In this document: positions 1 through 45,764 of the stretch, one piece after another
Layout of the letters: every line of letters starts with the position of its first letter
How positions within the stretch are numbered: position 1 is the stretch's first letter
Assembly: GCA_964532095.1 (NCBI GenBank)
Contig: CAZHGK010000005.1
Span: 1 to 45,764, forward strand
Length of the DNA stretch: 45,764 nucleotides
Source: an uncultured Planctomycetales bacterium
GTDB taxonomy: Bacteria > Omnitrophota > Gorgyraeia > Zapsychrales > Fredricksoniimonadaceae
Direction of reading: 5' to 3'
The notes under the pieces: model-generated
What the model was told of the DNA's origin: nothing
Seen by the model: the letters and a program-made list of their open reading frames with translations, nothing else
The model's database searches: none
Made by a program: the position numbers and the translations under genes

Positions 1-997
1 CTGTTCCTAGCCCTGCTGTTTCACCAGACAAACATGCCAATTCATTTAAAATCTGTAAGCCAACAGGTGACTCAAAGCTCGAACTAATAATGGCCTTCTT
101 GCCACAGCGACGAGCTTCATCAATCCAATCTAAGCACAAAGACATTGAACCTAATACCGTGGGCTTAATGATATACGCAGCTACTCCTTCGCGTTGACTC
201 AAAGCAGGGGTGCATCGTCCTGGGGTGGTCACGGCTGGCCTTGAGACAACGAGCGTTTCATCTAAGGCAATGGGGATATGCGTTTGCTGATAAAATTCAC
301 TTAAACGCGCTGGATCGCTTAATGGCTCTTCAATAAATTCAATCTGCTCATGCCCCACTAATTTACCAAATAACACTGCTTCTTCAAAGCTCCAAACGCG
401 ATTCGCATCTAAACGAATCATGGCATCTTTGCCTATGATAGTTTTTAAATCCTGGACCTTTTTGACATCCAAAGGAATATTTCGATCACCAACTTTTAAT
501 TTAAAAGTACGGTTGCCTTGCTGGTAACCCTGCCTTGCTTCGTCGATAATCTGTGCTGGAGTGCCTTGTAATAATACAGCACTAGCTACCGTTCGGGTTT
601 GTTCCCCTAATAATTCTGCCAATGAACATTTACAGGCATAGGCAGCAAGTAACATGAACGCTGATTCTATGGCAAACCGTGCCGACGGACACAGGCTTGA
701 AATAACAGAATGATGATTAAACCAGTGCAATAATCCCAACACATCTTCCGGTGCAGATTGGCCAATCAAGGCAGTTTGGGCAACTGTCAGATCATGCTTT
801 GTTTTTTGAATGGTTTCTAAACTAATACCCGGCAAGGGAGCTGCTTCTCCCACTGCTTTTAAACCTTCACTCGTCGTCATCGAAATATAAAAACCTGTGC
901 GGAGGGAAACTGTTGTTGAGGCAAAGCTATAAGGACGGATGAATCCTATTTCATAGGGGTTAATGTCAATGGCTTGTATTGTTAATGGCTGGCCCAT
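1..997 (-). CDS. menC: o-succinylbenzoate synthase (enolase superfamily); C-terminus runs off the left window edge
   Basis: Hand translation from ATG at 995-997 gives MGQPLTIQAIDINPYEIGFIRPYSFASTTVSLRTGFYISMTTSEGLKAVGEAAPLPGISLETIQ... and later ...MIRLDANRVW. Both fit OSBS/enolase-type motifs. It lies directly downstream of menB-menA and overlaps the menA stop by 16 nt. It is absent from the ORF track because no stop falls inside the window. Confidence 0.65.
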   Translation of the reverse strand, partial: MGQPLTIQAIDINPYEIGFIRPYSFASTTVSLRTGFYISMTTSEGLKAVGEAAPLPGISLETIQKTKHDLTVAQTALIGQSAPEDVLGLLHWFNHHSVISSLCPSARFAIESAFMLLAAYACKCSLAELLGEQTRTVASAVLLQGTPAQIIDEARQGYQQGNRTFKLKVGDRNIPLDVKKVQDLKTIIGKDAMIRLDANRVWSFEEAVLFGKLVGHEQIEFIEEPLSDPARLSEFYQQTHIPIALDETLVVSRPAVTTPGRCTPALSQREGVAAYIIKPTVLGSMSLCLDWIDEARRCGKKAIISSSFESPVGLQILNELACLSGETAGLGT

Positions 998-1860
998 AAC
1001 CATCCTGCGCTAAATAATATGCTATAAACAACGAGGATCTGTCCGGTATTCGCCAAGACATTATTTAAGATTGCACCTTCTTTGGTCATCACCTGACGAA
1101 TACTGGCAATGGATAAAAATCCAATGAAGCAGGCAATAAACACTCCCGCATGATCGTCGGTAATTAAATACACCACGCACGGCGTTAATACTGCTCCTAA
1201 AATACATGCCACATATTCACTGCGGGCAAAATCCTTGCCAAAACGTACAGCCAATGTCTTTTTACCGACGGTGCGATCCGTATCTGCATCCCTTAAATTA
1301 TTAACAGCCAAAATAGCCATGGATAAAAACCCCGGAGCCAAACCTGCAACAATCACAGCTGAATTCATTTCCAAGCTTTGAACATAATAAGTACCCCCAA
1401 CAGCCACAGGGCCAAAGAATATAAAAACAAAAATATCGCCCAGCCCTAAATACCCTAATGATTTTCTACCCGCGGTATAAAAAATTCCTGAAAGGATCGA
1501 GGTAATACCAATGATTAAAATAGGCAAACCTGCCCGGAAATACAAATACACACTGATGCCAGCCGCTAAAATAAACATGAGAATCGCTGCGGAACACACC
1601 TGCTGCGGCGATAATAATCCTGCCTGGGTGACACGCACTGGCCCGACGCGATTAACATCCGCACCCTTTTTAAAATCACAATAGTCATTAACAAAATTTG
1701 TGCCGATTTGGATCAATAAGGCCGCAAGCAAGGCAGCAACTGCCGACGGAAGATAGCCAATGCCATCCCCAAATGCCATAGCTGTCCCGATCACCACCGG
1801 ACTGATCGCGGCTGGCAAAGTCTTGGGGCGTGCGGCAAGGATCCAGGCAGATAAACTCAT
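982..1860 (-). CDS. menA: 1,4-dihydroxy-2-naphthoate polyprenyltransferase (UbiA family)
   Basis: 292-aa polytopic membrane protein with the Asp-rich NDYCDFKKGAD motif and a second DADTD motif. Abuts the menB stop. Confidence 0.85.
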   Translation of the reverse strand: MSLSAWILAARPKTLPAAISPVVIGTAMAFGDGIGYLPSAVAALLAALLIQIGTNFVNDYCDFKKGADVNRVGPVRVTQAGLLSPQQVCSAAILMFILAAGISVYLYFRAGLPILIIGITSILSGIFYTAGRKSLGYLGLGDIFVFIFFGPVAVGGTYYVQSLEMNSAVIVAGLAPGFLSMAILAVNNLRDADTDRTVGKKTLAVRFGKDFARSEYVACILGAVLTPCVVYLITDDHAGVFIACFIGFLSIASIRQVMTKEGAILNNVLANTGQILVVYSILFSAGWLWASH

Positions 1861-2685
1861 TTAAGGACGTTTGGGAAATTTAGAAAAGTTGGGTTTACGT
1901 TTTTGTTGGAAAGCATTGCGACCTTCCTGACCTTCTTCAGTCATATAAAAAAGCATGGTGGCATTGCCCGCCAGCTCTTGTAAACCAGCTTGACCGTCGC
2001 AATCGGCATTTAACGCCGCCTTTAAACAGCGAATGGCGATCGGAGAATGTTGAAGGATTTCACGGCACCACTGAATAGTTTCCTGTTCTAATTTTTTATA
2101 TGGGACAACCGTATTCACTAAACCCATGTCTAAGGCTTGCTTGGCATTATACTGACGGCACAAAAACCAGATTTCCCGCGCTTTCTTTTGACCAACAATG
2201 CGCGCCATATAACTGGAACCATACCCACCATCGAAAGAACCTACCTTTGGCCCGGTCTGACCGAAAATCGCATTGTCAGCCGCCACAGTTAAATCACATA
2301 ACATCTGCAAGATCTGTCCACCACCGACGGCATATCCTGCCACCATGGCGATCACAGGTTTAGGGCAAGAGCGGATCTGACGTTGAAAATCCAAAACATT
2401 CAATCGATGATGACCGCTTTGATTGTCTTTATAACCAGCATCCCCCCTGATTTTTTGATCACCTCCAGAACAAAAGGCATCCTTGCCTTCGCCTGTCAGA
2501 ATAATGACACCGATCTTTTCATCGTCGCGGGCATTATCCAAGGCATGCATCATCTCTTTGACAGTCACAGGGGTGAAGGCATTGCGGCGGTGCGGCCGAT
2601 TAATGGTAATTTTAGCAATCCCATCCATTTTCTGATATTTAATCTCTTCGTAGGACCCAACAGATTTCCATTTGATCGTCGACAT
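1861..2685 (-). CDS. menB: 1,4-dihydroxy-2-naphthoyl-CoA synthase (crotonase fold)
   Basis: 274 aa. [24 protein letters not shown] and [11 protein letters not shown] are typical of MenB. Confidence 0.92.
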
Positions 2686-2686
2686 T

Positions 2687-2992
2687 TTACTTATACCTCG
2701 GGATTAAATGCACATGGGCGTGCATGACGATTTGGCCAGCAGCTTCGCCACAATTGGCCACAATATTAAACGCATCTGGTTTATGTTCTTTGTCTAATAA
2801 TTCTTTGGCTTGAGAAATCAAATCAAAAATGGCCTTACGTTCCTCGATGGTGGAATCAAAAATCGTTAGGTGATGACGTTTGGGAATAAACAACATATGC
2901 CCTTTACTGTGGGGCTTGATATCATAAACGGCATACGCCAAATTATTCTCCAAGACCTTGGGTAGATTTTTACAGAAGATGCAATCTGACAT
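2687..2992 (-). CDS. HIT-family (histidine triad) hydrolase
   Basis: C-terminal [10 protein letters not shown] histidine triad. The ORF track extends to 3052 (TTG), but MSDCIFCK from the ATG at 2990-2992 matches typical HIT N-termini. Confidence 0.8.
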
Positions 2993-3048
2993 AGCCGCTG
3001 GTACTTTCAATTTTCGATTTGGATTATAACGACGGATCGTGCAGGGCA

Positions 3049-3309
3049 TCAAACTTTTAAACTACGCTGCAGCTGTTCGACGTCTTTTTTTGCTTTCATC
3101 GGTGAGACATTAAAAATTTCCCCATACAGCTGTATGGCTAAATCTTTTTCACCTTCCATCAATAAATGTCGCACATCAAACATGGTTCCCTTACCCTTGA
3201 CGGGTAATTTACCACGACGACGAGCTTCATTAACAGACCAAGAATGATAAATATTTATGATGATCAAGATGCAAACTAAAACCACCAATGTGCCATAAAG
3301 GACCGTCAT
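3049..3309 (-). CDS. small membrane-anchored hypothetical protein
   Basis: 86 aa with one N-terminal TM helix (LYGTLVVLVCILIIINIY) and a charged helical tail. Translationally coupled with xseB (4-nt overlap). Confidence 0.5.
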   Translation of the reverse strand: MTVLYGTLVVLVCILIIINIYHSWSVNEARRRGKLPVKGKGTMFDVRHLLMEGEKDLAIQLYGEIFNVSPMKAKKDVEQLQRSLKV

Positions 3310-3497
3310 AAAAGCTTCTCCACCACCTGTTTGACTTCCAGTTCAGCTTTATCGATTTTAGCCTTGCACACCTTAATTAAATCAATGGCTTCTTTGACCT
3401 TGGCGGACAATTCATCCACATCAATATCGTCATTTTCGATTTGACCGATGATGGTATCTAAACGTTCAATTGCTTTTGTGTATTTGATATCTGGCAT
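3306..3497 (-). CDS. xseB: exodeoxyribonuclease VII small subunit
   Basis: 63-aa helical protein (LDTIIGQIENDDIDVDEL...) immediately downstream of xseA, overlapping it by 1 nt. Confidence 0.85.
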   Translation of the reverse strand: MPDIKYTKAIERLDTIIGQIENDDIDVDELSAKVKEAIDLIKVCKAKIDKAELEVKQVVEKLL

Positions 3498-4795
3498 TAA
3501 ACCTTACTCTTGATAATTCCGTCAGAAACCTGGGTATTTAAAACATCCCCTGATTTGGCATCTTTCTTAGTACGGATAATTTTCCCATCTGCCCGTCGAG
3601 TAATGCTAAAACCCCGCTTGAGAATGTTATGCGGATCTGCCATTTCGATAAGCTTCTGGTATGCCTGTATTTTAGTGCGGGAATTCGTCAGGCGCAAATG
3701 AATTGTTTTGTTTAAATCGAGCTGCGTTTGATCTAAACGCTGTCGGGATATTTTCAAAGCATTAACAGGCATTTGCCTGAGGATTTGGCCAATTTGCGAC
3801 AGCCGCTGGTGCTGTTGTTTAAACAGATCCACCGTCCCTGTTTGCAAGATAACGGCACAGCCCTTAAGATGCTCTTTTTGTTTGGCAATCACATCTTCTG
3901 CCAGGCCAATTAATGTTTTCTCTTTTTCTTGAAGATGGTCTAGAAATTCCTGCACGCGTCCAATTAGAAACTGCGCCACTGCCGTCGGCGTTTTAGCAAA
4001 GGTGTGGGCTGCCAAATCTGTAACCGTAGTATTGATCTCGTGGCCAATACCACTAATAACCGGCAACGGACAAAGAGCAATTGTTTGCGCAATAAGCGCA
4101 CTATCAAAGCAACTTAATTCTGCAATTGAGCCTCCCCCACGGGTAATAACAATCACATCCAACTCTTGATTTCCCTGCAAACGCTCAAGCGCATTTTTAA
4201 CAGACGCTTCCGCATTCTTCCCTTGCATAAGGGTATTAATGACATGGACAGAAAACCCAAACCCGCTACGTTTAATCTCGTCGATAAAATCGTGATAGGC
4301 AGCGGAATCGTAGGAGGTGATCAAACCAATATTTAAAGGCACCCGCGGCATGGATGTTTGTTTATTTTTATCCAAAAGGCCTTGTTGCTTTAGTTGCGCA
4401 ATCAGGCGTTGACGATCTTGGGCGATCTTGCCTAAGGTATAAATCGGATCAATGGCTGCAACAATGAGACGCACCTGGCCGTGGCCAGGATAAAAATCCA
4501 CACTGCATAAAAACTTCACTTCAATATCATCTTTAAGTCGGAAGGCATTTTCAGCTTTCGCTAAAGTTGCTTCAATCGACGGGCGGGTATTGGCAAAAAT
4601 CACCAGGCCAATGCGGGCCTTGATTTCGTGGGTAACAGGATCTTTTTCACACAGCTCGAAAAAAACATGCTTTTTATCTTTGCCGCGGTCATACCCCTGG
4701 ATTTCCCCACACACCCAAACGGGTTGTGGAAAACCACTGTTTAAAACATCGCGGATAAATACATTTAATTGGCTAACAGATAGGGTATTGTCCAT
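3497..4795 (-). CDS. xseA: exodeoxyribonuclease VII large subunit
   Basis: 432 aa. N-terminal OB-fold region LSVSQLNVFIRDVLNSGFPQPVWVCGEI, catalytic core ITRGGGSIAEL, C-terminal coiled coil. Confidence 0.9.
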   Translation of the reverse strand: MDNTLSVSQLNVFIRDVLNSGFPQPVWVCGEIQGYDRGKDKKHVFFELCEKDPVTHEIKARIGLVIFANTRPSIEATLAKAENAFRLKDDIEVKFLCSVDFYPGHGQVRLIVAAIDPIYTLGKIAQDRQRLIAQLKQQGLLDKNKQTSMPRVPLNIGLITSYDSAAYHDFIDEIKRSGFGFSVHVINTLMQGKNAEASVKNALERLQGNQELDVIVITRGGGSIAELSCFDSALIAQTIALCPLPVISGIGHEINTTVTDLAAHTFAKTPTAVAQFLIGRVQEFLDHLQEKEKTLIGLAEDVIAKQKEHLKGCAVILQTGTVDLFKQQHQRLSQIGQILRQMPVNALKISRQRLDQTQLDLNKTIHLRLTNSRTKIQAYQKLIEMADPHNILKRGFSITRRADGKIIRTKKDAKSGDVLNTQVSDGIIKSKV

Positions 4796-5211
4796 TATTC
4801 TTTAATAATATTCAGCGCTAAAAGCTCACGTTCTAAAGCCTGGCCTGCAGGAATAATCACTGCATCCAAACCTTTAAGTCGGTTGTCCAAATCATTCTTT
4901 AAACCATGAAGCTTTTTGGCATTCTCGATATTCTTTCGAGTAATATCCTCGGTGTACCACTTTTCAAATTCCTTGTAGGCATTGAAACTACCATTGAATT
5001 GGGCCAGGGTCAGCGCATAGGCCTTAATAGATTCATGCTTTTTTATAACATCCATTTCCTTAACCGGCTCCCATGCCTTTAATAAAAATTTCTCGGTGAT
5101 AAACTGACGTTGGTCCATGACATAAAATAATTCCAAGTTCTTGTCCATCTCAGACAAGAAATCCAAAAGTTGTTTTCGCATGGCAAACTTATTTAAGAAG
5201 GAAATTTTCAT
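4795..5211 (-). CDS. hypothetical protein
   Basis: The ATG at 5209-5211 shares 1 nt with the upstream stop (TAATG). Helical and charged, with no motif I recognise. Confidence 0.5.
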   Translation of the reverse strand: MKISFLNKFAMRKQLLDFLSEMDKNLELFYVMDQRQFITEKFLLKAWEPVKEMDVIKKHESIKAYALTLAQFNGSFNAYKEFEKWYTEDITRKNIENAKKLHGLKNDLDNRLKGLDAVIIPAGQALERELLALNIIKE

Positions 5212-7241
5212 TAGCGGGCCGCCCAAAGTCTAAAGTGTTTAAATTCATCAAAAATGGAATTCCATTTTACAATTGGTAATACCGACGAGTAATCATCTGT
5301 CCAAACGCGCATGGGCTTATACATCTCTGGCAACAGCGGCCGCCACCCCTGGTCGGTGATTAAATGCATATACCGTTCCCTGTCCCATGTCACAACCGCC
5401 CATACCGTGCGCATGGTAATGCCATCTAAACTGGAATTCTTAACTGCAGCCATCGCTCCCGTCGCTGCAGCAATATGGGCAATCACAGGCTCTAAATCGA
5501 AATACCGGTTAGGAATATGGAATAAAATTCCTCCTCGTTCTGTCAGCATGGAACGGTATTTGGCCAAGACATCAGCATTGATTAAATGCACAGGAACTGA
5601 ATCTCCCCCAAAGGCATCAATCACCATGGTGCCATAGCGACGGTCGTTATGCTGCTGCAATTGCAAGCGAGCATCACCAACAATAACATCAACCCACAAG
5701 GATGAAAACGACAGGTACCAGAAATATTTCTTGGCAATATCCACCACATCCGGGTCTAATTCATAGAAATCCATCGGCATGGTAGGCTTGGCATACACTG
5801 CGATCGTGCCTGCTCCTAACCCGATGGCTGCAATACGGTCTGCTTCGAAATAATTCTGGCTTAGAATTTCTCCCATTGGTGTGCGTGGGCTGTAATAGCC
5901 TAACGGAATCCAACGTTGCTTTGGATCAATGAATTCCAGGCCATGTAGCGTTGTCCCATGCACCATGGTCCTTACCTTTTCTCGGGAATTATCAAAAATA
6001 TCGTAAATGCCGTAATAATTGCGTTGGCGATACACCGACGGGTGCGGCTTAACAACGGATTCAGCAGCCAAGGCTAAAAGCAATAATACACTGACCGCAA
6101 TCTTAATCCAACGGCCACTGAGCAACACGGCAACCCCTAATAATCCCAATAAGAATTCAATGGGTGCCTTGGAAATAACAGGAATAATCCAGCTGGTGAT
6201 AAAACCCCCAACAAATCCTCCTAATGAAATCATCACATAAAACAATGTCAGGTCTTTGACCGCGGGCTTGGATTTAATCAACTCGTGCTGGATATGCATG
6301 CACAGGCACATTAAAAACACCAAGAAAACCACCAAGGTAACGAGCGGCGGCAAGAATACAAAACGGGATTGGAAATATAAAATCACTGATAAAACCAGGA
6401 TTGACGGGATAGATACCTGCATCCATCGAGGAAAAAATGGACGTTCCTTAAAACACAAAACAAAACTCAATAGATAGATTGCCAATGGGATCACCCACAA
6501 TAATGGGATTGGGGCTACTTCATAGGTCATGATATTGGTGACAGATAAAAATAAAATAACTGCGCTGGCACTTAAAATCAGCCATTTGAACAATTGGCCA
6601 CGGTTGACAGCTACTGCCCCGTCTTCTGTTTGGATATTAGCTGCCCCTTGGGCAACACGTACACAATAAAAAGCAATGATGTGTAGGGCGATTAAAACCA
6701 AATAAATCACCCGCCAGATATTTAACATTTCGGTATTTGTGAGGAAATATTCAAAAATAAACGGATAGGTCAACAAAGCCCCAAAAGAACCCGCGTTTGA
6801 GATCGCATACAAAAGATACGGATATTTAGCGCGCGCCAAGGTGCTTTGCGCTAACCAGCTTTGGGTCACTAACGATACCGTCGATAAAACAAAGAACACC
6901 GGGCCTACGGTCATTAATAAACGCCAAAATACATCCATCACCAACGGCAAATGGCCGGTGTGTTGGGGCAAATGTATGGCATGGCCTGGAAAGAATAATA
7001 AAGGAATGAGTAAGAAAACAGCGTGAATCTTTAAATAGGATGCAATGCCATAACGGGAAATCAAATAATGGGCACTGATATAACCGAGAAAAAGGATGGC
7101 TTGAAAGAAAACAACGCACGCCCCCCAAACGAGATAGCTACCACCGTAAATAGGAAGGAATAATTTCGCGGCGATCAGCTCAATTTGAAAAAGCGCGAAG
7201 GCGGAGACAAATGTGATCGCGCTTAATAGGATAAATCCCAT
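5211..7241 (-). CDS. fused polytopic membrane domain / spermidine-synthase-like SAM methyltransferase-fold protein
   Basis: 676 aa. About 10-12 N-terminal TM helices, then AIGLGAGT (SAM/dcSAM loop) and VIDAFGGDSVPVHL, typical of the spermine/spermidine synthase family. Confidence 0.75.
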   Translation of the reverse strand: MGFILLSAITFVSAFALFQIELIAAKLFLPIYGGSYLVWGACVVFFQAILFLGYISAHYLISRYGIASYLKIHAVFLLIPLLFFPGHAIHLPQHTGHLPLVMDVFWRLLMTVGPVFFVLSTVSLVTQSWLAQSTLARAKYPYLLYAISNAGSFGALLTYPFIFEYFLTNTEMLNIWRVIYLVLIALHIIAFYCVRVAQGAANIQTEDGAVAVNRGQLFKWLILSASAVILFLSVTNIMTYEVAPIPLLWVIPLAIYLLSFVLCFKERPFFPRWMQVSIPSILVLSVILYFQSRFVFLPPLVTLVVFLVFLMCLCMHIQHELIKSKPAVKDLTLFYVMISLGGFVGGFITSWIIPVISKAPIEFLLGLLGVAVLLSGRWIKIAVSVLLLLALAAESVVKPHPSVYRQRNYYGIYDIFDNSREKVRTMVHGTTLHGLEFIDPKQRWIPLGYYSPRTPMGEILSQNYFEADRIAAIGLGAGTIAVYAKPTMPMDFYELDPDVVDIAKKYFWYLSFSSLWVDVIVGDARLQLQQHNDRRYGTMVIDAFGGDSVPVHLINADVLAKYRSMLTERGGILFHIPNRYFDLEPVIAHIAAATGAMAAVKNSSLDGITMRTVWAVVTWDRERYMHLITDQGWRPLLPEMYKPMRVWTDDYSSVLPIVKWNSIFDEFKHFRLWAAR

Positions 7242-7352
7242 ATTTTAGAAACCTTTAAAACCATTAAGTTAATTTTTAAAACCAATCAACTATACTTGGC
7301 ATTATGAGGTTTGTCATGAAAAAAATAATTGTAATTCTTTATAGATGCAAAC

Positions 7353-7643
7353 TCATTTCTTAAGAACAAAAGATACCCTAAGGTCCGCGCCACAAGCAGA
7401 AGCTATCTTCTGAAGCAAAGAAACACTGTATCCTTTATAATTATTACTTTCATATCGGGAAATAGCTGATTTAGTAGTATGAATCTTCTTAGCCAATTGC
7501 TCTTGGGTTAAATGAGCTTTGTGACGCAATTCAGCAATTTTCTCAGAAATAACAAGATTGTTATATTCTTTCTCAAAATTTTTACTAAAATTTTTATCTT
7601 CCATCAATTGATCAAGATACGTCCTAACTTTAGTTGTTTTCAT
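7353..7643 (-). CDS. XRE-family HTH antitoxin (HigA-like)
   Basis: HTH LTQEQLAKKIHTTKSAISRYESN. Overlaps the upstream toxin gene by 14 nt. ATG at 7641-7643; the ORF track start is 7652. Confidence 0.8.
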   Translation of the reverse strand: MKTTKVRTYLDQLMEDKNFSKNFEKEYNNLVISEKIAELRHKAHLTQEQLAKKIHTTKSAISRYESNNYKGYSVSLLQKIASACGADLRVSFVLKK

Positions 7644-8037
7644 AATAAACACCCCCTTTTACACGAAATTCATAATCCATTTTAAAATTAATTGCCTTTG
7701 CTAATTCTCTTTGTTCAACCTTTTGACCTTTTTTACGATAGGCGTTAGTTATAATGATTTTACTGCCTTCATAGAAGAAATTAAAAAATCGTTCCTCTTT
7801 CGGTTTAAACTCATAAATTTTTTCTTGCCGATCAACAAGCCGAAACTTTCTCTCATCAAAAAGCCTCCCTGTATCTGCCATATGTTTGACCAAGGCTGAA
7901 AGTTTAATCTTGATTTGGTCATCAGCCAGTTCAAGATACTCTTTTACAGGAATTTCTCCTTTGTGCGTAAAATAAAATTCAATTTGAAACTTTTCTCCTT
8001 GATAGAAAACGTAGTCCTCCTGCCTTGGACAATTCAT
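7630..8037 (-). CDS. Gp49-like / HigB-type (RelE superfamily) toxin
   Basis: 135 aa. IYEFKPKEERFFNFFYEGSKIIITNAYRKKGQK is typical of the phage Gp49-like toxin family. Toxin-first gene order as in higBA. Confidence 0.7.
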   Translation of the reverse strand: MNCPRQEDYVFYQGEKFQIEFYFTHKGEIPVKEYLELADDQIKIKLSALVKHMADTGRLFDERKFRLVDRQEKIYEFKPKEERFFNFFYEGSKIIITNAYRKKGQKVEQRELAKAINFKMDYEFRVKGGVYYENN

Positions 8038-8050
8038 ATTAGCTCCATTT

Positions 8051-8076
8051 AAATGTTAGCATATATGCTAACATTT
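8051..8076. promoter_or_regulatory. perfect 26-bp palindrome, probable TA operator
   Basis: AAATGTTAGCATATATGCTAACATTT lies 14 nt upstream of the toxin start codon. Confidence 0.6.
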
Positions 8077-8240
8077 GTCAAAAAAGGATTTATAAAATAA
8101 GGGGATTAATACTATTGGGGGATATATAAAACACTTTGGGGAAGTGAAAAACAAAGCAAACTCTTAAGCATAAGGTATTATACGCACCTCTTTAAGAGCG
8201 TCAAATCAAATACATCCCATTACGCGACAGTTATGCTTAT

Positions 8241-9242
8241 CTAAATAACTGGGTAAGAATAGCTTTGTAAAACCTTCATGTAATTGGCGCGCTCAAATGC
8301 TTCTGGATTAGCACAGTATTTCTGGCTCATACTCCCATGCATCTGTTGCAAGGAAATATATTCCCGACTTTTCATCCAGGCTTCTATGGCGCTTAAAATT
8401 TGAGGAACGCTCGCGACCCCATATTTTAAAAGCACGGAGCATAACATAGTTACATCTGCCCCTGCCATGATCATCTTAATAGCATCTTCTGCTGTATGGA
8501 TACCGCCTGTCGCTGCCATGCTGCACCGTAAACGGTCATGCAAAATTGCAATCCAGCGCATCGGTAATCGCATGGCCTGCGGGGTACTTAAATTCATGCT
8601 CGGGTAAACTTCCAAATTTTCCAAATCAATATCTGGTTGATAAAACCGGTTAAATAAAACAATGCCGTCAACACCAGCATCATCCAAACGCTTGGCCATA
8701 TTGGCCATATTGCTAAAATAAGGGCCTAACTTAACAGCGACGGGAATTGTTACTGATTCCTTGACCGCCTGAACAATATCCAAATAAGTATTTTCCACAT
8801 CCTGGCCAGAAATATTCAAGTCTGTCGGGATCATGTAAATGTTAAGTTCCAATGCGTCGGCCCCTGCCTCTTGCATGTACTTGGCATATTTAGTCCACCC
8901 GCCCTTGGAATACCCGTTTAAACTGGCGATCACCGGAACACTAACAGCTTTTTTGATTTTGGCGATGTGGACTAAATATTCTTCGGGGCCGACAAAGAAT
9001 TTCTCGGGTTCCGGGAAGAATGACAATGCCTCAGCAAAACTATTGGTCCCTCGGGACAAATGATTATCAAGCGATAAACTTTCCTGAATGATCTGCTCTT
9101 CAAATAATGAAAAACAGACAATGGCTGCGATCCCACCATCATCCAACCGACGGCAAACATCAATATTATGAGAAATTGGTGATGCAGATGCCACGAGCGG
9201 GTTGCGCAAAGTCAAACCCATATATTTAGTCGTTAGGTCCAT
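8241..9242 (-). CDS. dihydroorotate dehydrogenase-like (class 1 PyrD-type TIM-barrel flavoprotein)
   Basis: 333 aa. LRNPLVASASP near the N-terminus, plus GIVLFNR and ATGGI motifs of DHOD/DHPD-type barrels. Sits 13 nt downstream of nifJ. Confidence 0.75.
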   Translation of the reverse strand: MDLTTKYMGLTLRNPLVASASPISHNIDVCRRLDDGGIAAIVCFSLFEEQIIQESLSLDNHLSRGTNSFAEALSFFPEPEKFFVGPEEYLVHIAKIKKAVSVPVIASLNGYSKGGWTKYAKYMQEAGADALELNIYMIPTDLNISGQDVENTYLDIVQAVKESVTIPVAVKLGPYFSNMANMAKRLDDAGVDGIVLFNRFYQPDIDLENLEVYPSMNLSTPQAMRLPMRWIAILHDRLRCSMAATGGIHTAEDAIKMIMAGADVTMLCSVLLKYGVASVPQILSAIEAWMKSREYISLQQMHGSMSQKYCANPEAFERANYMKVLQSYSYPVI

Positions 9243-9255
9243 AGATTTTTAATCC

Positions 9256-12200
9256 TTACCCTTTTTGTTGTTCGGTTGTACCCTCAGCTGCCATTGCCTT
9301 AAACATCTTCCAGCGTTCATTCACATCATGTTGGGCCAAATTCAGCAAACGCTTGGCCTCTTCAGGATTGCTTTTGACTAACATGGTGAAACGATTTTGC
9401 CTGTCGGCAAATTCCTTCAAGGGAATCTTAGGTTCTGTGGAATCCATTTGGAACGGATTTTTCCCCTCGAGAGTCAGCAAGGGATTATACCTAAACAATG
9501 GCCAGTACCCCGCATTTACTGCTGATTTCTGGTCTTGCAAACCATTAATCATGTCAATCCCATGGGCAATGCAATGGCTATACGCGATAATCAGCGACGG
9601 GCCATCATAACTTTCTGCTTCAAGGAAGGTGCGCAAGGTATGCTCATCTTTTGCCCCCATCGCCACTGAACCAACATACACATGGCCATAGGTCATGATC
9701 ATGCGCGCTAAGTCTTTCTTGCCAAGCCCCTTCCCTGCAGAGGCAAATTTGGCAACTGCCCCACGCGGCGTTGATTTGGAAGCTTGTCCTCCGGTATTGG
9801 AATACACTTCCGTATCCAAAACAAGGATATTCACATTACGGCCAGACGATAAGACATGGTCTAATCCTCCAAAACCAATATCATACGCCCAACCATCGCC
9901 CCCAATAATCCATACGCTTTTTTTGACTAGCATGTCTGCTATCGTCAGCAATTGCTGCGCATCAATGGATTTAATTTTCTTTAATTTTTCTTTTAATACA
10001 GCCACACGTTGGCGTTGCTCAAAAATATCTGCTTCTTCCAATTGCTTGGCATTGATAATTCCACTGACTAACTCATCCCCTAACTGCCCTGCCATTTTTA
10101 CGCACAATTCCATGGCATGTTCTTTTTGTTGATCAACGGCAAGGCGCATGCCAAGACCAAATTCCGCATTATCTTCAAACAAGGAATTTGCCCAGGCAGG
10201 ACCACGCCCTTCTTTATTTTTCGTGTATGGGGTCGTCGGTAAGTTACCCCCATAAATGGAAGAACATCCCGTAGCATTGGCAATAAGCATACGGTCACCA
10301 AACAGCTGGGTCGCTAATTTGATATACGGCGTTTCGCCACAACCCGTGCATGCTCCGGAAAACTCAAACAGCGGTTCTAAAACTTGTGACGAACGCACGG
10401 CATTCTTTTTGACCAGACGACGGTCTATTTCCGGAAGATCTAAGAAGAAATCCCAATTTTCTTTTTCCGTGTCCCGTATAGGACGCTGCTCAGCCATATT
10501 AATGGCTTTTAATTTTGTTTCTGCCTTATTCTTAACAGGACAAACATCCACACAGAGCCCACAGCCTGTACAATCTTCCGGGGCAACCTGCAGGGTATAT
10601 TTTAAATGCTTCCATTCGGTATCCCTGGCCTGTACAGATTTAAATGTCGACGGAGCACCTTCAGCCAATTTTGGCTCATACACTTTAAAGCGTATAACTG
10701 AATGCGGACAAACCATGGAACATTTGCCACACTGGATACAGATATCCTTGTCCCACACAGGAATTTCCTGGGCAATATTACGTTTTTCCCATTTGGCAGT
10801 TCCGACGGGATATGTACCATCTACCGGCATACAACTTACTGGAAGATGGTCCCCTTGATAGGAAAGCATCGGCGAAATCACCTTCTTGACAAAATCTGGC
10901 GCATCTTTGGCAACCATCTGATGGCGAGAGCGCGTGCTGGTAACCTTAGAAGGATATTTAATCTCATGCATATTCGCAATACTTTGGTCCACCGCATGGA
11001 AATTCATGGCCACAATATGCTCACCCTTTTTGCCATAGGATTTCTGGATAAAATCCTTAATCGACTTAATGGCCTCTTCTCTCGGAAGAACGCCAGAAAT
11101 TGCAAAGAAACAGGTTTGCATAATCGTATTGATACGCCCACCCATCTTTGATTCCCGCGCTACCTTATAGGCATCAATCACAAAGAATTTCAATTTCTTA
11201 TCGATAATTGTTTTTTGTACTTCTTTAGGCAAAGCATCCCAAACCTTATCTTGCTCAAATGGGGCATTGAGTAAAAACACCCCCCCTTCTTCAATTTTGT
11301 CTAATAAATCATATTTTTCAAGAAAATCGAATTGATGACATCCAACAAAGTTTGCGCTGGTGACTAAAAACGGCGAATGGATTGGCTTTGGGCCAAAACG
11401 AAGATGCGAAACTGTTTGGGAGCCGGATTTTTTGGAGTCATAGACAAAATACCCTTGCACAAACAGATTTGTATTTTCCCCAATGATCTTGATGGTATTC
11501 TTGTTTGCCCCCACAGTCCCGTCGGCACCAAGCCCATAAAATATCGCCTTTACCCCATCGGTCAGTTCAATGATATAATTCGGGTCATAATCCAGACTGG
11601 TATGGCTTACATCATCATTAATCCCAACCGTAAAATGATTTTTTGGTTTATCCTTCTTTAATTCATCAAGAACACTTTTGACCATGGCTGGGGTGAATTC
11701 TTTAGACGATAAACCATAACGTCCCCCAATTAATTTTGGCGTGCTATTAAAATGCTCCCCAGAAGTATTCTCAAACAAGGCCTGGGCAATATCCATATAC
11801 AGAGGTTCACCACTGGAACCAGGCTCCTTGGTCCGATCTAACACGGCAATGGCAGAAACTGTCCTTGGAAGCGCCTTGATAAAATGTTCTAAAGAAAATG
11901 GCCTATAAAGCCTTACCTTTAAAACCCCAACCTTTTCTCCCTCGCTGATAAGCTTATTAACCGTTTCCTGGGTTGTTGCTGCCCCTGAACCCATGATCAC
12001 AATGACCCGCTCTGCAAACGGATGTCCATAATAATCAAACAAATGGTATTGCCGGCCTGTTAGTTGTGCAAACTTATCCATTGTCTTTTGCACAATAGCC
12101 GGACATTTCTCGTAATAAGGATTAACTGTTTCTCGTGCCTGAAAATACACATCAGGGTTTTGGGTCACACCACGGATGACTGGATCATCAGGTGTCAATC

Positions 12201-12822
12201 CACGCTTGCGATGTGCTAACACCAATTCCTCGTCGATCATGGCCCGGATATGCTCTTCGCTGACCTTTTCGATCTTAACCACTTCATGCGACGTCCTAAA
12301 ACCATCAAAAAAATGTAAGAACGGAATACGTGCTTCCAAGGTCGCTGCTTGTGCAATTAAGGCTAAATCCATAACTTCCTGGACCGTTGATGAGCACAAC
12401 ATGGCAAAACCTGTTTGACGCACGGCCATGACATCGCTATGATCCCCAAAAATAGACAAGGCCTGGGTCGCCAAAGAACGGGCAGCCACATGAAATACCG
12501 TCGGGCATAATTCCCCGGCAATCTTGTACATATTAGGGATCATTAAAAGCAAACCTTGGGAGGCCGTAAAGGTAATCGTTAATGCTCCTCGCTGTAAGGC
12601 GCCATGCACTGCTCCAACTGCGCCAGCCTCACTTTGCATTTGCTGGACTAACGGTGTTGTATTCCAAATATTTTTCTGGCCATAACCTGCCCACTCATCG
12701 GCAAGCTCTCCCATCCCGGAAGATGGTGTGATCGGATATATGGCAATCACTTCGTTGGTTTTAAATGCAATATAAGCTGCTGCTTCATTCCCGTCGATAT
12801 TTACAGTGGAAGACGATTTCAT
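9256..12822 (-). CDS. nifJ: pyruvate:ferredoxin (flavodoxin) oxidoreductase, single-polypeptide type
   Basis: 1188 aa. Two ferredoxin-type clusters (CIQCGKCSMVCPH, CTGCGLCVDVCP), the TPP site GGDGWAYDIGFGGLDH, and an N-terminus MDGNEAAAYIAF-like. Confidence 0.95.
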   Translation of the reverse strand: MKSSSTVNIDGNEAAAYIAFKTNEVIAIYPITPSSGMGELADEWAGYGQKNIWNTTPLVQQMQSEAGAVGAVHGALQRGALTITFTASQGLLLMIPNMYKIAGELCPTVFHVAARSLATQALSIFGDHSDVMAVRQTGFAMLCSSTVQEVMDLALIAQAATLEARIPFLHFFDGFRTSHEVVKIEKVSEEHIRAMIDEELVLAHRKRGLTPDDPVIRGVTQNPDVYFQARETVNPYYEKCPAIVQKTMDKFAQLTGRQYHLFDYYGHPFAERVIVIMGSGAATTQETVNKLISEGEKVGVLKVRLYRPFSLEHFIKALPRTVSAIAVLDRTKEPGSSGEPLYMDIAQALFENTSGEHFNSTPKLIGGRYGLSSKEFTPAMVKSVLDELKKDKPKNHFTVGINDDVSHTSLDYDPNYIIELTDGVKAIFYGLGADGTVGANKNTIKIIGENTNLFVQGYFVYDSKKSGSQTVSHLRFGPKPIHSPFLVTSANFVGCHQFDFLEKYDLLDKIEEGGVFLLNAPFEQDKVWDALPKEVQKTIIDKKLKFFVIDAYKVARESKMGGRINTIMQTCFFAISGVLPREEAIKSIKDFIQKSYGKKGEHIVAMNFHAVDQSIANMHEIKYPSKVTSTRSRHQMVAKDAPDFVKKVISPMLSYQGDHLPVSCMPVDGTYPVGTAKWEKRNIAQEIPVWDKDICIQCGKCSMVCPHSVIRFKVYEPKLAEGAPSTFKSVQARDTEWKHLKYTLQVAPEDCTGCGLCVDVCPVKNKAETKLKAINMAEQRPIRDTEKENWDFFLDLPEIDRRLVKKNAVRSSQVLEPLFEFSGACTGCGETPYIKLATQLFGDRMLIANATGCSSIYGGNLPTTPYTKNKEGRGPAWANSLFEDNAEFGLGMRLAVDQQKEHAMELCVKMAGQLGDELVSGIINAKQLEEADIFEQRQRVAVLKEKLKKIKSIDAQQLLTIADMLVKKSVWIIGGDGWAYDIGFGGLDHVLSSGRNVNILVLDTEVYSNTGGQASKSTPRGAVAKFASAGKGLGKKDLARMIMTYGHVYVGSVAMGAKDEHTLRTFLEAESYDGPSLIIAYSHCIAHGIDMINGLQDQKSAVNAGYWPLFRYNPLLTLEGKNPFQMDSTEPKIPLKEFADRQNRFTMLVKSNPEEAKRLLNLAQHDVNERWKMFKAMAAEGTTEQQKG

Positions 12823-12872
12823 ATGCGTTAACCTCGGCTCATTTGGTGTTCATTTAAAATTAAAATAACGGT

Positions 12873-13928
12873 TTAACAAATCCTGGGCAATTGCTCGCCG
12901 GAGATCACATCTACAATACGATTCGCCCCAATCTTGCTTTTAAGGACCACCATGGATGCCCCTTCTTGGGCAATATGGCCAATCACGCAAGCGTCCTTGC
13001 CTTGGGGATGACGGCGCATAATCTCAACCGCCTTTTCTGCTTCGTGCGACGGGACAAAGGCCACCATGCGTCCTTCATTGGCGACATACAAAGGATCAAG
13101 CCCGAGCATTTCACATGCTGCTGCCACATCTTCCCGGACAGGGATCTGATCCTCGATGATTTGCATCTTTGTATTTGAGGCTTGGGCAATTTCATTTAAA
13201 GAACTTGCCAATCCTCCTCGGGTCAAGTCTCTCAGGCAATGGACATTGATTTTCTGATTAATTAAATCCAAAACCATATCTGCTAATGGCGCAGTATCAC
13301 TTTCAATGGCACTTTCAAAACTTAAACTTTCCCGTTGCGCCATAATTGCCATGCCGTGGGCCCCTAAATCCCCGTTAATGATAATGGCATCTCCGGGACG
13401 AACAGCCGTAGGGTTAATTGTTAGATCATGCTCAATCACACCAATACCGGCGGTATTAATAAAAATGCCGTCTCCCTTTCCACGACCCACAACCTTGGTG
13501 TCCCCTGTAACAATATAAACACCTGCCTCCTGGCACGCTTTACGCATGGCATCCACAACCTGCCAAAGCTTATCTATGGCTAGCCCTTCTTCTAAAATAA
13601 AGCCGCAACTTAAATACAATGGCCGTGCCCCTGCCATGGCTAAATCATTCACCGTTCCATTAACTGCCAAGGTGCCAATATTCCCACCGGGAAAAAACAT
13701 CGGGCTAATCACGTACGAATCTGTTGTAAACGCTAATCGTCCACTGGGACGTTTTAATATGGCTGCATCATGCTTTTGCATCAGGATAGGATTATCAAAA
13801 CCCGCTAAAAACATTTTCTCAATTAGCTGATGCATAAAACGGCCACCACCCCCATGCGCTAACAGCACTTGGGGATAATTTTGGATCGGAAATGGACAGC
13901 TCAGCACAAATTCTTTGTCCTTGTTCAT
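12873..13928 (-). CDS. hypE: hydrogenase maturation protein HypE
   Basis: PurM-like fold and a C-terminal ...GEQLPRIC ending in the conserved Cys. The ATG at 13926-13928 overlaps the hypD stop (ATGA). I discarded the longer track ORF (to 14045) because it overlaps hypD. Confidence 0.9.
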
Positions 13929-15025
13929 TGAAGAACTCCTTCTAACCGACGGTAACGGTAATATGCAGCGCATGCTCCCTCGGATGAAACCATGGTTGCC
14001 CCTAATGGATGATCTGGTGTACATTTTTTTCCGTACGCCGGGCATTGATGAGGTTTTTTAACCCCTTGCAATACTAACCCGCTAATACATTCCGGACTTT
14101 CCTGGGTAATAATTCCATTGAGATTAAAACGTTCCTGGGCATCAAAATCTTTATACGCCTCACTTAAACCAAATCCACTTTGAGGAATTTCACCAATGCC
14201 TCGCCATTTACGTGGAATCACCGTAAATACTTCCCGAATAATATTGATCGCATGCATATTGCCTTCCTTATGCACCCAGCGGACATATTGATTTTCCAGC
14301 TCATGACGGCCTTCTTCTAACTGCTTAACACACATGTAAACACCTTCTAAAATATCCAAAGGCTCAAACCCAGTCACAACAATGGGGATTTTATACTTCT
14401 CAACCAAGGGTGGGTATTCGGTATAGCCCATCACAGTGCACACATGCCCTGCTGCCAAGAACGCCTGCACCCGATTGACTTTTGAAGATAGAATAGCCTC
14501 AATGGCCGGAGGAACCAAAACATGAGAAACTAAAATGGAAAAATTCTTAATCCCCTCTTTTTTAGCCTGATAAACACACATGGCATTGGCAGGGGCCGTG
14601 GTTTCAAAACCAACCGCAAAAAACACCACCTGTTTATCAGGATGCTGCCTGGCTAAAGAAAGAGCATCCATCGGTGAATAAACAATACGGATATCCCCAC
14701 CTTGTGCCTGCACTGCAAACAAATCTTTATCCGAGCCAGGGACGCGCAACATATCGCCAAACGAACAAAAAATCACATCCCGACGAGAAGCTAAGGCAAT
14801 GGCCCGATCAATTAATTCCAAAGGCGTAACGCACACGGGACAACCAGGCCCATGCACAAGTTCAATATTCTTTGGCAATAATTCATCGATCCCGAATTTA
14901 ACAATCGCATGCGTTTGTCCGCCACAAACTTCCATCAAAACCCACGGCCTTGTTGTGATGCGATGGATTTCCCGCGATAATTGCATGGCTAACTTAGGGT
15001 CCCTATACTCTTCCATGAATTTCAT
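13925..15025 (-). CDS. hypD: hydrogenase maturation protein HypD
   Basis: 366 aa. [16 protein letters not shown] and the C-terminal cysteine-rich region. Confidence 0.92.
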
Positions 15026-15260
15026 CGAGCTCTCCCATTTGTTTTAAATATTCAAATACCTTCATTGCCTCTTCTTCATGCACGGTCCCCAAAGCGAAGC
15101 CCACATGTACAATCACATATTCACCGACCGTTGCTTCTGGCACATAGGCTAATGAGACTTCTTTGATAATGCCTCCAAAATTAACCTTTCCCCGACGGGT
15201 CAGAAAATCCTGGCTGTCTTGGGTAATGCTTTCAATTTTCCCTGGAATGGCTAAGCACAT
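15003..15260 (-). CDS. hypC: hydrogenase maturation chaperone HypC
   Basis: 85 aa beginning MCLAIPGKI, the canonical N-terminal Cys2 motif. Confidence 0.9.
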
Positions 15261-17597
15261 TTAATTTGTCCCTTTATTTTTCTGCCAGCGTGCTGCGGCA
15301 ATAACAGCCTGTCCTAAGGCAATGCCCCCATCATTTGTGGGCACCTGTGAATGCCAATAGGCACTAAATCCTTCCTGCCTTAAACGATCGATGAGCTTCT
15401 GGATCAAATATTTATTTTGAAAACAACCGCCGCTTAAAACCACCTGTTCTATCCCAACACGTTTGGCAACATCGATGGCCATTTCAATTAAGGTGTTATG
15501 AAACTTTGCGGCAATCAATACCTTATCTTCGCCTGCACGGATGGCTGCGATGATTTGCAATAGCATCGGACGCCAGTCCAAAATATATTTATTCTCACCT
15601 GAAGTTTCCTGTTCTTTAATCATCTTCCATGCATAGCTGCCAGAATATTGTTCTCGCCCAATGGAATATTCCAATAACATTGCTGCCTGACCTTCGAAGC
15701 TAGCTTCTTGGCAAAGCCCCAATAACGCAGAAACCCCGTCGAATAATCGGCCCATACTTGTAGTAAATGGAGACTGCACACCCTTGGATAACATTTTCTG
15801 GATATTATCGATGTCTTGGTCTGAAAAACTTTGTAACGGGATTAAATCTTTATAATGATTTAAATCTTCCCCGGATAAAGCAGCCAATAGCCCCAAGGCT
15901 GTTCGTTTAGGTTGTCGGATGGATGTTTCTCCACCAGGAATCCGAAATGGCAATAAATGGCCAACCCTACTGAATGTCGAGAGAGTAGATAGTAAAAACT
16001 CACTCCCCCAAATTGTTTGGTCTGTACCTAATCCTGTCCCATCCCAGGCAAGACCCAATACCGGTCCCTTTAAAAAATGTTCCGCCATGCATGACACCAC
16101 ATGGGCATGATGATGCTGGATAGGTAATAATGCTTCACTCATGCCATTGGCATAACGGGTCGATGAATAATCCGGATGTAAATCCACAGCCACATAATTT
16201 AATGGTTGTGTATAAAGGCCGCGTAAACTTTTGATAGCCTGGGAAAAGGCCTTCATGGATTCTTCCGACTGCAAATCCCCAATATGTTGGCTTACAAAAA
16301 CCCTATTCTTGATTTTCAAGGCTACTGCATTTTTCATTTGGGCCCCTAAAGCCAAAATATTGGCCTCATCATCTTCAACCAATATGGGTAACGGCGCAAA
16401 CCCTCGAGCCCGACGGCTAATAGAAAAACGTTCTTTAATAATCATGCCTACTGAATCGTCTACCGAACGGACAATCGGACGGTCATGAACCAAGAAGACA
16501 TCGGCAATTTTTCCTAATTTCTCTAAAGCTTCATCATTGTCTATGCACATTGGTTCTTCAGAATAATTTGCACTGGTGGCAACCACTGGCCGGCCTAATT
16601 CACTAACAAGCAAATGATGCAGCGGTGTATAGGCAATCATCAATCCCCAATAAGGATTGTTCATAGAAACTGCCGTCGCTATTTTATCTCCTTTAAGCTG
16701 ATTGTTCTTCTTAGTCAAAAGGACAATGGGTGCTTGGGCACAAGTTAAACAGTGCTCTTCCTGACTGGAAATCTCACAATAATTCTTAGCCACATCTATT
16801 GAAGGCACCATAATAGCCAAAGGCTTTTCTTCCCGGTGCTTGCGTTGCCTTAACCTAAGCACAGCCTGTTCATTGGACGCATCGACGATTAATTGAAAAC
16901 CACCCAATCCTTTCAGCGCCAAAATTTTTCCTTCTCGAAGAGCTTTTACCGCGACTTCGAGAGCTTCATAATCTTTGGCCAATACTTTTCCCTGGATATC
17001 CCATACCTCTAAACGGGGGCCACACGTCGGGCAAGCATTGGGCTGGGCATGATAGCGACGATCATTAGGATCTTCATATTCCTTTTGGCAATCCTGGCAC
17101 ATGATGAATTTCTTCATTGACGTATATCTACGATCATATGGCAATTGTTCAATAATCGAATACCGAGGACCACAGTGCGTGCAATTTGTAAACGGATAAT
17201 GATATCGTCGATTGGATGGATCAAAGATTTCCTTAAGGCATTCCGGGCAGGTTGCCATGTCTGGCAAAATAATTGCGTCTGGTCGGGCGATGACCTGGCT
17301 TTCCTTGATGGTAAAACGGCTGTCCCCTTGAGCAGGCAGGTAGGACACACGGCAATTTTGAATCAAGGCATGTGCGGGACACTCATTTTTAATACGCGTT
17401 ACGAAATCCTCGAGGCAATCCATTGTTCCTTCTGCCTCAATGGTAACTCCTTCGGAAGAATTGCACACATAACCGCTTAACCCCAAACTAACACCAAGGC
17501 GATAAACAAACGGACGAAACCCCACCCCTTGCACAGCTCCTTGCAAAAGTATGTGCACTCTTTGAATTGGTTTCTTTTCCGATATTGCCATAGCCAT
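15261..17597 (-). CDS. hypF: carbamoyltransferase HypF
   Basis: Acylphosphatase domain (VQGVGFRPFVYRL), two Zn-finger pairs (CPECLKE...CTHCGPRY; CQDCQKEY...CPTCGPR), then YrdC and Kae1-like domains. Choosing the start at 17597 (MAMAIS) avoids overlap with hypA. Confidence 0.92.
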   Translation of the reverse strand: MAMAISEKKPIQRVHILLQGAVQGVGFRPFVYRLGVSLGLSGYVCNSSEGVTIEAEGTMDCLEDFVTRIKNECPAHALIQNCRVSYLPAQGDSRFTIKESQVIARPDAIILPDMATCPECLKEIFDPSNRRYHYPFTNCTHCGPRYSIIEQLPYDRRYTSMKKFIMCQDCQKEYEDPNDRRYHAQPNACPTCGPRLEVWDIQGKVLAKDYEALEVAVKALREGKILALKGLGGFQLIVDASNEQAVLRLRQRKHREEKPLAIMVPSIDVAKNYCEISSQEEHCLTCAQAPIVLLTKKNNQLKGDKIATAVSMNNPYWGLMIAYTPLHHLLVSELGRPVVATSANYSEEPMCIDNDEALEKLGKIADVFLVHDRPIVRSVDDSVGMIIKERFSISRRARGFAPLPILVEDDEANILALGAQMKNAVALKIKNRVFVSQHIGDLQSEESMKAFSQAIKSLRGLYTQPLNYVAVDLHPDYSSTRYANGMSEALLPIQHHHAHVVSCMAEHFLKGPVLGLAWDGTGLGTDQTIWGSEFLLSTLSTFSRVGHLLPFRIPGGETSIRQPKRTALGLLAALSGEDLNHYKDLIPLQSFSDQDIDNIQKMLSKGVQSPFTTSMGRLFDGVSALLGLCQEASFEGQAAMLLEYSIGREQYSGSYAWKMIKEQETSGENKYILDWRPMLLQIIAAIRAGEDKVLIAAKFHNTLIEMAIDVAKRVGIEQVVLSGGCFQNKYLIQKLIDRLRQEGFSAYWHSQVPTNDGGIALGQAVIAAARWQKNKGTN

Positions 17598-17604
17598 TGT
17601 GTAA

Positions 17605-17952
17605 TCACTTTTTAAATTGTATGGATTCAACTGAGATTTTGTTGCCACTGACGGTTTCAACACTTAAAGAACCACAATATGTACACATCGGCATATGATG
17701 GTCTTCTACCCTACCGGTGCGATGACATTGCTTACAGCACACCCTCATCGGCTCTTCATTTAAATTAAGCTGGACACCTTCTAACGGCGTTCCCTTGACT
17801 GATACTTGAAAATGCATCTGCACGGATTCCAACACCAAATGGTACACCTCTCCAACGGTGACCTTTATCGTTTGCACCTTTTTACCCGGTTGTTTCTTTA
17901 ATTCCCCCAGGATTACCTCGACGATCTTTTCCGTAAATTGGCCTTCATGCAT
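17605..17952 (-). CDS. hypA: hydrogenase nickel-insertion protein HypA
   Basis: 115 aa with N-terminal MHE and a CxxC...CxxC zinc site (CKQCH...CTYCGS). Confidence 0.85.
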   Translation of the reverse strand: MHEGQFTEKIVEVILGELKKQPGKKVQTIKVTVGEVYHLVLESVQMHFQVSVKGTPLEGVQLNLNEEPMRVCCKQCHRTGRVEDHHMPMCTYCGSLSVETVSGNKISVESIQFKK

Positions 17953-17956
17953 AGAA

Positions 17957-18409
17957 TTATTTCTCCTTTAAGAATGCCGATATTTCATCCAACGCTTTAG
18001 GAACCATTAACTGCACCTCAGGAGACAATTGCTCGCTCATCGCAAAACTACGGCCTCGAATAGCACACAAATACAAATTCAAATTCTTGTGGTACAACTT
18101 CTTGGCCAGTGCCCAAAAAAGCTCTGGTGAAAGATGATGGGAAGATGAACCATGTTCATGCTCGCTGGCCTGGACCTTTTTAAAAACCAAACCCTGCCCT
18201 AAGAACGAAGCATCGATTAATAATATTTTCTCATACTCCCCAACTTCTTCTAAAAGCTCAATGTTTAGCTGGTGAACCACTTTCACTTTCACGCCGGGAA
18301 TATTCTTTTCCTTAATCTTATGTGCTATGTGTGGACCTACCCCATCATCTGACCTTAATGGGTTGCCTACCCCTATGACTAAAAATTTCTTAGCCTCTTT
18401 TAATGACAT
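17957..18409 (-). CDS. hoxW: NiFe-hydrogenase maturation endopeptidase
   Basis: VIGVGNPLRSDDGVG motif and a position immediately downstream of hoxH. The track start at 18421 is GTG; an ATG lies at 18407-18409. Confidence 0.85.
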   Translation of the reverse strand: MSLKEAKKFLVIGVGNPLRSDDGVGPHIAHKIKEKNIPGVKVKVVHQLNIELLEEVGEYEKILLIDASFLGQGLVFKKVQASEHEHGSSSHHLSPELFWALAKKLYHKNLNLYLCAIRGRSFAMSEQLSPEVQLMVPKALDEISAFLKEK

Positions 18410-19829
18410 TGAGCAATCCACCTTGTTTATTGCGCATTTCTATAATCAAAGGCATTGAACCAACGGCATGCGTGGAGCATGACAAGCAAGGGTCATAACA
18501 ACGGATCGCCGCCTCAACACGGTTCAATGCCCCTTCTTTAATATCTTTGCCATTCACATATTGCTTGGCCACTTCCAAAACAGACCGATTCATGGCAGGG
18601 TTATTTTGTCCTGTCGCTATAAGCAAATTGACCTTTGTTAATTTTCCACTTTCATCGGTGATGTAGTGGTGAAATAGTGTTCCTCTCGGCGCTTCTGAAG
18701 ACCCTATTCCTTCCAACTGATTTTGATTACCAAACGATTGGATATGGGTCGAGGTAATTTGAGGGTCTTGCAAAATAACTTTTGCCTCTTCAATGCAACC
18801 TAACATTTCAATCAACCGGGCATAATGAAAATAAAATGTCCCGTGGACAGGCTTACCAGGTGCCAGGGCCTTAAAATTCAAGAACTCCTTTTGTGCTTGG
18901 GGTGTTTTCATCTTGGTGGCCACATTTAACCGCGCTAAAGGACCCACACGGTAAAACCCTTTGTCATAGCCGTATTTCTTGTAATAAGGATACTTCAAAT
19001 ACGACCAATTAATCGAACGCTCGGCGATATAATCCAGATAATTCTTAGGGTCCAATTGGTCTTCAATAATCGTTCCATCACGGTCAATGAAACGCAGTTT
19101 CCCATCATATAATTCAAGCTCTCCTTGTGGTCCTACTGTCCCAAGGTACATGGTTTCAAAATTCGCAAAAGACTCAACCTCTTGTTTATGTTCATCCTGA
19201 TATTTCTTAATTAAATCAATGCCAATCTTGGTGGTCTCAATCGCCTCAGGTATCCAAGCCAATAATGCTTTACGATTTTCTTCCGTCATGGGATAAGACA
19301 TACCTCCAGGCACAATACCCATGATATGGATTTTCTTTCCTGTAACACGTTCACTGATTTCCTGGCCAAATTTACGCAGGCGGATCCCGCGTTTTGCCAG
19401 TTCAGGAAATTTCTCGGCAATGCCAATAATATTTCTCGTCGTTGGATCACTGTCCCACCCAAATAAGAAATCCGGTGAAGACAGATGAAAAAAACTTAAT
19501 GCATGCGAAGAAACAGTTTGGCCGATATGGATCAACCTTCTTAATAAATTTCCCGCATACGTCGGTTTAATACCCATGATCATTTCACAGGCTTTTGCAC
19601 TGGAGACCGAGTGGCTCACAGGACAAATGCCGCAAATGCGTGGAGTGATCGTCGGCATTTCTGAATACAGCCGACCTTCACAAAATTTCTCAAACCCCCT
19701 GAATTCATTGATATGAAATTGGGCATCTTCGACCTTGCCATCATCTCCTAACATAAGGGTAATCTTCGCATGACCCTCAATGCGGGTCACGGGACTGATC
19801 AAAATAGTATTCGCCGGTTGCTTAACCAT
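18390..19829 (-). CDS. hoxH: bidirectional NiFe hydrogenase large subunit
   Basis: RIEGHAKI and RICGICPVSH N-terminal Ni-binding motifs; C-terminal DPCLSCSTH followed by a cleavable tail. Confidence 0.93.
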   Translation of the reverse strand: MVKQPANTILISPVTRIEGHAKITLMLGDDGKVEDAQFHINEFRGFEKFCEGRLYSEMPTITPRICGICPVSHSVSSAKACEMIMGIKPTYAGNLLRRLIHIGQTVSSHALSFFHLSSPDFLFGWDSDPTTRNIIGIAEKFPELAKRGIRLRKFGQEISERVTGKKIHIMGIVPGGMSYPMTEENRKALLAWIPEAIETTKIGIDLIKKYQDEHKQEVESFANFETMYLGTVGPQGELELYDGKLRFIDRDGTIIEDQLDPKNYLDYIAERSINWSYLKYPYYKKYGYDKGFYRVGPLARLNVATKMKTPQAQKEFLNFKALAPGKPVHGTFYFHYARLIEMLGCIEEAKVILQDPQITSTHIQSFGNQNQLEGIGSSEAPRGTLFHHYITDESGKLTKVNLLIATGQNNPAMNRSVLEVAKQYVNGKDIKEGALNRVEAAIRCYDPCLSCSTHAVGSMPLIIEMRNKQGGLLNVIKRG

Positions 19830-20364
19830 ATTTCAATTTCCTTTCCTGATCTAAATTCGGAATCCTGTCATTAAGCAATTCAAAAAGCACATAGAAAATC
19901 GTATCCGCCGATGGTGGGCATCCTGGAATATAAAAATCAACATTAACAGCCTCATGCAAAGGGATCACCTTATCATGCAATTTCAAGAGGGCTGGATGCA
20001 AAGGCATTTGCCCTTTGCCATCATTACTAATCGCATGCACATACGATTGGTCTAAAACCTCTTGTTTCGTAAAGTAATTGCGCATTCCCGTCACATTGGT
20101 TGTGATCGCACAGTCCCCTAAGGAAACAACGAATTTACTTTTCTCACGGATATGACGGATTTCATATAAATGCTCATCGCTGGTAACAGATCCCTCTACG
20201 ATCGTCACATCCACATCAGGCAATTCCTTGCCATCAACAATTGGACATTTAACAATATCAGCAAGCTTTGCTACTTCCAGGATACGCTCATCAATATCCA
20301 GTAAGGACATATGACAACCTGAACACCCTCCCAGCCACACTGTTGCTATCTTTTTTTTGCTCAT
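19822..20364 (-). CDS. hoxY: bidirectional NiFe hydrogenase small subunit
   Basis: 180 aa. LGGCSGCHMS and GCPP cluster ligands, typical of the short group-3 small subunit. Confidence 0.9.
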   Translation of the reverse strand: MSKKKIATVWLGGCSGCHMSLLDIDERILEVAKLADIVKCPIVDGKELPDVDVTIVEGSVTSDEHLYEIRHIREKSKFVVSLGDCAITTNVTGMRNYFTKQEVLDQSYVHAISNDGKGQMPLHPALLKLHDKVIPLHEAVNVDFYIPGCPPSADTIFYVLFELLNDRIPNLDQERKLKYG

Positions 20365-21068
20365 AGGTTCATCTTTCTTTTTTTCACGAGTTCGGTGATT
20401 TTTTTAGGATTCTTTTCAAATTGCCCCTGGACAATTTTCTTGGGCCACAAAGCCCCAGTCGGGCAAACATCGACACATTTGCTACATGAGGTACATGTGG
20501 TAGATTCTCCCCATGGGGTATTAAAATCAGAAATGACCCTTGCCTTATACCCACGATTCATGATTCCCCAATTATGGGCCCCTTCCACCTCGGCACAGAC
20601 ACGCACGCACCGCGTACACAAAATGCAACGGTTCGGGTCCATCACAAACCAGGGATGAGAAGCATCCACATCACACTGTTGAAATAAATATGGGAAGCGG
20701 ACATGTTCCATTCCCACCTTGTATCCTAAATCCTGTAGTTCACAATTATTGTTTGCGACACAAACAGCACAAATATGATTACCTTCGGCAAAAATCATTT
20801 CCGTAATCATCTTGCGGTATCTTTTTAACTTATCCGTCTGGGTTAAGACCACTTGATTTTCTTGGACCTTGGTCGTGCACGTCGGTAAAAGTTTTGATAT
20901 CCCCTCAACTTCAACCAAGCATAAACGGCAAGCCCCAACATCGGTCAACCCATCAAAATGGCACATGGTGGGAATATCCACATTATTTTCCCGGCAAACT
21001 TCCAGCAATGTCTTGCCACTTTCTGTTTCAACCTTATTTCCATCAATTGTCAGTGTAATTTTTGCCAT
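20361..21068 (-). CDS. hoxU: diaphorase Fe-S subunit HoxU (NuoG N-terminal-like)
   Basis: 2Fe-2S ferredoxin domain (ITLTIDGNKV...CRLC) plus 4Fe-4S motifs (CILCTRCVRVC, CTSCSKCVDVCPTGA). The ATG at 21068 has a GGAGAAGG SD sequence and clears the hoxF stop. Confidence 0.9.
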   Translation of the reverse strand: MAKITLTIDGNKVETESGKTLLEVCRENNVDIPTMCHFDGLTDVGACRLCLVEVEGISKLLPTCTTKVQENQVVLTQTDKLKRYRKMITEMIFAEGNHICAVCVANNNCELQDLGYKVGMEHVRFPYLFQQCDVDASHPWFVMDPNRCILCTRCVRVCAEVEGAHNWGIMNRGYKARVISDFNTPWGESTTCTSCSKCVDVCPTGALWPKKIVQGQFEKNPKKITELVKKRKMNL

Positions 21069-21090
21069 ACCTTCTCCTCTGGGTACAAAC

Positions 21091-22749
21091 TTAATGAGCA
21101 ATTTTTTCTTTTACCGGGTTATTGACATAATTTTCGTACTCATGCCTGAAGTATTTTAACGTACTTAATAATGGGTTTGGTGCTGACATCCCCAAACCAC
21201 ACAGGCTGGTTTCCTTAACTAAAAAAGCCAACTCTTCTAATTTCTTTAAATCTTCAGGCGTTGCTTGACGCGCACAGATCTTAGTTAACAGGTCATACAT
21301 CATCTTAGTGCCCACCCTGCAGGGAACACATTTGCCGCATGACTCATCCATACAAAATTCCATGAAAAACTTAGCCACATCCACCATGTCCGAAGTATCA
21401 TCCATAACAATCAGACCACCTGACCCCATGATGGAACCTAAGGCCACCAAGGATTCATAATCGACTTTTACGTCGAGGAATTCCTTAGGAATGCACCCTC
21501 CAGAAGGCCCTCCTGTTTGGGCTGCCTTAAAATCACGTCCCCCTGGAATTCCTCCTCCAATATCAAAGACAATTTCCCTTAAGGAAGTCCCCATGGGCAC
21601 TTCAATTAATCCTGAATAATTAATTTTTCCTGCCAGAGCAAACACCTTGGTTCCGGCACTCTTTGGGGTACCAATATCGCTATACCATTCCCCACCATTT
21701 TTTATAATGGGGGTAATTGAGGCGAAGGTTTCCACATTATTAATCAATGTCGGCTTCCCCCATAACCCTACTTCAGCAGGAAAAGGTGGCCGGGGGCGCG
21801 GCGTTCCTCGCTTTCCTTCAATAGAGGCAATTAATGCTGTCTCTTCTCCACAGACAAACGCCCCGGCACCAATTCGAATTTCCACATCAAAATTAAACGT
21901 ACTTCCTAAGATACTTGTTCCTAATAAGCCCAATTTCCTGGCTTGTTTAATAGCCATTTCAAAACGTTTAATGGCCAGTGGATATTCCCCGCGGATGTAA
22001 ACAAAACCCTGGCTAGCTCCGACGGCATAACCCGCAATGGCCATGCCTTCTAACACACGATGGGGATTCCCTTCCAAAACGCTGCGGTCCATAAACGCGC
22101 CAGGATCACCTTCATCCCCATTACAAATGATATATTTCTGGTCAGCCACATATTTGTAAACCGTTTCCCACTTAATGCCCGTCGGGAAACCTGCACCGCC
22201 CCTGCCACGCAAACGGCTATGCTTAATCTCTGCAATCACCTCTTCACTGGACATTTGAAATAAAACCTTATCCAGAGATTTATAACCTCCATTGACAATA
22301 AAATCCTCAATAAATTCAGAGTTAATATCGCCGCAATTCCTTAAAACAATCTTCATTTGCTTCTTAAAAAATGGATCTTGCGATGAATCTAGAAACACCT
22401 TTTCTCTCGAATCAACAAACAAGACCTTGGCTTCAATTGGCTTCTTTTCAATAATTTGGCTTTGCACGATGGGAACAACATCTTCCTCTTTAATTTTTTG
22501 ATAAATTGTATTTTCCGGCATCACCTTAACAAGAGGCCCTTGGTTGCAAGGCCCCATGCAGCCTGTAGGAATGACTTCTACTTCATTTTCCAAACCTTTT
22601 TCTTTAACTTCGCTTTGAAGTTTCTTTAACACTGCCTCTCCACCGGACGTTAAACAGCTTGCCCCACAGCACACACAAACTTTTTGCTTAAATTGGCTTT
22701 TCTTGGCCGCCACTTGGTCGGCAATTGTTTTTAGGTCTTGACGATTCAT
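21091..22749 (-). CDS. hoxF: diaphorase NAD(P)H/FMN-binding subunit HoxF (NuoF-like)
   Basis: 552 aa. N-terminal thioredoxin-like 2Fe-2S domain, [17 protein letters not shown] site, [10 protein letters not shown] 4Fe-4S site. Confidence 0.92.
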
Positions 22750-23264
22750 GAATGGACTCCTGTTTTTACTGTAATCTTCGTTTCAATATCGGCGGCAGTA
22801 ACCTTGGCCATGACTTCATCATCGACCACAACAGCTGGGGCCAAACCACACGCCCCAATGCACCGGGCAACCTGTAGGCCTAATTTATTGTCTGGTGTTA
22901 CATTTCCAGGCTTAATATGAAAACTTTTCTCAATAGAATCAAGAATGGCTTGGGCTCCTTTGACATAACATGCCGTTCCAGTACAAACCAGACAGGTATG
23001 ATCCCCTTTTGATTTTAAAGAGAAAAAATGATAAAACGTGACTGTTGAATATACGCGGCTTGGTGGAACCTTCAGGGATTTGGTAATAAATGCCAGTACA
23101 TTCATGGGCAAATAGCCATAGGCATTTTGTGCCGTATGAAGAATTTCAATAAGGGCATCCGGCCTGTAATTCTCTTTCTTCATCTTGGCAGTAATTAATT
23201 TCACCCGAGGATCTGTCTTGGGCAACTCAACATCTAAAATATTTCTCTTCTTTGTTTTGATCAT
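22746..23264 (-). CDS. hoxE: diaphorase 2Fe-2S subunit HoxE (NuoE-like)
   Basis: [10 protein letters not shown]...CIGACGLAP cluster motif. The start at 23264 (MIKTKK) avoids overlap with the upstream permease gene. Confidence 0.88.
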
Positions 23265-23278
23265 AACGATTCCTTCAA

Positions 23279-24001
23279 TTAAAGATTTTGTGCCAGCGCC
23301 CATTGAAGCCCATCAGGAAGTTGGCTTGCCAGGGGAATTAACAATACTGCTCCGAAACAACACAAGGCTATACGTAAAGCTAAAACATGTTTCTTGTCTG
23401 TGTTCAATGCTTGTTCTAATATACTGCACAAGACAACTGATAAAACAGCTTCGCTTCCCGCGATCAATATATGAACAGGCATCATGCTTCTAAACATTGG
23501 CCCAAAAGCAACGGCACCAGATAAGGACACTTCTATAGTGCAGGCAAAAGCTGCTAAGACCACAGAAACTATGGAAGCGATCGCTACTGAAATATTTCTT
23601 GAAGCTCCTCGGGCCTGTAAACTCATCATAAGCAATCCCCCAAGGCCAGCGCCAATCAACGACATATTTAATACATTCGCGCCTAAGGTATGGAGACTCC
23701 CATCCCCTAAAAACAAAGCTTGGGCCAATAATATTAATGCTAGCGACACAATCGCCCGGGGAACCCCTAAAAGACTGGCAGCGAGAACCCCTCCAATGAG
23801 ATGTCCTGAAGTACCGTGCGTTACTGGAAAATTAAGCATTTGGGAAATAAAAATAAAGACTGTCACCCCTATCCAACGCATCAGAGATACCTGATCATTA
23901 GACTTGCTTGCGAAATAAATTGCAGAACCGACGCCGGCTAAGCTAACCGCCAAGGTGACGGGACAAATATTGCCATGTAACATGTGTTGAGGAATATGCA
24001 T
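23279..24001 (-). CDS. CbiM/NikM-family metal (Ni/Co) uptake permease-like protein
   Basis: 240 aa. N-terminal MHIPQHML (compare MHIPDG of CbiM/NikM), about 6 TM helices, C-terminal LPDGLQWA resembling a PDGLE tail. First gene of the hox transcription unit. Confidence 0.7.
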   Translation of the reverse strand: MHIPQHMLHGNICPVTLAVSLAGVGSAIYFASKSNDQVSLMRWIGVTVFIFISQMLNFPVTHGTSGHLIGGVLAASLLGVPRAIVSLALILLAQALFLGDGSLHTLGANVLNMSLIGAGLGGLLMMSLQARGASRNISVAIASIVSVVLAAFACTIEVSLSGAVAFGPMFRSMMPVHILIAGSEAVLSVVLCSILEQALNTDKKHVLALRIALCCFGAVLLIPLASQLPDGLQWALAQNL

Positions 24002-24088
24002 TTTTACTCTCCTTTTTATGTCTTAAAAGCGATAATACGAGCATATCTCAATAAATTGTTTGTCCTAAGTCGGATTTTATTATAGAAT

Positions 24089-24110
24089 CGATAAGATTTG
24101 CTTATGGATG
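24089..24110. promoter_or_regulatory. candidate LysR box (ATAAG-N5-CTTAT, T-N11-A type), copy 1
   Basis: CGATAAGATTTGCTTATGGATG lies in the divergent lysR / permease-hox intergenic region, 88-109 nt upstream of the permease start. It matches 25819-25840 at 20 of 22 positions. Confidence 0.5.
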
Positions 24111-24117
24111 GGAAAAT

Positions 24118-25008
24118 ATGATCAATCTCTTCTTTATAAAGACTTTCATTGCCGTGGCTCAAACCGGGTCATTTAGGTTAGCCGCCGAAAAAAACAATAT
24201 CACCCAACCAGCGGTATCCCAACATATCCTCTTATTGGAAAAAAAACTGCGCTGTACCCTATTTGAACGTTCTTCTAAAAAAATCGTCTTAACCGCAGAC
24301 GGCCAAATCTTTATGTCCTATGCCCAACAGATGCTGGAGCTTTATGACACGGCCAAGGCAAAGATTTCTGAAAACAACAATCGCTATATGGGCGTTATCC
24401 ATATCGTATCGATTTACACCATGGGGCTTTACCAATTAAAACCCATCATGCAGCATTTGCTTAAAAAATACCCTGGAATTACCATCAACTTGGAATACTG
24501 TTACCACGATGCGGTTTACGAAGCGATTAAAAAAGGAACTGCGGATTTTGGCCTTGTGGCTTACCCTAAGCCCATGGCAGGTTGCACGGTTAAGGTATTT
24601 GATGAGGAAGAATTAGTCTTAGTCCAGTCCCACAAACATAAATTTTTTAAAAAGAATCATGTCCAGCTCAAAAACCTAAATGGCCTCCCCTTTGTTGGGC
24701 TAGACACAAAAACCCCAACTGGGTTAGCTACGCAAAAATATTTACTTTCTAAAGGGGTTAAACTAAATTTAGTGAAGGAATATGAAAATATTGAAACCGT
24801 TAAGGATGCCATCGACGTTGGCATCGGCTATTCGGTGTTGCCCAAATCAACCATTACCCAAGAAATTAAGAATAAATCCTTCGATATCATCCAGGCCTCA
24901 GGACTAGATATTAAACGCCCCTTGGCCATTATTTACAGCAACAAAAAAGTATTTTTAAAATCCACCCGGCTTTTCTATGAAATGATCAATAAAAAGTATT
25001 CCAAATAG
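24118..25008 (+). CDS. LysR-family transcriptional regulator
   Basis: N-terminal HTH FIAVAQTGSFRLAAEKNNITQPAVSQHILLLEKKL plus a C-terminal substrate-binding domain. Divergent from the hox unit. Confidence 0.9.
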   Translation: MINLFFIKTFIAVAQTGSFRLAAEKNNITQPAVSQHILLLEKKLRCTLFERSSKKIVLTADGQIFMSYAQQMLELYDTAKAKISENNNRYMGVIHIVSIYTMGLYQLKPIMQHLLKKYPGITINLEYCYHDAVYEAIKKGTADFGLVAYPKPMAGCTVKVFDEEELVLVQSHKHKFFKKNHVQLKNLNGLPFVGLDTKTPTGLATQKYLLSKGVKLNLVKEYENIETVKDAIDVGIGYSVLPKSTITQEIKNKSFDIIQASGLDIKRPLAIIYSNKKVFLKSTRLFYEMINKKYSK

Positions 25009-25009
25009 A

Positions 25010-25726
25010 TTACGATACCTTTCTTTTATTTTTCTTCACCTTGGTTACAATCTGGGCGATGATTTGGATTACTTCTTTAGGTTCTAGCCGATCAACGTTG
25101 ATAATAGCATCGTAAAGTAACGGATCTTCGATATTCTTTCCAAAAAATCTTTCCAAATAATCTTTACGGGTTGCATCCTCGACATAAATATACTCCTTGG
25201 CCTCTTTTGCCAGCATCGGATAAAACTCTTCAATATGTTCAACACGTTTATCAAACGATGAAACCAATCGAATATGAATACCCCCTGCCAACTTAGCCGT
25301 AATCACATTCGAGGCCCTGCCCACTAAAATCACATGCCCTAGTTGAGCTAGATGCAAAATGGTCTTGACTGATTCCTTCACTAAAGCATTTTCCGTTGGA
25401 TGATAGTGAAAAATCTCGTTACTGATATCCTGAATTTGCTTAACCTTATCTTTTGGCAAATATGGAAGAGCTGTTTCTGCCAACTTATATTCCTCCCTCA
25501 CCTTTTTGAGTAACCCCTCATCAAACACGGCCCACGGTTGCTTGCTTTTACGATCTTGTTTCATAAGGCATTCACAAAGACCTTTCGAAATCGTGATCCC
25601 ATAGGCCCCTGTTTGTCGAGAAATGGTAACAAATGGAGCAACCTCCTCTGTATTTGCTGACGGATTTTTCAAAGCTTGAAGTTTAGCTTTAATAAACGAA
25701 GCATAATTATTCACCAATTCATTCAT
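25010..25726 (-). CDS. cytidylate-kinase-like family protein (P-loop kinase fold, degenerate)
   Basis: 238 aa. ITISRQTGAYG in place of a P-loop and overall resemblance to the cytidylate_kin2-type family. Convergent with lysR. Confidence 0.55.
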   Translation of the reverse strand: MNELVNNYASFIKAKLQALKNPSANTEEVAPFVTISRQTGAYGITISKGLCECLMKQDRKSKQPWAVFDEGLLKKVREEYKLAETALPYLPKDKVKQIQDISNEIFHYHPTENALVKESVKTILHLAQLGHVILVGRASNVITAKLAGGIHIRLVSSFDKRVEHIEEFYPMLAKEAKEYIYVEDATRKDYLERFFGKNIEDPLLYDAIINVDRLEPKEVIQIIAQIVTKVKKNKRKVS

Positions 25727-25818
25727 ATGACATTCCTTTCCAGACGTCCTTAAGCTGAATTATAAATTAAGTATATATCATCCTCACCTTAAATGGTTGT
25801 CGCATTATTTTATTTTAA

Positions 25819-25840
25819 CGATAAGATTTACTTATTGATG
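25819..25840. promoter_or_regulatory. candidate LysR box, copy 2
   Basis: CGATAAGATTTACTTATTGATG lies 93-114 nt upstream of the kinase-like gene. It has the same orientation and nearly the same spacing as copy 1 has to the permease gene. Confidence 0.45.
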
Positions 25841-25855
25841 AAAATGATGGTGGGC

Positions 25856-25892
25856 ATAAAAAATCCCCCGCATACTATTACCTATGGGGGGG
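25856..25892 (-). terminator. orphaned intrinsic terminator of the ancestral tRNA-Ser
   Basis: The minus strand reads CCCCCCCATAGGTAATAGTATGCGGGGG followed by ATTTTTTAT, directly downstream of the left 19-bp tRNA-3'-end repeat. Confidence 0.6.
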
Positions 25893-25895
25893 AAA

Positions 25896-25914
25896 CGGAG
25901 AGGGAGAGATTCGA
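25896..25914. repeat. attL-type direct repeat (copy of the tRNA-Ser 3' end)
   Basis: CGGAGAGGGAGAGATTCGA is identical to 30955-30973. The flanking bases differ on both sides. Confidence 0.85.
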
Positions 25915-26039
25915 TTAAGGCGTTTTTCGAACTATTTAAAAAGAAACGAACTATGATGTAACTGCTTTATTGCTAACATCTTGACCATTCTTTCGTTTCC
26001 ATCTCTTTCCCCGCCGTTACTCCCCTTTTTGTTCGACGA

Positions 26040-26060
26040 TGGGCACCTTTTGGGCACCAT
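26040..26060 (+). repeat. arm-type repeat pair (TGGGCAC x2, 11-bp spacing), left arm
   Basis: TGGGCACCTTTTGGGCACCAT matches 30862-30882 at 20 of 21 positions in the same orientation. It lies 126 bp inside the left att repeat. Confidence 0.55.
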
Positions 26061-26467
26061 TAACCTTCTATCCAAACATCATGAATCCATGTTGCTAGAT
26101 CGGACCATTTCTCATTTGAAAATCCATTATGCGACCAATAAACAACTTCACCGTTCTTATTTAAACAATAATAATCACCATTGTCCTGACAAATTGGGAG
26201 TAAATCTTTAGCAATGCCTGCATCCCAACCTTCTTTTGCGACATTAATTAAATATAAACGATTATCTCTTATATCTAAATTGGCTGGTTCTAGCGTTCCA
26301 TATACCACGTCACTTGCATATAGCAGAAAATGACGATATTGATTAGGAAAAGTTATTCCTAAATCTTTCTCTGCCCTTACAACATCTTGTTCCTTTGGTA
26401 AAGTAAGTGGATTAGGAACATCTTCATTTAACTCTTTTAATTGGACTATTATTTCTTTTATATCCAT
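26060..26467 (-). CDS. SMI1/KNR4 (SUKH-1) family protein, immunity-protein-like
   Basis: 135 aa. LGITFPNQYRHFLLYAS, and the ...GDYYCLNKNGEVVYWSH pattern typical of SUKH domains. Confidence 0.7.
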   Translation of the reverse strand: MDIKEIIVQLKELNEDVPNPLTLPKEQDVVRAEKDLGITFPNQYRHFLLYASDVVYGTLEPANLDIRDNRLYLINVAKEGWDAGIAKDLLPICQDNGDYYCLNKNGEVVYWSHNGFSNEKWSDLATWIHDVWIEG

Positions 26468-26565
26468 GAAAAACCCCATGCCCGTCAATGCTACTAAGAT
26501 TTAAAAAATAAAAAATCTGCTTTGTTGTAAGTATAACACAAACAACACCGGGATAAATTCAAACC

Positions 26566-26769
26566 TCAAATATTTGCTGGCTTCATGCGCTTTCTCGCCT
26601 GTAACCATCTTTCCAAATCAGATTGCCTAAAACGGATCACTCCAGCGGAACCTCTGCTTTTATAGACCTTAAAATATGGAATATCCCCGCAATGAACCCA
26701 ATTATAAATGGTCTTAGGGCTCATTTGTAACAGTTCCCCCACTTCACGAATCTTTAAAAGTTTTTCCAT
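26566..26769 (-). CDS. excisionase / AlpA-type helix-turn-helix DNA-binding protein
   Basis: 67 aa. LKIREVGELLQMSPKTIYNWVHCGDIPYFKV...IRFRQSDLERWL. ATG at 26769 with a GGAGG SD sequence. Confidence 0.75.
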   Translation of the reverse strand: MEKLLKIREVGELLQMSPKTIYNWVHCGDIPYFKVYKSRGSAGVIRFRQSDLERWLQARKRMKPANI

Positions 26770-26931
26770 AAATCCTCCAAATCTTAGACATAACATAAAT
26801 ACAATCTATATTAAGATTCCAGAAGGATTTAATTTCTATATGTGGGGGAGAAATTAAAGGGGGATTCCTTGATACCTGCTAAATAAAATTTAGCACAAAC
26901 AAAAAATCTGTCAACAATTGCCTTGCAACCA

Positions 26932-26964
26932 ATAATTAGTGCAACGATCTGTTGCACTAATTAT
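26932..26964 (-). terminator. perfect 14-bp-stem hairpin at the end of the three-gene operon
   Basis: ATAATTAGTGCAAC-GATCT-GTTGCACTAATTAT overlaps the stop of the 150-aa ORF. A moderately T-rich tract follows on the minus strand. Confidence 0.5.
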
Positions 26965-27413
26965 CCAACAGCTTTTAAAATAACTTTTTCGTAATGTATT
27001 TTCTCAAATCTAAACGGACCAACTTGCTTAAATGAAGCCATATCAGTCATCTGAGGATCGTAGTCATTCTCATATCCAAACTCGGACCATTCAATTATTC
27101 CAGAAGACTCTGAAATTTTAATGGTAATAGCTCCACAGCCAATGTCTCCACACTCAGAGCAAACATATAACATGCATCGGCCATTTTCTAAATCTGGTGC
27201 TTGTTTTAGCTTGAAGACTTCGGCACTTTCCCGATTCAAAGCCAAGTTTTCTTCCTGTGAAAATCGTCCTACCATATCAAACTTAGAGGCTCCAAGCAAT
27301 TCATACAGTGATTGCCCATTCACAATGAAATCAATTGTATGACGTTCGTGTTTAACTGTCGAATCACCAGCACGATGAATAACACGTAAATCTAATTTAT
27401 CAGTTTTTTCCAT
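26961..27413 (-). CDS. hypothetical protein with CSECGDIGCG motif
   Basis: 150 aa with no enzymatic motif I recognise. Last gene of a tightly packed three-gene unit. Confidence 0.6.
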   Translation of the reverse strand: MEKTDKLDLRVIHRAGDSTVKHERHTIDFIVNGQSLYELLGASKFDMVGRFSQEENLALNRESAEVFKLKQAPDLENGRCMLYVCSECGDIGCGAITIKISESSGIIEWSEFGYENDYDPQMTDMASFKQVGPFRFEKIHYEKVILKAVG

Positions 27414-27445
27414 ATCCCATCCTCATTTAAACTTCTTCATAAATC

Positions 27446-27718
27446 TTAATCGTGATCATTTCTTTTAAATTTTACTTTAAGCAGGTAGCAATCTTTTAGT
27501 TTTTCCACATCCAAAACGGTGATTTTCCCACTCATATCTGGGTCTTCAACGAAACCATGTTTAGTTTGACACTCAAAATAAAAAGATGCTGATCCACTAC
27601 AAGAAGAACTGGAATGAAAATCGATGTAACCAATATCGATACTTCGAAGATTAAGAATTATATCTGAGCTCTTTCCATTTCTACCTTTCAAATATTTTGT
27701 TTCCATATTCTTCTCCAA
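27446..27718 (-). CDS. hypothetical small protein
   Basis: 90 aa. Separated by 5 nt from the upstream gene and 32 nt from the downstream gene. Confidence 0.5.
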   Translation of the reverse strand: MEKNMETKYLKGRNGKSSDIILNLRSIDIGYIDFHSSSSCSGSASFYFECQTKHGFVEDPDMSGKITVLDVEKLKDCYLLKVKFKRNDHD

Positions 27719-27723
27719 TATTC

Positions 27724-28698
27724 TTAAATCTTTAAATTTTCTTTTGTTTCTTTACTATATTTCTCTTTTACTTTCTTGAGGAAAAATATAATGTTGCCAT
27801 TTTCTTCTTTTTTCTCAAAATTTATTATTATTTGTGAACTATAAACACTTGGGTCAATTTTAGATTCCCCCTCGTATCTAGCTGTTAAAATTATTTGTAA
27901 CGCCACCGCTGCACTATTATTCTTTAACTTAGAAATATTAATTTCGGGAACAAAATTTGTTACAATGTTTCCCATTCCATCAGAGGATAATTGCCCCACT
28001 CCTTCGGGATTCTCAATCAATACTCCTGGTTGAATAGTGTCAATCCTTCCAGCCGAATCAATCCAAAAACTATCATATTTTAATTCAACGTTTTGAGCCG
28101 GTATTTTTCCCTTATTTATTAAATTAAAACTTAAATACATTTTCTCTTCATTGGAGTAAACAAAATAAAACATCCCGTTCTGTATTTTTATATTACCACC
28201 TGGTTTTAACCAAAAAACTAAATAAGGTCGGTATTCCATCTGAAGCGCTGCGATCTTATGTTCAGTGTTCTGTTTTTCGGTATTTGCTGATCTCTCTGCG
28301 CTGTTAAAGCCTAACCATGTAATAAATGCTATAAAAATAGTAGCTATAGCCATAAAAATATTGGTTAATTGTGGAATAAATCTGTCCGGATTCCATCTAA
28401 ACCAGATACTTGTAAAAAATGAAACAAAAGCAATTATCAAAAATAAATACTTAAATGAATGCTTTAAAACAATTACATTTGAGAAGCACATACAAAACAT
28501 ACAAATAAATACAAGCATACTTATAATTAAAAAAGGCTTGCTGCGGATGATTCTTTTGATTTTACTTAAATCTTGATTCATATTAAAAATATGTTTTGAA
28601 CAGAATTCATATCCATTTTTAGCATTATTCTTACAAGGATTGCCTTTTTGAGTCAAAGCTTTACATTTTGTATTATCGTTTGTAGTAGGAGTGTTCAT
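27724..28698 (-). CDS. hypothetical membrane protein with N-terminal Cys/His zinc-ribbon-like motif
   Basis: 324 aa. CKALTQKGNPCKNNAKNGYEFCSKH (C-x9-C-x11-C-x2-H), three TM helices, then a roughly 170-aa beta-rich C-terminal domain. Confidence 0.65.
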   Translation of the reverse strand: MNTPTTNDNTKCKALTQKGNPCKNNAKNGYEFCSKHIFNMNQDLSKIKRIIRSKPFLIISMLVFICMFCMCFSNVIVLKHSFKYLFLIIAFVSFFTSIWFRWNPDRFIPQLTNIFMAIATIFIAFITWLGFNSAERSANTEKQNTEHKIAALQMEYRPYLVFWLKPGGNIKIQNGMFYFVYSNEEKMYLSFNLINKGKIPAQNVELKYDSFWIDSAGRIDTIQPGVLIENPEGVGQLSSDGMGNIVTNFVPEINISKLKNNSAAVALQIILTARYEGESKIDPSVYSSQIIINFEKKEENGNIIFFLKKVKEKYSKETKENLKI

Positions 28699-28794
28699 AT
28701 TAAAAAGTTATTCAACAAACAAGGATGAGTCATATAAATTTAAAACACCTTGCCAACCTATCAGTTGGATTATATACTTTAAATAGCTTTTAAG

Positions 28795-28890
28795 GATCGG
28801 GGTGTCTCCCGGTCGAAATTTACCAAAGGTTCCGCCTCGATGACAAGGGCCCAAGGGGCCCTCTCGTAAGAGTAGTCGAGGCGGTCGCAT
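28795..28890. ncRNA. GC-rich multi-hairpin element immediately 3' of the DUF3800 CDS (candidate structured RNA)
   Basis: About 59% GC by hand count, against about 27% in the preceding 90 nt. It contains a 7-bp hairpin at 28795-28814 and a 9-bp enclosing helix (28832-28840 with 28876-28884) around GGGCCC-AAG-GGGCCC (28847-28861) and a small CTCT/AGAG hairpin. Two non-Watson-Crick positions are G-U on the plus strand but C-A on the minus strand. Confidence 0.4.
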
Positions 28891-28892
28891 TT

Positions 28893-29564
28893 TTAGTAAT
28901 ATAACGTCGTTCCTGCCCGAAATATATTAAATTCACTCTTAATAACCTTCTTTATTCCTTCGTAAGACCTTAAATCGTTAATTTCCCATTTGCGATAAAT
29001 CGCCCAATTGCAGTAATCAACAATTTGTAAATCAAAATTTGATTTTGAAGCATGATGGAATATTTCATAAACTACCCCAGGTGGAAGCATTTCGGCTAGG
29101 AATATCTTTATAGCCTTTTCTATTGCCTTCTTTTTACGCTGAACAGGAATGTTATCCGTAAAAATAATCACTTTTGCAAATTGATTTAGATCGTACCCTT
29201 TTATTACATAACTCAATAAATACTTTAACATTTCTGGGTAAAACCTTGTTTCATCTCTTAAGGCTGGTCCTGTCTTACGTTTTTCAACAATTAAGCTATC
29301 AATACGGGTCTGATCAATATATCTATGGATTATATCAAATACCCCGTTTCTTACTGCCTGGGTATCCTCTGCTGCATGAAAGGCCTCAATCTCAACGCCT
29401 AATTCAATAAGATCGTATTTTAATTCACATAAATGCTTATATGCCTCGAATGGTCGTTCTTTTGAAAGGCTCGTTAAAGTAAAATATTTAGTCCCTCCAT
29501 TCGAAAAGTCTAAATTACCGCCCTCATCTAAGAAAATATAAAGAATTTTTTTCTTCTCTAACAT
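28893..29564 (-). CDS. DUF3800 domain protein
   Basis: 223 aa. N-terminal ILYIFLDEGGN (DUF3800 hhhDESG-type motif), FHAAED, and C-terminal SKSNFDLQIVDY (LQxxD). The acidic residues are spaced compatibly with an RNase H-like fold, which is my inference. Confidence 0.75.
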   Translation of the reverse strand: MLEKKKILYIFLDEGGNLDFSNGGTKYFTLTSLSKERPFEAYKHLCELKYDLIELGVEIEAFHAAEDTQAVRNGVFDIIHRYIDQTRIDSLIVEKRKTGPALRDETRFYPEMLKYLLSYVIKGYDLNQFAKVIIFTDNIPVQRKKKAIEKAIKIFLAEMLPPGVVYEIFHHASKSNFDLQIVDYCNWAIYRKWEINDLRSYEGIKKVIKSEFNIFRAGTTLYY

Positions 29565-29633
29565 TAATATTCCCTCAAACTTAAATTTCGATAATTATAG
29601 TATATTCCTCACCGTTTAATACAACTTTTCTTC

Positions 29634-29716
29634 TGCGCGCGATCGGCCCAGACCCCTTCCGCTCCGTCAAAACCTATGGTTGAGTGGGAGGGGTCTGGGG
29701 TGATGCTTCGCGCGCA
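29634..29716. ncRNA. 83-nt GC-rich long hairpin between the integrase and DUF3800 genes (candidate structured RNA)
   Basis: About 65% GC. A 9-bp basal helix (29634-29642 with 29708-29716) and an 18-bp upper helix (29647-29664 with 29682-29699). The upper helix is continuous on the plus strand with two G-U pairs, which become A-C mismatches on the minus strand. Confidence 0.4.
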
Positions 29717-29761
29717 TTCCGTCAAATTCCTTTGTGAATCATTGACTTATGAATCAGTAAA

Positions 29762-29809
29762 TCTACATTTTTTCTACATTTTGTAGAACTTTTGTAGACT
29801 TTTTGTAGA
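29762..29809. repeat. five phased TCTACA/TGTAGA hexamers (iteron/operator-like array)
   Basis: TCTACA at 29762 and 29773; TGTAGA at 29782, 29793 and 29804. Spacing is mostly 11 bp, each hexamer has a T4-5 flank, and the central pair forms the palindrome TCTACATTTTGTAGA. Confidence 0.55.
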
Positions 29810-29810
29810 T

Positions 29811-30836
29811 TTAAAAATTTAGCTTCTCAACCGCCTTATCTACATGCTCATCAGCCAAGTGAGAATAAACCATGGTGGTTTCGATGTCTGCATGGCCTAA
29901 TAGCTTCTTGACCGTAGGCAAGTCCACTCCGCTCATAATCAAATGACTTGCAAATGTATGCCTGAGTGTATGAATCTTGGTTACATCCGAAAAACCATGT
30001 TCTGTACTTATACGCATTAATTGTTTACGCAAATAGTTAGGATCAACCTTCTCTCCCTTGCGATGAAAGACATAGGGACAAGTATCAGCTTTTTGCTTCT
30101 GATTTACCAGCACTTCCATTAAACCATTATGAATTGGAATTTCACGTTCGGACGTTTTTGGACTCCAATCATCCTTATAACGAATTTTGATTTTCTTGCG
30201 CTGAAAATCTACATCGCTCCAAGTGAGATTTTCCAATTCACTTTTGCGCATACCGGTATGAAGAAAGGTATAGAAAATTGGATAAAGCCACTCACCGCAA
30301 TTTTCTAAAAGAGCCTTGGACTCTTCTTTGCTTAAGAACCGTGGCTTTTTGTTAGCTTCTTCTTTGAGGTCTTTAATCCCTTTAACAGGATTCTCTTTAA
30401 GATAACCCCAGCGCATACCGAGATAAAACATTGCTTTTAAACAAATCAATTCAATATTGATTGTTTTGTTAGCAGCGCCTTTTTTCTTGCGATAAGCCTG
30501 ATAATCTTCAAAAAATTTGGAATTTAGTTGGGATGTCTTTTTGATGAATGGAGATTTGTTTAGGAATTCTTTGAAATTATCGAGGATGGCTGAATAACGT
30601 CTTTGTGAGGATGGTGCATGGTGGGTTTTGCTGTAGACTAGGTATTCTTCAAACAATTGGTTTAATTCAATGTCTTTTTCAACAAAACCAATTTCTTGTC
30701 GCTCTAGCTTTACTTCAATGTCCTTTAATGCTAATTCCGCTGTTTTCTTTGATTTGCCTATGGCCTTACGGACTCTTTGGCCGTTGACACGATAATCAAT
30801 AAAATACCGACCAGCTTTAAATCTGAGACTTGCCAT
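29811..30836 (-). CDS. int: tyrosine recombinase / phage-type integrase
   Basis: 341 aa. HTGMRKSEL (Arg I), HTLRHTFAS (H-x-x-R) and GHADIETTMVYSH (His/Tyr). Adjacent to the tRNA-Ser 3' end. Confidence 0.92.
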   Translation of the reverse strand: MASLRFKAGRYFIDYRVNGQRVRKAIGKSKKTAELALKDIEVKLERQEIGFVEKDIELNQLFEEYLVYSKTHHAPSSQRRYSAILDNFKEFLNKSPFIKKTSQLNSKFFEDYQAYRKKKGAANKTINIELICLKAMFYLGMRWGYLKENPVKGIKDLKEEANKKPRFLSKEESKALLENCGEWLYPIFYTFLHTGMRKSELENLTWSDVDFQRKKIKIRYKDDWSPKTSEREIPIHNGLMEVLVNQKQKADTCPYVFHRKGEKVDPNYLRKQLMRISTEHGFSDVTKIHTLRHTFASHLIMSGVDLPTVKKLLGHADIETTMVYSHLADEHVDKAVEKLNF

Positions 30837-30861
30837 AAAAAACCCCCTTGTTGATGATTGT

Positions 30862-30882
30862 TGGGCACTTTTTGGGCACCAT
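30862..30882 (+). repeat. arm-type repeat pair (TGGGCAC x2), right arm
   Basis: TGGGCACTTTTTGGGCACCAT lies between the int start and the att core, 73 bp inside the right repeat. Confidence 0.55.
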
Positions 30883-30951
30883 CATCTTTAAGGGGGGTCA
30901 AGATGTTTGTAACTAATAATAAAATAATCAGTTACAAAATGCAATTAAAAC

Positions 30952-31041
30952 TGGCGGAGAGGGAGAGATTCGAACTCTCGATACCCTTTCAGGTACACAC
31001 GCTCTCCAGGCGTGCGCCTTCAACCACTCGGCCACCTCTCC
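30952..31041 (-). tRNA. tRNA-Ser (anticodon GGA), CCA encoded
   Basis: Hand-folded as GGAGAGG acceptor stem, anticodon stem CACGC/GCGTG with loop CTGGAGA, a long variable arm, and T-arm GAGAG-TTCGAATC-CTCTC. 90 nt. Confidence 0.9.
30955..30973. repeat. attR-type direct repeat inside the tRNA-Ser 3' end
   Basis: Identical 19-mer to 25896-25914. Confidence 0.85.
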
Positions 31042-31079
31042 ATCCAAAGAAAAATACTATATCATATACATCTACTGCA

Positions 31080-31139
31080 GGAGAGGTGTTGTGCCGATTC
31101 CATAATATCCGCCTACTAGTAAAGTAGGCCCACCTCTCC
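31080..31139 (-). other. 60-nt nested hairpin whose 5' end duplicates the first 10 nt of tRNA-Ser
   Basis: The minus strand reads GGAGAGGTGG...CACCTCTCC, with a 9-bp outer stem and an inner 7-bp stem (GCCTACT/AGTAGGC). It lies 39 nt upstream of the tRNA. Confidence 0.3.
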
Positions 31140-31159
31140 AAAATTTGGAACAAATTTTG

Positions 31160-31238
31160 GATCCTGAGTCTAACTTAAGACGAAGGATCTAAATTATCAA
31201 AATCACAGATCCTGAGTCTAACTTAAGACGAAGGATCT
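31160..31238. repeat. two identical 31-bp hairpin-forming repeats (31160-31190, 31208-31238)
   Basis: GATCCTGAGTCTAACTTAAGACGAAGGATCT occurs twice with a 48-bp period. Each copy folds as GATCCT/AGGATC plus GTCT/AGAC. The pair sits just 3' of the ABC-F stop. Confidence 0.7.
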
Positions 31239-31245
31239 TAAAACC

Positions 31246-32889
31246 TTACTTCAAACTTTCGTTCACACTGTAAAGCGCATGACGTTGCGTTTTAATAAGC
31301 TCATCTTCTAAATATTCATCATACTTCATCCCCATCCGGTCGATAAACCCATTGGGGGTTAGTTCAATGATCCGGTTAGCCACAGTCTGCACCAACTCAT
31401 GGTCATGGGATGAAAATAAAATCGTGCCAGGAAAACTTTCCATGCCTTTATTTAATGCGGTAATAGCTTCCAAATCCAAATGGTTCGTCGGCTCATCGAG
31501 GACAACCACATTGGCACCTGTGAGCATCATCTTCGAAAGCATGCAACGCACCTTTTCACCACCGGATAGCACACTCACACTTTTTAAACTTTCCTCGCCG
31601 GTAAATAACATACGGCCCAAAAACCCGCGCACAAAATTTTCATCTGTTTCTTTAGAATATTGGCGTAGCCAATCAATGAGATTTAAATCTACATTAAAAT
31701 ATTTATTATTGTCCTTAGGGAAATATGTTTGTGTCGTCGATACCCCCCATTTGAAACTTCCTGAATCCGCGGCAAGTTCCCCCATTAAAATTTGAAACAA
31801 GGTGGTTTTTGCCAAATCATTAGGCCCCACAAAAGCTATCTTATCGCCCTTATTAGCATGCAGGGAGAAATTTTTAAACATGGGCTGACCATCAATCATT
31901 TTAGTCAAATTTTCCACATGCAAAACATCATTACCAGCTTCTCGCTCCGGCTTGAAATTGATAAAAGGATATTTCCGTGACGAAGGTTTAATATCGTCGA
32001 TGGTCAACTTTTCTAGCATTTTCTTGCGGGCCGTTGCCTGCTTGGCCTTGGAAGCATTGGCAGAGAAACGGGCGATGAAATCCTGTAATTCTTTGCGACG
32101 ATCTTCAGTCTTCTTATTGGCATCTGACCGTTGGCGCAAAGCCAATTGGCTGGCCTCTAACCAGAAACTATAATTACCGGTAAATGTTTGAATCTTACCA
32201 TAATCGATATCACAAATATAGGTGCACACCTTATCTAAAAAATGGCGGTCGTGGGAAACCACAATGGCTGTATTCGGGAAATTAATTAGAAATTCTTCCA
32301 ACCACAAACAGGTATCTACGTCGAGGTGGTTGGTAGGCTCATCAAGGATGAGAATATCAGGATTACCAAAAAGAGCTTGAGCTAAAAGTACACGCACCTT
32401 TTGTGAACCTTCCAATTGCTTCATCAACAAACGATGATTTTCTTCAGGGATGCCCAAATCGCTTAATAATTTTCCAGCTTCACTTTCTGCATCCCAACCA
32501 TTCATTTCCCCAAATCTGGCTTCTAATTCTGACGCGCGCAAACCATCTGCATCGGAGAAATCAGCTTTTGCATACAGCGCGTCTTTCTCCTGGATGACCT
32601 GGTAAAGTTCCTTATGGCCCATGATGACGGTGGTGATAACATCATATTCGTCATAGGCAAACTGGTCTTGGCGCAACATGGACAGGCGTTTACCGCCCAT
32701 GATAGATACATTTCCCGTCGTGGTATCAATATCTCCAGAGAGGATTTTCAAAAATGTAGATTTACCGGAACCATTAGCCCCGATAATGCCGTAGCAGTTG
32801 CCAGGGTTAAAGGTGATATTAACCCCGTCAAATAAGATACGTTTGCCGAATTGTAAGGAAACATTGTTTGCTGAAATCATAGCCGCCAA
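31246..32889 (-). CDS. ybiT: ABC-F family ATPase, YbiT-like
   Basis: Two nucleotide-binding domains and no TM segments. GANGSGKST, LLDEPTNHLD twice, LSGGEKVR, and the linker FIARFSANASKAKQATARKK. The track start at 32889 is TTG; an ATG lies at 32878-32880. Confidence 0.88.
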   Translation of the reverse strand: MAAMISANNVSLQFGKRILFDGVNITFNPGNCYGIIGANGSGKSTFLKILSGDIDTTTGNVSIMGGKRLSMLRQDQFAYDEYDVITTVIMGHKELYQVIQEKDALYAKADFSDADGLRASELEARFGEMNGWDAESEAGKLLSDLGIPEENHRLLMKQLEGSQKVRVLLAQALFGNPDILILDEPTNHLDVDTCLWLEEFLINFPNTAIVVSHDRHFLDKVCTYICDIDYGKIQTFTGNYSFWLEASQLALRQRSDANKKTEDRRKELQDFIARFSANASKAKQATARKKMLEKLTIDDIKPSSRKYPFINFKPEREAGNDVLHVENLTKMIDGQPMFKNFSLHANKGDKIAFVGPNDLAKTTLFQILMGELAADSGSFKWGVSTTQTYFPKDNNKYFNVDLNLIDWLRQYSKETDENFVRGFLGRMLFTGEESLKSVSVLSGGEKVRCMLSKMMLTGANVVVLDEPTNHLDLEAITALNKGMESFPGTILFSSHDHELVQTVANRIIELTPNGFIDRMGMKYDEYLEDELIKTQRHALYSVNESLK

Positions 32890-32916
32890 TTATAACAAAA
32901 GCAGTGGTATTGGCAA
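32889..32916 (-). promoter_or_regulatory. near-consensus sigma70-type promoter abutting the ABC-F start
   Basis: On the minus strand, TTGCCA (32911-32916), a 16-nt spacer, then TATAAT (32889-32894). The -10 box ends only 8 nt before the ATG at 32880. Confidence 0.4.
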
Positions 32917-33011
32917 GCACTTTGGCGCTAAGTCGTTGTAAGTCAGCTAAGTCTATGCTAATGTATATTTCCTAAATTTTACCCCCCTTCTCTTTCAGGG
33001 TTTGAGTTTGT

Positions 33012-33065
33012 AAAAACGAAAACCCCAAAAGGGGATTATTAAGGGGAAAGATTGTTTCCCCTTAA
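33012..33065 (-). terminator. tandem hairpins plus T-tract (terminator or attenuator candidate)
   Basis: On the minus strand, TTAAGGGGAAA-CAATC-TTTCCCCTTAA (11-bp stem, 33039-33065), then CCCCTTTTGGGG and TTTTCGTTTTT (33012-33034). Confidence 0.4.
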
Positions 33066-33194
33066 GATATGCGGAGTAATTTGGTAGGAAGGGTATGACC
33101 GCGAGTCCTGAAAGGACGAGCACCAGAAGGGAAACCATAGGTTTCCCTAATGGAGAACGAGAAAACAAAAACGAAGTTTTTGTGAGCGAGTGAT

Positions 33195-33268
33195 GCGCCC
33201 GTAGTTCAATTGGATAGAGCACTAGTCTTCGGAACTAGGTGTTGGGGGTTCGAGTCCCTCCGGGCGCG
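33195..33268 (+). tRNA. tRNA-Arg (anticodon TCG)
   Basis: Hand-folded as GCGCCCG acceptor stem, anticodon stem CTAGT/ACTAG with loop CTTCGGA, and T-loop TTCGAGT. 74 nt with no encoded CCA. Confidence 0.88.
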
Positions 33269-33277
33269 TTTAATCCT

Positions 33278-33943
33278 ATGACCTATCTTTCCTCAATTAT
33301 ATTTCTCCTTACCCTTCTTGGCTGCACCATCTCCCACGCCAACATGATTGAACAATTAGAAGAATTACGGCCCTCCCTCGTTAAAATAAAAACCGAATAC
33401 CAAAGAATTTACGACCAAAAAATGGCCTCCTATGAACGTAGCGGCACTGGCATTATCATTGACCCGTCGGGCATTATCGTAACAAATACCCATATCATCT
33501 GGCATGCGCCCAAGGTCACTATCACCCTGCATGATGGACGACAATTTACCCCTAAACTTCTTTATGTCTCCCAAGAATACGATTTTAGTTTACTTAAAAT
33601 TGATGTGCCCGACCAACTATCCCCCATCACCTGGGCTAACACCCAAAGCGCCACCCTCGGAGAAACAATTTTTGCCATCGGCAACAGCGATATTGACCAA
33701 AGCTCCTTATTGCAAGGGAACATAAAAGCATTAGTACAAAACCAAACAAATGGTAATATTGAATTTATTGAATGTGATTTAAATTTACATCATGGCGACA
33801 GCGGCGGGCCGATCTTTAACAGCAACGGCCATTTATTGGGAATGGTGATGGCTAAACTAAAAGACCAAGACCGCACCAGCCTGGCCATAGCTGCTAATAA
33901 AATACGTGAACAGTATTGGAAATATCAGCACAACATGCCATAA
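33278..33943 (+). CDS. trypsin-like (S1) serine protease, probable lipoprotein
   Basis: GDSGGP catalytic Ser motif, TNTH (His) and a signal/lipobox ...LLTLLGC. Starting at 33278 avoids overlap with tRNA-Arg. Confidence 0.8.
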   Translation: MTYLSSIIFLLTLLGCTISHANMIEQLEELRPSLVKIKTEYQRIYDQKMASYERSGTGIIIDPSGIIVTNTHIIWHAPKVTITLHDGRQFTPKLLYVSQEYDFSLLKIDVPDQLSPITWANTQSATLGETIFAIGNSDIDQSSLLQGNIKALVQNQTNGNIEFIECDLNLHHGDSGGPIFNSNGHLLGMVMAKLKDQDRTSLAIAANKIREQYWKYQHNMP

Positions 33944-33953
33944 TTTGCTATTG

Positions 33954-36413
33954 ATGAATACGAAACCATTAAATTCCTTTTTTGCCTGGCTGATTGTTTT
34001 TGCCATTTGTGCCGCCTCTGCCATTTATATACGCCTGTATCCACTGCGTGCCCATTTGTGGGACCCGTCGTATGAACAAGCTTCCGCCTTAGTCGTCGCT
34101 AAAATCAAAGAAACATTGATGATGCAAATCCATCAACAAATTCCTTCGATGCCACCTGACCAAGCTAATGTCCTGGCAACCCAACAATTAAACGAAGTCC
34201 TGCATAAAGATCCGAATAAAGTCCGCGGGGCAATTGAAAAGGCCAGCCAGCAAATCTTCGAGCGAAGCGGCCAGAGGCCTAACGTATACCTATTAGAATC
34301 AGACCCTTTCTATTATTACGCCTTGACCCATCATGTGCTTGAAACCGGTAAACTGGCAGATAAAACCAAGAATGGTAAATACTTAAACCCCCTGATGGGT
34401 GCTCCGACGGGATATTGGCAACCAGTCAACTATTTGCCTTATTTGGGTGCAAGCCTTTATCGCCTATGCCATTTGTTTAATCCAGAGCTTCCTTTAATGA
34501 CGGTTGTGGCCTGGACGCCCATCATCTTTACATTTTTGATCATGGCAATTTTCTTATTCACCTGCTGGTCACTAAACATAGGGGCCTTAGCAGCTGGGGC
34601 TGGAGCAATGATGATGGCTGCCTCGCCTATTTTTATCAAGCGAAGCGCCTTAGGATGGTTTGATACCGACCCTGTTAATATTCTCTTTGGGCTTTTGATC
34701 ACCACCTTGCTTATCCAGGCCTTCTCTAATAAAAAATGGCCCTCGTGGTTAGGACCTATTGCCTTAGGCATTACCTTTGCCGTCTATGCCCTATTCTGGC
34801 ATGGTTGGGGATTTATGCTGGGTGTCGCCATCTGCTGCGCTGGGGTTATATCTGGCCAACAGATATTATTGCAGAAATCCAAAGGCTCCTTGCGTCGCGG
34901 CATAATCTTTATTGTTATTTTAATTTTGTCGACGATTATCGGTATTGATTTATTCTTTGGACTTGGTTCATTCTTTAATCTCATCCGCGAAGCAGTGCTT
35001 GAACTTGCAAAATTCACAGACAAGGAACTCAACATCTGGCCAAATTTATTTATGGAAGTCGGAGAACTCAAAAAATCTTCCCTTCCAGAACTTGTCAGTG
35101 ATACCGGCAGCATTGCATTTTTCTTACTTGCCGCGTTGGGATTATGGCAGGCCTTCTGGTCAACTGTGCGCACAAAAAATCACATGCACGGCTGGCTGAT
35201 TGTTGGCATATTTTTGGCATTAAGCACCTTAATCACCTTAGGCGCCATGCGCTTTGCCATCTTTTGGATTATTCCGCTAAGTTTATTATGCGCCTTAGGC
35301 ATTGAACAATTATTAAATCTTATCCCTGCCCGTTTTAACTCAATATGGGTTTCTGCATTCCTCGTCGGCATTTTAAGTGTTTATGCCTTCAATCAAGCAA
35401 ATGCCCAAGTGCGCCTGGTGTTAACCCCCATCTACAATCAAGTGTGGGACCATGCTTTAATTGACATCCGGGACAAGACTGAAAAAAATGCCACAGTCAC
35501 AACCTGGTGGCCCCCAGGCCATTTCATTAAGGCCACCTCCCAACGCAAGGTGCTTTTTGATGGCGCTTCTTTAGATGAAGGGCCCATTGCCTATTGGATT
35601 GCCAACGCTCTTTTATCTTCGGATGAACGGCAAGCCCGCGATTACCTAAAAATGATCAATGCCTCGCGCAATGAAGCAGCAAAATTCTTAATCAAAAACG
35701 GTTTCTCGACGGCAGATGCGGTTTCGTTCTTAAAGGAACTTGCCGGTCAAGACAATGCCACCGCCTACCTATTATGCACGCAGAAATTAGATGCTCAAAA
35801 AGCCACGGCCCTTATGGCATTAGTAAGGCGAACCCCTGACCCTGGATACCTATTGCTTTATAATGAAATGGTGGAAAAAACCATTGGCCTGACATTTATT
35901 GGAAAGTGGAATTTTGCCAAGCTCCAAGAAATTTATCAGGACCCCGAATTAAAAAAGAAAATACCTCCGGCGCAAAGCAAAGAATTCATCGATTTTGTTT
36001 GGAGTTTAAATGGCGGACCGAGTCGAATGAGCGAGGCCTTACCCTTGGTGGACCGGCAAGGGGATATGCTCATTTTCAAAGACGGCATTGCTGTTAATAC
36101 CGCAACCCATCAAGCCATCATCAATTCCCCTACCTTTGGCAAGGGCACCCCATTAAGTTTATTTTATTTAGGGAATTCTGATGTGTTAGAGCAGAAACAG
36201 GCTGATTCCAATCTTAATTATTCAGTTGTCTTGCATGGCAACGCCCAAGAACCCATCGTGCATTTGATGGACCGCTCCATGGCACAATCCCTGCTTATTA
36301 AATTATTTTTCTTTAATGGGACAGGGCTTAAATATTTCTCCCCTCTCGACGAGGAAGAAGATCTCACCGGCAGGACCAATATCAAAACATTTAAAATACG
36401 TTGGGATGGGTAA
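33954..36413 (+). CDS. STT3/AglB/PglB-like polytopic membrane protein (putative oligosaccharyl- or glycosyl-transferase)
   Basis: About 13 TM helices followed by a soluble C-terminal domain. The first-loop acidic motif is ESDPFYYY (34296-34319), and TWWPPGHFI (35505-35522) sits where STT3 proteins carry WWDYG. The family assignment rests on motif memory only. Confidence 0.55.
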   Translation: MNTKPLNSFFAWLIVFAICAASAIYIRLYPLRAHLWDPSYEQASALVVAKIKETLMMQIHQQIPSMPPDQANVLATQQLNEVLHKDPNKVRGAIEKASQQIFERSGQRPNVYLLESDPFYYYALTHHVLETGKLADKTKNGKYLNPLMGAPTGYWQPVNYLPYLGASLYRLCHLFNPELPLMTVVAWTPIIFTFLIMAIFLFTCWSLNIGALAAGAGAMMMAASPIFIKRSALGWFDTDPVNILFGLLITTLLIQAFSNKKWPSWLGPIALGITFAVYALFWHGWGFMLGVAICCAGVISGQQILLQKSKGSLRRGIIFIVILILSTIIGIDLFFGLGSFFNLIREAVLELAKFTDKELNIWPNLFMEVGELKKSSLPELVSDTGSIAFFLLAALGLWQAFWSTVRTKNHMHGWLIVGIFLALSTLITLGAMRFAIFWIIPLSLLCALGIEQLLNLIPARFNSIWVSAFLVGILSVYAFNQANAQVRLVLTPIYNQVWDHALIDIRDKTEKNATVTTWWPPGHFIKATSQRKVLFDGASLDEGPIAYWIANALLSSDERQARDYLKMINASRNEAAKFLIKNGFSTADAVSFLKELAGQDNATAYLLCTQKLDAQKATALMALVRRTPDPGYLLLYNEMVEKTIGLTFIGKWNFAKLQEIYQDPELKKKIPPAQSKEFIDFVWSLNGGPSRMSEALPLVDRQGDMLIFKDGIAVNTATHQAIINSPTFGKGTPLSLFYLGNSDVLEQKQADSNLNYSVVLHGNAQEPIVHLMDRSMAQSLLIKLFFFNGTGLKYFSPLDEEEDLTGRTNIKTFKIRWDG

Positions 36414-36414
36414 T

Positions 36415-37299
36415 TTATAAATCGCTGAGCTTGCCGCGTAGACGGACATTCACTGAAGGCTTATCTTGCGCTGGGGTACCCGTCGGAGTTTTATAACTAA
36501 CATCTGAATCTGCATCATCGGAATTTGCATCCTCTGTTTCTGAGCTATGCAAAATATTGTCCATCACTACCCGTTTATTTTCCCTTAACGCAGCTTCTAA
36601 TTGTGTGGCTAATCCTTCTTCCTTCATCGTTCGTAATTGGGTAATGATTTCCATAGCCTTCTGACGCTGATTATCCGCAAAATAGGCTAACCCTAAACCA
36701 AAATACACATTGCCTGACTTGGCGTTTTTTAATACTTCCCGAAAATATTTAACAGATTTATCAGGGTCTGGTTTGGCCGTCAAATAAATCCAAGCCAATG
36801 ATAATTTGGAACTATCCATCGTCGGAGAAAGCTTAAGGGCCTTGAGCAGCATCTCCTCTGCTTGATTATATTTCCCACCAGAATAATAATGCCGGCCTAA
36901 CTGGTCATACGCCTGGGCATTATTAGGATCTATCTCGATCGCCTTCTTAAAATAATACAATACCTCTGCATCTTCTGCGCCACTGCCCTTTAAAGCCAGG
37001 GCCATGCCCATATAGGCCATGGAAAAGCGTGGCACATCAAGGATCAATTGATTGTACCCATCGATGGCGCTTTGATAATCCCCGCGTTCAAAGGCAGCAA
37101 CAGCCTGCTCATAAATTTTCTGGGCTTGGGCTTGTTGGGCAAATGCAGGTGGCGATACAAATAAAACAAAAATCGATACCGTCGATAAAAAGGATTTTAA
37201 TAAGAAGAACTTATTACTTGGAAGGAGTTTCAGTTTTAGCACTAGAAGCCTCGGCAGACGATACAGGTTGATCCTTAGCAGGAATAACGGCCTTGACAA
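36415..37299 (-). CDS. secreted TPR-repeat protein
   Basis: Signal-like segment ...FVLFVSPPAFA, then repeated TPR consensus (AxxYxxLGxxYxxxGxYxxA). The start is uncertain because the ORF overlaps the upstream gene by 86 nt. Confidence 0.7.
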   Translation of the reverse strand: MSRPLFLLRINLYRLPRLLVLKLKLLPSNKFFLLKSFLSTVSIFVLFVSPPAFAQQAQAQKIYEQAVAAFERGDYQSAIDGYNQLILDVPRFSMAYMGMALALKGSGAEDAEVLYYFKKAIEIDPNNAQAYDQLGRHYYSGGKYNQAEEMLLKALKLSPTMDSSKLSLAWIYLTAKPDPDKSVKYFREVLKNAKSGNVYFGLGLAYFADNQRQKAMEIITQLRTMKEEGLATQLEAALRENKRVVMDNILHSSETEDANSDDADSDVSYKTPTGTPAQDKPSVNVRLRGKLSDL

Positions 37300-37831
37300 C
37301 GGTCATGGTCGCCTTAACTTCGTCTGTGTCCGATTTCTTGGAACCTAGGCTATATTTGGAGATCTTCATTAAATCTTGCGAAATTTCAAGCAAATGCATA
37401 AAGTTAACAACATCTGTCAGATTCCCAGAACATTCCAAATCTGCTTGCAGCTTGGACATTTTTTCTTCTTTGACAGCTGAGGATGGTGTCACTTTAATAA
37501 TGGTCACGTTCGCTTTATTCGCCATTACTTCTAAACGCTTTAAAAATGCTGCGATCATTTCATCGTCGGACAATATCTTTTCCGTCAAAAACGGCTCATA
37601 GGCTTGGGCTTGCTTGATCACCCGGTCTTTTTGGCGCAGGAAACGCAAATCCTGGCGGATGACATTTTCTTCCTTGGTGATTTCCTGATCAATGGAAGAT
37701 AACTTAGACATCGTCGGGCTAATTAACAGACGGTCAAATAAGGCAACCAATAAAACAATCAGGGCCACGGCCATCAATTTCTTGCCGGTGTCGCTTAAAC
37801 CTGAAATGATTTTTTGTATAAAGCCCATCAT
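37214..37831 (-). CDS. PilO/GspM-like inner-membrane assembly protein
   Basis: 205 aa. N-terminal TM helix, coiled coil and an alpha/beta C-terminal domain. Positioned after the PilM-N-like gene. Confidence 0.55.
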   Translation of the reverse strand: MMGFIQKIISGLSDTGKKLMAVALIVLLVALFDRLLISPTMSKLSSIDQEITKEENVIRQDLRFLRQKDRVIKQAQAYEPFLTEKILSDDEMIAAFLKRLEVMANKANVTIIKVTPSSAVKEEKMSKLQADLECSGNLTDVVNFMHLLEISQDLMKISKYSLGSKKSDTDEVKATMTVVKAVIPAKDQPVSSAEASSAKTETPSK

Positions 37832-37838
37832 GCGCGCA

Positions 37839-39266
37839 TTACTCCTTAGCGTCTTGTAATTTCATCACAATTTCAAACGCAGCAACATCCTTGCCATCGT
37901 CCTTCTTCGTTGCTGTTGATTTTGTCTTGGCTTCCTTAAACAAGGCAGAGTCATCCAAGGACTTCACATAGGTAAACACTTGGGACATCGACGGAGAAAT
38001 ACCCGCAATCGTCACATTGCCTGCATCATCAAGGTTAATGGAACTCAAATAAATTGCTGTCGGGGTAATTTTATACAATTCACGCAAGGTTTCCAGGCTG
38101 ACCATGCGGCTATTTAAATAATCCCGCACCACTTGGGCCTTGGCCATGCGCGCTTCTAAACGTTTTACTTCTTCTTTTTGTGGCGCATATTGTTCACGCA
38201 AATTCTTTTCCAAGAACATGTCTTTAAAATAAATCTTGCTCATGAGCATACCGCCGATTAAAAGCATAATGCATAAGGCGCATAAGCCTGCCTTGGTGGC
38301 TTGACGGCTTTGCTCCTCGACGGAACGCTTGATTAAAATTTCTTCAGGCATTAATTGCACAACAGCATTGCCAGCAAAAATTCCTGCACCAATGACTTCC
38401 AGGAAAGAATCTCCTACAAAATCCTTCTCTAATTTCTTCTTGATAGCCCCACCGCTTTTAAGCAATTGGGTGTACAGACTTAAGCGGACATCTGCCTTGA
38501 GGCTCTCTCCTAACGCAGGCATCAAATCTTTAACAGCAGGAAAATCAGTGGTCAATAAAAACTCACTGATTGCTGCCCCAACATCTTCACCTTGATATGT
38601 TGCTAAGGATTTATTTAATTCTTCGATAATTTTTGCTGAAGATGAGGGTTCACCTAAATCCGCAGTCCCTATAGGAATTGCCCGGCTGAATGCCACTTGG
38701 CCTTTGGACAATACCAAGAAATTTGTATGATGTTCGGCAATATCGATAAGCCCTGCAGGTGCAGCATCCTTCTTACCTGACTTGCCATAGAAACGGGCCA
38801 TTCCTTCTGGAGCAAAAATCACCTTATCCGTGTCCAAACCTGCCTTTTCCATAGCCGTTAAACGGTCCTTGACCATATTGCGATGGGCAATGACCAGTAA
38901 AATCTTGGTATTCCCATTTGCCGAATTGCCTAACGGCAAATAACTAATCAATACTTCTTCACGGGAATACGGCGTATGGCGGCTTGCTTGTAAATTGATG
39001 ATGGAACGGATTTCTTGTGGATCACTGGAAGGAACTTCAATATTTTTAGCTGTCGCAGCGCTTGATGGAATAACGCATACGATGCTGGCTTTACGGTCAA
39101 AACCATTAAGTGCGGTCTTTAAGATTTTTCCAACAGAATCAACGGAAGCGTCAGCGGCAGTTGCGCGAGCAACTTTTTCGACAACGCCGGATGAGAGTAC
39201 CTGGGCAACCTTGACCGAGGCCTCTTGCAGGCAAACCGCTATATATCTTTTATTTGTTCCAAACAT
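37839..39266 (-). CDS. PilM-PilN-like fusion (GspL-equivalent actin-like ATPase-fold assembly protein)
   Basis: 475 aa. N-terminal actin/FtsA-like PilM-type domain, a central TM helix (AGLCALCIMLLIGGMLM) and a C-terminal PilN-like periplasmic domain. Confidence 0.65.
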   Translation of the reverse strand: MFGTNKRYIAVCLQEASVKVAQVLSSGVVEKVARATAADASVDSVGKILKTALNGFDRKASIVCVIPSSAATAKNIEVPSSDPQEIRSIINLQASRHTPYSREEVLISYLPLGNSANGNTKILLVIAHRNMVKDRLTAMEKAGLDTDKVIFAPEGMARFYGKSGKKDAAPAGLIDIAEHHTNFLVLSKGQVAFSRAIPIGTADLGEPSSSAKIIEELNKSLATYQGEDVGAAISEFLLTTDFPAVKDLMPALGESLKADVRLSLYTQLLKSGGAIKKKLEKDFVGDSFLEVIGAGIFAGNAVVQLMPEEILIKRSVEEQSRQATKAGLCALCIMLLIGGMLMSKIYFKDMFLEKNLREQYAPQKEEVKRLEARMAKAQVVRDYLNSRMVSLETLRELYKITPTAIYLSSINLDDAGNVTIAGISPSMSQVFTYVKSLDDSALFKEAKTKSTATKKDDGKDVAAFEIVMKLQDAKE

Positions 39267-39308
39267 ATATTATAACTAAAAAATATTTCATCTCCATTAG
39301 AAAAACAA

Positions 39309-40322
39309 TTATTTTTCTCGCCAGCTTAAAACAATCCCTAGGCGTCCTTCAATGATGGCGTACGCTTTTGACACCGTCGGACGCCTGGCAATGGATGCTT
39401 CTATGTCAACACTGAAAATGGAAGATGTCGTCGTCAAAAACTTTTGCGCATTTAATGCATTGATGGCACGGACCTCATCTGCCGTTAATTTAATTTGCAA
39501 AGCCATTTCCCCTGCCACATCATAGGTGCGATAAAACGTATAATCGTCGGACGTTGCCTCCATCGCATCCTTGCCCCGACGGACAAATAAAATTTTCTCA
39601 ACCACGGCGTCATCCAACCCTAATGCAGCCAAGACCTCGGCTGGAGCAGTATTAATATTTATCTTGCCGTCGCCATACACCGTAAGAAATGGGGACAGGC
39701 GATCAAAGATACTGCGGTTAATCCCCTTAACTAATAATAATTCTTCCAGCAATTCATAATCCTCATTCTTCTTAGGATATGAATATTGCAAATTGCTGTA
39801 ATACTCATCGCTAAAGAATCCTTGGACTTCCGACGTCCCTGTCTGCCGCCAATCTAAAATTGCCTCCGCTAAACGACGGGCATCATCTCCAGAAACACCT
39901 AATACACGTTCAATCAAACGACGTAAAATCAAAACATCGGTATGATTAATATTAATTTTTTGTTGTTCGTCCACCACCCCATATCGCAGGCGTGGCACTC
40001 CTTGCTCTAGCACGGTATACCCCACACGCGCCACATCCCGATTTAAACGGATTTCTCCAAAAAATTCTTCATTATTGTGCAAGGTCTGTTTAAGCAGCGG
40101 CGTATAAGCATCTGCCGTCAATGACAGATTATTACGGACAAAATTTTTGACAAAAACAATGGCTGCCCGTTCCACATGCTTGATGCGGGCATGCTCATCC
40201 AAGGATGATAAGACCAGCATTTTCTGACGGATCAAGCCTGCTAACCCTAAGGCCAAGACTGTCAGAAATCCCAAAACCCATAACGAAAAAATTAAAACAA
40301 AGCCTCGACGGCGCATGAACAT
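39309..40322 (-). CDS. gspK: type II secretion minor pseudopilin GspK-like
   Basis: 337 aa. N-terminal hydrophobic segment (RGFVLIFSLWVLGFL), the NINTAPAEVLAALGL helix-hairpin-helix motif and GKININ repeats typical of T2SS protein K. Confidence 0.75.
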   Translation of the reverse strand: MFMRRRGFVLIFSLWVLGFLTVLALGLAGLIRQKMLVLSSLDEHARIKHVERAAIVFVKNFVRNNLSLTADAYTPLLKQTLHNNEEFFGEIRLNRDVARVGYTVLEQGVPRLRYGVVDEQQKININHTDVLILRRLIERVLGVSGDDARRLAEAILDWRQTGTSEVQGFFSDEYYSNLQYSYPKKNEDYELLEELLLVKGINRSIFDRLSPFLTVYGDGKININTAPAEVLAALGLDDAVVEKILFVRRGKDAMEATSDDYTFYRTYDVAGEMALQIKLTADEVRAINALNAQKFLTTTSSIFSVDIEASIARRPTVSKAYAIIEGRLGIVLSWREK

Positions 40323-40327
40323 ATTCC

Positions 40328-40918
40328 TTAAAAACCACCCACATAAATAGGCATAATTCGCCTAACAATCCGTTCCCCACCCTTGTCTTCAAAATGGATT
40401 TCAATAAATAATGCCGCAGGAACCCCTTCGTCCCATTGTGTTCTCATATCAAAGCCCTTATCCGTCGCTGCATAATAACGCCACTGAACATCTTTGATCC
40501 CCTTGAGCACCACAACACCTTCAGACCATTGTTCTTTTAATGCCTGGCTGTAATTTGCTTGTCGACGGACAATGGCGTTTTCCGCTGCATCATAGGAATA
40601 CTGCACCGCCCCGATCTGGTCAATACGCCCTTCATTGCGCCGTTGTGAGGCTGCATCAGCTTGTGTCCAAATAATGGTGGGAATTTGCACGCGGTGTGAA
40701 CTTCCTTTAAAACTAATACCTTTAAATGCAATGGCCGTGCGCGCGTCCTTTTCAATTTTCTCTAAGAATATCGTCGTGTCGACAGAACCATCAACCTGAG
40801 ACACCCGCGACCAAACCCTGGTCCCATTGTAAAATGCCTGCATCAAGGCCACCCCAATTAAGGAAATCATGGCCGTCGACAAAATCATTTCCATCAATGT
40901 AAAGCCGGGCTTTCTCAT
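40328..40918 (-). CDS. gspJ: minor pseudopilin (GspJ-like)
   Basis: Prepilin N-terminus KPGFTLMEMILSTAMISLIG. 196 aa. Confidence 0.65.
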   Translation of the reverse strand: MRKPGFTLMEMILSTAMISLIGVALMQAFYNGTRVWSRVSQVDGSVDTTIFLEKIEKDARTAIAFKGISFKGSSHRVQIPTIIWTQADAASQRRNEGRIDQIGAVQYSYDAAENAIVRRQANYSQALKEQWSEGVVVLKGIKDVQWRYYAATDKGFDMRTQWDEGVPAALFIEIHFEDKGGERIVRRIMPIYVGGF

Positions 40919-41313
40919 AAACCAATCACCGCTTGGCGTTCCATGCGCGTCTGGCGCTTGCCATCATTCCATATGACCTGGCCATCTAACCAAAAATTCC
41001 CCTCCATCCCCTTAACAGCTTCAATCTGGGGTTGCCATTGGAATTCTATTGTTTTTTGGTGAATATTTTCAGAAAGGGTATCTGAGGCAGGAACAAAATT
41101 TTCAGCACCTGATTGCGCAAAACTCATCTGCGTCTGGATGATTTTCTCCTCCAGCCAATCATTGGCCCTCAGGCGACATGCTGTTACACGGGCATAATCA
41201 ATACACAGGAAAAAAGAACGGTAAATAACAACAATCCCTGCGCTTAAAATAACGAGGGTCACCAATACTTCAATAAATGTCAGGCCTCGCTTGGATTTGG
41301 CGATCATTGCCAA
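40915..41313 (-). CDS. gspI: minor pseudopilin (GspI/GspH-like)
   Basis: Prepilin N-terminus RGLTFIEVLVTLVILSAG. 132 aa. Confidence 0.6.
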   Translation of the reverse strand: MAMIAKSKRGLTFIEVLVTLVILSAGIVVIYRSFFLCIDYARVTACRLRANDWLEEKIIQTQMSFAQSGAENFVPASDTLSENIHQKTIEFQWQPQIEAVKGMEGNFWLDGQVIWNDGKRQTRMERQAVIGL

Positions 41314-41726
41314 TTGCTGATATCGTCTTTATCGGACTGCTCATCCTTACCCTTGGACATTAAATCATAATCGGGGCGATGTGTGCCAGGAGAAACAAAG
41401 ACATAGCCACGGCCCCAGGGATCAACAGCTTCCTTTTCAATATAAGGACCGTTCCAATTTGTTGGGGCTGGATTAATGGTAGGCTTGACACGCAAGGCAT
41501 TTAAACCTTGTTCTGTCGTCGGGAAAGAACCGTTGTCTAATTCGTACAATTTTAATGCTGTGGAAATATTTGCCTCAATATCGGTTTTAGCAACCTTGAC
41601 CTTTGCCTGGTCACCACGGCCAGCCAAACGCGGGATAATCATCGCGGATAATGCCCCGATAATAATAACGACCAACATGATTTCGACCAACGTAAAACCC
41701 TGGAGTTTTTGATTAAACCTGCGCAT
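41304..41726 (-). CDS. gspG: major pseudopilin GspG
   Basis: QGFTLVEIMLVVIIIGALSAMIIP, LYELDNGSFPTTEQGLNAL and DPWGRGYVF. ATG at 41726 with a GAGGAGGG SD sequence. Confidence 0.9.
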   Translation of the reverse strand: MRRFNQKLQGFTLVEIMLVVIIIGALSAMIIPRLAGRGDQAKVKVAKTDIEANISTALKLYELDNGSFPTTEQGLNALRVKPTINPAPTNWNGPYIEKEAVDPWGRGYVFVSPGTHRPDYDLMSKGKDEQSDKDDISNWQ

Positions 41727-41746
41727 ACTGACCCTCCTCAAAGTGA

Positions 41747-42640
41747 TTAGTATAAATAATTCATCAAATCCTGCTGCCATTTCAATTGCAGCGCGTCAAT
41801 AGAATCTATGGTCGGATAATAGGCCCGTTGCATCGCTTGGGGCCAACTTGCCCCATCCCTTAAAAAGCGGCAAAATTCCCTAAAACTGTCACTACCATAA
41901 GTTTTAATCAAAAAATCGACGATGTAAAGACTTTCTGCATAAAAAATAGAAACCTGGTTTTCATCCTTGCTATGACGAATATCCATTTTATCTAACTGTT
42001 CAAACGGAATCAGCTTACCCGCCGCTGCCAGGCGCGCTAAAATTTTTCTTTGTGTGTCCTGCTGGCGTGGCTGTTGTTGCTGGGCAATGCCTTCATCCAG
42101 CCACACTGGAATTTTCGCTTCATCCCCGACAAAATCATGGAATATCAAATGGGCAATCTCATGGGGCAATACCCCATCATAAAATTCCGACTGCCCCAAA
42201 TAACTGATGATCATGCGTCGTTTAATAGACGATAAATGCCCAACAGCTGCCATTCCCTGCGACCAGTTTGGTTGACCAGTTCCTTTTGCATAAGCCTTCT
42301 GGTCTTTATACAAAACAATCGGTACCCGCGCGTTCCATGTCCAGAAATCACGGTACCGTGCGTAACCAATCTTGTCTGAAACATCCTGATAATCTGCTTC
42401 TGCTTTAACCAAGACTGAATGTGGGTATGCACTATCCGTCCCTACCGGATAGCTAACAATAAAATGGGTATCTGAAACTGTTTGCCATTTGCCAGGATCG
42501 CTAAAATTCTCTGCCCTTAATACCGACGGGAGAAGCAAAAATAAAGAAAACAATGCCGCAATCCGGCTAGCGTGCCAGCAAGTCCATACTGAATATGGGC
42601 AAAAGCATCGCAAACACGATAAAAGCAACAATGCCTCCAA
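41747..42640 (-). CDS. secreted MA-clan zinc metallopeptidase (HExxH)
   Basis: LPHEIAHLIFHD plus a downstream WLDEGIAQ (third-ligand Glu), and a signal-like AALFSLFLLLPSVLRA. The start is uncertain: the track ORF overlaps gspF by 74 nt. Confidence 0.65.
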   Translation of the reverse strand: MEALLLLSCLRCFCPYSVWTCWHASRIAALFSLFLLLPSVLRAENFSDPGKWQTVSDTHFIVSYPVGTDSAYPHSVLVKAEADYQDVSDKIGYARYRDFWTWNARVPIVLYKDQKAYAKGTGQPNWSQGMAAVGHLSSIKRRMIISYLGQSEFYDGVLPHEIAHLIFHDFVGDEAKIPVWLDEGIAQQQQPRQQDTQRKILARLAAAGKLIPFEQLDKMDIRHSKDENQVSIFYAESLYIVDFLIKTYGSDSFREFCRFLRDGASWPQAMQRAYYPTIDSIDALQLKWQQDLMNYLY

Positions 42641-43775
42641 TCGTCAAAATCAAAAGAGGTTCCATGAGTGACATCAAGGTTTGGGTGGTTTGCTGCAAAT
42701 CACTTTCATAGGTTTGGGCCAAATCTGCCAAGGCTTCGGCAACAGCGCCTGATTCTTCAGCCACAGCAACTACCTGGATAGTCATTGCCGGCACCCATTG
42801 AGACTTGCGTAAACATTGGGCTAAAGACTGCCCTGCTGTTAAACCTTCAACCGCCTCCCGCAAATCCTGCCTTAATTGAGGATTAATCACCGTCGCTGTG
42901 GCAATGTCCATGGCCCGCACCAGAGGCAAGCCCGACGTCAATAATAAATGCAAGGTCCTGGCAAAACGTGCCAAATTCGCTTTAATCACCACATCGCGAA
43001 TTCCAGGAACAGACAAGACCATTGTCCCCACACGCCACTTACCCACAGACGTTTGTCTCCATCTCCAGAAAAATATTCCGGCAGCAACAATCACAATAAC
43101 CAACGGTAAACCAAAAATTTTAAGCCACGCACTTAAGGCCATAACAATGCGCGTTGGCAAAGGCAAAACCGTATGCGCATCCCTAAACATCACCGTCATC
43201 TTCGGTAACACAAAACTTAAAATAAAATAAACCGTGCCAAGCCCCACGCACAGCATCAAGAGAGGATAAACAGAAACGCTCACCAATTTAGACTGGATTT
43301 CATGTTGTCGACGATGATAATCTGCCACATCCTGCAAAACTTCCCGCAGATTCCCCATCTCCTCCCCAACCTTGGCCATGGCCACGTATAAATCGGAAAA
43401 TATCGCTGGATAATCCGCCAGGCAGGAACTAAAAGAACGGCCACTTCGAACACCACTGGAAATATCGCTGATCACTTTAGCAAAATACAAATTCGAGGTC
43501 TGCACGCTGATTAATTCCAACGATTTAAGCAATGGCACGCCGGACTTGCTTAATGAGGCCAGCTGTTTTGTAAATCCTAATAATTCCCGCGTACTAATTC
43601 GCTTAACCTTGATATCGCTCACTAACACGCCGTGCGCGGTTTTTTCCTCTACCACAACAGGCACCATACCCAACTGGGCAATGGCTTCTACAGCATCATC
43701 TTGATTGGGCGCATCAATTTCCCCAGTCACGGTCTGGGAAGAAGATTTTTTAGCTTTGTACATGTACAAAGGCAT
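42567..43775 (-). CDS. gspF: type II secretion / type IV pilus platform protein GspF/PilC family
   Basis: 402 aa with duplicated T2SS-F domains and three TM segments. Confidence 0.9.
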   Translation of the reverse strand: MPLYMYKAKKSSSQTVTGEIDAPNQDDAVEAIAQLGMVPVVVEEKTAHGVLVSDIKVKRISTRELLGFTKQLASLSKSGVPLLKSLELISVQTSNLYFAKVISDISSGVRSGRSFSSCLADYPAIFSDLYVAMAKVGEEMGNLREVLQDVADYHRRQHEIQSKLVSVSVYPLLMLCVGLGTVYFILSFVLPKMTVMFRDAHTVLPLPTRIVMALSAWLKIFGLPLVIVIVAAGIFFWRWRQTSVGKWRVGTMVLSVPGIRDVVIKANLARFARTLHLLLTSGLPLVRAMDIATATVINPQLRQDLREAVEGLTAGQSLAQCLRKSQWVPAMTIQVVAVAEESGAVAEALADLAQTYESDLQQTTQTLMSLMEPLLILTIGGIVAFIVFAMLLPIFSMDLLAR

Positions 43776-43847
43776 AGCATCATCACCTTAGGTATTAACC
43801 CTTCGACAAGCTCACGGTCCATGCGGCCAGAAACTGCAAATATGACC

Positions 43848-45632
43848 TCATTGAATACCAGCTGTCGACGGAAAACTATTATCAAATGTGCGTGAGGCCA
43901 AAAATGTAATATCATCTTTGACCGTCACATAGAGAACTTCTGAAGGAGTTGTTTGGCCCGACAAAACACATTGCCAGCCATTTTGGCGCAAGGTGGTCAT
44001 CCCCTTGGACATGGACATTTGTTTAATTGCTTCCGTACTTGGCTGCCTGGTTAAGGCATTGCGGATCGAATCTGATAATTCTAAAATTTCATAAATAGCG
44101 GTACGCCCCAAATATCCCGTCTTATTGCAGGCATCACAGCCTGCGCCCTTATAAATTTTAAAATCTTCATTCGGTAAGGACAATGATCTAACAATTTCTT
44201 CCCTTACCCCAGGAGCCACATCATGGTCCTCTGTTTTGCAATTTGGACAAATCAAACGGATCAAACGCTGGGCCACAAATGCCTGGACGCTGGAGGCAAT
44301 CAAATATGGCTCCACACCCATATCAATGAGACGATTAACACCACTGGCAGCATCATTGGTGTGCAGCGTCGATAAAACCAAATGGCCTGTCAGAGCAGTA
44401 CGCACGGCAATTTCTGCGGTATCTAAATCACGCACTTCCCCCACCATCACAATATCCGGATCATGGCGCAAGATGCTGCGCAACCCCTGGGCAAAACCAA
44501 AATTCAATTTCGGGTTCACATGAATTTGGGTTATCCCTTCCATCTCATATTCAATTGGGTCTTCAATGGTAATGATCTTGCGGTCATCCAAATTAAGTTC
44601 ATGCAAACATGCATATAAGGTCGTTGTTTTTCCACTACCCGTCGGACCAGTCACAAAAATAATCCCATGGGGCTTTTGGATCAATTCACGAAGACGCAAG
44701 GCATTGTTGGTACTCAGCCCTAAACTTTCCAGATTGGTACGCGCGGTCTTGGTAGGCAAGATACGGATCACCATACTTTCCCCTCGAGGAGTTGGTATGG
44801 TTGAAACACGCAAATCCAAATCCTGATCATTGGTGCGCACCACCGCACTGCCGTCTTGTGGCAGACGCTTTTCCGTGATCGTCAAATTTGACATAATCTT
44901 AATACGGGATAAAATCGCCGGCAAAAAGTGTTTGGCCTCTGGAGGAAGATTGGCATCCACTAAATTCCCGTCGATGCGATAACGCAAACGCACCTTTTCC
45001 CGGTAAGGCTCCAGATGGATATCGGTGGCCCGCTTTTGATAGGCTTCTAAAATAATTTCATTAACTAGCTTCGCAACAGACGGGTCCTGGCTGATTTTTT
45101 CAATATCCTCAACCCAGGAATCCCCAGCCATCTCAACCTTGGGCCGCTGTGGGTCCTTGGTTAGAATCTTATCAATCGTGTCCGACGCCAAACCATAATA
45201 TTTCTTTAATGCCTCGGTAATATCACTTTTTAAGGCCAATACTTCTTTAGGTTCAACACCCAAATGTACACGAATATCATCTTCAACCCGCACATCCAAG
45301 GGGCTGGAAATTGCAATGGTTAAAACATTTCCCTCTAGAGCAACAGGCATGAATTTATAAAAAGAAGCAAATTTCACAGGAACACGGGCAATCACCGCTT
45401 CTGGAATAGTGGTATTTCTTAAATCAATGATGGGAAGTTTAAGCTCTGAGGCTAACGCATCAACAATCTGACGGTCGGTAACAATATTGTGGCGAATCAA
45501 ATAGCTATTGAGATTTTTGTGCTCCGCTTTTGCTGCCAGAACATATTTTTCCGCAGCTTCCGTCGTGACTAAACCGGCTTTGATGAGAATATCGATGAGG
45601 ATTTTGTTGGCGACGGGTTTGTACATACACAC
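43848..45632 (-). CDS. gspE: type II secretion ATPase GspE/PilB family
   Basis: N-terminal T2SSE_N-type domain, Walker A GPTGSGKTTT, Walker B/Asp box, His box, and a tetracysteine motif (CPNC...CDAC). Confidence 0.92.
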   Translation of the reverse strand: MCMYKPVANKILIDILIKAGLVTTEAAEKYVLAAKAEHKNLNSYLIRHNIVTDRQIVDALASELKLPIIDLRNTTIPEAVIARVPVKFASFYKFMPVALEGNVLTIAISSPLDVRVEDDIRVHLGVEPKEVLALKSDITEALKKYYGLASDTIDKILTKDPQRPKVEMAGDSWVEDIEKISQDPSVAKLVNEIILEAYQKRATDIHLEPYREKVRLRYRIDGNLVDANLPPEAKHFLPAILSRIKIMSNLTITEKRLPQDGSAVVRTNDQDLDLRVSTIPTPRGESMVIRILPTKTARTNLESLGLSTNNALRLRELIQKPHGIIFVTGPTGSGKTTTLYACLHELNLDDRKIITIEDPIEYEMEGITQIHVNPKLNFGFAQGLRSILRHDPDIVMVGEVRDLDTAEIAVRTALTGHLVLSTLHTNDAASGVNRLIDMGVEPYLIASSVQAFVAQRLIRLICPNCKTEDHDVAPGVREEIVRSLSLPNEDFKIYKGAGCDACNKTGYLGRTAIYEILELSDSIRNALTRQPSTEAIKQMSMSKGMTTLRQNGWQCVLSGQTTPSEVLYVTVKDDITFLASRTFDNSFPSTAGIQ

Positions 45633-45683
45633 TTTCTCGTGGCAAGCGAAGTAGAATCATTAAATTTTAGGAGCTTTACCGAT

Positions 45684-45764
45684 CATGTAGAAATCTTGCG
45701 CTTCCATGTCAAGGGGCTGGAAATTGCAATGGTTAAAACATTTCCCTCTAGAGCAACAGGCATG
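45684..45764 (-). CDS. 3' end of a partial ORF that duplicates an internal gspE N-domain segment
   Basis: The minus-strand reading frame gives ...MPVALEGNVLTIAISSPLTWKRKIST-stop (TGA at 45684-45686). The first 55 nt are identical to 45297-45351. Confidence 0.3.

Follow-up and report, generated by a model that had tools for sequence, protein, structure and literature searches.

Genomic islands that tyrosine integrases place in tRNA or tmRNA genes form a class catalogued by tools such as Islander. Defence or toxin genes are also found embedded in type I restriction-modification operons, as is PrrC in the prr locus, and SUKH / SMI1-KNR4 proteins are said by Zhang, Aravind and co-workers to be immunity proteins of polymorphic toxin systems. 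For DUF3800 proteins two described systems are relevant: the DUF3800-IX RNA (Rfam RF02968; Weinberg et al. 2017, PMC5737381) and type VII retrons, made of a reverse transcriptase (RT), an msr/msd and a DUF3800 effector (Mestre et al. 2020, PMC7736814).

The window analysed here is a 45,764-nt stretch of DNA. Its segment from 25896 to 30973 is an ordinary kind of tRNA-integrated genomic islet, found in an uncultured Omnitrophota bacterium (Table 1). Like the known tRNA/tmRNA islands, it has an integrase beside an intact tRNA gene, a tRNA 3' fragment duplicated at the distal end, a deviant composition, an accessory Xis-type HTH gene and variable cargo. It departs from the usual ones in its very small size (5.06 kb), in its uncultured host phylum, in belonging to a family that uses genes of all four tRNA-Ser isoacceptors encountered here (GGA, TGA, CGA, GCT), and in an element side that adds an encoded CCA to a gene apparently without one. 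We consider it highly probable that the segment is a small integrative element, 5,059 bp long with one core counted, put by its tyrosine integrase into the 3' end of tRNA-Ser(GGA).

Table 1. Features of the islet and its borders, in order of position in the window.
Feature	Position	Strand	Remarks
Intrinsic-terminator-like hairpin and U6	25858-25893	minus	3 nt outside the distal repeat; RNAfold
Distal 19-bp core	25896-25914		att site at the islet's far end
Distal 46-nt block	26022-26067		tandem GTGCCCA; ~126 nt inside the distal att core
SUKH_5 / SMI1-KNR4 protein, 142 aa	26060-26488	minus	islet's last gene; immunity-protein superfamily
HTH_17 DNA-binding protein, 76 aa	26566-26796	minus	HTH_17 7.5e-14
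150-aa protein	26961-27413	minus	invariant CxECGDxGCGA motif; family of hypothetical proteins
90-aa ORF	27446-27718	minus	without family match
Predicted membrane protein, 324 aa	27724-28698	minus	N-terminal Cys-rich (CCCH-type) motif
Promoter-like site TTGCCA-17-TATACT	28750-28778	plus	10/12 consensus matches
Structured RNA motif	28823-28894	plus	convergent with DUF3800, abutting its stop codon
DUF3800 protein, 223 aa	28893-29564	minus	Pfam DUF3800 2.1e-10; PADLOC DUF3800_VII 7e-9
83-nt GC-rich hairpin	29634-29716	minus	between int and DUF3800; z = -6.4
Three direct TCTACAAAA repeats, then two inverted copies	29755-29815	minus	overlap the int stop codon region
Tyrosine integrase, 341 aa	29811-30836	minus	Phage_integrase 1.7e-33 (116 bits), SAM_5, Int_N
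Conserved tRNA-to-int spacer	30837-30951	minus	fold z = -4.2
tRNA-proximal 46-nt block	30844-30889		tandem GTGCCCA, 11-nt period; repeat family D1
tRNA-Ser(GGA), intact	30952-31041	minus	ARAGORN; Rfam tRNA 59.8 bits
tRNA-proximal 19-bp core	30955-30973		att site inside the tRNA (attR core = last 19 nt before CCA)

The 19-mer CGGAGAGGGAGAGATTCGA has exactly two copies in the window, and no further copy appears there when up to three mismatches are allowed. The number expected by chance is 0 (100 shuffles). The identity covers exactly 19 bp, the neighbouring bases differing on either side, and the start-to-start spacing of the two cores is 5059 bp (repeat family D12, 100% identity). Within the tRNA gene the repeat spans part of the T-loop, the 3' T-stem, the 3' acceptor strand and the discriminator; the CCA (30952-30954) lies outside it, on the islet side. 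Between the repeats are seven ORFs, all on the minus strand: those for the integrase, the DUF3800 protein, the 324-aa membrane protein, the 90-aa and 150-aa ORFs, and the HTH_17 and SUKH_5 proteins. The exact duplication of the tRNA 3' end thus bounds the integrase, the Xis-like gene and all of the cargo, as had been proposed. The GC content is 35.1% in the islet versus 43.3% elsewhere. The lowest value among the 123 other segments of 5078 nt is 40.9%, and the dip of the islet is unmatched elsewhere in the contig.

The integrase ORF is intact and full length, on the same strand as the tRNA gene and 115 nt away from it. The protein matches the phrog_1 integrase (1.7e-77), and its catalytic set R..HxxR..H..Y is complete: R197, H289, R292, H315 and Y324 are all invariant in a 28-sequence alignment of the integrase family. 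The best of its 2245 homologues are from Omnitrophota. The spacer between tRNA and int contains an inverted repeat, TGTAACT..AGTTACA, and, further on, a long imperfect palindrome (CCCCCCTT..GATGATGG-[GTGCCCAAAAAGTGCCCA]-..ATCATC..AAGGGGG), T6 and the int start codon, and is kept in the related loci L007 and L081-L087. The two 46-nt GTGCCCA blocks have the same orientation, and the pattern is confined to the two islet ends; the proximal block is kept upstream of int across the integrase family. Both blocks are likely to be arm-type binding sites for the integrase. The HTH_17 protein matches the phrog_66 excisionase/regulator family (7e-12) and scores 27.1 bits, below the cutoff of 28.8, against TIGR01764 ('excise'). 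Its homologues accompany the integrase family in 27 loci, L084 and L093 among them. The earlier description of the gene as Xis-like agrees with these matches and with this association, and its product is likely a directionality factor (a candidate excisionase) or a regulator. Around the other end of int, the TCTACAAAA repeat region is hairpin-forming (z = -5.7; 3 copies vs 0.67 expected). The 83-nt hairpin beyond it (-49 kcal/mol for the 101-nt stretch folded) has no match in Rfam, and none like it was found near DUF3800 homologues or in other loci.

The integrase belongs to a large Omnitrophota family whose members sit 3' of tRNA-Ser genes. For at least 16 of these relatives the tRNA-Ser gene (anticodon GGA, TGA, CGA or GCT) is the immediate neighbour, with the spacer conserved and with cargo that varies from locus to locus (AbiEii, HigB-like, DUF4160+HTH, DUF3800, AbiU2). 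In the sister element L093 the tRNA repeat measures 18 bp, its copies are separated by 9.15 kb, and each end bears GTGCCCA tandems placed at the same spacing, the distal one ~131 nt inside the distal repeat. Its outer flank is 95-98% identical to the sequence right after tRNA-Ser in L060 and L004, which by this alignment are empty-site-like counterparts of L093. For the locus of the islet itself, the synteny of an ABC-F gene followed by tRNA-Ser(GGA) is found in 14 relatives. The nine of them having at least 1 kb of downstream sequence carry different genes after the tRNA, and in none of the nine (0/9) did tblastn detect an integrase or a homologue of any islet protein in that sequence; in L007 a related int starts at the same site. 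The comparison with related genomes suggested in the first-pass annotation gave a divided answer: homologues of the islet proteins are missing after the tRNA in nine syntenic relatives, but an exact empty site, with the tRNA followed by 25895 and on leftwards, turned up in none of the genomes or metagenome contigs searched. Nor does the Cytidylate_kin2 gene of the flank have close relatives in the genome or the metagenome collection, so that presence or absence at the precise locus is not demonstrated.

That the exact empty site was not found is the one point in favour of taking the 19-bp repeat as duplicated by chance or by replication slippage, and the 5 kb as ancestral chromosome. This reading is effectively refuted by the 0 chance matches in shuffles, the integrase adjoining the tRNA, the GC dip, the nine syntenic relatives without integrase or islet-protein homologue after the tRNA, and the same architecture in L093 with its empty-site-like counterparts; we give it practically no credence. 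Integrase, HTH_17 gene, GC dip, end repeats, sister element and the nine relatives agree on an integrative islet, which may be mobile at the present day. Alternatively, the islet may have integrated and then become a fixed, non-excising remnant, domesticated, with its genes kept for the function of the cargo. Such a fate would be in line with the lack of recognisable mobilisation genes, with the lack of an empty site among the sequences searched, and with most sister loci, where the distal repeat was not detected within the sequence examined, so that many members of the family may be larger or decayed, or may run off the ends of their contigs. Cores identical at 19/19 positions, a full-length integrase ORF with invariant catalytic residues, and the intactness of both arm-type repeat blocks and of the HTH_17 gene all speak against it, and we regard this fate as possible but somewhat unlikely.

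A terminator had also been proposed on the minus strand, immediately outside the left copy of the repeat, and a hairpin followed by T6 in the DNA is indeed found there. The stem (25864-25893) is C/G-rich, of 6+4 bp with one bulge per side, and the U6 occupies 25858-25863. The 75-nt stretch holding the hairpin has an RNAfold minimum free energy of -15.5 kcal/mol, the z-score of the whole 75 nt being only -1.0, and a simple consensus terminator scanner did not flag it; the hairpin is real, but unexceptional alone. In relatives an intrinsic terminator commonly follows tRNA-Ser(GGA), 5-90 nt downstream, and L008 has ...GGGGATTTTTTATG in common with the terminator of the window. We infer that the hairpin and U6 are the terminator that originally followed the tRNA and that the insertion moved it to the opposite end of the islet. 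The epithet "orphaned" given to it does not hold functionally, since the minus-strand transcripts of the islet itself now end there.

Under integration into the tRNA gene, the element would have existed as a circular form with an attP mimicking 22 nt of the tRNA 3' end (TCGAATCTCTCCCTCTCCG + CCA), and attP would have recombined with the chromosomal tRNA gene inside the 19 bp of identity. The tRNA would have been rebuilt from element sequence, now supplying the encoded CCA that the original gene apparently lacked, and the original downstream sequence (TTT, hairpin and T6) would have been pushed 5 kb off, to the far end. The GTGCCCA tandems would serve the integrase as arm-type sites, and the HTH_17 protein would set the direction of the reaction or regulate it. 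The reconstructed pre-insertion tRNA gene without an encoded CCA is a point absent from the first-pass annotation. CCA-less tRNA-Ser(GGA) genes exist in the relatives L006, L015 and L084, and match the reconstructed attB.

The most interesting cargo of the islet is the DUF3800 gene with its conserved structured RNA. The protein carries an N-terminal DE and a C-terminal QxxD motif, with D13, E14, Q180 and D183 invariant. The best PDB matches of its AF2 model (pLDDT 90.7) are RNase HII/H2 structures (E 3e-5 to 1e-4), and it is predicted to be a nuclease-like protein of RNase HII-like fold. The RNA motif is a three-way junction (P1 of 9 bp, P3 of 6 bp, and P2 of 3 bp with a GNRA loop) followed by CGCAUUUUU. 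Compensatory changes are seen in 13 of its 18 pairs, with 90.4% of cells paired, a level reached in none of 500 shuffles. The RNA model R1, which scores 92.9 bits on the window motif, matches 12/12 distinct sequences of the DUF3800 subfamily, one of them outside the seed, in the 2.1 Mb searched; it has no other confident match there, only two at chance level (E 0.4-0.5). The window motif itself has no Rfam match at E<=10. The homologous site in L168 matches RF02968 (30.9 bits, E 4e-5, local search), below the gathering score of 36.8 bits. Like DUF3800-IX, the window RNA is a three-way junction beside a DUF3800 gene in the same strand relationship, and both RNAs have a UAG and a GA-rich junction; unlike DUF3800-IX, the islet-type motif is in every case immediately next to the stop codon, and the genes belong to a single tight DUF3800 subfamily. 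The window RNA is a divergent relative of DUF3800-IX. The promoter-like site could drive a plus-strand RNA, its orientation being ambiguous, as the same AT-rich stretch gives TATAAT when read on the minus strand. The first-pass annotation had overlooked the DUF3800 gene together with its structured RNA.

Homologues of the DUF3800 and RNA cassette lie inside type I restriction-modification (R-M) operons, between hsdM and hsdS (L174-L178) or between hsdS and hsdR (L182-L185). This embedding is similar to that of PrrC, whereas the cassette of the window resides in an integrase islet. The DUF3800 subfamily is also present on conjugative Roseobacter plasmids and IMG/VR contigs. This distribution, together with a TraG-D_C fragment beside the HTH_17 gene of the related element L084, might indicate that the islet is a mobilisable island (IME-like), a phage satellite or a prophage remnant, transferred via a helper conjugative element or phage. 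However, the islet shows no recognisable functions for transfer (relaxase, oriT, capsid), the seven ORFs give 0 matches to relaxase, oriT, primase, capsid or terminase, and a prophage is excluded by the size, 5 kb being too small; we hold such a helper-dependent origin to be quite improbable.

By analogy with type III toxin-antitoxin systems and with the msDNA of type VII retrons, we tentatively suggest that the DUF3800 gene and its convergent RNA may constitute a self-contained, horizontally mobile two-part cassette. The RNA would restrain or guide the nuclease in an abortive-infection or addiction module, and the cassette would hitch-hike in integrase islets, plasmids and type I R-M operons of at least five phyla. 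Taken jointly, these propositions are possible, if on the doubtful side; if true, they would give a function to the DUF3800-associated RNAs, unexplained since 2017. Alternatively, there may be no independent antisense RNA: the element after the DUF3800 gene could act on the sense strand, as a 3'-UTR structure or terminator, or could be a DNA-level site, within a compact DUF3800 cassette that has its own outward promoter. A perfect TATAAT is present on the DUF3800-sense strand downstream of the motif, in the window and in at least five other loci, which speaks for this reading, and the G-U versus C-A count does not separate the strands (179 vs 178 paired cells). However, the P2 loops are GNRA or UUCG on the antisense strand only (8/11), the DUF3800-IX match in L168 is on the antisense strand, and a U-run follows P1 on that strand in four distinct sequences, which makes a 3'-UTR structure or DNA-level site rather unlikely. 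As for retrons, the locus shares with type VII a DUF3800 RNase-H2-like protein (with a PADLOC match to DUF3800_VII) and a structured non-coding nucleic acid. This assignment was rejected, since none of the islet ORFs has an RT domain and the Rfam scans turned up no retron RNA.

The cargo is accessory and most plausibly conflict-related (toxin, immunity or defence). It had been described as consisting of unknowns or immunity-like genes, typical of a defence/immunity islet. The 142-aa protein has a strong match to SUKH_5 (6.3e-38; 130 bits vs a cutoff of 27) and another to SMI1_KNR4 (6.8e-17). A role of the cargo in defence or immunity is circumstantial, a matter of association: the PADLOC run that had been recommended (PADLOC-DB v2) returned no complete defence system in the islet, and its single-gene partial matches were DUF3800_VII (7e-9), a mad1-like HTH (1.3e-8) and a weak CARF_TM (1.5e-3). 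Neither the ORFs of the islet nor the flank beside it showed a toxin domain. Unlike polymorphic-toxin SUKH loci, the islet has no cognate toxin gene, and SUKH_5 would therefore be an orphan immunity gene. The 324-aa membrane protein belongs to no Pfam family and is rare, with 37 representatives at E<=1e-3 among 1.84 billion. The 150-aa protein has an AF2 model of high score (pLDDT 94.3) with no fold match in the PDB, and none of its 55 homologues is named. One of these homologues sits among small immunity-like genes arranged in an array that includes DUF6985 and BrnT, a context that, together with the strong SUKH_5 domain next to it in the islet, recalls the polymorphic-toxin SUKH loci.

The minus strand of the window carries a tRNA-Ser(GGA) gene, identified by ARAGORN, the 3' end of which is duplicated at the far side of the islet. 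The duplicated 19-mer (CGGAGAGGGAGAGATTCGA) occurs exactly twice in the window, and its two copies flank seven ORFs, all on the tRNA strand. The identity between them is exactly 19 bp long as read in the sequence, spanning T-loop to discriminator base of the tRNA; the encoded CCA is not part of the repeat and belongs to the islet-side sequence. The first-pass annotation had taken this duplication as the boundary of an integrase islet, and had stated that further chance occurrences of the 19-mer would refute it. No other copy is present in the window even with three mismatches allowed, and none is expected in shuffled sequences; a chance duplication is excluded. That earlier reading of the islet holds, and the element is real. 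We consider it highly probable that it arose by integrase-mediated insertion: the integrase would have inserted the element into the 3' end of tRNA-Ser(GGA), the tRNA would have been rebuilt with element sequence, and its old terminator would have been moved to the far end of the islet.

On the minus strand, a 6+4-bp C/G stem begins three bases past the left core copy and is followed by U6. It was not flagged by a crude terminator scanner. In relatives, a hairpin with a T-run is commonly found 5-90 nt after tRNA-Ser(GGA), and ...GGGGATTTTTTATG is common to the post-tRNA sequence of one related locus (L008) and the displaced terminator of the window. The first-pass annotation was right about the stem and the U6 of this "orphaned" tRNA terminator, but the terminator is not idle, being now located 3' of the last islet gene on the same strand. 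Just past the distal repeat, the sequence ATGATGGTGGGCATAAA is 80% complementary to ATGATGGTGCCCAAAAA in the tRNA-proximal arm-site region; this pairing may be due to chance, since many similar inverted pairs are listed.

Features of the islet and its immediate flanks in the window
Feature	Position	Strand	Remark
ATGATGGTGGGCATAAA	25841-25860		
U6 of displaced terminator	25858-25863	-	
C/G stem of displaced terminator	25864-25893	-	
Core repeat, distal	25896-25914		
GTGCCCA block, distal	26022-26067		
SUKH_5 protein	26060-26488	-	Clear immunity-superfamily member
HTH_17 protein	26566-26796	-	Matches excisionase/regulator families
324-aa membrane protein	27724-28698	-	Rare: 37 representatives in 1.84 billion
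Three-way-junction RNA motif	28823-28894	+	Convergent with DUF3800, after its stop codon
DUF3800 protein	28893-29564	-	DE and QxxD motifs kept
GC-rich hairpin	29634-29716		
TCTACAAAA repeats	29755-29815		
Tyrosine recombinase (integrase)	29811-30836	-	Pfam, NCBIfam, PHROGs
GTGCCCA block, tRNA-proximal	30844-30889		
ATGATGGTGCCCAAAAA	30869-30888		
Encoded CCA	30952-30954	-	
tRNA-Ser(GGA)	30952-31041	-	
Core repeat, tRNA-proximal	30955-30973		
GATCCTGAGTCTAACTTAAGACGAAGGATC, first copy	31160-31189		
GATCCTGAGTCTAACTTAAGACGAAGGATC, second copy	31208-31237		

The catalytic residues of the integrase are all conserved. The GC content of the islet is 35.1% and that of the remaining contig 43.3%, and all other 5078-nt windows have at least 40.9%. 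A 46-nt block containing a GTGCCCA tandem with 11-nt spacing is found in the same orientation at both ends, close to the core on the tRNA side and about 126 nt in from the distal one, and the tandem occurs nowhere else in the window. These are the positions expected of arm-type integrase sites, for which the two blocks are candidates. Among integrase-family loci, 27 contain homologues of the HTH_17 protein. One may suppose that the islet is a fixed remnant which no longer moves. We find this rather unlikely, as the perfect cores, the intact integrase gene, both arm blocks and the HTH_17 protein favour competence to move. Helper-dependent transfer is possible but unsupported.

Two further structures were observed between the integrase and DUF3800 genes. 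Directly past the integrase stop codon, three direct TCTACAAAA repeats are followed by two inverted copies, an arrangement that might serve as terminator or operator. The otherwise AT-rich spacer also contains a GC-rich hairpin of 83 nt (-49 kcal/mol for a 101-nt fold, z = -6.4), with no Rfam match and not observed either beside DUF3800 homologues or in other loci. A reading of these GC-rich hairpins as integron attC sites was dropped: the R'/R'' consensus ends are lacking, and the score of the integrase is far under the cutoffs for integron integrases.

The junctions were reconstructed. The pre-insertion tRNA gene would end in ...CTCCG/TTTCCCCCCC, the TTT coming from 25893-25895, without an encoded CCA. 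The empty attB (tRNA joined to 25895 leftwards) would read ...TTCGAATCTCTCCCTCTCCG/TTTCCCCCCCATAGG, and the attP circle (25915 rightwards joined to 30954 leftwards) ...AAACGCCTTAA/TCGAATCTCTCCCTCTCCG/CCAGTTTTAATTGC. CCA-less tRNA-Ser(GGA) genes do exist in relatives (L006, L015 and L084), and that of L084 agrees with the reconstructed end over 22 nt. A CCA-less original gene together with a CCA on the islet side suggests that the attP of the element mimics 22 nt of the tRNA end, CCA included. Judging from the same junctions, the tRNA gene would have gained its encoded CCA through the insertion.

The ABC-F gene beside the tRNA is 81-87% identical to its counterparts in Candidatus Omnitrophota MAGs, which suggests that the host belongs to Omnitrophota. 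Of the 16 closest MAGs, 14 have tRNA-Ser(GGA) after the ABC-F gene, the same as in the window. The sequence 3' of the tRNA is different in each of them. Past the tRNA, homologues of the islet or left-flank genes were found in none of them (nine extend at least 1 kb further) except L007, the contig of which stops 155 nt past the tRNA, within a related spacer and integrase start. The first-pass annotation had named an ancestral 5 kb in relatives as a refuting outcome; these comparisons argue that the 5 kb is not ancestral to this group of relatives. An exact-protein look-up returned no records of the flanking Cytidylate_kin2 and ABC-F proteins, and no relatives of Cytidylate_kin2 were found in genomes and metagenomes as a lead to an empty site. 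BLAST matches of the attL flank to all comparison loci were confined to the tRNA end, and none of these searches gave a counterpart of the window's own far flank directly after a tRNA. Many metagenome contigs of the integrase family (L113, L116, L117, L119, L126, L128 and L136) have an edge a few tens of bases ahead of the target tRNA (first 3-41 nt), as expected if assemblies break where the site is occupied in part of the population. Between the ABC-F stop codon and the tRNA of the window, a 30-nt palindromic unit (GATCCTGAGTCTAACTTAAGACGAAGGATC) is present in two exact copies.

For the family, the origin of the far flank is illustrated by a sister element, L093. It exhibits a tRNA-Ser(GGA), an 18-nt copy of the tRNA 3' end 9.15 kb downstream, and a GGTGCCCAAAA(A)GGTGCCCA tandem close to each end; as in the window, the distal tandem is set in from the repeat, here by about 131 nt. 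The 67-85 nt past its distal repeat share 95-98% identity with the sequence directly after tRNA-Ser in L060 and L004. These two loci thus resemble empty sites, and they show that in this family the far flank is native post-tRNA sequence. A hairpin-bearing sequence, TTGTTGACGCTCAGGCGAACC...GGGTTCGCC (L093, 18327-18393; L060, 7261-7328; L004, 11717-11740), is found 3' of tRNA-Ser(TGA) in one genome, 3' of tRNA-Ser(GGA) in another, and past the distal repeat of L093. A conserved tRNA terminator is one possible explanation, rearrangement between tRNA-Ser loci another. L093 also carries a DUF3800 gene (11039-11782) directly after its integrase gene; this belongs to an unrelated subfamily with no BLASTP similarity to that of the window and lacks the RNA motif. 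Its other cargo encodes SpoVG, an HTH_Tnp protein and Fic.

At E<=1e-20 the integrase has 2245 homologues, and Omnitrophota supply the best of them. In the contexts examined, their genes are directly 3' of tRNA-Ser on the same strand, with anticodons GGA, TGA, CGA and GCT; other tRNAs adjoin more distant relatives. The closest relative (L085, 86% identity) adjoins tRNA-Ser(TGA), the last 28 nt of which are those of the window tRNA. The target is evidently the 3' end common to serine isoacceptors. The spacer between tRNA and integrase gene (about 115 nt) is conserved among the closest relatives; it contains a TGTAAC..GTTACA inverted repeat and then a long palindrome around the GTGCCCA tandem, pairing with the integrase ribosome-binding site. 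In an alignment of seven spacers, the RNAalifold covariation term was +1.27 with 6 compensatory pairs, too weak for an RNA-structure call, and we do not claim an attenuator. The cargo beside the integrase is variable (AbiEii+HTH, HigB-like+HTH, DUF4160+HTH, AbiU2, DUF3800, unknowns). Among sister loci, L093 alone has a distal repeat, the others showing none within 0.4-10 kb; a second GTGCCCA tandem is present in L093 and was not found in the close sisters L007 and L081-L087. The literature searched contained no earlier description of this integrase family or of Omnitrophota tRNA-Ser islets. The islet itself is ordinary, its kind of element being well known and its phylum little studied, but it documents a large tRNA-Ser-targeting integrase family in the uncultured Omnitrophota, and offers in 5 kb a clean, complete and testable example with attL, attR, arm-type repeats, integrase and candidate Xis.

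The cargo outweighs the islet in importance, and its most worthwhile part is the DUF3800 gene with its partner RNA. The structure model of the DUF3800 protein (pLDDT 90.7) resembles RNase HII/H2, in agreement with published inferences (PMC7736814, PMC10910872). The RNA motif is present after the stop codon of every homologue of this DUF3800 subfamily examined. Compensatory changes occur in 13 of its 18 pairs and 90.4% of cells are paired, a level reached by none of 500 shuffles; slid controls gave 40-56%. A covariance model built on an 11-sequence seed recovers all 12 distinct sequences, including the non-seed L172 (36.6 bits); beyond these, 2.1 Mb yielded just two matches, both at chance level (E 0.4-0.5). 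Only when the motif is read antisense to DUF3800 do 8 of the 11 sequences show GNRA/UUCG loops, and only then does a U-run come after P1; this is also the strand matched by Rfam DUF3800-IX (RF02968) in L168, at a sub-threshold 30.9 bits. The strand assignment rests on these tetraloops and this match, since the G-U versus C-A test is non-discriminating; promoter signals near the RNA are ambiguous in orientation. Rfam finds only the tRNA in the islet, leaving the window copy undetected; this RNA is a divergent relative of DUF3800-IX. In the vicinity of DUF3800 genes, Weinberg et al. found eleven unrelated RNA motifs, for which they could give no function (PMC5737381), and our literature search found no later paper assigning one.

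Members of this DUF3800 subfamily are 60-86% identical across Omnitrophota, Chlamydiae, Verrucomicrobia, Elusimicrobia and Anaerolineales, and homologues also occur on Roseobacter plasmids and IMG/VR contigs. The gene and its RNA are inserted together in type I restriction-modification operons, between hsdM and hsdS (L174-L178, 4001-4742) or between hsdS and hsdR (L182-L185, 3001-3735), and between wzm and wzt (L179, 4001-4742). Copies embedded in L174-L179 are 8-17 nt from the upstream gene, and embedded cassettes often exhibit a perfect TATAAT facing the next gene. The pair thus resembles a compact cassette, mobile or defensive. A retron reading was rejected, there being no RT. By analogy with type VII retrons, and given the compactness, the strict protein-RNA pairing and the embedding in restriction-modification operons and mobile elements, we tentatively favour an RNA-controlled nuclease module of toxin-antitoxin or abortive-infection type, a proposal held with low confidence. 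Given a compact setting, strong covariation in the RNA and copies within type I operons, the role of DUF3800-associated RNAs becomes directly testable with a construct of about 1 kb.

The first-pass annotation had described the cargo as entirely unknown or immunity-like, and had missed the DUF3800 gene with its RNA. PADLOC, NCBIfam and PHROGs leave three ORFs nameless, and the defence-system scan it proposed, run with PADLOC, detected no complete system in the cargo. No toxin gene was found near SUKH_5. The family of the 150-aa protein is small and made up of hypothetical proteins; one homologue is located in a small-gene array with DUF6985 and BrnT. The AF2 model of the 150-aa protein is confident, and a fold search gave it no match in the PDB. 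Residues 7-38 of the 324-aa membrane protein form a Cys-rich motif (CKALTQKGNPCKNNAKNGYEFCSKH) that turns up again in proteins unrelated in other respects, sometimes with as many as five copies.

What the first reader, a model, noticed from the sequence alone, without database searches (positions are those of the whole stretch)
28795..29716. DUF3800 gene sandwiched between two GC-rich structured elements: candidate protein-plus-RNA module on a mobile islet
Inside an islet of roughly 27-30% GC, the only two GC-rich patches (about 59% and 65% by hand count) sit immediately 3' (28795-28890) and about 70 nt 5' (29634-29716) of a DUF3800 CDS. Both fold into long, nearly perfect helices. DUF3800 has no assigned function. 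Comparative genomics has already defined a series of conserved RNA motifs named after their association with DUF3800 genes, also with unknown function. The protein's conserved acidic residues (DEGG, FHAAED, LQIVDY) would fit an RNase H-like nuclease fold, which is my inference. Other structured RNAs named after a neighbouring gene on mobile DNA later proved to be guide RNAs for that gene's nuclease, so a protein-RNA effector (defence, addiction or RNA-guided function) seems worth testing here.
Basis: partly seen in the sequence, partly recalled or inferred. Interest (0 to 1): 0.8.

Follow-up and report, generated by a model that had tools for sequence, protein, structure and literature searches.

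The report
Small RNA gene paired with DUF3800 nuclease
The GC-rich patch just after the DUF3800 gene is a conserved, branched small RNA encoded on the opposite strand that always accompanies this RNase H-like nuclease in mobile and defence DNA across many phyla and also occurs alone in phages, whereas the GC-rich hairpin in front of the gene belongs to the neighbouring integrase.

Summary
In detail: two GC-rich patches (59.4 % and 65.1 %) flank a 223-aa DUF3800 gene in a 35 %-GC tRNA-Ser islet.

The two patches are different things.
- **3' patch.** It is a small RNA gene on the + strand, convergent with DUF3800. It has a promoter-like site, a leader hairpin, an invariant AAAGGU, a three-way junction with a GNRA loop, and a U-run that overlaps the stop codon.
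- **Conservation.** The junction follows the stop codon in 80/80 genome homologues and 6/6 viral ones. 99 % of cells are paired, and 15 of 19 pairs show compensatory change.
- **Known families.** No Rfam 15 family matches it. In other loci Rfam DUF3800-VII, -VIII and -IX lie 5–16 nt upstream on the same strand, so it is an unmodelled shared 3' domain of DUF3800 RNAs.
- **Orphans.** About a third of RNA-anchored hits lack DUF3800. These are enriched in viral contigs, and some sit directly after phage tRNAs.
- **Protein.** It models as RNase H2-like.
- **5' hairpin.** It is absent from all DUF3800 loci but recurs after a homologous integrase.

My best guess, which is inferred, is an RNA-controlled (antitoxin-like) nuclease module, with phage copies acting as decoys. 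An RNA-guide function is not supported.

The parts
28750..28778 (+). Sigma-70-like promoter of the small RNA (TTGCCA, 17 nt, TATACT). The predicted transcription start is near 28785.
   Evidence: This is the best promoter-like match in 28600-29850, with 10 of 12 positions. The same TTGnCA-17-TATAnT arrangement aligns in L208 and L001. Across 214 loci, promoter-like sites are enriched on this strand just upstream of the motif: 35 % versus 4.7 % on the opposite strand and 8.6 % in shuffles. This is a consensus match only; no transcript data exist.
28795..28814 (+). Leader hairpin of the RNA (8 pairs, UGUC loop). It is a variable 5' part and does not belong to the conserved core.
   Evidence: It is predicted in the fold of 28785-28896. 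It is conserved in L208 and absent from L001, L002 and L005.
28825..28831 (+). Near-invariant single-stranded AAAGGUY that precedes helix P1.
   Evidence: In the protein-anchored alignment A2 (81 sequences), A15-A17 and T20 are invariant and G18 and G19 are at least 90 % conserved.
28832..28884 (+). Three-way junction. P1 is 28832-28840 paired with 28876-28884. The 5' junction segment is UGACA (28841-28845). P2 is 28846-28852 paired with 28856-28862, with a 3-nt loop. P3 is 28863-28865 paired with 28870-28872, with a GUAA (GNRA) loop at 28866-28869. The 3' junction segment is UAG (28873-28875).
   Evidence: 99.2 % of cells are paired, 15 of 19 pairs change on both sides, and 0 of 500 shuffles reach the observed values. 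RNAalifold predicts the same structure on its own. The covariance model scores 94 bits on the + strand and 13 bits on the - strand. G-U pairs number 19 on this strand versus 3 on the other, and the P3 loop is GNRA in 72 of 81 sequences on this strand only.
28885..28895 (+). 3' tail UCGCA followed by UUUUU. This terminator-like U-run overlaps the DUF3800 stop codon (28893-28895).
   Evidence: A U-run of at least 4 lies within 12 nt of P1 in 84 % of the 80 genome loci. The U-run is kept even where it must be encoded by extra C-terminal Lys codons (YYKK*) in L030, L059 and L060. The simple terminator scan does not report it, because the stem is branched.
28893..29564 (-). DUF3800 gene: 223 aa, a predicted RNase H2-like nuclease with the conserved residues intact (D13, E14, D89, E94, D137, Q180, D183).
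   Evidence: Pfam PF12686 matches at E 2e-10. PADLOC DUF3800_VII, the retron type VII effector, matches at E 7e-9. The invariant columns come from alignment A1. The AlphaFold2 model has pLDDT 91.3. Foldseek's best PDB hits are 3puf_M and 1eke, RNase H2/HII, at E 4e-5 and TM about 0.5.
29634..29716 (.). Long GC-rich hairpin. It is NOT part of the DUF3800 module; it travels with the integrase.
   Evidence: It has no match in 80 DUF3800 loci. The half of the hairpin nearest the integrase, together with the adjacent repeats, is conserved downstream of a homologous integrase in L222. It is not followed by a U-run on either strand.
29762..29809 (.). 11-nt TCTACA / TGTAGA repeats between the integrase stop codon and the hairpin. 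They are candidate recombinase-binding sites and belong to the islet backbone.
   Evidence: Tandem Repeats Finder reports them. They are conserved in L222.
29811..30836 (-). Tyrosine integrase of the islet that carries the module.
   Evidence: Pfam Phage_integrase matches at E 1.7e-33.

Best explanation
**What is shown.** The 3' GC-rich patch is a gene for a small RNA of about 110 nt, transcribed from the + strand and convergent with DUF3800. Its parts, in order, are:
- a sigma-70-like promoter (28750-28778);
- a variable leader, here a small hairpin;
- an invariant AAAGGU;
- a 53-nt three-way junction with a GNRA-capped arm;
- a U-run that ends the RNA on top of the DUF3800 stop codon.

The RNA and the RNase H2-like DUF3800 protein form a compact two-gene module of about 0.9 kb. 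The module moves between phyla and usually sits inside restriction-modification operons or, as here, on an integrase islet. The junction is a shared 3' domain of DUF3800-associated RNAs. Rfam's DUF3800-VII, -VIII and -IX motifs are optional 5' domains placed in front of it.

**What is inferred.** The RNA acts in trans on the protein. It binds the nuclease and keeps it inactive or otherwise gates it, as an RNA antitoxin does, or as msDNA does in retrons. Loss or titration of the RNA during infection would release the nuclease. Stand-alone copies carried by phages, some co-transcribed with phage tRNAs, would act as decoys that keep the nuclease silenced.

The 5' hairpin is unrelated to the module. 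It belongs to the integrase end of the islet.
For: **RNA and its structure**
- The motif lies directly after the stop codon in 80/80 genome loci from more than 10 phyla. It is 76-97 % identical at the nucleotide level where the proteins are only 49-81 % identical.
- 99.2 % of cells are paired, 15 of 19 pairs change on both sides, there are 166 compensatory cells, and 0 of 500 shuffles reach these values. RNAalifold gives the same fold.

**Strand, from five independent lines**
- G-U pairs number 19 versus 3, and GNRA loops occur in 72 of 81 sequences, including variants with longer stems.
- A U-run follows P1 in 84 % of loci.
- Promoter-like sites are enriched on this strand: 35 % versus 4.7 %, and TTGAC occurs 86 times versus 9.
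- Rfam DUF3800-VII, -VIII and -IX hits lie on the same strand, 5-16 nt upstream.
- tRNA genes lie on the same strand 5-21 nt upstream in 6 loci.

**One-way dependence**
- Every protein homologue tested has the RNA: 80/80 in genomes, and 6/6 in viral contigs down to 32 % identity, though the two most distant viral matches are weak (21.6 and 16.6 bits).
- By contrast, 44 of 113 RNA-anchored copies with enough flanking DNA lack DUF3800.
- The orphans still keep the fold, with 97.7 % of cells paired and 165 compensatory cells.
- Orphans are enriched in viral contigs: 11/15 versus 33/98, Fisher p = 0.005.

**Protein**
- The fold is RNase H2/HII-like, with PIWI and NurA domains next in the ranking.
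- It is related to the retron type VII effector (PMC7736814).

**Context**
- The module sits in type I, IIG and III restriction-modification operons, beside KAP NTPase, Schlafen-AlbA2 and RhuM genes.
Against: - There are no expression, binding or toxicity data. The trans-acting, inhibitory role is pure inference.
- The fixed convergent, abutting geometry fits a cis-antisense or shared-terminator role equally well.
- The RNA is single-copy and convergent. This differs from type III antitoxins, which are tandem repeats upstream of the toxin.
- Orphan copies lie next to many unrelated genes: DUF5131, YhcG, Abi_2 and DAP epimerase. This could mean the RNA has a function of its own that has nothing to do with DUF3800.
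- IMG/VR 'viral' contigs may include host DNA.
- The RNA-anchored sample was retrieved with a pattern that fixes AAAGGT and other bases, so it is biased towards canonical copies.
- The promoter is only a consensus match.
Confidence: 0.4

Rival explanations
1. Cis-antisense control, similar to a type I toxin-antitoxin pair with 3' overlap. The RNA works by base-pairing with the 3' end of the DUF3800 mRNA, which reads through the same sequence. The duplex would trigger cleavage or alter mRNA stability, or transcription of the RNA would interfere with convergent transcription of the gene.
For: - The geometry is strictly convergent. The RNA's end lies on or within about 30 nt of the stop codon in 79/80 genome loci and 78 metagenome loci.
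- On the gene strand the helix is followed only by ACCUUU, a weak terminator, so read-through is plausible.
- Distant DUF3800 subfamilies keep the convergent order, with a gap of 107-131 nt.
Against: - Antisense pairing needs no conserved shape. Here the junction bases, the GNRA loop and the helices are kept by compensatory change across phyla.
- About a third of copies have no DUF3800 to pair with and still keep the fold.
- Some copies are co-oriented with phage tRNAs.
Confidence: 0.2
2. A portable, unusually elaborate bidirectional terminator or insulator. It travels with the gene and shields neighbouring operons, with no RNA product that has a function.
For: - A GC-rich P1 stem is flanked by an A-run on the 5' side and a U-run on the 3' side.
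- It sits between genes inside restriction-modification operons.
- Weinberg et al. 2017 described several DUF3800 motifs as 'followed by Rho-independent terminators'.
Against: - Terminators do not keep invariant junction nucleotides, a GNRA loop and a three-way branch across more than 10 phyla.
- Viral orphan copies mostly lack the U-run; only 21 % have one.
- A dedicated promoter lies directly upstream in many loci.
- The nucleotide identity of the motif exceeds that of the adjacent coding sequence.
Confidence: 0.1
3. An RNA-guided nuclease. The conserved junction would be a scaffold held by the RNase H/PIWI-like protein, and the variable 5' leader would be a guide that selects nucleic-acid targets.
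For: - The layout of a variable 5' segment, a conserved 3' scaffold and a terminator resembles that of guide RNAs.
- Argonaute PIWI domains are among the fold matches.
- DUF3800 domains accompany some Cas12a2/a3 and type VI-F loci.
Against: - In many loci the predicted leader is only 0-20 nt long.
- Where the leader is long, it is itself a conserved structured domain (DUF3800-VII, -VIII or -IX) and not a free guide.
- There is no array, no transposon end and no target-like repeat.
- The RNA is antisense to the gene, unlike omega RNAs.
- The best fold match is RNase H2, not PIWI.
Confidence: 0.07
4. The RNA is an autonomous small RNA of mobile elements and phages with its own function, for example a tRNA-linked stable RNA. 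DUF3800 would be a nuclease that senses, processes or exploits it, rather than being controlled by it.
For: - Orphan copies are common and under selection.
- Copies lie 5-21 nt after tRNA-Met or tRNA-Thr, and at the end of a 9-tRNA array.
- One contig, L125, has tandem copies.
Against: - Every DUF3800 gene of this subfamily carries its own copy at a fixed position. This fits a dedicated partner better than a foreign signal.
- No second conserved partner gene is found among the orphans.
Confidence: 0.13
5. One reading: both GC-rich elements are RNA partners of DUF3800.
For: Both elements are GC-rich, fold stably and flank the gene.
Against: - The 5' hairpin has no sequence match in any of 80 homologous loci.
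- Part of it is conserved, together with the adjacent 11-nt repeats, downstream of a homologous integrase in a contig with a different left flank.
- In operon-embedded homologues the gene starts only 18 nt after hsdM, which leaves no room for such an element.
Confidence: 0.03

Closest known systems
Rfam DUF3800-VII (RF02967), DUF3800-VIII (RF03075) and DUF3800-IX (RF02968) RNA motifs (Weinberg et al. 2017, PMC5737381)
   Same: - They are structured small RNAs found next to DUF3800 genes, and their function is unknown.
- In L103, L105, L200, L063, L067 and L068 they lie on the same strand as the junction described here, 5-16 nt upstream. They are therefore parts of the same transcripts.
   Different: - None of these models, nor any other Rfam 15 family, matches the window or the junction itself.
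- The junction is the part shared between them and is not modelled in Rfam.
- 85 of 91 loci scanned, including all close relatives of the window, have the junction without any Rfam 5' domain.
Retron type VII (reverse transcriptase + msr/msd RNA + DUF3800 effector; Mestre et al. 2020, PMC7736814)
   Same: The effector is a homologous DUF3800, RNase H2-like protein (PADLOC DUF3800_VII, E 7e-9). In both cases a nuclease-like effector is paired with a dedicated structured non-coding RNA in defence contexts.
   Different: No reverse transcriptase gene lies in the islet or in the neighbourhoods examined. The RNA does not match any retron msr/msd model and is convergent with the effector gene.
Type III toxin-antitoxin systems (ToxIN, CptIN, TenpIN)
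   Same: The proposed logic is the same: a protein nuclease is neutralised by its own structured RNA, the system acts as an abortive-infection defence, and phages escape by carrying antitoxin-like RNA. This comparison rests on my own knowledge of ToxIN and pseudo-ToxI.
   Different: The antitoxin there is a tandem array of short repeats upstream of the toxin on the same strand, and the toxin processes it. Here the RNA is a single copy, branched and convergent, and the nuclease fold is RNase H-like.
Type I toxin-antitoxin pairs with 3'-overlapping antisense RNA (for example txpA/RatA, bsrG/SR4)
   Same: A convergent small RNA has its 3' end overlapping the 3' end of the partner gene.
   Different: The partner here is a 223-aa soluble nuclease, not a small membrane peptide. 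The RNA's shape and junction sequence are conserved across phyla, and it also occurs without the gene.
Omega RNAs of IscB and TnpB (formerly the HEARO and IS605-orfB motifs)
   Same: These are precedents for a gene-associated Weinberg motif later shown to be the nuclease's RNA partner. They also have a scaffold with a variable end.
   Different: Those RNAs are on the gene's strand, overlap the transposon end and carry a true guide. None of these features is seen here.

Membership tests
Rfam DUF3800-I to -XI RNA motifs | A covariance-model match at or above the family's gathering score. | tested here: not met
   No DUF3800 family hit appears in the whole window at the gathering threshold, nor in 28600-29900 at E <= 10. 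The library does contain these models: VII, VIII and IX score above gathering in other loci.
Rfam DUF3800-I to -XI RNA motifs | Genomic association with a DUF3800 gene. | tested here: met
   The motif abuts the DUF3800 stop codon in the window and in 80/80 genome and 6/6 viral homologues.
Rfam DUF3800-I to -XI RNA motifs | A conserved secondary structure supported by covariation. | tested here: met
   15 of 19 pairs show compensatory changes, 99.2 % of cells are paired, and 0 of 500 shuffles reach these values. RNAalifold agrees.
Type III toxin-antitoxin | The RNA antitoxin is encoded as tandem direct repeats upstream of the toxin on the same strand. | tested here: not met
   There is a single copy, on the opposite strand and downstream of the gene. 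No tandem repeats lie in 28600-29600.
Type III toxin-antitoxin | The protein is a toxic endoribonuclease that binds and processes its RNA. | not testable with these tools
   Only the fold can be assessed, and it is RNase H2-like. Toxicity, binding and processing need experiments.
Type I toxin-antitoxin (3'-overlap class) | A convergent antisense RNA overlaps the 3' end of the toxin gene. | tested here: met
   The RNA's 3' U-run (28890-28894) overlaps the stop codon (28893-28895).
Type I toxin-antitoxin (3'-overlap class) | The toxin is a small hydrophobic peptide. | tested here: not met
   The partner is a 223-aa globular alpha/beta protein with a nuclease fold.
Retron type VII | A retron reverse transcriptase gene lies adjacent to the DUF3800 effector. 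| tested here: not met
   No reverse transcriptase domain is found in the islet ORFs or among the recurrent neighbours in 80 loci.
Retron type VII | The effector is a DUF3800 protein. | tested here: met
   PADLOC DUF3800_VII matches at E 7e-9 over residues 5-215.
Guide-RNA nucleases (IscB/TnpB omega RNA, Cas) | The RNA is on the gene's strand or in an array, with a variable guide segment next to a repeat or transposon end. | tested here: not met
   The RNA is antisense to the gene. There is no array and no inverted terminal repeat. The 5' segments are short or are conserved structured domains.
Intrinsic (Rho-independent) terminator | A GC-rich stem is followed directly by a U-run. | tested here: inconclusive
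   A U-run of at least 4 lies within 12 nt of P1 in 84 % of genome loci, but in only 21 % of viral orphans. The stem is branched and is missed by the simple scan. Termination itself was not measured.
RNase H-like superfamily (protein) | An RNase H fold with clustered conserved acidic residues. | tested here: met
   Foldseek's top hits are RNase H2 (3puf_M) and RNase HII (1eke) at E 4e-5 and TM about 0.5. D13, E14, D89, E94, D137 and D183 are invariant. No solved DUF3800 structure is found by sequence. Spatial clustering of the acidic residues in the model was not inspected.

The most novel reading that the evidence does not exclude
The DUF3800 protein and the three-way-junction RNA form a new class of RNA-gated immune nuclease. 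A single branched small RNA, not a repeat array, holds an RNase H-like effector in check. The diverse DUF3800-I to -XI motifs would be interchangeable 5' sensor domains grafted onto this common 3' core. Phages would carry bare copies of the core, some inside their tRNA arrays, as anti-defence decoys.
Probability: 0.25. Interest if true: 0.85.

Novelty: new member of a known kind. Interest (0 to 1): 0.6.

Why it matters
DUF3800 genes have been known since 2017 to sit next to eleven dissimilar structured RNAs, and nobody has had a hypothesis for what those RNAs do.

This locus and its relatives add three things:
- A short branched 3' domain is common to at least three of those RNAs and to many RNAs that have no other domain.
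- The protein never occurs without the RNA, while the RNA often occurs without the protein.
- The orphan copies concentrate in phage-like DNA.

Together these points reduce the problem to a 0.9-kb two-gene unit that can be cloned and tested directly for toxicity, RNA binding and phage defence. The work also yields a covariance model that could be added to RNA family databases, and it would improve annotation of a gap that recurs in restriction-modification operons.

Tried and rejected
- **Rfam.** No family matches the motif, either at gathering thresholds over the whole window or at E <= 10 over 28600-29900. The weak miRNA, snoRNA and tracrRNA rows are chance hairpin matches.
- **Conservation of the 5' hairpin.** BLASTN against 80 loci found nothing. 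An exact 20-mer scan of viral contigs found nothing. blastn against plasmids found nothing.
- **Cultured phages.** Neither the window RNA nor a phage-type copy has a blastn match in GenBank phages.
- **Micro-ORF reading.** An (A/G)UG-to-stop frame runs through P2 and P3, but it was rejected. Its length changes with the loop sequence, the P3 insertions are not multiples of 3, and the substitutions are compensatory.
- **Hammerhead or other self-cleaving ribozyme.** The junction strands (UGAYA, 0 nt, UAG) do not fit the hammerhead core, and no ribozyme family hits.
- **Integron attC-like DNA site.** Rejected because of the strand-asymmetric G-U pairs, the GNRA loops and the high sequence conservation.
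- **A spurious 143-aa ORF family** overlapping the motif is an artefact of translating the conserved RNA.
- **Source organism.** A look-up of the window's own protein gave no record name, so the organism remains unknown.
- **Conserved partner gene among orphan copies.** None was found by BLAST clustering or by Pfam scans of 166 neighbouring ORFs.
- **The 324-aa neighbour** is not homologous to the neighbour in L208.
- **Literature.** A search found no functional study of DUF3800 RNAs.
Full report
**1. The observation**

The window carries a 223-aa ORF on the minus strand at 28893-29564. It matches Pfam DUF3800 over its full length (E 2e-10). It lies next to a tyrosine integrase (29811-30836, -) and a tRNA-Ser(GGA) gene (30952-31041, -). 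A near-perfect 22-nt direct repeat (26040-26061 and 30862-30883) brackets a 4.8-kb stretch of 34.9 % GC, in a window that averages 42 %. This fits an integrated islet.

They are the only such patches in the islet. Both fold far better than shuffled sequence. The description is therefore correct, with two exceptions:
- The islet is not as AT-rich as stated.
- The 3' patch is not one long helix.

**2. The 3' patch is a conserved RNA**

The protein has 879 detectable relatives. The top 120 are 60-86 % identical and come from Omnitrophota, Chlamydiae, Verrucomicrobia, Planctomycetes, Elusimicrobia, Deltaproteobacteria and others. I fetched 80 homologous genome loci.

BLASTN with the two flanks gave a clear split:
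- The 5' hairpin matched nothing.
- The first 71 nt or so after the stop codon matched at 75-97 % identity in nearly every locus.

On inspection, all 80 loci have the element right after the stop codon. The alignment (A2) shows a three-way junction with these parts:
- P1, 9 bp;
- P2, 7 bp with a 3-nt loop;
- P3, 3-6 bp with a tetraloop;
- near-invariant single-stranded segments: AAAGGUY before P1, UGAYA between P1 and P2, UAG before the return strand of P1, and then GGUC.

Pair counting gives 99.2 % standard pairs. 15 of 19 pairs change on both sides, and there are 166 compensatory cells. None of 500 column shuffles reaches the observed values, and the signal collapses when the 3' partners are slid by one to three columns. 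RNAalifold finds the same structure independently.

**3. Which strand**

Five independent observations say the RNA is read from the window's + strand, antisense to DUF3800.
- **Wobble pairs.** Non-Watson-Crick cells are G-U on that strand in 19 cases and on the gene strand in 3.
- **Tetraloop.** The P3 loop reads GAAA, GCAA, GUAA, GAGA or GCGA (GNRA) in 72 of 81 sequences, on that strand only. This includes variants whose stem is 4-6 bp long.
- **U-run.** P1 is followed by UC(R)N and a run of U's in 84 % of loci. In L030, L059 and L060 the run is supplied by two extra Lys codons at the end of the protein.
- **Promoters.** Sigma-70-like promoters are enriched on that strand just upstream. 35 % of 214 loci reach 9 of 12 matches, against 4.7 % on the other strand and 8.6 % in shuffles. 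TTGAC occurs 86 times versus 9, peaking 35-50 nt before AAAGG.
- **Annotated RNAs.** Curated RNA models fall on the same strand directly upstream (sections 4 and 5).

A covariance model built from A2 scores the window at 94 bits on + and 13 bits on -, and finds a single copy.

In the window the best promoter-like site is TTGCCA-17-TATACT at 28750-28778. It aligns with equivalent sites in L208 and L001. This predicts an RNA from about 28785 to about 28895. The small hairpin at 28795-28814 lies in the leader. It is shared with L208 and is absent from L001, L002 and L005.

**4. Relation to the known DUF3800 RNA motifs**

No Rfam 15 family matches the window at either threshold. When I scanned 91 motif-bearing loci, six carried a curated DUF3800 motif. 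Each lay 5-16 nt upstream of the junction, on the same strand:
- DUF3800-VII in L103;
- DUF3800-IX in L105;
- DUF3800-VIII in L200, L063, L067 and L068.

The other 85 loci, including all close relatives of the window, have no Rfam domain.

[quoted passage not shown] The junction described here appears to be that 'terminator'. It is in fact a conserved, branched 3' domain shared by at least three of the motifs, and in many loci it is the only structured part. I could not test motifs I-VI, X and XI.

**5. Searching from the RNA side**

A degenerate pattern for the junction matched once in the window, in 18 viral contigs and in at least 120 metagenome contigs. The pattern leaves the P1 sequence free.

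I then considered only copies with at least 750 nt available on the gene side:
- 69 have the convergent DUF3800.
- 44 do not.

Pfam scans of 166 ORFs around the orphans found only two distant DUF3800 genes by Pfam; two further loci cluster with one of them. Otherwise the neighbours form a heterogeneous set:
- phage genes: portal, prohead protease, lysozyme, HNH, Mom, Mu F, endonuclease VII, SSB;
- restriction-modification genes;
- YhcG nuclease, Abi_2 and DUF5131.

The orphans are not decaying relics. 97.7 % of cells are paired, with 165 compensatory cells. They are enriched in viral contigs, 11/15 versus 33/98 (p = 0.005).

In six loci the RNA starts 5-21 nt after a tRNA gene on the same strand. 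Four viral contigs and one metagenome contig have it after tRNA-Met, in the metagenome contig at the end of a nine-tRNA array. One further metagenome contig has it after tRNA-Thr.

The converse search, anchored on the protein in viral contigs, found six DUF3800 relatives at 32-61 % identity. All six have a model hit on the opposite strand right after the stop codon, at 81, 79, 74, 39, 22 and 17 bits. The last two are weak (E 0.0016 and 0.05).

The dependence is therefore one-way. The protein always has the RNA, but the RNA often lacks the protein.

**6. The protein and its setting**

An AlphaFold2 model from a 30-sequence alignment is confident (pLDDT 91.3). Its best PDB matches are human RNase H2 and archaeal RNase HII (E 4e-5, TM about 0.5). 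Argonaute PIWI domains, NurA and terminase nucleases follow. No DUF3800 structure has been solved. The conserved DE (D13, E14), D89/E94, D137 and QxxD (Q180, D183) are intact.

This agrees with earlier proposals for the retron type VII effector and the Cas12a2-linked TPR-DUF3800. PADLOC's retron-VII DUF3800 model also hits the protein (E 7e-9).

In other genomes the gene-RNA pair usually sits inside restriction-modification operons, co-oriented with the neighbouring genes:
- type I hsdM/S/R;
- Eco57I/MmeI-like type IIG;
- type III.

In the closest long contigs it lies between hsdM and hsdS, beside KAP NTPase and Schlafen-AlbA2 genes. This is defence-island context. In the window it rides on an integrase islet together with a SUKH_5 immunity-type gene.

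**7. The 5' hairpin**

The 83-nt hairpin at 29634-29716 has no counterpart upstream of any homologue. In operon-embedded copies the gene starts 18 nt after hsdM, which leaves no room for such an element.

A contig with an integrase from the same 90 %-identity cluster (L222) carries three matching features downstream of that integrase: the same 11-nt TCTACA/TGTAGA repeats, the same spacer and the first half of the same hairpin. The contig ends inside the hairpin, and its other flank is an IS240-type transposase rather than a tRNA.

The hairpin therefore travels with the integrase. Its role is open; it could be a recombinase site, a terminator or a repeat. This conclusion rests on a single relative.

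**8. How the module probably works**

Shown:
- a dedicated, structured, independently promoted small RNA convergent with an RNase H-like gene;
- obligate presence of the RNA beside the gene;
- a mobile and defence context;
- orphan RNAs in phage-like DNA.

Inferred:
- The RNA acts on the protein, most simply by binding it and holding it inactive. This would resemble RNA antitoxins, or msDNA with retron effectors.
- The phage copies would then be decoys.

The one-way dependence is the pattern expected of a toxin and its antidote. I put this reading at about 0.4.

The main rival is cis-antisense control through the overlapping 3' ends (0.2). It explains the geometry, but not the conserved shape or the orphans. 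The remaining readings and my estimates are:
- an elaborate portable terminator, 0.1;
- an autonomous RNA that DUF3800 senses or processes, 0.13;
- a guide RNA, 0.07.

None of these is excluded. The guide idea is the weakest, because predicted leaders are short or are themselves conserved structured domains.

**9. Novelty and limits**

The association between DUF3800 genes and structured RNAs is already known. This particular motif is not in Rfam 15, and I found no paper that describes it or any function for DUF3800 RNAs. I therefore file it as a new member of a known kind, with the added point that it is a shared core domain.

Limits:
- There are no transcript data.
- 'Viral' contigs may contain host DNA.
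- E-values from the model are rough.
- The source organism is unknown.

Noticed in passing
window 26040-26061 and 30862-30883: A near-perfect 22-nt direct repeat (TGGGCACyTTTTGGGCACCAT) brackets a 4.8-kb, 35 %-GC islet about 70 nt from the 3' end of tRNA-Ser(GGA). These are probably the attachment-site repeats of the integrase element.
   Followed up: partly
window 29762-29809: 11-nt TCTACAnnnnn / TTTTGTAGAnn repeats, in both orientations, lie between the integrase stop codon and the GC-rich hairpin. They are conserved after the homologous integrase in L222 and are candidate recombinase or excisionase binding sites.
   Followed up: partly
window 26060-28698 (-): The islet also carries a SUKH_5 (SMI1/KNR4) immunity-type gene (26060-26488), an HTH_17 AlpA-like regulator (26566-26796), and three ORFs of 150, 90 and 324 aa with no family match. 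The 324-aa ORF has a Cys-rich N-terminus and apparently hydrophobic stretches.
   Followed up: partly
window 31160-31193 and 31208-31241: Two copies of a 34-nt sequence, 97 % identical and 48 nt apart, lie between the ABC-F ATPase gene and tRNA-Ser.
   Followed up: no
window 45297-45351 and 45710-45764: A perfect 55-nt direct repeat with 413-nt spacing runs to the very end of the window. It could be a repeat inside a gene or an assembly feature.
   Followed up: no
L125 462-550 (-) and 717-806 (-): One metagenome contig has two copies of the junction RNA in tandem on the same strand, about 255 nt apart and without DUF3800.
   Followed up: no
L064 3815-3851 (+); L054 6170-6215 (-); L046 385-429 (+); L119 1229-1298 (-): Other curated RNA motifs lie close to DUF3800 modules: an abiF RNA about 330 nt from the junction in L064, Acido-Lenti-1 RNAs in L054 and L046, and a group II intron domain in L119.
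   Followed up: no
L030, L059, L060 (end of the DUF3800 ORF): Where the stop codon TGA overlaps the GGUCA at the 3' end of the RNA, the protein ends in YYKK*. The two Lys codons (AAAAAA) encode the RNA's U-run on the other strand, so one stretch of DNA appears to meet both constraints.
   Followed up: partly
L084, L085, L088, L098, L099 (3' of the motif): In a group of viral contigs the orphan RNA is followed not by a U-run but by a conserved GAAGTTTGGCGCGG... segment. In four of these contigs it follows tRNA-Met. A related ORF of about 100 aa (179 aa in L098) runs on the opposite strand and overlaps the RNA end by 21 nt in four of the contigs. It has no Pfam match.
   Followed up: partly

What the first reader, a model, noticed from the sequence alone, without database searches (positions are those of the whole stretch)
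28795..28890. Element A: multi-helix GC-rich element whose wobble pairs favour the strand antisense to the genes
A 9-bp helix (CCGCCTCGA/TCGAGGCGG) encloses a GGGCCC-AAG-GGGCCC hairpin and a small CTCT/AGAG hairpin. A separate 7-bp hairpin (28795-28814) precedes it. Two non-canonical positions are G-U on the plus strand but C-A on the minus strand, which suggests the functional RNA is read from the plus strand, convergent with or antisense to DUF3800. The 60-aa track ORF here (28708-28890) has a low-complexity Arg/Pro/Gly-rich N-terminus and looks like a by-product of the GC-rich structure.
Basis: seen in the sequence. Interest (0 to 1): 0.6.

Follow-up and report, generated by a model that had tools for sequence, protein, structure and literature searches.

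The report
Small RNA partnered with DUF3800 nuclease
The GC-rich element is the conserved three-helix core of a small non-coding RNA, read from the strand opposite a DUF3800 (RNase H-like) gene, that accompanies this gene across many bacterial phyla, plasmids and phages and matches no RNA family in Rfam 15.

Summary
Window 28825-28894 (+) is a three-way-junction RNA with helices P1 (9 bp), P2 (6 bp) and P3 (3 bp plus a GNRA loop). It has invariant unpaired AAAGGU, UGAYAAG, UAG and GGUC, then a U-run that overlaps the stop codon of the convergent DUF3800 gene.

All 80 DUF3800 relatives fetched from many phyla carry it in the same place. 99.3% of cells pair, and 14 of 18 pairs show compensatory change.

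Six lines of evidence put the RNA on the + strand:
- G-U against A-C counts of 20:3 and 36:6.
- GNRA loops in the variant P3 helices.
- The conserved 3' U-run.
- Promoter-like sites enriched upstream on that strand.
- Rfam DUF3800-V and DUF3800-VIII motifs lying 4-15 nt 5' of it on the same strand.
- Co-orientation with neighbouring genes in phages.

No Rfam 15 family matches it. The 60-aa ORF is a by-product. The 28795-28814 hairpin is a lineage-specific 5' leader.

The gene-plus-RNA pair often sits inside type I restriction-modification operons. It also occurs in Gordonia phage Kenna and on Phaeobacter and Ruegeria plasmids. Copies without DUF3800 occur in phage contigs.

Most likely it is the cognate RNA partner, regulatory or antitoxin-like, of the RNase H-like DUF3800 protein. 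That mechanism is inferred, not shown.

The parts
28750..28778 (+). Predicted sigma-70-type promoter of the small RNA: TTGCCA (28750-28755), 17 nt, TATACT (28773-28778). The implied start is near 28785.
   Evidence: Best promoter-like site in 28500-29900, 10 of 12 matches. The same TATACT-TTAAAT box is present in L001. Across 169 instances such sites are enriched on the RNA strand. The start site is not measured.
28795..28814 (+). 5' leader hairpin, 8 bp including two G-U pairs, loop UGUC. It is a lineage-specific variable module.
   Evidence: Fold -12.1 kcal/mol on + against -7.4 on -. An identical copy occurs only in L219-L221, next to an 82%-identical DUF3800. It is absent from the other loci, so there is no covariation evidence.
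28825..28831 (+). Conserved 5' single strand: invariant AAAGGU (28825-28830) plus one variable base (28831) before P1.
   Evidence: A5 A6 A7 T10 invariant and G8 G9 at least 90% in 81 sequences. Kept in the metagenome consensus. In some loci a -10 box lies 5-9 nt upstream, so the RNA can start here.
28832..28840 (+). P1 5' arm, CCGCCUCGA.
   Evidence: Pairs with 28876-28884. 99.3% paired, 7 of 9 pairs with compensatory change.
28841..28846 (+). Junction J1/2, UGACAA (family consensus UGAYAA, followed by the first G of P2).
   Evidence: Nearly invariant unpaired bases.
28847..28861 (+). P2 hairpin, GGGCCC-AAG-GGGCCC.
   Evidence: 99.4% paired, 4 of 6 pairs with compensatory change.
28863..28872 (+). 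P3 hairpin, CUC-GUAA-GAG, with a GNRA tetraloop.
   Evidence: All 3 pairs covary, 99.2% paired. Loops are GAAA, GCAA or GUAA in most sequences, and longer variants still end in GNRA.
28873..28875 (+). Junction J3/1, invariant UAG.
   Evidence: T53 A54 G55 invariant in 81 sequences.
28876..28884 (+). P1 3' arm, UCGAGGCGG.
28885..28894 (+). 3' tail UCGCA followed by U5. Probable end of the transcript; overlaps the DUF3800 stop codon by 2 nt.
   Evidence: UC and the T-run are at least 90% conserved. The strict terminator scan did not call it, because the structure is branched.
28893..29564 (-). DUF3800 gene, 223 aa, RNase H-like. The partner gene, convergent with the RNA.
   Evidence: Pfam PF12686, E 2e-10. 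PADLOC DUF3800_VII, E 7e-9. AlphaFold model pLDDT 87, closest to RNase HII 1eke and RNase H2A 3puf, E about 2e-5 to 4e-5. Invariant D13 E14, D137, Q180 and D183.
28708..28890 (-). 60-aa ORF. Not a gene; a by-product of the GC-rich element.
   Evidence: Start codon kept in 3 of 80 homologues, frame interrupted in 61 of 80, no conservation beyond the element. No Pfam match.

Best explanation
Element A is the conserved core of a small non-coding RNA of roughly 70-110 nt. The RNA is transcribed from its own promoter on the + strand, convergent with the DUF3800 gene, and ends at a U-run that overlaps the DUF3800 stop codon.

The core is a three-way junction with strictly conserved unpaired nucleotides: 5' AAAGGU, UGAYAAG, UAG and 3' GGUC. 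Upstream of the core the RNA carries a variable leader. In this window the leader is a hairpin. In other lineages it is the Rfam DUF3800-V motif, the DUF3800-VIII motif, another structure, or nothing.

DUF3800 and this RNA form a compact two-part module. The module moves between phyla and settles in defence contexts: type I restriction-modification operons, integrative islands, plasmids and prophage immunity regions.

Inferred mechanism. The RNA folds and is bound through its invariant junction by the RNase H-like DUF3800 protein. It acts as the protein's cognate regulatory partner, most simply as an antitoxin-like inhibitor that holds the nuclease in check. Phage-borne copies without DUF3800 would then be mimics that neutralise the host protein.

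Shown here: the structure, the strand, the conservation and the genomic linkage. Inferred only: transcription, protein binding and any effect on the nuclease.
For: **Linkage**
- 80 of 80 DUF3800 relatives from many phyla carry the element directly after the stop codon.
- In a pattern-first metagenome sample, 47 of 69 assessable copies have a convergent DUF3800 ending 0-40 nt from the RNA 3' end in nearly all cases. At least three more have a distant Pfam DUF3800, one of them weak.
- The pair is kept at 27% protein identity in Gordonia phage Kenna (59.3 bits).
- It is also kept on Phaeobacter and Ruegeria plasmids.

**Structure**
- 99.3% of cells pair, 14 of 18 pairs show compensatory change, and 0 of 500 shuffles reach this. 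Slid controls pair at 40-58%.
- An independent metagenome set gives 98.3%.

**Selection**
- The core is 88-97% identical between loci where third codon positions of the adjacent gene are only 43-47% identical.

**Strand**
- G-U against A-C is 20:3 and 36:6.
- GNRA loops.
- Promoters on the RNA strand in 71 of 169 instances, against 11 and 13 in the controls.
- The window promoter matches 10 of 12 positions.
- Rfam DUF3800-V and DUF3800-VIII lie 4-15 nt 5' on the same strand.
- In L219 the model scores 98.2 bits on this strand and 16.3 on the other.

**Protein**
- RNase HII-like fold, with Argonaute PIWI domains as the next matches.
- DUF3800 was already linked to diverse ncRNAs (PMC5737381).

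**Defence context**
- hsdM lies upstream in 28 loci and hsdR downstream in 21.
- In the window the gene follows the island integrase.

**Copies without DUF3800**
- Phage contigs carry such copies next to terminase and portal genes.
Against: - No expression data. The start and end of the RNA are predicted only.
- Nothing here shows that the protein binds or cuts the RNA. Co-location could reflect co-inheritance.
- About a quarter of pattern-found copies lie beside other genes (DUF5131, Bro-N, DUF4238, Y1 transposase-like, AIPR) or stand alone in phages. The RNA may therefore work without DUF3800.
- The arrangement differs from known protein-binding antitoxin RNAs, which are tandem repeats upstream of the toxin gene on the same strand.
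- No toxicity of DUF3800 has been reported in the papers read.
- The 80 genome loci were chosen by the protein, so 80 of 80 measures how often this protein subfamily has the RNA, not the reverse.
Confidence: 0.55

Rival explanations
1. Pure antisense regulator. The convergent RNA acts by base-pairing with the 3' end of the DUF3800 or operon mRNA, as in type I toxin-antitoxin pairs that overlap at their 3' ends. It would change mRNA stability or read-through into the next gene, with no protein binding.
For: Convergent arrangement with the RNA 3' end at or over the stop codon. In type I restriction-modification operons the element lies between co-oriented genes, so the operon mRNA must contain its complement.
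Against: Base-pairing in cis needs no conserved fold. Here the helices covary while the unpaired junction bases are invariant across phyla. Copies exist in phage genomes with no DUF3800 mRNA to pair with. DUF3800 is a 223-aa soluble enzyme-like protein, unlike type I toxins.
Confidence: 0.14
2. Programmable ribonucleoprotein. Element A is a constant protein-binding scaffold. The interchangeable 5' domains (hairpin, DUF3800-V, DUF3800-VIII, others) give target or ligand specificity to the RNase H-like nuclease, broadly as a guide-plus-scaffold RNA does.
For: A constant 3' core follows highly diverse 5' regions: 169 instances fall into 134 sequence clusters. Two different Rfam DUF3800 motifs are fused 4-15 nt upstream of the same core. 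The fold is related to RNase H and PIWI.
Against: Many copies have a promoter only 5-9 nt before AAAGGU and so almost no 5' domain. Much of the diversity upstream may simply be unrelated flanking DNA. The known 5' motifs are themselves structured, not unstructured guides.
Confidence: 0.12
3. Autonomous RNA of mobile elements. On this reading its association with DUF3800 is only positional, for example a processing, stability or packaging-related RNA, or an undiscovered ribozyme.
For: Copies without DUF3800 in phage contigs, several beside terminase or portal genes. Other neighbours in some metagenome loci. Two tandem copies in L138.
Against: The same convergent geometry with DUF3800 is kept from 86% down to 27% protein identity and in very different hosts. 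That is hard to explain without a functional link. No match to any ribozyme or riboswitch family in Rfam 15.
Confidence: 0.1
4. Only a transcription terminator, sense or bidirectional, or a 3'-UTR stabiliser of the DUF3800 mRNA.
For: A GC-rich structure directly after the stop codon, with an A-run on one side and a T-run on the other. Stable on both strands.
Against: Terminators do not keep invariant loop and junction bases across phyla. On the sense strand only UUU follows the stem, several bases away. The wobble asymmetry favours the antisense strand. The terminator scan found none. The element also occurs far from any DUF3800 gene. It may well terminate its own transcript, which fits the main explanation.
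Confidence: 0.05
5. A DNA-level site: a folded single-stranded recombination site such as an integron attC, or another cassette boundary that explains the mobility of the module.
For: The DUF3800-RNA unit appears as a small insert in many unrelated contexts. In the window it lies next to an integrase. G-T pairs are also tolerated in folded DNA.
Against: No attC-type GTTRRRY / RYYYAAC boxes are visible (by eye). Promoter enrichment, the U-run, GNRA loops and fusion to known RNA motifs all point to RNA. The element lies inside the unit, not at both of its ends.
Confidence: 0.03
6. A small protein: either the 60-aa ORF on the - strand, or an 11-codon ORF on the + strand running from (A/G)UG in UGAYAAG to the invariant UAG.
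For: An SD-like AAAGG lies about 10 nt before the AUG at 28840-28842. The peptide from the - strand ORF looks conserved over the element.
Against: For the - strand ORF: the start is kept in 3 of 80, stops occur in 61 of 80, and there is no conservation beyond the element. For the + strand micro-ORF: the start codon is lost in sequences with GUAA, AUAA or GCGA, and P2 or P3 indels of 1, 2 or 4 nt shift the frame. Substitutions are compensatory in helices, not synonymous in codons.
Confidence: 0.01

Closest known systems
DUF3800-associated RNA motifs DUF3800-I to -XI (Weinberg et al. 2017, PMC5737381; Rfam e.g. RF02964 DUF3800-V, RF03075 DUF3800-VIII)
   Same: A structured, covarying small RNA encoded next to DUF3800 genes, often on mobile elements, sometimes followed by a U-run. 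Function unknown. In L031, L063, L067 and L068 the known V or VIII motif lies 4-15 nt upstream on the same strand.
   Different: Its fold and sequence match none of the Rfam 15 models, in the window at E up to 10, in 40 genome loci, in 12 viral loci, or in the cultured examples. [quoted passage not shown]
Type III toxin-antitoxin systems (ToxIN, AbiQ, CptIN): an RNA antitoxin that binds a nuclease toxin
   Same: A compact nuclease-plus-structured-RNA pair on mobile elements and in defence contexts. Phage-encoded RNA look-alikes are known to neutralise ToxN (established knowledge). That parallels the copies without DUF3800 seen in phage contigs.
   Different: ToxI-type RNAs are tandem repeats upstream of the toxin on the same strand, cut by a ToxN-fold RNase. 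Here there is a single three-way junction, convergent with the gene, and an RNase H-like protein. Toxicity and binding are untested.
Type I toxin-antitoxin pairs with convergent 3'-overlapping antisense RNA (e.g. Bacillus txpA/RatA, bsrG/SR4)
   Same: The small RNA is transcribed convergently and reaches the 3' end of the protein gene.
   Different: The overlap with the coding region is only a few nucleotides. The protein is not a small membrane peptide. The RNA's fold and junction bases are conserved, which pairing alone does not need.
Retron type VII (reverse transcriptase + ncRNA + DUF3800 effector; PMC7736814)
   Same: A DUF3800 protein working beside a structured ncRNA in a defence system. 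The window protein hits the PADLOC DUF3800_VII model.
   Different: No reverse transcriptase among the neighbouring genes scanned. The RNA has no msr/msd-like long inverted repeats.
Accessory genes embedded in type I restriction-modification operons (e.g. anticodon nuclease PrrC in the prr locus)
   Same: DUF3800 plus its RNA is inserted between hsdM and hsdS or hsdR in many loci, as latent defence nucleases are (established knowledge).
   Different: PrrC has no RNA partner. No interaction between DUF3800 and the restriction enzyme is known.

Membership tests
DUF3800-associated structured RNAs (class, Weinberg 2017) | Recurrent genomic association with genes encoding PF12686 (DUF3800) | tested here: met
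   80 of 80 protein-first loci. 47 of 69 assessable pattern-first metagenome copies, plus at least three more with a distant DUF3800, one of them weak. Phage Kenna, Phaeobacter and Ruegeria.
DUF3800-associated structured RNAs (class, Weinberg 2017) | Conserved secondary structure supported by covariation | tested here: met
   99.3% paired, 14 of 18 pairs compensatory, 0 of 500 shuffles reach this, slid controls 40-58%. Second set 98.3%.
Any specific Rfam DUF3800-x family (I, V, VIII, IX and the others held in Rfam 15) | Scores at or above the family's covariance-model gathering threshold | tested here: not met
   No hit on the element on either strand in the window, even at E up to 10. None in 40 genome loci, 12 viral loci or 4 further loci. 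The V and VIII hits lie beside the element, not on it. I could not read the drawings in the 2017 supplement, so a motif left out of Rfam cannot be excluded.
Rho-independent terminator | Simple GC-rich hairpin followed at once by a U-tract | tested here: inconclusive
   A conserved U-run lies 2-5 nt after P1 on the + strand. The structure is a three-way junction and the scan called no terminator.
Type III toxin-antitoxin RNA antitoxin | Tandem direct repeats upstream of, and co-oriented with, a ToxN/AbiQ-fold endoribonuclease gene | tested here: not met
   Single copy in the window, convergent orientation, and a protein with an RNase HII-like fold.
Type I toxin-antitoxin antisense RNA | Antisense RNA overlapping the mRNA of a small hydrophobic toxin peptide | tested here: not met
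   The partner is a 223-aa DUF3800 protein whose AlphaFold model is an RNase HII-like alpha/beta domain. Overlap with the coding region is 2 nt.
Retron (type VII) ncRNA | Adjacent reverse-transcriptase gene | tested here: not met
   The neighbouring ORFs are an integrase, DUF3800 and proteins with no Pfam match; none is a reverse transcriptase.
Integron attC site | Terminal R''/R' boxes (RYYYAAC ... GTTRRRY) flanking an imperfect hairpin at a cassette 3' end | tested here: not met
   No such boxes at the ends of the element. The conserved ends are AAAGGT and GGTC. Checked by eye only.
Known self-cleaving ribozymes and riboswitches | Match to the family covariance model | tested here: not met
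   No Rfam 15 match. Catalysis and ligand binding are not testable with these tools.

The most novel reading that the evidence does not exclude
Element A would be the common protein-binding scaffold that unites the puzzlingly diverse DUF3800 RNAs. DUF3800 proteins would be RNase H/PIWI-like effectors loaded with a modular RNA: a constant three-way-junction handle plus interchangeable 5' sensing or targeting domains such as DUF3800-V and DUF3800-VIII. Phages would carry bare copies of the handle as RNA decoys against this defence.
Probability: 0.15. Interest if true: 0.9.

Novelty: new member of a known kind. Interest (0 to 1): 0.62.

Why it matters
DUF3800 proteins are widespread on mobile elements and in defence loci, including retron type VII, Cas12a2/Cas12a3 and Cas13 accessory genes. 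They have been known since 2017 to sit beside eleven unrelated structured RNAs, and no function has been found for protein or RNA.

This element adds four things:
- A strongly conserved RNA shared by one large DUF3800 subfamily across many phyla.
- A firm strand and a fixed geometry, convergent and ending at the stop codon.
- A physical link to two of the known motifs, which sit 4-15 nt (V, VIII) upstream of it on the same strand in four loci. That suggests a modular RNA with a common core.
- Cultured, tractable carriers: Ruegeria sp. TM1040, Phaeobacter piscinae P14 and Gordonia phage Kenna.

Phage contigs carry the RNA without the gene, which hints at an arms race. Together these make the open question of what DUF3800 and its RNAs do directly testable.

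Tried and rejected
- **Rfam 15.** Scanned the whole window at gathering thresholds, 28600-29900 at E up to 10, and 56 related loci. Only tRNAs, DUF3800-V, DUF3800-VIII and abiF RNA came up, all beside the element and never on it.
- **Extra copies in the window.** None. A second model hit at 21558-21625 (11.7 bits, E 0.45) is taken as chance.
Worse than CUC-GNRA-GAG.
- **UNCG loop on the sense strand.** The common loops also read as UUCG, UGCG or UACG on the gene strand, so they do not settle the strand. Only the lengthened variants do, and they fit the + strand.
- **60-aa ORF and an 11-codon + strand ORF.** Both rejected.
- **Element B (29625-29722) as a second part of the system.** No similar sequence in any fetched locus, DUF3800-bearing or not, so it is not part of this unit.
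- **5' hairpin conservation.** Found only in L219-L221, and identical there, so there is no covariation to weigh.
- **Supplementary files of the 2017 paper.** Not held.
- **blastn of the 86-nt element against GenBank phages.** Nothing useful. The phage Kenna copy was found through the protein and the covariance model instead.
- **Literature on DUF3800 function.** Only fold predictions and associations; no mechanism.

Full report
**What is in the window**

The region lies in an AT-rich island. On the minus strand the order is:
- tRNA-Ser(GGA), 30952-31041
- a tyrosine integrase, 29811-30836
- a GC-rich hairpin, about 29630-29715
- a 223-aa DUF3800 gene, 28893-29564
- the finding, 28795-28890
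- a 324-aa gene with no Pfam match

These are CCGCCTCGA/TCGAGGCGG (28832-28840 with 28876-28884), GGGCCC-AAG-GGGCCC (28847-28861), a small hairpin, and an upstream hairpin at 28795-28814. The upstream hairpin has two G-U pairs on the + strand. Both strands fold better than shuffles (z -4.1 and -4.4), so folding energy alone does not settle the strand.

**Homologues**

The DUF3800 protein has hundreds of close relatives (60-86% identity) in very different phyla. I fetched 80 loci from one-genome-per-species contigs. They include Omnitrophota, Chlamydiota, Verrucomicrobiota, Planctomycetota, Desulfobacterota, Elusimicrobiota, Acidobacteriota and Proteobacteria.

Every one of the 80 carries the same element directly after the DUF3800 stop codon. 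On the strand antisense to the gene, which is the window + strand, the consensus is:

AAAGGU-N-[P1 5']-UGAYAA-[P2 hairpin]-U-[P3 hairpin]-UAG-[P1 3']-UC(R)-UUUUU.

**Structure test**

On the 81-sequence alignment, P1 (9 bp), P2 (6 bp) and P3 (3 bp) pair in 99.3% of cells. 14 of 18 pairs show changes on both sides. No shuffle in 500 reaches the observed values. Sliding the partners by 1-3 columns drops pairing to 40-58%.

A second, independent set came from a sequence-pattern search of metagenomes and was aligned to the model. It gives 98.3% pairing, with 13 of 18 pairs compensatory.

The element core is 88-97% identical between loci whose DUF3800 third codon positions are only 43-47% identical. 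It is therefore under its own purifying selection.

**Which strand**

Six observations agree on the window + strand.

1. Wobble asymmetry. There are 20 G-U cells against 3 A-C cells in the genome set, and 36 against 6 in the metagenome set.
2. P3 loops. They are GAAA, GCAA or GUAA. The common form could also be read as a UNCG loop on the gene strand. The lengthened P3 variants, however, end in GNRA only on the + strand.
3. A conserved U-run follows GGUC on this strand.
4. Promoters. Sigma-70-like sites lie in the 120 nt upstream on this strand in 71 of 169 instances. The opposite strand has 11 and shuffles have 13. At 10 of 12 matches or better the counts are 38, 1 and 8. The window has TTGCCA-17-TATACT at 28750-28778, the best site in the region.
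5. Known RNAs alongside. Rfam DUF3800-V in L031, and DUF3800-VIII in L063, L067 and L068, lie 4-15 nt upstream of the element on the same strand.
6. Phage contexts. In phage contigs the RNA, so oriented, mostly runs with its neighbouring genes.

**The ORF and the 5' hairpin**

The 60-aa ORF is not conserved as a gene. Its start codon is kept in 3 of 80 homologues. Its frame carries a stop within 35 codons in 61 of 80. Similarity ends where the element ends.

The 28795-28814 hairpin recurs only in L219-L221, beside an 82%-identical DUF3800, and is identical there. The region upstream of the core is otherwise very diverse: 169 instances fall into 134 sequence clusters. The distance from the predicted -10 box to AAAGGU runs from 5 to 91 nt. 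So the RNA has a constant 3' core and a variable leader that is sometimes absent. In this window the leader is that hairpin.

**Is it known?**

Weinberg et al. 2017 reported eleven mutually dissimilar DUF3800-I to -XI RNA motifs of unknown function. Some are followed by terminators (PMC5737381).

Element A hits no Rfam 15 family in any of these searches:
- the window at E up to 10
- 40 genome loci
- 12 viral loci
- four further loci: two plasmids from cultured bacteria, phage Kenna and metagenome locus L219

I could not read the 2017 supplement. A motif left out of Rfam, or a drawing of this element as a 'terminator', cannot be excluded.

I therefore file it as a new member of the known class of DUF3800-associated RNAs, not as a member of any named family. 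It has one new feature: it is a shared core behind different 5' motifs.

**Context and spread**

The gene-plus-RNA pair is a compact unit found in many settings.
- It lies inside type I restriction-modification operons, with hsdM directly upstream in 28 loci and hsdR about 180 nt downstream in 21. In L219 the order is hsdM-DUF3800-RNA-hsdS.
- It also lies after housekeeping genes.
- In this window it lies next to an island integrase.

In the pattern-first metagenome sample there were 76 hits, 69 of them assessable. 47 have a convergent DUF3800, whose end lies 0-40 nt from the RNA 3' end in nearly all cases. At least three more have a distant Pfam DUF3800, one of them a weak match. The rest face DUF5131, Bro-N, DUF4238, a Y1 transposase-like gene or AIPR.

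In IMG/VR, 18 contigs carry the RNA and only 4 have a close DUF3800. The others are phage contigs with terminase or portal genes nearby.

Three cultured carriers were found.
- Gordonia phage Kenna. Gene 54 is a 27%-identical DUF3800 in the immunity region, and the RNA scores 59.3 bits, overlapping the gene's 3' end.
- Phaeobacter piscinae plasmid pP14_b, 71.6 bits.
- The Ruegeria sp. TM1040 megaplasmid, 61.1 bits.

**The protein**

The AlphaFold model (pLDDT 87) is closest to RNase HII (1eke) and human RNase H2A (3puf), at E about 2e-5 to 4e-5. Argonaute PIWI domains are the next matches. This agrees with published predictions (PMC7736814, PMC10910872). The acidic residues D13, E14, D137 and D183, and Q180, are invariant in the subfamily. 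No paper in the library assigns a function.

**Mechanism**

Shown here:
- a covarying three-way-junction fold on the + strand
- invariant junction bases
- a fixed convergent geometry with DUF3800, kept from 86% down to 27% protein identity
- its own promoter-like sites and U-run
- defence and mobile-element contexts
- copies in phages without DUF3800

Inferred: the RNA is made as a discrete small transcript and is the cognate partner of the RNase H-like protein. The invariant unpaired bases are most easily explained as a protein-recognition surface.

The simplest working model is an antitoxin-like or regulatory RNA that restrains the nuclease, with phage copies as mimics. I put about 0.55 on 'cognate RNA partner of DUF3800', and less on the antitoxin detail.

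Rivals, in order of weight:
- a purely antisense regulator
- a programmable scaffold with interchangeable 5' domains
- an autonomous mobile-element RNA
- a mere terminator
- a DNA site
- a peptide

**Verdict**

It is a new, widespread member of the DUF3800-associated RNA class, and it gives that unexplained class a common core and tractable experimental systems.

Noticed in passing
window 29625-29722: A second GC-rich long hairpin ('element B') between the integrase stop and the DUF3800 start. It folds at -60.8 kcal/mol on the + strand against -49.0 on the - strand (z -7.4 and -5.9). No Rfam match, and no similar sequence in any of the fetched loci.
   Followed up: partly
window 29745-29812 and 29811-31041: The island looks integrated at tRNA-Ser(GGA) (30952-31041, -), with a tyrosine integrase next to it. 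Just after the integrase stop there are short direct and inverted repeats of TCTACAAAA / TGTAGA, possibly integrase arm sites.
   Followed up: no
L008, L040, L049, L051, L058, L062, L064, L109 (about 20-90 nt 5' of element A on the RNA strand): A conserved GC-rich leader, about GGCGUCGCGGGGUAUCCCGCUCAGGUGG, shared by eight mostly verrucomicrobial loci. No Rfam match in the seven that were scanned. It may be a further undescribed 5' domain of these RNAs.
   Followed up: partly
L138 466-540 and 721-796 (both - strand): Two tandem copies of the RNA about 180 nt apart in one metagenome contig, with no DUF3800 detected nearby.
   Followed up: no
L089 1429-1545 and L095 6480-6596: Phage-contig copies in which P3 is replaced by an insertion of about 45 nt, giving a 117-nt RNA. 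The junction bases are kept.
   Followed up: no
L083, L085, L092, L096 (viral contigs): Copies of the RNA without DUF3800 lie near terminase large-subunit or portal genes in phage contigs: next to them in L083, L085 and L092, and about 2.5 kb away in L096. In L094 the RNA lies 300 nt upstream of two tRNA genes.
   Followed up: partly
L064 3815-3851 (+): An abiF RNA motif (RF03085, 43.7 bits) about 335 nt beyond element A, in a locus where DUF3800 is embedded among defence genes.
   Followed up: no
L222 (Gordonia phage Kenna, NC_048141, genes 53-56): The distant DUF3800 (gene 54) overlaps the end of the annotated transcriptional repressor gene 55 and lies near a Rha-like regulator. That is the usual place for prophage-expressed defence genes. 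The RNA region is unannotated.
   Followed up: partly
window 21558-21625 (-): A weak hit of the element A model (11.7 bits, E 0.45) that shares only the GUGCCCAUGGGG hairpin. Probably chance.
   Followed up: no
window 27724-28698 (-): The 324-aa ORF transcribed divergently from the RNA promoter has no Pfam match. Its only other hit is a weak one to a PADLOC CARF-linked transmembrane model (E 0.0015). Function unknown.
   Followed up: no

Follow-up and report, generated by a model that had tools for sequence, protein, structure and literature searches.

Element B, a conserved folded element very probably belonging to the integrase module of tRNA-Ser islets

Element B is an 83-nucleotide hairpin located at positions 29634-29716 on the plus strand of the window, which here means the whole stretch of 45,764 nucleotides that was analysed. 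It is the window copy of a conserved folded element and very probably forms a structure-constrained part of the integrase (int) module of a mobile islet, being neither a partner of the neighbouring DUF3800 gene nor a standard terminator nor a dispersed repeat. As judged from alignments and base pairing, Element B is homologous across five islets in which its fold has been kept by compensatory substitutions, and it occurs as a single copy per locus.

The islet and its integrase

The islet that carries Element B uses the tRNA-Ser(GGA) gene (30952-31041, minus strand) as its integration target. A 19-bp repeat with the sequence TCGAATCTCTCCCTCTCCG constitutes the attachment core, of which one copy (attL, 30955-30973) lies within the 3' part of the tRNA gene and the second is attR (25896-25914), and the distance between the two defines an islet of approximately 5.06 kb. 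Its GC content is 0.32-0.38, compared to about 0.43 outside, and an arm-type repeat, GTGCCCAAAA-GTGCCCA, is found near both ends. All islet genes are encoded on the minus strand and comprise, in order, a tyrosine integrase (29811-30836; Pfam Phage_integrase, Phage_int_SAM_5 and Int_N), the DUF3800 gene (28893-29564; PF12686), which is adjacent cargo and separate from Element B, three proteins without Pfam matches, a HTH_17 protein and a SUKH_5 protein.

Element B is situated in the 246-nt spacer that separates the int stop codon from the start of the DUF3800 gene. The spacer also contains an AT-rich repeat hairpin (29759-29812) which abuts the int stop codon and consists of two TCTACA and three TGTAGA repeats spaced at 11 nt with flanking A-runs and T-runs. 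Either strand of this hairpin forms a fold (z = -3.6 and -4.6), and from its sequence the hairpin looks like a bidirectional terminator. The linker that connects it to Element B (29717-29758) is not conserved in sequence and is 12-21 nt long in related islets.

Fold and stability of Element B

The position and pairing of Element B that were described in the earlier note were reproduced in full. The outer clamp P1 is a 9-bp helix in which T29634-A29642 (TGCGCGCGA) pairs with T29708-A29716 (TCGCGCGCA), and the long inner helix P2 is formed by 18 consecutive pairs between its 5' arm (29647-29664) and its 3' arm (29682-29699). The 5' arm corresponds to columns 18-37 of alignment A6, column 31 being unpaired. 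Conservation within the family is highest in the 3' arm, GGTTGAG.GGGAG.GGT.T.G. RNAfold adds three pairs between 29643-45 and 29701-03 as well as a 4-bp tip in which 29671-74 pairs with 29678-81 and which belongs to a conserved AACC-TAT-GGTT motif (29671-29681). The pairs T29658.G29688 and G29661.T29685 are indeed wobbles on the plus strand that turn into A.C mismatches on the minus strand, and RNAfold reveals a third plus-strand wobble in the window copy, G29645.T29701. T29658 occupies the position of a mismatch that is conserved in the family, with U.G in the window and G.G in the relatives.

The plus strand of Element B has a predicted folding energy of -60.0 kcal/mol (z = -9.0), which none of 200 shuffled sequences equals. 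The hairpin had been regarded as continuous only on the plus strand; this is correct, but the minus strand still forms a very strong hairpin of -48.2 kcal/mol (z = -6.3). The order of the two strands is unchanged with DNA parameters (-34.8 plus versus -27.3 minus). A 90-nt scan of both strands of the window gave a mean of -16.4 (sd 5.5), a second-best value of -39.4 and a value of -60.8 for Element B, which is the most stable local fold of the window. It is present in the window as a single copy and has a GC content of 0.63-0.65 inside the AT-rich islet.

The statement of the earlier note that Element B is not a standard intrinsic terminator stands, as there is no T-run on either strand and a terminator scan of 28500-31300 finds none. 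The copies in the related islets likewise lack a U-tract on either strand. A minus-strand TATAAT box was confirmed at 29599-29594, where it separates the hairpin from the start of the DUF3800 gene (29564), and Element B lies outside the likely 5' UTR of the DUF3800 gene, as had been suspected.

Homologues of Element B in related islets

Homologues of Element B were found in four other islets (L212, L206, L292 and L209), in each case in the same slot, which brings the number of loci to five. The integrases that are followed by Element B are 74-90% identical. The integrase of L212 belongs to the same 90% cluster as that of the window and shares 84% nucleotide identity over 1.2 kb; it is followed by the AT-rich repeats known from the window and by one arm of Element B, the first, after which the contig stops in the loop. 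The L212 copy (sample ERZ4200879) carries A instead of T at the position that corresponds to 29685. The copy in L206 (3110-3216; int 86% identical) follows a DUF4160/HTH pair, the copy in L292 (2194-2305, identical to that in L293; int 74% identical) follows int directly and the copy in L209 (9086-9189; int 74% identical) follows a Gp49/HTH_37 pair. Among related islets in which the homologue was not seen, L211 has no Element B within 5 kb of int and L208 ends too early to show its presence or absence.

The islets share a common layout that begins with tRNA-Ser and continues with arm-type repeats, int, an optional toxin-antitoxin pair, an AT-rich hairpin, Element B and finally the variable cargo. 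L292, L206 and L209 adjoin tRNA-Ser genes, and in L212 the tRNA side has been lost to an insertion sequence. The equivalent of the AT-rich hairpin is found between int, or int and toxin-antitoxin genes, and Element B in L206, L292, L209 and L212. The genes beyond Element B differ from one islet to the next: the window encodes DUF3800, L292 the PADLOC defence candidates PDC-S01 and PDC-S15, L209 a ShlB-type transporter and L206 a partial gene of no assigned family. The closest relatives of int stem mostly from Omnitrophota assemblies, and the islets probably represent a family of approximately 4-5 kb that resides at tRNA-Ser genes of Omnitrophota, a placement taken from the int relatives only.

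Several additional features of the hairpin were considered and set aside. The trinucleotide TTC is found at both ends of Element B in the window, where a 3-bp duplication is possible but weakly evidenced, and this flank duplication was dropped as too weak or absent in the relatives. A TCCGTCAAA repeat that occurs in the loop and again just past the hairpin is confined to the window. A guide-like match of the C/T-rich P2 arm to the tRNA att core was discarded since the shared TCCCTCTC is present in some copies only; the match does not follow the different tRNA of L209. A small protein was rejected because the ATG in the loop opens a frame of 36 codons in the window and of only 7 in L292 and L209.

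Family fold and covariation

The family fold has three parts, P1, P2 and P3, and a total length of approximately 85-112 nt. The P1 clamp comprises 9-19 bp and differs in sequence in each islet (TGCGCGCGA, CCCTATTTGCTTGGGGTTT, GTTTGCGCAAGGGGTT and TTGCAACGGTT), but it stays paired, with five of ten P1 pairs changed on both sides. P2 is composed of 13 bp, a mismatch, 6 bp, a bulge of 4-6 nt and an AACC/GGTT tip closed by a UAU or GUAU loop. Its sequence is largely conserved, the mismatch being G.G in three copies and U.G in the window, and the AACC-TAT-GGTT tip is present in the window, L292 and L209 and deleted in L206. P3, a small hairpin with an A-rich joiner after it, has been lost from the window copy, which is why this copy has the appearance of a plain two-tier hairpin.

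A covariance model, R1, was built from L206, L292 and L209 only, leaving the window out. It identifies the window copy at 29629-29719 on the plus strand with 49.7 bits (E = 2.7e-11), compared to 23.2 bits on the minus strand, and scores the partial L212 copy with 22.5 bits. Control hairpins from other genomes, preselected because they share the 20-nt P2 core, score no more than 32 bits and exhibit no strand preference.

The covariation check in related islets that the earlier note had proposed is positive. In an alignment of four sequences, 93% of the cells are paired and 12 of 35 pairs have changed on both sides, a result that none of 500 shuffles reaches; the set consists of only four complete and related sequences, and the pairs were counted on an alignment that had been fitted to the model. 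Control alignments in which the pairing partner was slid along the sequence show 38-52% pairing and one to three pairs with two-sided changes. P1 and P2 also emerge from the independent prediction of RNAalifold, which contains 11 compensatory pairs.

Searches for known relatives

Rfam 15 was searched with the whole window at gathering scores, with the hairpin at E <= 10, with the islet at E <= 5 and with three relatives at E <= 1, and only tRNAs and chance microRNA-type hairpins were returned. A blastn search of plasmid and phage collections yielded no match. In viral contigs, neither four DNA patterns nor a single integrase query revealed a homologue, the six 17-mer matches being attributable to chance and the integrases being at most 31% identical. 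A scan of genome contigs with the pattern CCCAGACCCCN{20,50}GGGGTCTGGG, which is too loose for GC-rich genomes, returned at least 119 stretches with unrelated REP-like hairpins and no homologue of Element B among the matches listed.

The Rfam motifs int-alpA and STAXI are structured elements near the integrase genes of mobile elements for which a role as single-stranded DNA is possible. They differ from Element B in phylum and fold, and neither Element B (E <= 10) nor its relatives (E <= 1) match Rfam beyond chance microRNA-type hairpins. A search of the literature on hairpins or integrase elements in Omnitrophota found nothing. Element B can be regarded as a new family of structured motifs associated with mobile elements, and it is other orphan motifs of this kind that it resembles most.

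Strand preference and transcription

The strand bias that had been assigned to the plus strand of the window holds and is seen again in each of the remaining complete copies. With both RNA and DNA parameters, it is the strand antisense to int that is more stable in four of four complete copies. The antisense and sense energies of the other three copies are -75.5/-67.9, -70.5/-64.5 and -65.8/-61.6 with RNA parameters and -45.2/-40.9, -44.2/-39.5 and -41.9/-38.9 with DNA parameters. When each copy is folded by itself, wobbles outnumber A.C mismatches on the antisense strand by four to none (three in the window and one in L292), which, taking the events as independent, corresponds to a one-sided p of about 0.06, although the copies are related and two of them contain no wobbles. 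The model-fitted alignment contains four G.U cells and one A.C cell; the non-standard P1 cells of L292 (one G.U and one A.C) result from a misalignment of P1, which pairs perfectly when L292 is folded alone. The assignment of Element B to the plus strand is thus moderately supported.

The AT-rich hairpin with its A-runs and T-runs precedes Element B in gene direction in every copy, and at two of the four loci its gene-sense strand folds somewhat better. Past Element B in gene direction, L292 has a full promoter-like site and the window a -10 box only, and it is probable that the promoter of the cargo is located there. A sigma-70-like promoter upstream of Element B on the antisense strand was not found in any copy, and the flank is poorly conserved. 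With a terminator-like hairpin on one side and what is probably the cargo promoter on the other, Element B would be transcribed in the gene sense by read-through only, which in turn favours either an antisense-strand RNA that ends at the AT-rich hairpin, whose T-runs face both ways, or a role at the level of DNA.

Element B would appear to act as a folded single strand that is antisense to int and the cargo, corresponding to the plus strand of the window. Single-stranded RNA is the most likely form and single-stranded DNA a less likely one. The reading that is given most weight, with confidence that falls somewhat short of even, is that Element B is a small antisense-strand ncRNA whose P2 helix provides a platform for protein recognition and which serves the regulation or maintenance of the islet itself. 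Element B would form the body of an ncRNA of roughly 170 nt that starts in the spacer before P1, is transcribed convergently with int and ends at the AT-rich hairpin which it would share with int. P2 may serve as the recognition platform for a protein because its sequence, its G.G or U.G mismatch and its tip are conserved. The RNA may be of use to the islet, for instance in the control of int or of excision, rather than to the cargo, but this is a guess.

Element B as a folded DNA strand

It is less probable, if still worth serious consideration, that Element B functions as folded single-stranded DNA or as an extruded cruciform, and that after excision of the islet it is a site for priming or replication, for transfer, or for secondary recombination or cargo exchange, in which the tyrosine recombinase would read it as a folded strand. 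A near-perfect helix longer than 30 bp is more characteristic of a DNA palindrome than of a small RNA in bacteria, both the fold and the strand bias persist with DNA parameters, and no promoter for an RNA was found. In addition, Element B is located exactly at the border between the conserved int module and the variable cargo.

Folded single strands are known as recombination sites of tyrosine recombinases from the integron attC sites and from attP(+) of the CTX phage. These sites resemble Element B in that they are strand-specific, imperfect hairpins which retain their structure while their sequence drifts, which contain conserved unpaired or mismatched bases and which lie where the gene of a tyrosine recombinase borders on exchangeable cargo. 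However, the RYYYAAC/GTTRRRY boxes of attC are missing from Element B, which ends in TGCGCGCGA/TCGCGCGCA, while the P2 ends of the relatives read GTTCAAG/CTTGAAC. Furthermore, attC occurs once per cassette in arrays, whereas Element B occurs once per islet and is not part of a cassette array. Unlike the integron system, the integrase of the islet has phage-type SAM-like and Int_N domains and an N-terminal domain that binds arm sites, and the islet has ordinary tRNA att sites.

The islet is already equipped with a classical att system, composed of the 19-bp tRNA core repeat and arm-type repeats at both ends, and no replication or relaxase gene was found within its 5 kb. There is also no known mechanism that would expose this particular strand. 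Structured motifs of RNA and of single-stranded DNA are found by the same RNA-motif methods, and sequence analysis cannot separate the two (PMC5737381).

Element B as a barrier or a selfish repeat

The ncRNA reading also has to be weighed against two further explanations. According to the first, which has a small chance of being correct, Element B is a passive barrier that backs up the AT-rich terminator and insulates potentially toxic cargo from transcription of int or the toxin-antitoxin genes as well as int from antisense transcripts, or alternatively a hairpin that, loosely in the manner of lambda sib/tI, stabilises read-through int transcripts or directs their processing by RNase III. In each copy Element B separates transcription units, both of its strands fold strongly and the cargo includes nuclease-like and defence-candidate genes. 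A barrier, however, requires stability rather than a specific sequence, yet P1 drifts, whereas P2 keeps its sequence, its G.G mismatch and its tip. In close relatives of int a promoter comes immediately behind the gene, and there is no hairpin of this kind. Intrinsic terminators and the sib/tI region of phage lambda are similar to Element B as strong hairpins downstream of an integrase gene, but no copy of Element B has a U-tract behind it on either strand, and it is the antisense strand that folds better. Lambda sib/tI lies within the int transcript, is cut by RNase III and is parted from int by att in the prophage, whereas Element B is separated from int by a terminator-like hairpin that already precedes it. 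Element B is moreover positioned on the side of int that faces away from att, which implies that there is no topological switch between the prophage and the excised state.

The second explanation, that Element B is a selfish palindrome of the REP/REPIN or MITE type that landed in the spacer by chance, is very unlikely. Such repeats share with Element B their short length, GC-rich composition and intergenic location, and Element B is GC-rich within an AT-rich islet, consists of little more than two inverted arms and has TTC at both ends. Hairpins with the same 10-bp core (CCCAGACCCC/GGGGTCTGGG) are also present in multiple copies in some Acetobacteraceae and Magnetococcus genomes. These are not homologous to Element B, to which they align locally with a score of at most 19 of 83, with R1 scores of up to 32 bits and no strand preference, and the 3-bp flank match is weak evidence. 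REP/REPIN sequences and MITEs are dispersed, whereas Element B is single in the window and in every related locus; five of five copies occupy the same syntenic slot downstream of related integrases and have diverged together with their islets, and the compensatory changes point to selection on the fold.

The DUF3800 gene and Element A

DUF3800 proteins have an RNase H-like fold (PMC7736814, PMC10910872), and eleven mutually unlike structured motifs are known to accompany their genes on either side and on either strand (PMC5737381). Against this background it was a reasonable idea that Element B is a DUF3800 element. The known motifs (DUF3800-I to -XI, including RF02964, RF02968 and RF02969) are, like Element B, orphan motifs that were found by covariation, are ambiguous between RNA and single-stranded DNA and reside in intergenic parts of mobile or defence regions beside a gene on either strand (Weinberg et al. 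2017; PMC5737381). Element B differs from them in that it has no Rfam match, does not recur beside DUF3800 genes and has a tyrosine integrase as its conserved neighbour.

The association was examined in 80 metagenome loci with DUF3800 relatives of 54-82% identity and in the contigs of four closer relatives (L086, L213/L214 and L215). Element B was not detected in any of the 80 loci by blastn or nhmmer, in any of the 81 DUF3800 loci L006-L086 by the covariance model R1, or in the contigs of the close relatives. The upstream regions of the 80 loci are unrelated to one another, and the strong hairpins that occur upstream of some GC-rich DUF3800 loci are unrelated to Element B. The closest DUF3800 relative is P0002 with 86% identity, and in L213/L214, which belongs to its cluster, the upstream spacer of 360 nt does not contain Element B. 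The Rfam DUF3800-* models do not match Element B at gathering score, nor at E <= 10 on a 351-nt segment, while the positive control RF02964 was found in L012 with 74.4 bits.

The view implied by the earlier note that Element B is an element of a DUF3800 islet is therefore not supported: conservation beside DUF3800 homologues, the lack of which that note had named as a refutation, is absent from the 80 loci, and the conserved neighbour is instead the integrase, with cargo that differs in each islet. The DUF3800 subfamily already has a conserved structure of its own, presumably the one that the earlier note called Element A, located at about 28828-28888 in the window directly past the DUF3800 stop codon and present in 72 of the 80 loci. 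Its fold is a three-way junction with compensatory changes at 12 of 19 pairs across 70 distinct sequences, and it has no Rfam match even at E <= 10. Element A bears directly on how DUF3800 proteins use the structured nucleic acids that accompany them. That Element B is the partner RNA of the DUF3800 protein is extremely improbable: it does adjoin the gene on the opposite strand, an arrangement which is known for DUF3800 motifs (PMC5737381) and is similar to that of RF02964 in L012, but in addition to the negative searches the three other islets with readable downstream genes carry other cargo and L212 ends inside the element.

Implications for the islet family

The identification of Element B redirects the original lead, in that the hairpin is part of the integration module of the islet and does not belong to the DUF3800 gene. 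It adds a structured element with covariation support from a poorly studied candidate phylum in which, to our knowledge, almost nothing is known about ncRNAs or the control of mobile elements. The position of Element B at the border between the conserved int module and the exchangeable cargo makes it a usable landmark for finding such islets.

A more far-reaching idea, which is improbable, is that Element B is a folded-strand cofactor or substrate of the tyrosine-recombinase machinery of the islet, acting either as an RNA that tunes integration and excision or as a single-stranded DNA site for the exchange of cargo. Such mechanisms are so far known to us only from the attC sites of integrons, from CTX attP and from guide RNAs used by recombinases of other families. 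If Element B does act together with the recombinase, it would be of mechanistic interest, and recombination that depends on structure or is assisted by non-coding nucleic acids would extend to ordinary integrative islets that target tRNA genes.

Element A and the DUF3800 gene

Element A is a three-way junction of about 60 nucleotides located directly after the stop codon of the DUF3800 gene (28893-29564, minus strand), where it occupies positions 28828-28888 of the window with its core helices at 28832-28884. Of the 80 loci that encode DUF3800 relatives, 72 conserve it immediately 3' of the stop codon; the source names of the protein relatives span several phyla. Compensatory changes are found in 12 of its 19 pairs (70 distinct sequences). 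Reading the alignment on the gene-sense strand gives 13 C.A cells versus a single U.G cell, so the folded strand of Element A is probably the one antisense to DUF3800. No family in Rfam 15 matches Element A, not even with the threshold relaxed to E <= 10. Element A may thus be a DUF3800-associated motif that has not been catalogued, possibly one that is missing from Rfam among the eleven structured motifs DUF3800-I to -XI (Weinberg et al. 2017, PMC5737381). In locus L012 (1-2000) two DUF3800 genes are arranged in tandem, the first of which is followed by Element A and the second by the Rfam motif DUF3800-V (RF02964, 74.4 bits) on the opposite strand. Paralogous DUF3800 genes are therefore associated with two different motifs at the same relative position.

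Repeats and palindromes

Element B, the 83-nt hairpin between int and the DUF3800 gene (29634-29716, plus strand), is flanked on one side by the second copy of the 9-mer TCCGTCAAA, which occurs at 29663-29671 in the bulge of its long helix P2 and again at 29718-29726, two bases past the end of the element. The repeat is probably due to chance, since the related islets in L292 and L209 have no equivalent in their sequence. Palindromes of several tiers, present in multiple copies and sharing the core CCCCAGACCCC...GGGGTCTGGGG, were found in L091-L166 and other loci as well as in L116, L123, L125 and L178, with sources such as OZ255625.1 (an Acetobacteraceae MAG) and Magnetococcus (L116, L123 and L125). 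Among the matches listed, at least 20 copies lie on a single Acetobacteraceae chromosome. These palindromes resemble REPIN-type repeat families and share no homology with Element B.

Two further repeats are present in the window. At 31160-31241, in the spacer that separates the ABC-F gene end from tRNA-Ser, a 34-nt unit occurs in two tandem copies that are 97% identical and spaced by 48 nt, each forming a GATCCT...AGGATC hairpin. An exact 55-nt repeat is found at 45297-45351 and 45710-45764, 413 nt apart, the second copy running to the contig's final base. It could represent a repeat within a gene or an artefact of assembly at the contig end.

The integrative islet and its cargo

The stretch 25896-30973 is a complete integrative islet of approximately 5.06 kb located at tRNA-Ser(GGA) and bounded by a 19-bp att repeat. 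The arm-type repeat GTGCCCAAAA-GTGCCCA occurs close to each end, at 30862-30879 and at 26040-26057. Between the tRNA and int lies an inverted repeat, TTGTAAC...GTTACAA. The related islets in L206, L209, L211 and L292 share this layout, the limits of the L292 islet being arm repeats at 1047 and 5018. The L212 contig (ENA ERZ4200879 NODE_37856, regions 2877-3048 and 198-1208) stops within the loop of the Element B hairpin, possibly because the assembly broke at the palindrome; across int from the hairpin, a DDE transposase gene (DDE_Tnp_IS240) stands in place of the tRNA and arm repeats. At 11175-11272, L209 also contains a c-di-GMP-I-GGC riboswitch match (RF03167), located upstream of a dCache_1 gene, which at 55.3 bits is slightly below the gathering score of 59.

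PADLOC identifies PDC-S01 (E 7e-149) and PDC-S15 at 2490-4517 of L292. In the window, the DUF3800 protein weakly matches DUF3800_VII, the model of the retron type VII effector (E 7e-9), and the HTH_17 protein (26566-26796) gives a mad1-like match. The HTH_17 gene may belong to the core of the islet, as an excisionase-like gene, and not to its cargo. The islets seem to carry defence candidates.
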